A stretch of DNA of 17,664 nucleotides from Candidatus Sigynarchaeum calidifontis (GCA_030587475.2 JAUQYZ020000148.1:1-17664); one strand, 5' to 3'. Counted from the stretch's first letter, positions 1 to 17,664 are shown. Made by a program: numbers and translations. Notes: generated by a model from the sequence alone, not told the origin.

Positions 1-360
1 GATGGGGCACGCCAGGTTGCACCGGTTCGTGACATCGATCAAGGCAATGCACGGTGATGACTTGTGCGACGCGCACATCCCGCACTCGTGGGGGCAATTC
101 GTGCCCGGGCGTTCCGCGTGTGCCTTGTTCTCGATCGTGCAGAAATCGTGGTAGTATTGCTGGTTGCGCTCGTATTCGGGGGGATCACGGCTGATGATGT
201 CTTCGAAAAAGCCATGTTCCGAGCATTTCTTGCGCATCAGCACGGCATCCTTCCCTTCGAGCACGTCGACTATTATAGTTGCATCGATCTGCTTCAAGCA
301 CTCGGGACAGACTGATTTGGTTCGCCGGTAGAGTTTCTTTCCTTCCAAGTTGGGTTCCAT
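1..360 (-). CDS. tes: Radical SAM enzyme of the tetraether lipid synthase (Tes/GDGT-MAS, MJ0619) family; 5' part only, runs off the window edge
   Basis: Manual translation from the ATG at 360: MEPNLEGKKLYRRTKSVCPECLKQIDATIIVDVLEGKDAVLMRKKCSEHGFFEDIISRDPPEYERNQQYYHDFCTIENKAHAERPGTNCPHECGMCASHKSSPCIALIDVTNRCNLACPI. It has CxxC...CxxH (rubredoxin-like site), CPxxCGxCxxH (auxiliary cluster) and IDVTNRCNLxCPI (start of the CxxxCxxC motif), the MJ0619-family N-terminal layout. Confidence 0.85.
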   Translation of the reverse strand, partial: MEPNLEGKKLYRRTKSVCPECLKQIDATIIVDVLEGKDAVLMRKKCSEHGFFEDIISRDPPEYERNQQYYHDFCTIENKAHAERPGTNCPHECGMCASHKSSPCIALIDVTNRCNLACPI

Positions 361-385
361 GGTTTTCCTTCCTTGTCGAATTGTA

Positions 386-450
386 ATGTTAATAAGAACC
401 TTCCAGAATGCTAGTAACGCGGTGGAAGTCTTTCCAAGCTTTATATATAG
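386..450. promoter_or_regulatory. Candidate TATA elements in the divergent tes/adk intergenic region
   Basis: Minus-strand TTATTAA about 30 nt upstream of the tes ATG; TTTATATATAG at 440-450. Confidence 0.4.
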
Positions 451-660
451 ATGGCGAGTCAGATTTTAAGCCTTGCTTTTCAATCGATTTCGTGCATCCA
501 ATTGTCTAGGCGTCCGCGAGACCGTGGGTTCTAATGGAACCCTCGTCACCAAGAAGGGAATGTATGCGAAGATTCCACCACCCAGGCAACGAATGGATCA
601 ACCATGCCATCGACAGCGCGAGCAAGAACCTTTTTGTGTTCCCGTGACTGCTTGAGACAT

Positions 661-1305
661 ATGGTGAACATCGTCTTGTTCGGCCCGCCTGGTGCAGGCA
701 AGGGAACCCTCGCAGATATCATCAAGAAACATAGCAAGATCGTCCACATCAGCACCGGCGATCTTTTCCGGGAAAACGTGAAGAATAACACGCCGATCGG
801 CAAGGAGGCAAAAAAATACATGGATGCAGGGAAGCTCGTTCCGGATTCCATCGTCATCGACATGGTGAAAGACCGGCTTGCCAAGGATGACGTGAAAAAG
901 AACGGGTTCATGCTCGATGGCTTCCCGCGAACCCTCGATCAAGCCAAGGCGCTCGATGCCGTGACCAAGCTCGACGTGGTCATCGTCCTCGACATCGACA
1001 AGAAATCGCTGCGGGAGCGGATCCTCGGCCGGTATAACTGCCCGAAGTGCAACCGCATTTATAATATCTTCAATGACAAGTTAAAGCCCAAGGTGGAGGG
1101 ACAATGCGATGCATGCAAGGTCAAGCTCGAGCACCGCGCCGACGACAACGAGGAAACGTTCGAAAAGCGGTGGAAAGCCTACGAGGATCAGTCGACGGAC
1201 GCGTTGAAGTATTACAACGCACGAGAGGGGCTGGTAAAACACGTCGACAGCAACAAGATACTGGGCTTCACTGAAAACGATGTCAAGACCTTGTTAAAGA
1301 AATAA
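661..1305 (+). CDS. adk: Adenylate kinase (long Zn-LID type)
   Basis: P-loop GPPGAGKGT, HISTGDLFR, GFMLDGFPRT, LID CPKC...CDAC, RADDNEET. The ATG at 661 fits the family N-terminus better than the ORF-track start at 604. Confidence 0.96.
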   Translation: MVNIVLFGPPGAGKGTLADIIKKHSKIVHISTGDLFRENVKNNTPIGKEAKKYMDAGKLVPDSIVIDMVKDRLAKDDVKKNGFMLDGFPRTLDQAKALDAVTKLDVVIVLDIDKKSLRERILGRYNCPKCNRIYNIFNDKLKPKVEGQCDACKVKLEHRADDNEETFEKRWKAYEDQSTDALKYYNAREGLVKHVDSNKILGFTENDVKTLLKK

Positions 1306-1325
1306 AAAACATTTACACCTCCTAA

Positions 1326-1345
1326 TCTCCTTTTTTTCCTTTGGT
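1326..1345 (+). terminator. Archaeal-type oligo-T terminator after adk
   Basis: CTCCTTTTTTTTCCTTT about 25 nt after the adk stop, between convergent genes. Confidence 0.5.
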
Positions 1346-1359
1346 TAATGGGCGAGACA

Positions 1360-1923
1360 TTATTTGATCAAGATCACGGGGCTATCCACTTCAGGGGGTA
1401 TGTTTCCACGCGTTGGTATAAGCAAGCAGACCGCAAGCATGATGCCGATTATCAAGATCACGTCGGTGTCCCTTGCTTGCCCCGCAACATGGATGCTCAT
1501 CTCCCTTGAATCCTTCTCGATCTCGGCGATTCGAATGTCGTTCTTATTAATAATCAGGCGCCTTGGAAAACATTCAGCGACGACACGGAAAACGTCCGAG
1601 CCTGTCGGGCTCGTATATTCGTAGACGTGATCAAACCCGCTGGCCTTTTGATCGATGATGCCATATATGGCGAGGCCGCTTTTTGTACCATCTATGGCTC
1701 GCCTCGGTACAAGAAGGCGGGCATGACGGGTCTTGCTTTTCACGCTCTCGAGGACGAGTGCTATCTCGTCGCGTGAGTTTAGCACGATGATCGTTGATCC
1801 CCCACTCGTGTGCTTCAGCAAGGCTCGACCCGCCCGCATGCCTGCGCTGTTCTCCAGTACAAACCCTCCAGAATGTGCATCGTATCTGCACTTGAATGAC
1901 CAGCTTTTTTCCATGACCACCAT
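1360..1923 (-). CDS. Hypothetical protein, probable tubby-C/LURP-one/scramblase-like beta-barrel
   Basis: Short beta-strand pattern (GFVLENSAGMRAGR; RLIINKNDIRIAEIEK) ending in a hydrophobic helix (DVILIIGIMLAVCLL). Start placed at the ATG at 1923 after GAAGGTGGA; 1914, 1956 or 2022 are also possible. Confidence 0.6.
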   Translation of the reverse strand: MVVMEKSWSFKCRYDAHSGGFVLENSAGMRAGRALLKHTSGGSTIIVLNSRDEIALVLESVKSKTRHARLLVPRRAIDGTKSGLAIYGIIDQKASGFDHVYEYTSPTGSDVFRVVAECFPRRLIINKNDIRIAEIEKDSREMSIHVAGQARDTDVILIIGIMLAVCLLIPTRGNIPPEVDSPVILIK

Positions 1924-2042
1924 TTCCACCTTCTGTGCATCTCGTCTCTCTATCATGACTTTATCCAACCCGATGATCGTGAACCATCGATCGCGGCAGC
2001 AAAGCCCCCCTTTTGCATCCATGTACTCGCGGGAGCAAGCCT

Positions 2043-2603
2043 CTACACCTGTATGATGGTGGGGAGTTTCATATCACCCCGGAGAGCGCTAGCAAGCTCG
2101 GCTTGGAGGGACGTGGCAACCCCTATACCTATCACGATCGCCTTGTCCACGGGCAACAAGGGCGAATTCATCGTGATCTCGAGATATTTTCCCGTCTTCA
2201 CGAAGCTTGCGATCTCTACGCCCTTTCGTCGAACGACAAACGACCGTGAAAGCGCGGAACCGATTATCACGAATACATCTTGATCGGTAACCGGTTGAAA
2301 CACGAATTTATTGTCTCGCCTGCCGGTCGACCGAGCAAGCCTGCCCAGCAATCGAAACTTGCCTCTATTATCGACGATGTTACCTACAGGTACCAGGAAT
2401 GCCACAGAATCCGCCATGTCATTATAAGCCTCGAGTAAAACGGTGACCTCGTGAGACGCGTCGACAATATAGATGTCCAAACCATCGGGAGTCTGATTGC
2501 AGATGATACTTCCCACGTGTCCACCGCTCTTGGATGTTATCACGTAAGCCCTATCGAGCCGGCTGTGCTTGATCACGAGGGTTTCCCACGGGACGCTTCC
2601 CAT
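2043..2603 (-). CDS. Hypothetical protein, probable paralog of the adjacent gene (tubby-C/LURP-one/scramblase-like)
   Basis: Same size and layout as its neighbour: AYVITSKSGGHVGSI, SFVVRRKGVEIASFVK and a C-terminal helix KAIVIGIGVATSL. AGGAGG lies upstream of the ATG at 2603. Confidence 0.6.
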   Translation of the reverse strand: MGSVPWETLVIKHSRLDRAYVITSKSGGHVGSIICNQTPDGLDIYIVDASHEVTVLLEAYNDMADSVAFLVPVGNIVDNRGKFRLLGRLARSTGRRDNKFVFQPVTDQDVFVIIGSALSRSFVVRRKGVEIASFVKTGKYLEITMNSPLLPVDKAIVIGIGVATSLQAELASALRGDMKLPTIIQV

Positions 2604-2726
2604 GCCGCCTTGCCTCCTTCTTTGAATTTGCATCTGTGATTGTGAGACAATTTTTGCGGGATGGGGATCACGCCAACAATTTTGATGCTCTACATAGTCC
2701 TATAGACCGGTGCAAGCGCGCCCGGT

Positions 2727-3662
2727 TTACCCGTCACGGCCATCATTCTTGGCGGGGACAGATTTCTCCACATCTTCTAGGTTCTTGACGGATCTTTTGT
2801 AGAGGTCGGGCAATTTCAATGGCTCTGTAAAGCCATTTCGCTCGAACACCTTCCAAGCCTCGAGTTTTGCGACCGCATCGATCTCCGCATCGCTCATTAT
2901 CCTTCCAGGCTTCACGCCCGAAGCAAACAAGTTCGGATTTTCTTGTACCTGCTGCACCCAGCGGCGCAAGGATCCCCCGATGGCAGCCCAGTTCAAGAAG
3001 TGGGAGAAGAGATGCTTGATCTGGGACTGGTCCTTGAAGAGACCATCGAATGGCGGGTTGAACGCGGCTAACTCGGAGTTGCCGTCGAACCGCCCGGCCC
3101 GCGTTCGCTCGTTCTCGGGAACGAGCGCGTCGCCGGGGAGGCTGGTCGTGTCGCCTGCCGTGAAGATTGGCGACTCGTACCCGGTTGGACCGACGTATGT
3201 CCGCTCGTATTCGTCGATCTTGGACGCGTTCACCTTTTTCTCCCTTAAAAATCGGCTTTTACGGCGATAGCTCGTTAATTGCTTGTTGTGTCGCCTTGGC
3301 TTGAACACGGAGGGGCTGGCATGCTCATCATCGTCGAATTTACTGGCCGGGATGCCTACAAACGACTTGCGCTCGCCACCGAGGTAGACCCCGCAATGCG
3401 GGCAAGCCATCCCGACCCGGATGCCACGCGGCAGCACCTTGTGACACGCGCCGCAAGTCCTCGTCGACCATGCTCGTCCGTGAATGCCGCCTATACTGCC
3501 ATCGTTGCATGCCAGCATCCCGATGATGATGCCCGCGATGATCCCGTAGTAAACGAGATCGTCGAAGAGGATCATGGGATTCAAGAACGAAAGGCCAAGA
3601 AGCGCAATGGCGAGCACCGAACCGATGATCACCAGCGTTCTCTTGGCGGGATCCATGTGCAT
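2727..3662 (-). CDS. Membrane protein: 2 N-terminal TM helices, a zinc ribbon and an unknown C-terminal helical domain
   Basis: Hydrophobic segments LVIIGSVLAIALLGLSFL and LVYYGIIAGIIIGMLA; CGAC-x13-CPHC; minus-strand TTTAAATA about 55 nt upstream. Confidence 0.7.
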   Translation of the reverse strand: MHMDPAKRTLVIIGSVLAIALLGLSFLNPMILFDDLVYYGIIAGIIIGMLACNDGSIGGIHGRAWSTRTCGACHKVLPRGIRVGMACPHCGVYLGGERKSFVGIPASKFDDDEHASPSVFKPRRHNKQLTSYRRKSRFLREKKVNASKIDEYERTYVGPTGYESPIFTAGDTTSLPGDALVPENERTRAGRFDGNSELAAFNPPFDGLFKDQSQIKHLFSHFLNWAAIGGSLRRWVQQVQENPNLFASGVKPGRIMSDAEIDAVAKLEAWKVFERNGFTEPLKLPDLYKRSVKNLEDVEKSVPAKNDGRDG

Positions 3663-4177
3663 CCATCACTACCTGCTTAAAGCATCCAGACTGCTATCAA
3701 TTTGTTCCAGCCATATATTTAAAAGGATTCCATCCGGCATCGGCTCGCCACGTGCAAGGCTTTAACAAGATTAATCGGGCATGAAACAGCGGACCCCGTC
3801 ATCGTTTGGGGCTTAAATATCGCGGGACTTCGTCGTCCGTGAACGATATGGTTATTGGATCACGAAATTGACAAGAAAATGCGATGGTTGAAAACTGATC
3901 AAATCAAGGGATAAAGCCCTCTCATTTTAGCATTTAAAAACCACGTTTCATCATTATTTGGTGATAATTATTTCATCCATCCAAGTTCGGAATCAATAGA
4001 AATCGGGAGAGGCGTGGTGATGCCTTTAATGAACAAGTTAGAGCAAATCTAAACAGCATTATTTTGGAAGTCGAGTCTAAAGAAAAACTAAATAGCTCCA
4101 CGTGGTTCTGATCAGTAGAGATTGCCGGGAGAACCGCACGATTCATTCCCTGGTTCCCCCTATCCTGGCGGATAATC

Positions 4178-5944
4178 ATGAGCGACGAAAAGAAACCAGC
4201 TACAATGTTTGAATTAATGCAGATGTCGCAAAGAAAGCAAGAAGCCGAAAAGGACAAGAAAAAAAAGGAAAAGGACAAGGAAAAAGACAAGGATAAAGAC
4301 AAGGGCAAGGAAAAAGATAAGGATCTGCAAGAGGGGCGAGAATTGGATGAAAAGCTCTTCGGTAAACCTCCGGCCACGGCGCCGGGTCAAGCGAAGCCCG
4401 CCGCTGGCCCGAGTTCACAAGATCTATTTGCATTGCTCGAGCAGACCGATAAAGAGGCGAAGGCAGCACTTAAAGCTCAGCTTTTCGACGCGATCGAGAG
4501 CATGGCGAAAGCCTATGCCGAAATTCCCATAAAAGGCATTTCCAAGCGCATCGGGGAGCAGAGCGAGGAGGCCGTTCTCGCCGTGCTCGAAGAGATGATC
4601 ATCAGCGGTGCGATCAAGGCACGGCTCGCCCCGGATCGGATCCTCCCCGCGGAAGGTTCGAGCAAGATCCTGGTCGACCGGGGTAGCGTGCAAGTGGAAT
4701 CCGCTCCAAAGCCCGCGCCGGCAGCACCTGCCGACAAAGGCACGCATGTCTCTCCCTCGGTGCCTGCGACCAAGCCGGTGCCCCCTGAAATACCCCGGAT
4801 AAGTAAAGCACCGGAATCACCCGTGATTCCCGCCCCGTCACTGGAAATACCACCTTCTCTATCAATCCCCTCGCAACCTCCAACCCCAATTCCTTCCCGG
4901 GTGACAGCACCGCCAGCGCCCTCCATACCGACGATCGAGCCTCCCCCGTCGATTTCATTGGAAACCGAGGTGCCCCCGAGCACATCCACGGTCAAGCCAG
5001 CTCCAGCCATTCCCGCCGCGGAGGAAATACCCGATTTTCCCAATCCCGATGCGGTGGAAGCTCCCCCGGATGCGATCCCGGTCCCTGTTCCAGTTCCAGC
5101 ACCCATCACTGAACCGGCTCCTGCTCCAATCCAGGCATCCGTGGTATCTAAGCCCGTCCCTCCAACACCAAGGCCGATGGGGGCACTCAAGCCCTTGGGA
5201 AAAATGCCAGCACCCAATCCTGCTAAACCGGGAGTGATGAAACCCGTTCCGGCGGCGCCGTCCATTCCCGTGGCCCCTGCAGCACCGTCCATTCCCGCGG
5301 CCCCTGCGGCGCCCGTCGTTCCCGCGGTACCGGCTATCCCAACTGCAGCGCAATCCCCTCATACAGGGGTGATGAAGTCAGTACCGCCCACGATCCCGCC
5401 GCGCGCTTCTCCTGCTGCGCAACCGGCACAGAACAAGCTCGCGGCAGTTCCACGGCCCCCGACAGTTCCACCATCGATGGCAAATCCGACGGCTACAGCT
5501 CAGGCAGTGCCATCCCCGCCTAGAGCGCCTGTTGTCCAAGCCGCTCCCCAGGTGCCGATGGTCACCAAGCCGGTAATGAAACAACCTCCTGTTCAAAAAC
5601 CCGTGGTCCCCGCAGCTACAGCAGTGCCATTCGCCCCGCAAGTACCGAGTGTTCCACGTCCTGCCCCGGCACAAGTTCGCCCCGTGTCTAAGGAAGAACA
5701 AGCCGCGATGTTCGAGCAAAAGGTGCATCAGCTGCTCGCCGATCGACCCACAGAACTGAAGCTGGTCTATAAATTATTTGAAAACCCGAAGCTTGCGCTG
5801 CTTGGCTTTGACGAGGACTGGATCGCGGGAGTTATGGGCATCTCGACCGAACAAGCTGTCGAGCTTATCAAGAACCTCCGGGCGCTCAACATCGTGAAGT
5901 TGAGCTCCACCGGCCTCAACTTCGTTATCAATACCAACCTCTAA
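4178..5944 (+). CDS. Large low-complexity protein: K/D/E tract, PCI-like winged helix, long Pro/Ala-rich linker, C-terminal winged helix
   Basis: 588-aa ORF. Residues ~100-157 (AIESMAKAYAEIPIKGISKRIGEQSEEAVLAVLEEMIISGAIKARL) match the PCI winged-helix pattern. The C-terminus (DWIAGVMGISTEQAVELIKNLRALNIVKL) is wHTH-like. A T-rich tract follows the stop. Confidence 0.8.
   Translation: MSDEKKPATMFELMQMSQRKQEAEKDKKKKEKDKEKDKDKDKGKEKDKDLQEGRELDEKLFGKPPATAPGQAKPAAGPSSQDLFALLEQTDKEAKAALKAQLFDAIESMAKAYAEIPIKGISKRIGEQSEEAVLAVLEEMIISGAIKARLAPDRILPAEGSSKILVDRGSVQVESAPKPAPAAPADKGTHVSPSVPATKPVPPEIPRISKAPESPVIPAPSLEIPPSLSIPSQPPTPIPSRVTAPPAPSIPTIEPPPSISLETEVPPSTSTVKPAPAIPAAEEIPDFPNPDAVEAPPDAIPVPVPVPAPITEPAPAPIQASVVSKPVPPTPRPMGALKPLGKMPAPNPAKPGVMKPVPAAPSIPVAPAAPSIPAAPAAPVVPAVPAIPTAAQSPHTGVMKSVPPTIPPRASPAAQPAQNKLAAVPRPPTVPPSMANPTATAQAVPSPPRAPVVQAAPQVPMVTKPVMKQPPVQKPVVPAATAVPFAPQVPSVPRPAPAQVRPVSKEEQAAMFEQKVHQLLADRPTELKLVYKLFENPKLALLGFDEDWIAGVMGISTEQAVELIKNLRALNIVKLSSTGLNFVINTNL
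4250..4324 (+). repeat. Degenerate 6-nt coding repeat encoding Lys-Asp/Lys-Glu
   Basis: AAGGAC/AAGGAA/AAAGAC/AAGGAT units encode KDKKKKEKDKEKDKDKDKGKEKDKD. Confidence 0.7.
5252..5332 (+). repeat. Three imperfect 27-nt tandem coding repeats
   Basis: AAPSIPVAP / AAPSIPAAP / AAPVVPAVP at 5252-5278, 5279-5305 and 5306-5332. Confidence 0.75.
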
Positions 5945-5945
5945 C

Positions 5946-5978
5946 CTTTCTTTTTCTTCTCGTTTACTCGCGTTTTTT
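5946..5978 (+). terminator. Possible pyrimidine/T-rich terminator
   Basis: CCTTTCTTTTTCTTCTCGTTTACTCGCGTTTTTT immediately after the stop at 5944. Confidence 0.4.
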
Positions 5979-6051
5979 GAACCATCCGCATTCCAATCTT
6001 AAAGACAGAATCATTATTCCTCGTCAAAGAACATGATGGACTTGACGATCC

Positions 6052-7488
6052 TTGTCGGAAAAGAAATTGGACTTGAGCCGGCCAACAGGCACGCGGGATT
6101 TCCTCCCCGCTGACCTTCGTAAACACCGGAAGGTCGAGCGAATCGTGCGTGAGTCCCTTGAAGCGTTCGGATTCGAGGAGATCATGACGCCCACGTTTGA
6201 ATTCTTCGATCTCTTTCTCGTGAAGTCGGGCGAGAAATTCCGCGAGGACACCTTCACGTTCAAGGCTCCAAAGGCACAGCTGGAGCTAAATAACAAGGAA
6301 TTGCCACCCGAGGATGCGCGCACCTTCGTGCTACGTCCCGAGTTCACCGCGCCGGTCTGCCGGTTTTACATCCAGAGTGACTTGAACTCGTTTCCAAAGC
6401 CTCTCAAGATATATTACGTCGGCCCCGTGTTCCGGTATGATAAGCCCGCCCCTGGCCGCTATCGAGAATTTTACCAGTTCGGTGTCGAAGTGTTCGGCAT
6501 TCCTGGAGCCATTGCGGACGCGGAGATCATGTACGTGGCGGCGAGCATCGTGCAAAAGCTCGGCATAAAGGATTACATTCTCCGAATGAATGACCTTAAC
6601 ATCCTTCGCGAATTGTTGTACGAGAATGCGATAAAGGAGGACGTGCAAGACAAGGTCATTGGCCTCATGGACAAGGCTAATGGCGATAGGATCAAGTACA
6701 AGATGGGCTTGCTCGATGACACGACGCAAGAGGCCATCGATGCAGCATTCACGGATGCCTTGAGCTGTCTAGGACTAGGGCAATCGCTGGTCTCGACGCT
6801 CGAGCAGTTCCTCGGCTTGAACGGTTCCTTCAAGGACGACGTGCTTTCACGTGCACGGCAAGTACTCGCGGCTTACCCCAAGGCGCTCCAGGCACTTGAA
6901 TCAAGTACACTTCTCCGTGCCGAGCAATTGCTCGATGCCGGGGGGATCAAGAGCCGTGTCGTGGACCTCTCCCTCGCACGCGGGCTCGATTATTACACGG
7001 GCCTCGTGTTCGAGATCGACTCGCCCTCGCTCGGCAAGCAGAAGCAGATCTGCGGCGGCGGTCGGTACGACCGGCTCATACGCGATTTTGGTGGTGATGA
7101 CACGCCCGCGACCGGGTTCGCGTTCGGCCTCGACCGGCTCGTCCTCGCTGCGGAAAATAACGGTGCCTTGAAGATGGAAACCACGTCCAGGGCAGATGTG
7201 TTCCTTTTTGCCTTCACGCCTGAACTCGTGTTGGAAGCGTTCAAGTTGCAAGCCAAGCTCATTGAAAACGGCATCAAGGTCGAGCTCAGCATCACGGATT
7301 GGAACGTGAAGCGTGCTCTCCAATGTGCTTCCAAGCTCGCCTTCCCCTTCGCTATATTGCTCGGGGAGAAGGAATGGAAAGAAGGTAAAGTCGCTCTAAA
7401 GAATTTAATATCCACGAAACAAGAAGTCGTGACGTTGGATCAAGCTATATCGATCGTGAAAAGGACCCTTGCGTCCACCACGAAGTGA
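6052..7488 (+). CDS. hisS: Histidine--tRNA ligase
   Basis: PTGTRDFLP, motif 1 (GFEEIMTPTFE), LRPEFT, motif 2 (FRYDKPAPGRYREFYQFGVE), LARGLDYYTG, GGGRYD, motif 3 (GFAFGLDRL) and a C-terminal anticodon-binding domain. TTG start, with an in-frame stop at 6043-6045 just upstream. Confidence 0.95.
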   Translation: MSEKKLDLSRPTGTRDFLPADLRKHRKVERIVRESLEAFGFEEIMTPTFEFFDLFLVKSGEKFREDTFTFKAPKAQLELNNKELPPEDARTFVLRPEFTAPVCRFYIQSDLNSFPKPLKIYYVGPVFRYDKPAPGRYREFYQFGVEVFGIPGAIADAEIMYVAASIVQKLGIKDYILRMNDLNILRELLYENAIKEDVQDKVIGLMDKANGDRIKYKMGLLDDTTQEAIDAAFTDALSCLGLGQSLVSTLEQFLGLNGSFKDDVLSRARQVLAAYPKALQALESSTLLRAEQLLDAGGIKSRVVDLSLARGLDYYTGLVFEIDSPSLGKQKQICGGGRYDRLIRDFGGDDTPATGFAFGLDRLVLAAENNGALKMETTSRADVFLFAFTPELVLEAFKLQAKLIENGIKVELSITDWNVKRALQCASKLAFPFAILLGEKEWKEGKVALKNLISTKQEVVTLDQAISIVKRTLASTTK

Positions 7489-8789
7489 ACTCGCACATCC
7501 AAGAGCATCCGGCGATGTTTAAATTCGGCATGGTCGAAACGCGGGCCTGCCCGCGATGTAATTACAAGATCGCGGCTCCGTATCCAGTCAATTGCCCCCG
7601 CTGTAACGAACCCCTCGAGAAGGTCGTATCGAGCGTTGTATCTCCAGCGAATGCACAAATCGTAAAAGAAAAAGAAGTTCCATCACGAGCCACGACGCCA
7701 CCACCCACGGATTTCGCGGCCACGATTACCTCACACGCCAAGGCCTCGCAACCCCTTGTGCAAGCTGCTGATTCGAGCACGCGGCCCGCAGTACCAAAGA
7801 CACCCCCAACCTTGCTCAGCAAGGAGGGCGATTACCTGAAGATGATGGGTGTCATCAATCTCCAATCCCGGGAGGTCATCTTCTGCAGCAATGACGAGTA
7901 TGCGTACGTGCTAGATCTCGGTGCCAATGCGCACGAGATCGCGACGTCGATCTTGGGCGGCGACCTGGAGCGCATCTTGCTCGAGCCACCGAAGGAACAA
8001 GCAATTGCTCCTGGTGATGGCGAACCGCCCGCGAAAAACACGCTCTTCACCTTCGAGGAGGCCATCTTCCAGACACACGGATCCATGTTGTTTTGCATCT
8101 ACGGGGTCTTCTTCAAGCGGCCGGCCGTCTTGTTACAAGAATTAAAGCGCTTGATGATCGATATCTTCAAGGGGCAAGTAAAAGCAGCAATGTCGCCCCT
8201 GGAGCGAAGCGAGATCGAGCGCCGCAAGGCATCTATCTCCGGCTTCATCGTTCACGAGTACCAGAAGATCCGGGACGCGGCCCTCCGGCGAGCAACCATC
8301 CCGACCATGGAAAACGTGGTCAAGCTCCACTACGTCGGGTTGTCCTTCCAGTCGATCGGCACCATGGCGCTGTTGCTCACGCCGCGGGGCCCCGATGCAT
8401 TACCCATCAAGGACATGTCGTTCTCCGGCGACACGGCCGATGGTAATTACCTGGATCTTCTGGAAAGCTTGATATCGGCCAAGATCGAAGCCATCGCGGC
8501 GAACACGCTTGCCCACACGGGATCTTTCCCCCGGTACATCATTACCAAGGTCGGTTTCGACCAGTACCGGCTCATCGAATTCTTCCAGCTCGCGAATAGC
8601 TACAACTTGCAAATCCTTGCATCGGGGAACATCAGCCTTCTTGAAAGCGTGCTCAGCGAGGTTATCTTGCCCATCGTGGCGCCAATTACCGCGGTGCCTT
8701 TTTCAGGGATGCTCACGACCCACAACGAGATCAAGGCAAAGCTCCGCGAACGGTTATCGAACAACTACATCTACGAGATCAAAAAATAA
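7485..8789 (+). CDS. Zinc-ribbon protein with two probable longin/roadblock-like domains
   Basis: CPRC-x12-CPRC, then a Pro/Thr/Ala linker, then two units with a bb-a-bbb-aa-like pattern; the second ends PFSGMLTTHNEIKAKLRERL. The GTG start overlaps the hisS TGA (GTGA); alternative ATGs lie at 7515 and 7530. Confidence 0.7.
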   Translation: MNSHIQEHPAMFKFGMVETRACPRCNYKIAAPYPVNCPRCNEPLEKVVSSVVSPANAQIVKEKEVPSRATTPPPTDFAATITSHAKASQPLVQAADSSTRPAVPKTPPTLLSKEGDYLKMMGVINLQSREVIFCSNDEYAYVLDLGANAHEIATSILGGDLERILLEPPKEQAIAPGDGEPPAKNTLFTFEEAIFQTHGSMLFCIYGVFFKRPAVLLQELKRLMIDIFKGQVKAAMSPLERSEIERRKASISGFIVHEYQKIRDAALRRATIPTMENVVKLHYVGLSFQSIGTMALLLTPRGPDALPIKDMSFSGDTADGNYLDLLESLISAKIEAIAANTLAHTGSFPRYIITKVGFDQYRLIEFFQLANSYNLQILASGNISLLESVLSEVILPIVAPITAVPFSGMLTTHNEIKAKLRERLSNNYIYEIKK

Positions 8790-8851
8790 CAAGGCATTCA
8801 CCAGCGTGGTTTCAATCCTCGTGAACAATTGAGGAAAAAAAATGGATAAAA

Positions 8852-9193
8852 TCAAATCATGACATTTTTCTTGCAGTTGGCGCATTGCACGAGTTTTCCG
8901 TTGTAGAGCGTGTAAGTTTTCCGGTTCAACGAGATGGGCGCCGGGCAGAAGGGGTAATCCTTGATGTAGGCCAATGGTTGCGCGCAAGCGGGGCTTGAGA
9001 CCCACTGCTTGAAATCGGGTAGTCGTGTCGGCCGTGTTGGCATGACCATGGCACGAGTACTGCCATTGATGTTGATCGTGATGCTGCCAGGGAGCATGTT
9101 CGCCGTGTCGGTATACACCACGCTGAAATTGAACGGGGTACCCGAGGATCCATAAGCGGGACTCACTTGTTGGCTCGAAAGGCTCAATACCAT
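8852..9193 (-). pseudogene. Probable chimeric remnant: Ig-like surface-protein fragment joined to a degenerate multi-zinc-ribbon
   Basis: The first ~50 aa (VSPAYGSSGTPFNFSVVYTDTANMLPGSITININGSTRAM) resemble half of an extracellular beta-sandwich with no signal peptide. The tail has SPAC, YPFC and CANC, so two of three CxxC knuckles lack their first Cys. Confidence 0.5.
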
Positions 9194-9369
9194 CGATGAG
9201 ATCCGAAGGATCTTGGGCGTGGGCTTGCCTTCTTGCCCGTGATGATATCGTGGAGCCGTGCCACTTGCATGAAATGGTGCGTGTCCCGTTGGTCGGCGCG
9301 TTACTTGATCTCGTAGAGATGGATCTCCCTGTCCCGCGCTACCACGTTCACGTGCGTCGTGTATCCCGG
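9184..9369 (-). pseudogene. Interrupted fragment of a PD-(D/E)XK nuclease-like (DUF3782-type) gene
   Basis: Manual translation: PGYTTHVNVVARDREIHLYEIK*RADQRDTHHFMQVARLHDIITGKKASPRPRSFGSHRWY*. An in-frame TAA at 9301-9303 falls directly after EIK; the frame has no ATG upstream of this stop. Confidence 0.5.
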
Positions 9370-9530
9370 TGCCGACCTCCTTCCTTGGCCTAAAATTTCG
9401 AGATACCGTATGAATGCTTTTCTGCTAGACGCATGGGCGCTTCATTCGCTTTGATAGGCAAATTTAAACAGATAGATTAGCCAGGCAACAAATAACTAAT
9501 TGGTAATATCAGCGAGTAAAGGCGAATCAT

Positions 9531-10133
9531 ATGAAACAACAGCCTGGTCGCATTGCGGAGAATGTCCGCAAGTCGAAAGAGACCACGATCAAGGTAAAGG
9601 TGAATCTTGATGGCAAAGGCAATTTCAACATCACGACCAAGGTGCCGTTCTTCACGCACATGCTCCAGATGATCGCCAAGCACTCGCGCATCGACATGGA
9701 CATCGAGGCGACGGGAGACCTCGACCACCACGTGATCGAGGACACGGCCATCCTGCTCGGCACGGCGATCCGCGAGGCCCTTGGAGACATGAAGGGGATC
9801 TACCGGTTCGGGCAGCATTACCTTCCCATGGACGAGAGCCTTGCCCGCTGCGCGCTTGATCTCTCGGGCCGGGCGTACTACGTGGGCAACTTGAATCTGG
9901 AAGGGCTCGATATCGAGGGCATGAAGGTCGAGGACATCGACCACTTCTTGCTCACGTTCGCGCAGAACCTCAAGGCGAACATCCACCTGGAAGTGCTGTA
10001 CGGCGACAACGATCACCACAAGGTCGAGGCAGCGCTCAAGGCGCTGGCGTTGTCGCTCCGCATGGCCAAGCGGGTGGACGAGCTCGCTGCCGACGACGTG
10101 CCGTCAACCAAGGGGATGCTCGATACGAAATGA
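9531..10133 (+). CDS. hisB: Imidazoleglycerol-phosphate dehydratase (monofunctional)
   Basis: RKSKETTI, PFFTHML, GDLDHHVIED, PMDESLA, DLSGR, NDHHKVEA, VPSTKG. Confidence 0.97.
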   Translation: MKQQPGRIAENVRKSKETTIKVKVNLDGKGNFNITTKVPFFTHMLQMIAKHSRIDMDIEATGDLDHHVIEDTAILLGTAIREALGDMKGIYRFGQHYLPMDESLARCALDLSGRAYYVGNLNLEGLDIEGMKVEDIDHFLLTFAQNLKANIHLEVLYGDNDHHKVEAALKALALSLRMAKRVDELAADDVPSTKGMLDTK

Positions 10134-10161
10134 GATTGTCGAGCAAAAAGCATGAGAAATT

Positions 10162-11793
10162 TTATTCCATTCGTTTGTCAAATCGCGTTAAAGGGGTTTT
10201 TTTCACTATAACGAAGAATGCGATGAATGCAGTGAATGAAATCCCTGACCACGCGAACCACGAGCCGATCTGTGCCCCGTCGAGGTTCAAGAAATAGTTC
10301 ACGAAAGGTCGGATCGGGTTCGGTTGTCTCGTCCGCCCCCCGATATCGAGGGGATTTGTCATGTAATCGACGAGCACGACTTGATGAGTGTTCATTTTCA
10401 ACACGGTGAAAAGCTCGGTTAGATTTGACGGGTTCATCATGCTCACGCGCACGAGCGTGTTGACGTCGCCGTTCATGTGCTCGTCGGTTCCACCCAGACA
10501 AGCAAGACCGTGATTCAAGCAGTATTCACGTATCGCTGACGAGTGCTCCGTCCCGCCGTTCACGATCTCGAAGCCGTCAACCCCCCACGCGTGCAATTCA
10601 TCGTACCTGTACGGCGTGCCGGGGCTCCCGGAATAGTGGTTCACGGTCACGAACGCGCCGGCCGCCTTCGCGGCGATGATGCAATCGCTCACGTTTAGGA
10701 AATGGATGTCCGGGTACATTGGATTTGCCTGGTCCAGGGGCGCGAATTGTTCCAGCGTCCCGTAGATGTTCAGATGGATGTCGTTGACCAGGTCCGTGTA
10801 TTCCTGGCCGATGATGACCGTGAAGTCCAGGTGGTTTTGCTCCACGTAGGCCTTGGCTTCTAGAGCTCCTTTAAGACCCTCGTGATCCGTGAAGGCGGCC
10901 CCGTGGATGCCTTGCTGGATGTACCAGTCGACCCGCTGCTGCGGTGATAGACTCCCGTCGCTGTACCACGTGTGCACGTGGAGGTCGAAGAGGTACTCGT
11001 TCGGGGCGAGCGTCGTTCGAATTGTGTAGTTCGGCAAGACTGCCGATGCCAGCGTGAAGAACCCGACCATCACGAGCACGATACCAGCAAGGGCGTACCT
11101 GGCCTCGCGCCCGACGAGACCGAGTGCCTTGAACGCGTGATATTTCGGCGAGGTCTTCGGGAGGGAAGCCCATGGCCTTGCTGCTGGCTCCTTCAGCGCC
11201 ATTCGCGGGTGGCAAAACACGACGGCGTGATGCACGACCTTGATAGCAATGAGCACGATGGCATACCACGAGATGATGTGGAGACCGAGCATGTACGATG
11301 TCATGAAAAAGTGTGCGCCGGCGATTGCCCACCCGATGAACAAGATAACCGCGCCCACGAGCAAGCCGATGCCCGTGTATTTCAAGAGAAAAGCGACGAA
11401 ATCACGGGCGTACCGGGCGAAGATCGCTACTTTCTGGTTCCCGCGCATGAGCACCTTGGTGAAAAATGCCTGCGCGACGCGGGCGATCGCGTAACCTATC
11501 GGGATGGCGACGAGCGCGTCGTACGGATTCACGAACAGAATAAAAACGATACCCGCGAATGGTTCGAAGATATAACGAGTCATGGGTATTTCTGATACAT
11601 ATTGTGCACTGACATCGACCTGGCCAAGCGCATCAAAAAACAATGGATCCCTGCGCGATAATGCGGCGAACACGATCAAGATTACCACCCAAGCGACAAA
11701 AACGGCGCCAAAAAAGAGAACCAACATCCTTTTTGGGGCCATGTGCCAGAAGTGCCGCGATTCGCTCGTGATTCGTGTATTTATGCTCTTCAT
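10162..11793 (-). CDS. Polytopic membrane protein with a PHP-family metallo-phosphoesterase domain
   Basis: About 5 N-terminal TM helices; PHP motifs DLHVHTWYSDG, FTDH, IIGQE, HLN, NHY, DGFEIVNG and GGTDEH; one C-terminal TM helix. A minus-strand TATAAAAA about 30 nt upstream of the ATG at 11793 supports this start. Confidence 0.85.
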   Translation of the reverse strand: MKSINTRITSESRHFWHMAPKRMLVLFFGAVFVAWVVILIVFAALSRRDPLFFDALGQVDVSAQYVSEIPMTRYIFEPFAGIVFILFVNPYDALVAIPIGYAIARVAQAFFTKVLMRGNQKVAIFARYARDFVAFLLKYTGIGLLVGAVILFIGWAIAGAHFFMTSYMLGLHIISWYAIVLIAIKVVHHAVVFCHPRMALKEPAARPWASLPKTSPKYHAFKALGLVGREARYALAGIVLVMVGFFTLASAVLPNYTIRTTLAPNEYLFDLHVHTWYSDGSLSPQQRVDWYIQQGIHGAAFTDHEGLKGALEAKAYVEQNHLDFTVIIGQEYTDLVNDIHLNIYGTLEQFAPLDQANPMYPDIHFLNVSDCIIAAKAAGAFVTVNHYSGSPGTPYRYDELHAWGVDGFEIVNGGTEHSSAIREYCLNHGLACLGGTDEHMNGDVNTLVRVSMMNPSNLTELFTVLKMNTHQVVLVDYMTNPLDIGGRTRQPNPIRPFVNYFLNLDGAQIGSWFAWSGISFTAFIAFFVIVKKTPLTRFDKRME

Positions 11794-11820
11794 GTGATTC
11801 ACGAGAAAGAGCAGTCTGCG

Positions 11821-11958
11821 AAGTTTTTATAGGAATCATTCGTCTTTTCAAATATCGCGAGGCTTCTCCATGCTGGCGTGACGATGCAAAGGAAAAGGGG
11901 CACCGGGGATAATATTTAATCACCGCGCGATAGTAGCATTGGTAGAAAGGAGCGTGAT
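11821..11958. promoter_or_regulatory. Divergent promoter region for the PHP gene and hisC
   Basis: Minus-strand TATAAAAA at about 11824-11831; plus-strand ATAATATTTAAT at about 11909-11920; AAGGAG SD-like sequence upstream of the hisC ATG. Confidence 0.5.
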
Positions 11959-11961
11959 AAC

Positions 11962-13065
11962 ATGTCTCAGTATTTACGAAAATATCTTGCTAAATTCAAG
12001 GGTTATGTTCCCGGTGAACAGCCGGATCCTACGTTCATCAAGCTCAACACGAACGAGAACCCGTACGAACCCCCCGCTTCGGTCATCAACGATCTGAAGA
12101 ACGGCTTGAAAGATCTTCGAAAATACCCCGATATCGATGCCACGGAACTCAAGAAGCAGCTCACGTTCAACATCCGCGTGAACAAGGAGTCGGCGCTCAA
12201 GATGGACAACATCGTCGTGGGTGCCGGCGAGGACGAGCTGCTCGAGTTGGTTTTTAAGACGTTTGTCGACAAGAACGATCGAGTGGTTTTCTTCAGCCCC
12301 AGCTACGGCATGTACAGGGTTTGCTGTGAAATTTTCGACGCCGTGCCCGTCGAGATCCCGCTTAATCCTGATTTCACGATCCCCGAGCAAAAAGCCTTAT
12401 CTACGCCCGGCAAATTGATGCTCATCTGCAGCCCGAACAATCCCGACGGCGGTCGCGTTCCGAACGATCTTATCGCGAGGATATGTGAGAATTTCAAGGG
12501 CATCGTCGTGGTCGACGAGGCATACGTCGATTTTGCCGAGGACACGGCCCTTGGCCTTACAACGAAATACAACAACTTGATCATCTTGCGTACGTTCTCC
12601 AAGTCCTACAGCCTGGCATCGCTGCGCATCGGTTACCTCGTTTCGCTGAACCGGGACGTTATCCTGGCCATTCGCAAGGTCAAGCAGCCGTATAACGTCA
12701 ATCTGGCGGCGCAAGTCGCAGCTCTCTCTGGTTTAAAGCATCAAGCCGAGGTTGACGAGATCATCAAGAAGGTCAAGGACGAGAGAAATCGCCTCGTCGG
12801 CATGCTCAAGCAAATCCCGCAGATAAAGGTGTTCCCGACCGAATCCAACTTCATCTTGATCAAGATCGCCGTCGGAAACGACGAGACGAACATGAAGATC
12901 AACCAGAAGATCTTCTGGGAGCTCAAGAAACGGAAAGTGCTCGTGCGGACCTATCCCGAGCGGGGGCTCTACGAATTCCAGCGAATCACGGTTGGCAAGC
13001 CAGAAGACAACGACAAGTTCGTCCAGATCTTCAAGGAATGCCTGGAGATCGGCTTGTCTGGATGA
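11962..13065 (+). CDS. hisC: Histidinol-phosphate aminotransferase
   Basis: YVPGEQP, IKLNTNENPY, CSPNNPDG, VVDEAYVDF, PLP-lysine motif RTFSKSYSLASLRIGY, SNFIL, RITVG; located near hisB and hisS. Confidence 0.93.
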   Translation: MSQYLRKYLAKFKGYVPGEQPDPTFIKLNTNENPYEPPASVINDLKNGLKDLRKYPDIDATELKKQLTFNIRVNKESALKMDNIVVGAGEDELLELVFKTFVDKNDRVVFFSPSYGMYRVCCEIFDAVPVEIPLNPDFTIPEQKALSTPGKLMLICSPNNPDGGRVPNDLIARICENFKGIVVVDEAYVDFAEDTALGLTTKYNNLIILRTFSKSYSLASLRIGYLVSLNRDVILAIRKVKQPYNVNLAAQVAALSGLKHQAEVDEIIKKVKDERNRLVGMLKQIPQIKVFPTESNFILIKIAVGNDETNMKINQKIFWELKKRKVLVRTYPERGLYEFQRITVGKPEDNDKFVQIFKECLEIGLSG

Positions 13066-13115
13066 GCTTCTCTTTTCTTGACATTTTTTTTGGAGAAGAA
13101 AAGGAAAACAACAAA

Positions 13116-13853
13116 GTGGTTGCTTTGTTTGATTGGACATGGCTGATCATTTTCGGGGCAATTTGCGGTCTCGTCCTCGTTTACATGCTTTGCCGCCGCT
13201 GGATAAAAACGAGTTGGAAGCGCAAGGCCCTCGGCGCGGTCGTGCTGGTCTTGTCGGTCGGTATCTTGCTGGCGGGCTGGCACGCGACCGAATCCATGTT
13301 TGATACGGGTGGGCGCTATGACCCGAGCCGGTTCCCGATGGTTGAAGCCCCGTTCGAGAACGCAACGGACATCCGCGATTTTCGTAACGGCTTTTCCGGG
13401 TCGGCGTCTTGCCCGTGGGGGTATTCCCACCCGGGCGTTGATTTTTTCCTAAAAAATGGCACGAAAATGCTAGCCGCCTCGCCAGGACAAGTTTACGAGT
13501 TAAAGGTGGACGATAACGGCGAGGGCGCCTTTATACGGTTTTATATCCGCATTTACATCCGGTACAACACGTCTATTTGCATTCTCTACAGCTTGGAGTT
13601 GAAAACGACCGATTACGCCAATATCACGCGGCAATTAAGCCTCATCAAGGTCAAGGTCGGCGATTGGGTGTCGGCAGGGCAAGAACTGGGCCGCTTTTTC
13701 AACTGCGGTGGCGATCCCGACCATCTTGATTGGGGAATTTCCGACAACCACCAGCGTGTATGCCCGCAGCGATTTTTCACGCTGCCCGGTTATGAAAAGA
13801 TGATGGACCTCGTTCACGCGTTCCATCCAACCTGGAACTTGTGCTATCCTTGA
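13116..13853 (+). CDS. Membrane-anchored M23-family metallopeptidase-like protein
   Basis: Two N-terminal TM helices; HPGVDF (HxxxD), LAASPGQV, VKVGDWVSAGQELG, and DHLDWG in place of the usual PHLHF. Start at GTG 13116 after a purine-rich tract, or at ATG 13062 overlapping the hisC stop. Confidence 0.78.
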   Translation: MVALFDWTWLIIFGAICGLVLVYMLCRRWIKTSWKRKALGAVVLVLSVGILLAGWHATESMFDTGGRYDPSRFPMVEAPFENATDIRDFRNGFSGSASCPWGYSHPGVDFFLKNGTKMLAASPGQVYELKVDDNGEGAFIRFYIRIYIRYNTSICILYSLELKTTDYANITRQLSLIKVKVGDWVSAGQELGRFFNCGGDPDHLDWGISDNHQRVCPQRFFTLPGYEKMMDLVHAFHPTWNLCYP

Positions 13854-13933
13854 TCATTGCTGGAAGCAACCTTAAAAGGATGGGAATGTATCGAAACAAG
13901 AATCCGGCATGGCGAAAAAACGCCACTTGCGCT

Positions 13934-14521
13934 TCAATCGTCGAAATCATGGATTAGTTTCGCAAGATCTAGCGGAACCTTGCTCGCGACGAGCCCTATC
14001 CTCCGGTACACCCGCGATCCTTTTGCGGGGTTCATTTCCATGGAGATGCCGGCGGCGTTCATGGTCGCCACGATGTCGATGGCCACGGACAAGCTGTAGG
14101 TCCGCTTGTCGGGATGGCGGCAAGGCTCGCCGGGACATGTGCATTTCCCTTCCGAGACGCGCTCGCAATAGTGGCACCCGTACCCGTGGATGATGAAAAG
14201 CCCCGGCACGGTGTCCTGCACGAAATTGATGAACGCGTCCACGTGCACCTGGATGGACGCATACTTCCCCTTGTCTTGCAAGGTATTGCCGGAGAGCTCC
14301 ACCTCCGCGTAGACGAGATAGAAGTGCGTGTAACCCGCGAGCGTCGACTTGAAAGCCGCCAGGCCGGGCGCGTGGGGCGGGCAGCCGTAGGTCGTGCCGA
14401 AATTCGGGCACCCGCTGCCGTGCCCCGAAAAGGGTTGATGGCAATCCGACCGGATTTGCTCGTCGCTTGCCTTGAACACGATGCCCTCGTACGTGATGGG
14501 CTGCACGTGGAGTTCGACCAT
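13934..14521 (-). CDS. DUF2284-family Cys-rich predicted metal-binding protein
   Basis: C...GCPNFGTTYGCPPHAP and GCHYC...CTCPGEPCRHP...YSLSVAIDIVATM. Start at ATG 14521 or GTG 14527. Confidence 0.8.
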   Translation of the reverse strand: MVELHVQPITYEGIVFKASDEQIRSDCHQPFSGHGSGCPNFGTTYGCPPHAPGLAAFKSTLAGYTHFYLVYAEVELSGNTLQDKGKYASIQVHVDAFINFVQDTVPGLFIIHGYGCHYCERVSEGKCTCPGEPCRHPDKRTYSLSVAIDIVATMNAAGISMEMNPAKGSRVYRRIGLVASKVPLDLAKLIHDFDD

Positions 14522-14637
14522 GGGCACGGATCCTCGTGCACCTACCCACCTTAACTTGACGGCATGTCGATGTTAGGTTTAAAAGAACCTTTTTTGTTAG
14601 ATATACCGAGCATGTGCAGATAAAATGACGTGAGGAC

Positions 14638-15141
14638 ATGATGGCACAAACCACGCAGAAGAGGGGATATCTCGGGTTCATCATCGCCGGCGCCGTCGCG
14701 TCGGTTTCGGGCGGGTCGCTCCTGGCCGGGGGCTTCATGTACCTCTGGATGGGGGGCTTGTTCCAGAGCTTGATGGGCATGGAGGGCATTCCCATTCCCG
14801 TGATGGGCATTCTCGGCACGATGGGCACCGGCATGGCCATCGGTGGTGGCGCCGCGCTCATCGTGGGCCTGGCATTGCTGGGTCACGGCGTGTCGAGGCG
14901 AAATGCTTCCAAGGCAGCAACACCCCAGCAAGCCGGCGCGGCGACCAGCTGGCAGCCGGCCGCCAGCACGGGGCGCGAGTACCCGTATTCCTCATCGCCA
15001 GCATATGGCTCCATCACGACCCCCGGTGCCCCTGCTGAACCAGCTCCTTCAATGTCGACCTGCTGCCGCTCGTGTGGCGAGGCTCTGCCTAAAGGAGTCG
15101 ATGTGAAGTTCTGCCCGGGCTGCGGTGCCCCGACGAGATAG
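14638..15141 (+). CDS. 2-TM membrane protein with a C-terminal zinc ribbon
   Basis: Gly/Met-rich hydrophobic hairpin, Ala/Pro/Ser linker and CRSCG-x8-FCPGCG; GTGAGGA SD-like sequence upstream. Confidence 0.8.
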   Translation: MMAQTTQKRGYLGFIIAGAVASVSGGSLLAGGFMYLWMGGLFQSLMGMEGIPIPVMGILGTMGTGMAIGGGAALIVGLALLGHGVSRRNASKAATPQQAGAATSWQPAASTGREYPYSSSPAYGSITTPGAPAEPAPSMSTCCRSCGEALPKGVDVKFCPGCGAPTR

Positions 15142-15171
15142 GTTCTCAACACGACGGATGTCTTGAACGAC

Positions 15172-15449
15172 ATGGAAAAAAACCGCTGCGGCCATACTTG
15201 AAATTCCTCATTATCGGGGGGATCTTCACCGCGGAAAGCGCTGCTTCGCTGATTAGGGGGCTCACGTTCAACATGGAAGCCGCCCTCTTCGGTTCGATGC
15301 CATACGGGGGATCCTCCTCGGCGCTATTCGCCATGCTTTCGATACCATTCATCATCATCGGCCTGATATCGATTCCCTTCGGCTTGAGCTTCTTGATCAC
15401 GGGCGCGGTGAAGCGAAATACATGGATGGCGGAAAACGCGTTTGGATGA
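15172..15449 (+). pseudogene. Small 2-TM protein, likely a paralog of the upstream gene, frameshifted in an A7 run
   Basis: The ATG at 15172 is 26 nt upstream of the open frame starting at 15198. Adding one A to the run at 15176-15182 gives MEKKPLRPYLKFLIIGGIFTA, parallel to the upstream gene's QKRGYLGFIIAGAVAS. Confidence 0.55.
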
Positions 15450-15585
15450 TTTGGTCTGGTTCTTTTTCTTTCCTATCTAAACAGCGTGTCATAAAAAGCG
15501 GGTAGCTGGGCAATGGATCGTTATTAAGGGTATCTTCACGTTCAAATAACGCCCGGCTCCCTATTACCATACTGTGCAAGGTTAA

Positions 15586-16422
15586 TTATTGTTTTATCTT
15601 CATGTAGCCCAGTAATATTGAATCTTTGGCTCCTTTTGGCAAGATCTTATTTAGCCCGAGGAAAAAAGCGCTTTTCGAGTCCACGGTGTTATATAATTTC
15701 GGTTTCTTCGCCTTGAGAACATTATAGATCTTTTTTGCGGCATCGCCAGGTGTTGGAGCCGTCTTGACCAGTTCTTTGTCCCGTTCTATGAATTTTCTTG
15801 CGCGCTCGCGATATGGAGATCCTTCCGGCGGTAGATGGTGGATCTTCGCCGCGAAACTGGTGGAAACTTGGGCTGGCTCGATGATAGCACATCTTATACC
15901 AAATGGTTCCACCTCAAGTTGTAGGGCTTGGACCATTCCTTCGATCGCAAACTTCGTACCCGTGTAGACCGACTCGAACGGGAACGGGATGCGACCCACG
16001 AGGGAGCTCATCGCCACTAATTTGCCTCGCTTGTGCTCCCGCATGGACGGGATGAAGGCTTGAAAAATAGCCGCGCACCCGATGACGTTGATCTCGAAGC
16101 ATTTCAATGCCTTGTCCAGGTTTACCTCCTCGAAAGGATCGAAGAACCCGATCCCTACATTCGACAAGACCGTGTCCACGCGACCGTATTTCTTTAGGGC
16201 TACATCCCGGAACTTCAAGATCCCGGCCCTATCCGTTATATCGAGGCTTTGTAAAAGATGATCGCCACCGATACTATTCAACTCTTGCTCCAGGCTCTTT
16301 AAACCATCCTTGTCGACATCGAAACCGGCGATGCAGTCCCCTGCCCTGGCTAGCATTTTTGCAACTTCCCTTCCCATCCCCTGTGCTAAGCCCGTGATGA
16401 CAACGATGTCCTTTTCATCCAT
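15586..16422 (-). CDS. Classical short-chain dehydrogenase/reductase
   Basis: TGLAQGMG, NVGIG, catalytic Ser (MSS) and YTGTK, IIEP. The ATG at 16422 is preferred over the TTG at 16428. Confidence 0.93.
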   Translation of the reverse strand: MDEKDIVVITGLAQGMGREVAKMLARAGDCIAGFDVDKDGLKSLEQELNSIGGDHLLQSLDITDRAGILKFRDVALKKYGRVDTVLSNVGIGFFDPFEEVNLDKALKCFEINVIGCAAIFQAFIPSMREHKRGKLVAMSSLVGRIPFPFESVYTGTKFAIEGMVQALQLEVEPFGIRCAIIEPAQVSTSFAAKIHHLPPEGSPYRERARKFIERDKELVKTAPTPGDAAKKIYNVLKAKKPKLYNTVDSKSAFFLGLNKILPKGAKDSILLGYMKIKQ

Positions 16423-16465
16423 TTTCAAACAGCATCACGCTTTTTTTTTTCCGATTCAGCCATGA

Positions 16466-17449
16466 TCAATGATTATTCTTCACTATTGTGCCTAATTGCC
16501 GAATTGAATGTTCGAAATCGGGATATTGCAGTTTGAATCCCGTGCTCTGTAACTTCGAGATATCCACGATATAATCGTCGTACAAATAGCGAACCGCATC
16601 TTTCTCAAGATCCGGGATTTTCCCGCGGATTCGCGACGTGAATCCGCCAACTCTCGCCGCCAACATTACGAGGCCGAGTGGCAAATGTCTCGAAGGAACC
16701 GTGGTTCCGAAAACCTCTGCTGCGAGTTTGAGCGCATGCTCGACTGTAGGATGACTCTCATCAGCAATGTTGTATACCTCGCCGATAGTCTTTTCTTGGC
16801 AAGCCAAGTATTCCGCAGCAGCAGCCACATCTTCAGCCCGAACATTAGCGAGCGTTTGAGTTCCAGGCCCCGGAATACCTGAAATCGAGGTGGGTCGTGA
16901 AAACACCTTTCCAGCGCCGTCCGTACATCTAGGCCCGTATACCGTGCATGGCCGTAAAATCGTAGCTGGCAAACCCTCTTTCATTCGATTGAAAACAACG
17001 TTCTCCCCGTCACGCTTGCTACGCCCGTAATTATCGACAGGTACTCTTTCTGATTTTTCCGTGAACGGCCTTCCCTTATACAAGCCATATACACTCGTGG
17101 AACTCACGTGGACGAATTGCTTCACGCCAGCATCCAGCGCAGCCTTCGTGATATTGTCAACGCCATAGACATTAGTTGGTTTCAATATCTTGTATGGCGT
17201 CGAAAAATTGCATATCGCCCCGAGATGGAACACGCAATCAACCCCTCCCTTGAAAAGCGGTTTCAACGTTTCTGGCATGGTGAGATCAGCACCAACGAAC
17301 TCCACGCCGAGCTTGTCAAAGAAAGGAGTTTGTTTCCTAGGCCGTGACGTGGCTCGCACAGAGTGGTTTCTCTTTACCAAGTATTCAACGAGATGGCTGC
17401 CCATGAAACCCGCCGCGCCAGTGACGAGCCAAATCCCTTTTGAATCCAC
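16466..17449 (-). CDS. NAD-dependent epimerase/dehydratase (extended SDR)
   Basis: TGAAGFMG, VFHLGA, HVSSTSVYG, YGRSK, LRPCTVYGP; GTG start. Confidence 0.93.
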   Translation of the reverse strand: MDSKGIWLVTGAAGFMGSHLVEYLVKRNHSVRATSRPRKQTPFFDKLGVEFVGADLTMPETLKPLFKGGVDCVFHLGAICNFSTPYKILKPTNVYGVDNITKAALDAGVKQFVHVSSTSVYGLYKGRPFTEKSERVPVDNYGRSKRDGENVVFNRMKEGLPATILRPCTVYGPRCTDGAGKVFSRPTSISGIPGPGTQTLANVRAEDVAAAAEYLACQEKTIGEVYNIADESHPTVEHALKLAAEVFGTTVPSRHLPLGLVMLAARVGGFTSRIRGKIPDLEKDAVRYLYDDYIVDISKLQSTGFKLQYPDFEHSIRQLGTIVKNNH

Positions 17450-17664
17450 CCTAAAAGCCCCCCTATCGAGCGATAAAATGTTATTTTCACGCGACTATTT
17501 AATTCTAAGCATTAATCGTGTTTGTATTCACAATCATGTTTTGGATTTCGTGCAAGAGTATGCCACTGGTTGGGGTGTTTATTATAATGTTCTCGTAAAA
17601 TACTCGCGAGCATCTTCGAAAAAACGAGATTGTTAACCCGGCGATGGCGAAACCACCTTTTTTT

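Follow-up and report, generated by a model that had tools for sequence, protein, structure and literature searches.

In Candidatus Sigynarchaeum calidifontis, the gene directly behind hisS (here called gene X) encodes a protein whose predicted structure places it in the longin-fold superfamily. X belongs to a real, histidine-linked family that is essentially confined to one Asgard order, and its conserved, co-oriented and close position across divergent genomes is that expected of a histidine operon member in every family but one (f3). Its conserved neighbor is hisC and not the histidyl-tRNA synthetase (HisRS) gene, so that a hisS-centered reading of the locus is only partly supported. The function of X is putative: we give a probability of about 0.5 to its being a non-enzymatic adaptor or regulator that is expressed in histidine gene clusters and couples histidine supply to a protein partner.

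The window is the whole 17,664-nt stretch GCA_030587475.2 JAUQYZ020000148.1:1-17664, of which region 4178..8789 was studied. Its genome is labeled G000, its family f1 (G000, G281, and G282), and the largest family f4. The features are as follows.

4178..5944, plus strand: P0001, open reading frame (ORF) of 588 aa
5945..5985, plus strand: T-rich tract read from the sequence, putative terminator, abutting the P0001 stop codon
6052..7488, plus strand: hisS (P0002), histidine--tRNA ligase, ORF of 478 aa with a TTG start
7485..8789, plus strand: P0003, gene X as a GTG-start ORF of 434 aa
7489..7514, plus strand: hisS-X spacer of 26 nt read from the sequence, T-run absent
7515..8789, plus strand: gene X, predicted zinc ribbon and double longin, P0003 minus its first 10 codons (family alignment, AF2, fold searches)
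7539..7619, plus strand: 4-Cys zinc ribbon of X (C22, C25, C37, C40; P0003 numbering)
7623..7787, plus strand: linker of X, residues 47-101, pLDDT <50, alignment gapped and variable in length
7812..8279, plus strand: predicted longin domain 1 of X, residues ~110-265, AF2 secondary structure b-b-a-b-b-b-a-a
8307..8786, plus strand: predicted longin domain 2 of X, residues ~275-434, AF2 secondary structure b-b-a-b-b-b-a-a
8852..9193, minus strand: ORF of 113 aa between X and hisB, without a Pfam family match
9531..10133, plus strand: hisB, imidazoleglycerol-phosphate dehydratase, Pfam IGPD 1.9e-52
10162..11802, minus strand: PHP-domain protein of 546 aa between hisB and hisC, Pfam PHP 3.4e-8
11962..13065, plus strand: hisC, histidinol-phosphate aminotransferase, TIGR01141 319.3 bits (cut-off, 276.55)

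This layout agrees with the initial annotation in several respects. P0001, hisS, and X are co-oriented on the plus strand, and hisB and hisC follow downstream on the same strand; the hisS TGA (7486-7488) is overlapped by a GTG at 7485, in-frame ATGs lie at 7515 and 7530, and no T-run separates hisS from X. The T-rich tract that had been described between P0001 and hisS is present at the start of their 107-nt spacer, and the caveat that the window holds no GTPase gene stands, none of the 17 window ORFs scanned having matched a GTPase family. NCBIfam HisB models match hisB at up to 229.8 bits, above the cut-off for NF002114, and the window hisC shares 43% identity with the hisC located before X in f4.

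The hisS product carries the Pfam tRNA-synt_His (1e-50, class II core) and HGTP anticodon-binding domains, and the solved chains closest to it are HisRS (4e-52). It scored 353.9 bits against TIGR00442 (cut-off, 286.75) and is the single gene of G000 above that cut-off. In bacterial his operons, the HisRS paralogue HisZ acts as a regulator of ATP phosphoribosyltransferase. Assignment of hisS as a HisZ- or sensor-type paralogue was rejected: its hisZ score lies below the cut-off (223.4 versus 271.65 bits), and a second HisRS-like gene above the cut-off is absent from G000. Judged by these profile scores, hisS is the canonical HisRS of the genome and its sole canonical copy. HisZ resembles X by functional analogy, as a non-enzymatic accessory protein in a histidine gene cluster, but the folds are unrelated. 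The HisG proteins here are of the long form with a HisG_C domain, a form that works without HisZ.

In the family alignment, the conserved start of X falls at ATG 7515. The 10-codon GTG extension is probably not coding, because three of its four changes relative to the same-genus genome G281 are non-synonymous. Among 54 X genes of f4, 28 lack an in-frame ATG, GTG, or TTG upstream of the conserved ribbon and have ATT, ATA, or ATC at the start position. The AF2 model of X (pLDDT, 74.8; pTM, 0.68) contains just two folded domains downstream of the zinc ribbon. They span residues 117-263 and 278-424, each with the order b-b-a-b-b-b-a-a and a five-stranded sheet; the pLDDT is 84-93 in most of their 10-residue blocks and 35-78 in three. 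The prior description of the third gene as a tandem longin is thus upheld, since the predicted fold has two domains of longin topology and the fold searches agree. The two domains are mutually unlike (hhalign probability, 0.2). Across 69 family sequences, at least 97% conservation was found for the four cysteines and P38 of the ribbon, for K119, G122, R129 (in the b1-b2 loop), N136, N148, E191, G207, and K211 of domain 1, and for E327, A332, E335-T341, R362, and N382 of domain 2. Zinc-ribbon Pfam matches were weak (DZR; best E, 0.0019) and came from 13 of the 20 members scanned.

Fold searches of X converged on longin proteins. In the VIA search, which is independent of Foldseek and covers 48,161 chains, rows 1-37 are longin-domain proteins (Z, 10.8-7.1), an identity judged from entry titles and with Z values that the tool's own scale rates as middling; the first roadblock folds appear at Z 7.0. 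Among the matches of domain 1 are SR-alpha SRX (Z, 10.8; rmsd, 2.3; 102 residues aligned), the longin domain of VAMP7 (Z, 10.0-10.5), and, at Z 9.0, Fuzzy. Those of domain 2 include a chain of the COPI coat (9qpq; Z, 10.4), the N-terminal domains of AP sigma/mu (Z, 9.1-9.4), and, at Z 9.1, one chain from the Mon1-Ccz1 complex. Re-examination of Foldseek's own matches agreed with this ranking. Sequence profiles gave no such signal: longin and roadblock families of Pfam such as Longin, Fuz_longin_1, and Robl_LC7 had no match in any of 20 members with an E limit of 1, or in P0003 with a limit of 0.01, X matched no Pfam or NCBIfam family, and a profile search of PDB sequences returned nothing relevant. 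A roadblock/LC7 assignment (a-b-b-a-b-b-b) was rejected, as both domains start with two strands and roadblock chains, at Z of at most 7.0, rank under the 37 longin rows.

Comparison with known longin systems places X apart from each of them. Like the trafficking longins (SR-alpha SRX, VAMP7/Sec22/Ykt6, AP sigma/mu, zeta-COP, TRAPP Bet5/Trs23), both X domains have the b-b-a-b-b-b-a-a order and superpose at Z 8-10.8 over 102-133 residues; however, sequence identity is only 7-13%, and, unlike these proteins, X joins two unlike longin domains to an N-terminal zinc ribbon and is found in histidine gene clusters. The best whole-chain Foldseek matches are the tri-longin RabGEFs Mon1-Ccz1, Fuzzy-Inturned/CPLANE (7q3e_B; E, 6e-6), and HPS1-HPS4/BLOC-3 (E, 6e-6 to 1e-3; probability, 0.9-1.0). 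They too hold several longin domains per chain, but three where X has two, and the domain arrangement differs, because the whole-chain TM is ~0.2 and the rmsd 18-23 A; X was therefore not assigned to this class. The eukaryotic GAP-type longins (FLCN, NPRL2, SMCR8) have been linked to amino-acid status. They share the longin fold with X, as do the Asgard longins that resemble them in the relevant passages of PMC12290439, but they score 3-4 Z units under the SRX, VAMP7, and AP matches (Z, 7.5 for a chain of FLCN-FNIP2-Rag-Ragulator, 6ulg; Z, 6.4 for a GATOR1 chain, 8fw5), and X lacks a DENN or NPRL2 C-terminal domain. The same passages place the GP motif of this class where the b1-b2 loop ends or b2 begins. 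The motif is missing before strand 2 in both X domains (...INLQSREVIF... in domain 1 and ...SFQSIGTMA... in domain 2), no GP is conserved in the b1-b2 regions of the family alignment, and the GAP-type assignment was rejected by this motif. A catalytic arginine finger is another mark of the class, to which the conserved R129 and R362 of X may or may not correspond. Among solved Asgard structures of the same phylum and broad fold class, 8yqg, the longin domain of a Roadblock-Longin protein from Lokiarchaeota, aligns to X domain 1 at Z 7.8-8.2, while the roadblock structures as a class (7yh1, 9jue) reach Z 7.0 at most; a sequence relationship of X to these proteins was undetectable by the PDB-sequence profile search, and the matching passages of PMC10933270 give them no histidine-gene context.

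X is a lineage-specific family. It was found in 140 of the 400 genomes of the phylum, namely in G000, in 137 of the 153 others of the same order, and as two matches outside the order that are marginal (E, ~8e-4); a whole-library profile search with an E limit of 1e-3 returned only 76 proteins. The f4 family accounts for 121 of the genomes with X, of which 54 (less than half) were sampled for gene context.

In these f4 genomes, hisC lies immediately 5' of X and co-oriented with it in 51 of 54, the exceptions being G151, G164, and G169. All 28 best-scoring f4 loci have a co-oriented aminotransferase ORF in this position, and the two that were tested are both hisC above the TIGR01141 cut-off. Further samples gave the same picture: with one genome per genus, hisC precedes X in 8 of 10 f4 genera and in the single genome of f2, where it is directly upstream and co-oriented, and a second sample gave 15 of 16 f4 genomes. 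Three of the four hisC-bearing loci annotated with Pfam have the order hisG-hisD-hisC-X. The predicted hisC-X spacer has a median of 64.5 nt (range, 35-122 nt) and is AT-rich, and could hold a promoter of X's own. In f1, X is linked to histidine genes in all three genomes, in the order P0001-like, hisS, X in G281 and P0001-like, hisS, X, hisB, hisC in G282, where a contig break falls inside X. In f3 the link is lost: hisC adjoins X in 0 of 12 genomes, hisB lies within 1.3 kb in 1 of 12, and the gene after X encodes a conserved protein of ~365 aa. Since the sampled genomes are relatives, these counts represent few independent events, in about three distinct arrangements.

The initial annotation had proposed that HisRS and X sense histidine or uncharged tRNA-His, that the longin platform passes the signal on to a small GTPase, and that the winged-helix protein serves as scaffold. 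We consider this very unlikely. In line with it, X follows hisS tightly, as had been noted (26 nt in G000 and G281 and ~22 nt in G282, three genomes in two genera), the order P0001-like, hisS, X is kept in all of f1, and SR-alpha SRX, Mon1-Ccz1, and Fuzzy, longin platforms that bind GTPases, are among the best structural matches; a role of Asgard longins in amino-acid starvation signaling has also been put forward, in a part of bioRxiv 10.1101/2020.10.19.343400. However, the adjacency of hisS and X, whose synteny across Asgard classes had been suggested as a check, was seen in f1 alone. In f3, hisS and X are on different contigs in the 11 genomes with a located P0002-type hisS, they lie >1 Mb apart in G135, G138, and G143, whose genomes are single contigs, and no P0002-like sequence was found near X in 28, 20, and 20 other loci searched. 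Nor is this hisS, the only canonical HisRS gene of G000, a sensor paralogue. Among 119 neighboring ORFs at 14 loci, one Ras-family gene was found, 4 kb from X, and no GTPase gene is conserved beside it; the GP motif is likewise missing. Of the overall model, the double longin, the tight spacing, and the persistent histidine linkage therefore survive, whereas HisRS as the conserved partner and the winged-helix gene do not.

P0001 consists of a K/E/D-rich N-terminal helix, a proline-rich disordered middle of ~330 residues, and a C-terminal domain (505-588) that is the sole confident part of its AF2 model (pLDDT, 69-89), with helices at 546-553 and 557-569 followed by strands at 573-575 and 582-584. 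Pfam and NCBIfam gave no family match. All 50 VIA matches listed cover residues 493-588 at middling Z values (9.0-7.1) and include TFE-alpha (Z, 8.7), ArsR, MarR, IclR, and Fur; we take all 50 to be winged-helix domains, by entry name or by recognition. The model and these matches indicate that the C-terminal domain has a winged-helix fold, so this part of the earlier claim holds, while the N-terminal region yielded weak leads alone (PCI at E 0.034 and sub-threshold Atlas structure matches); residues ~80-160 are a possible winged-helix region. The C-terminal domain occurs in 3 of 154 genomes, all in f1 and each time immediately 5' of hisS. Oligo-T tracts are known termination signals in archaea, and the tract at 5945-5985 is likely a terminator that separates P0001 from hisS. 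Because of this tract, P0001 is probably a separate transcription unit, and we regard it as a separate, f1-restricted neighbor of hisS-X.

Longin folds are frequent in Asgard genomes, and a common fold demonstrates no function. In the adaptor reading that we prefer, the zinc ribbon and the flexible linker precede two dissimilar longin domains, which would probably form a protein-binding platform. Co-transcription of X with hisS is most likely in G000; across most of the order, X is the distal gene after hisC, often in hisG-hisD-hisC-X. Expressed within histidine gene clusters, X would therefore follow histidine-gene expression in amount and would couple histidine supply to a putative protein partner. 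The linkage is to the whole histidine pathway and not to tRNA-His charging specifically.

A somewhat unlikely alternative is that X is a general Asgard longin for GTPase regulation or membrane processes that rides on histidine-gene promoters and has no histidine function. Retention of X in 13 of 14 f3 genomes in spite of the lost link would fit this, as would a second X-like copy in genus g23, which lies away from histidine genes. For the cultured strain that it examined, PMC10933270 reports in one passage that roadblock or longin genes do not as a rule share operons with GTPase genes, and gene context is therefore a poor guide there. However, histidine adjacency survives at least three arrangements (hisG-hisD-hisC-X, hisC-X by a DNA ligase gene, and hisS-X-hisB-hisC). 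It also persists while the outer neighbors change, with hisD or DNA ligase genes upstream of hisC and GH31-like, LRR, PAP2, or hexapeptide genes downstream of X, and at only ~30% identity between the X proteins of f1 and f4.

The distal operon position of X, typical of pathway-specific regulators, and its conserved ribbon are also compatible with a regulator that senses a small molecule, in which the longin domains bind histidine or an intermediate and the ribbon contacts nucleic acid or else the machinery of transcription or translation. PAS/GAF-type folds, which are similar to longin, bind ligands, and PAS-GAF sensor modules are among the Foldseek matches of X; their probabilities, however, are 0.06-0.23, against 0.9-1.0 for longin proteins, and by title no solved longin match is a ligand sensor. 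P0034 (929 aa), a long relative of X, has weak winged-helix HTH matches before its X-like part (E, 0.0016-0.005, below Pfam cut-offs), but this fused form is a single case that may be a gene-calling or assembly artifact, and X itself had no DNA-binding family match in Pfam. We regard direct sensing by X as quite improbable.

Slightly more doubtful still is a reading in which X would be a zinc-ribbon double-longin platform that serves as the output of an archaeal circuit for histidine status, made only when the his genes are on, further gated in f4 by near-cognate AUU/AUA/AUC starts, and acting on a small GTPase or comparable switch. If this is true, X would be a prokaryotic forerunner of eukaryotic longin-based amino-acid sensing (GATOR1, FLCN-FNIP, Rag GTPases).

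Finally, X adjoins hisC and hisD, whose products flank the phosphatase step, and has many invariant polar residues, as might a missing pathway enzyme such as a histidinol-phosphate phosphatase. This is hardly tenable: X does not fill an enzyme gap, because a HisJ-type histidinol-phosphatase above the TIGR01856 cut-off is encoded elsewhere in all five genomes tested (188.4 versus 90.2 bits in G000). An IMPase-family gene is present in four of the five, and the titles of the longin matches name no enzyme.

The two minus-strand genes of the window lie between these histidine genes. The PHP-domain gene has weak NCBIfam metallohydrolase matches and was rejected as the top HisJ-type candidate of G000, a better one being on contig C31. 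The ORF at 8852..9193 is absent in G282, where hisB comes ~63 nt after X, and has a counterpart in G281.

The three co-oriented genes of the initial annotation were recovered as open reading frames (ORFs), and hisB and hisC were confirmed 3' of them on the same strand, in the window from this Asgard genome (G000), which is 89% complete:

4178-5944 (+): P0001, 588 aa
6052-7488 (+): hisS (P0002), TTG start
7515-8789 (+): gene X, encoding a zinc ribbon, a linker and two longin domains
9531-10133 (+): hisB
11962-13065 (+): hisC, TIGR01141 score of 319.3 bits against a cut-off of 276.55

Two ORFs on the opposite strand interrupt this run, one (8852-9193) between X and hisB and the other (10162-11802) between hisB and hisC. 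A scan of 17 ORFs of the window gave no match to a GTPase family, in line with the earlier caveat that no GTPase lies here. The nearest named database relative of gene X carries the label Candidatus Sigynarchaeota. The hisS product matches the Pfam family tRNA-synt_His (1e-50) and has an anticodon-binding domain; it scores 353.9 bits with TIGR00442 (cut-off, 286.75), and the hisZ model falls below its cut-off. As no other HisRS-like gene of the genome scores above the cut-off, hisS is the housekeeping enzyme and not a sensor paralogue.

Gene X belongs to no Pfam or NCBIfam family. The 20 members of the family alignment (A1), each scanned at E values up to 1, gave nothing beyond weak zinc-ribbon matches, and PDB sequences, searched with A1 as the profile, returned just two chance-level zinc-finger rows (E ~1). 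In an Atlas feature search, unnamed Asgard clusters were the sole leads (0.95, 0.93, and 0.89), and a cluster tagged roadblock/Fuz_longin scored 0.80, under lead level. An AF2 model built from the 20-sequence alignment (pLDDT, 74.8; pTM, 0.68) contains a small ribbon (residues 19-45), a low-confidence linker (residues 47-101), and two domains that each run strand-strand-helix-strand-strand-strand-helix-helix, which is the longin arrangement. The gene after hisS had been described as a tandem-longin protein, a description that this model bears out and with which the structure searches agree. The best Foldseek matches were the multi-longin RabGEF subunits of CPLANE, BLOC-3, and Mon1-Ccz1 (E values of 6e-6 to 1e-3), with a whole-chain TM of only ~0.2, so the similarity to these subunits is at the single-domain level. 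The domains were also compared individually.

Structural matches of the two X domains (VIA-align)
Domain 1, SR-alpha SRX: Z 10.8, rmsd 2.3 A, 102 residues aligned
Domain 1, VAMP7 longin: Z 10.0-10.5, rmsd 2.7-3.0 A, 113-115 residues
Domain 2, COPI coat chain (9qpq): Z 10.4, rmsd 3.3 A, 120 residues
Domain 2, AP mu and sigma longin domains: Z 9.1-9.4, 3.0-3.4 A, 115-119 residues
Domain 2, Mon1-Ccz1 complex chain: Z 9.1, 3.9 A, 133 residues

In a search of 48,161 chains that was independent of Foldseek, rows 1 to 37 were longin proteins, as assigned from their titles, and roadblock folds began at Z values of 7.0 and below. These Z values are middling on the tool's own scale, and X is assigned to the longins because the match list is uniform rather than because of the height of Z. 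Longin and roadblock proteins of Asgard archaea are well known, several of them with solved structures; one such longin (8yqg) matches X domain 1 at Z 7.8-8.2. The two domains share no sequence similarity in hhalign (probability, 0.2), and there is thus no evidence for a recent internal duplication. When conservation was scored over 69 family sequences translated from genomes, the four ribbon cysteines were at least 97% conserved, as were the polar residues K119, R129, N136, N148, E191, and K211 of domain 1 and, in domain 2, much of helix 1 (E327, A332, and E335-T341) together with R362 and N382. The GP motif that section 2.4 of PMC12290439 gives as characteristic of GAP-type longins (FLCN, NPRL2, and SMCR8) is missing from both domains. 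The family has one long fused form, P0034 of the representative library (929 aa). Its X-like part spans residues 502-872, after ~500 residues with weak winged-helix HTH matches (E values of 0.0016 to 0.005, below cut-offs) and before a second zinc ribbon; either a true fusion or an error in gene calling could account for it.

When 400 genomes of the phylum were searched with the family profile, X turned up in the source genome and in 137 of the 153 other genomes of its order. By family, the latter comprised 2/3 in f1, the window's own, 1/1 in f2, 13/14 in f3, and 121/135 in f4, the largest. Outside the order there were two marginal matches (E ~8e-4), and among 1.84 billion representative proteins 76 matched at E values up to 1e-3 and 34 at E values up to 1e-30. 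X is nearly confined to one order and is therefore an order-level invention. Genus g23 has a second, more divergent X-like gene (L056:5974-7203 and L057:5974-7221; E ~1e-63 to the profile), which adjoins a corrinoid adenosyltransferase gene and a 392-aa ORF without known function and is not near his genes.

The initial annotation had proposed a possible sensor centred on hisS. The conserved neighbour of X is not hisS: the two genes are adjacent in three f1 genomes only (G000, G281, and G282). In G282 the locus is split between two contigs; C230 closes with a P0001-like C-terminus, hisS, and the first, zinc-ribbon part of X, and C335 opens within X, with hisB and hisC after it. Across the 154 genomes of the order, hisS of the window's type, sought at E values up to 1e-40, was found in 14. 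In the 11 f3 genomes that carry it, X lies on another contig or, in three single-contig genomes, more than 1 Mb away, and the fetched flanks of X at the other 68 loci contained no sequence like it. At the same threshold it was found in 0/135 f4 genomes versus 11/14 f3 genomes; judged from these searches, f4 may carry a different type of HisRS. We regard a hisS-centred sensor as very unlikely.

The conserved neighbour of X is hisC. At all 28 of the top-scoring f4 loci (genera g22 and g23), X comes immediately after a co-oriented ORF of ~361 aa, and the two of these that were tested are both hisC (TIGR01141 scores of 323.8 and 313.8 against 276.55 bits); one tested f4 hisC is 43% identical to that of the window. 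When one genome was sampled from each genus, with flanks of 6 kb, hisC preceded X in 1/1 f2 genomes and in 8 of 10 f4 genera (exceptions, G151 and G164), and a second f4 sample gave 15 of 16 further genomes (exception, G169). This amounts to 51 of the 54 f4 genomes sampled, of 121 carrying X. When the 119 ORFs of 14 X loci were annotated with Pfam, hisG-hisD-hisC-X appeared as one co-directional run at three of the four annotated hisC-bearing loci (G130, G158, and G166); at the fourth (G149), hisC-X sits beside a DNA ligase gene. Since the outer neighbours vary by genus, the hisC-X pair has outlasted rearrangements around it. In the source genome hisG-hisD-hisH are on another contig, and family f1 has moved the hisC/X part to sit by hisS and hisB.

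The histidine-gene link was lost in f3, where hisC is adjacent to X in 0/12 genomes and hisB lies 1.3 kb from X, on the other strand, in one of the 12. There, the next gene after X on the same strand encodes a conserved ~365-aa protein outside any known family, 49% identical between two genera (L037:7175-8263, L038:4808-5917, L039:4751-5842, and L051:4796-5896). The CxxC-containing N-terminal ~80 aa of this protein has seven weak relatives scattered in the source genome. The persistence of hisC-X is expressed here as raw adjacency counts, and because the sampled genomes are relatives, the independent observations are nearer three arrangements than fifty genomes. Synteny without a histidine function is a possible, if doubtful, reading of such counts; the loss in f3 speaks for it, and the rearrangements that the pair has survived speak against it.

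The junction between hisS and X was examined at nucleotide level. A GTG at 7485 does overlap the hisS TGA, as had been noted; as a start for X it is unlikely, since alignment A1 puts the conserved N-terminus at ATG 7515, and three of four changes relative to the same-genus genome G281 in the 10 intervening codons are non-synonymous. Measured from ATG 7515, the hisS-X spacer is 26 nt in the window and in G281 and ~22 nt in G282, a different genus. It lacks a T-run, which agrees with the claim that no T-rich terminator separates the two genes, and the T-rich tract reported between the scaffold gene (P0001) and hisS opens their 107-nt spacer. T-rich tracts are common archaeal terminators. From the tract after P0001 and the lack of a T-run after hisS, we infer two probable transcription units, P0001 alone and hisS together with X.

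The start codons of X are unusual. Starts were compared in 64 X genes whose CxxC...CxxC ribbon is intact. In 28 of them, the stretch from the nearest preceding stop codon to the first cysteine of the ribbon holds no in-frame ATG, GTG, or TTG. These 28 all come from the set of 54 genes in f4, with none among the 10 from f1, f2, and f3. The position aligned with the ATG is ATT (the commonest), ATA, or ATC, and in one case ACG. An in-frame TAA or TGA often stands immediately before it, and a conserved (G)GAG-containing motif lies 9 to 11 nt upstream of the start position, kept even where it is out of frame.

f4 X loci surveyed for starts: L004-L031, L041-L050, L060-L075
TAA then ATT: L007, L019, L021
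TGA then ATT: L020, L023
Further examples: L044, L063-L065

Other open frames of at least 300 codons in the same f4 loci served as a control: the first canonical start lay at least 30 codons after the upstream stop in 3 of 103 control frames versus 21 of 43 X frames. The hisC genes directly before X have ordinary starts, and the window's own X gene has a normal ATG. This pattern suggests near-cognate initiation codons that are specific to X, and such initiation would make its translation weak or regulated. Apparent in about half of the X genes, these putative starts are a second oddity that is separately testable.

Proteins of the longin fold class serve almost exclusively to recognise other proteins, and small GTPases are very often the target. 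The "eukaryotic signature" proteins of Asgard archaea include longin and roadblock proteins, some of which, in eukaryotes, pass information on amino-acid status to Rag GTPases. X may be an adaptor or regulator that is expressed in step with the histidine genes and would link histidine supply to a partner protein, a reading to which we give about even odds (roughly 0.5). Two of its steps are ones that we infer: that the co-located genes are co-transcribed, and that the fold points to an adaptor role. That X is itself a ligand-sensing regulator of the his genes is unlikely. The chance that X is a missing enzyme of the pathway is negligible: a HisJ-type histidinol-phosphatase gene over the cut-off occurs elsewhere in five of five genomes tested, which rules X out as the missing histidinol-phosphatase and leaves no obvious pathway gap for it. 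No conserved GTPase was found near X, with one Ras-family gene, 4 kb off, at 1 of 14 loci. According to PMC10933270, GTPase partners are poorly predicted by gene context in the strain studied there, and the genome context of Asgard longin/roadblock genes is reported as rarely informative. A link to amino-acid starvation was proposed from domain similarity alone in bioRxiv 10.1101/2020.10.19.343400.

The gene-context signal for X is solid and makes this older speculation testable; the function of X is predicted. A longin family kept beside histidine genes across an order is a concrete handle on the amino-acid idea, as it names a specific protein, pathway, and junctions to probe. New here are a distinct sequence family that combines a zinc ribbon with two longin domains, its persistent placement in histidine gene clusters, and its odd start codons. 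Our full-text literature searches listed no paper whose title reports a longin protein in a histidine operon; published supplements may carry the family under a cluster number.

P0001 is a real, f1-restricted neighbour of hisS and lies outside what is conserved around X. It has no Pfam or NCBIfam family, and taken as a whole it is poorly modelled by AF2 (pLDDT, 48.7). The winged-helix assignment made earlier stands for the C-terminal 85 residues, where the model (pLDDT, 69-89) shows helices and then a beta hairpin and where all 50 listed structure matches are winged-helix domains by name or author recognition (Z 9.0-7.1). The N-terminal region (pLDDT, 40-50) is at most a candidate winged helix, with weak Pfam PCI and MCM4_WHD matches and Atlas rows under the bar; the middle ~330 residues are proline-rich and disordered. 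Within the order, 3 of 154 genomes (G000, G281, and G282) carry the C-terminal domain, in each directly upstream of hisS, and the protein database holds one full-length relative. A second copy of the domain, 72% identical, lies in a 270-aa open frame of the source genome (G000:C90:15148-15393).

Three further window genes were recorded:

1-360 (-): ORF at the left edge with an HMPTM-type N-terminal zinc ribbon (1.7e-16)
10162-11802 (-): 546-aa PHP-domain protein between hisB and hisC, weakly matched by histidinol-phosphatase-domain models
13038-13853 (+): M23-peptidase-domain gene, overlapping the hisC 3' end by 28 nt on the same strand

The HisJ-type candidate of the source genome that scores over the cut-off sits on contig C31 and is not this PHP gene, and in G282 hisB adjoins hisC without a PHP-domain gene.
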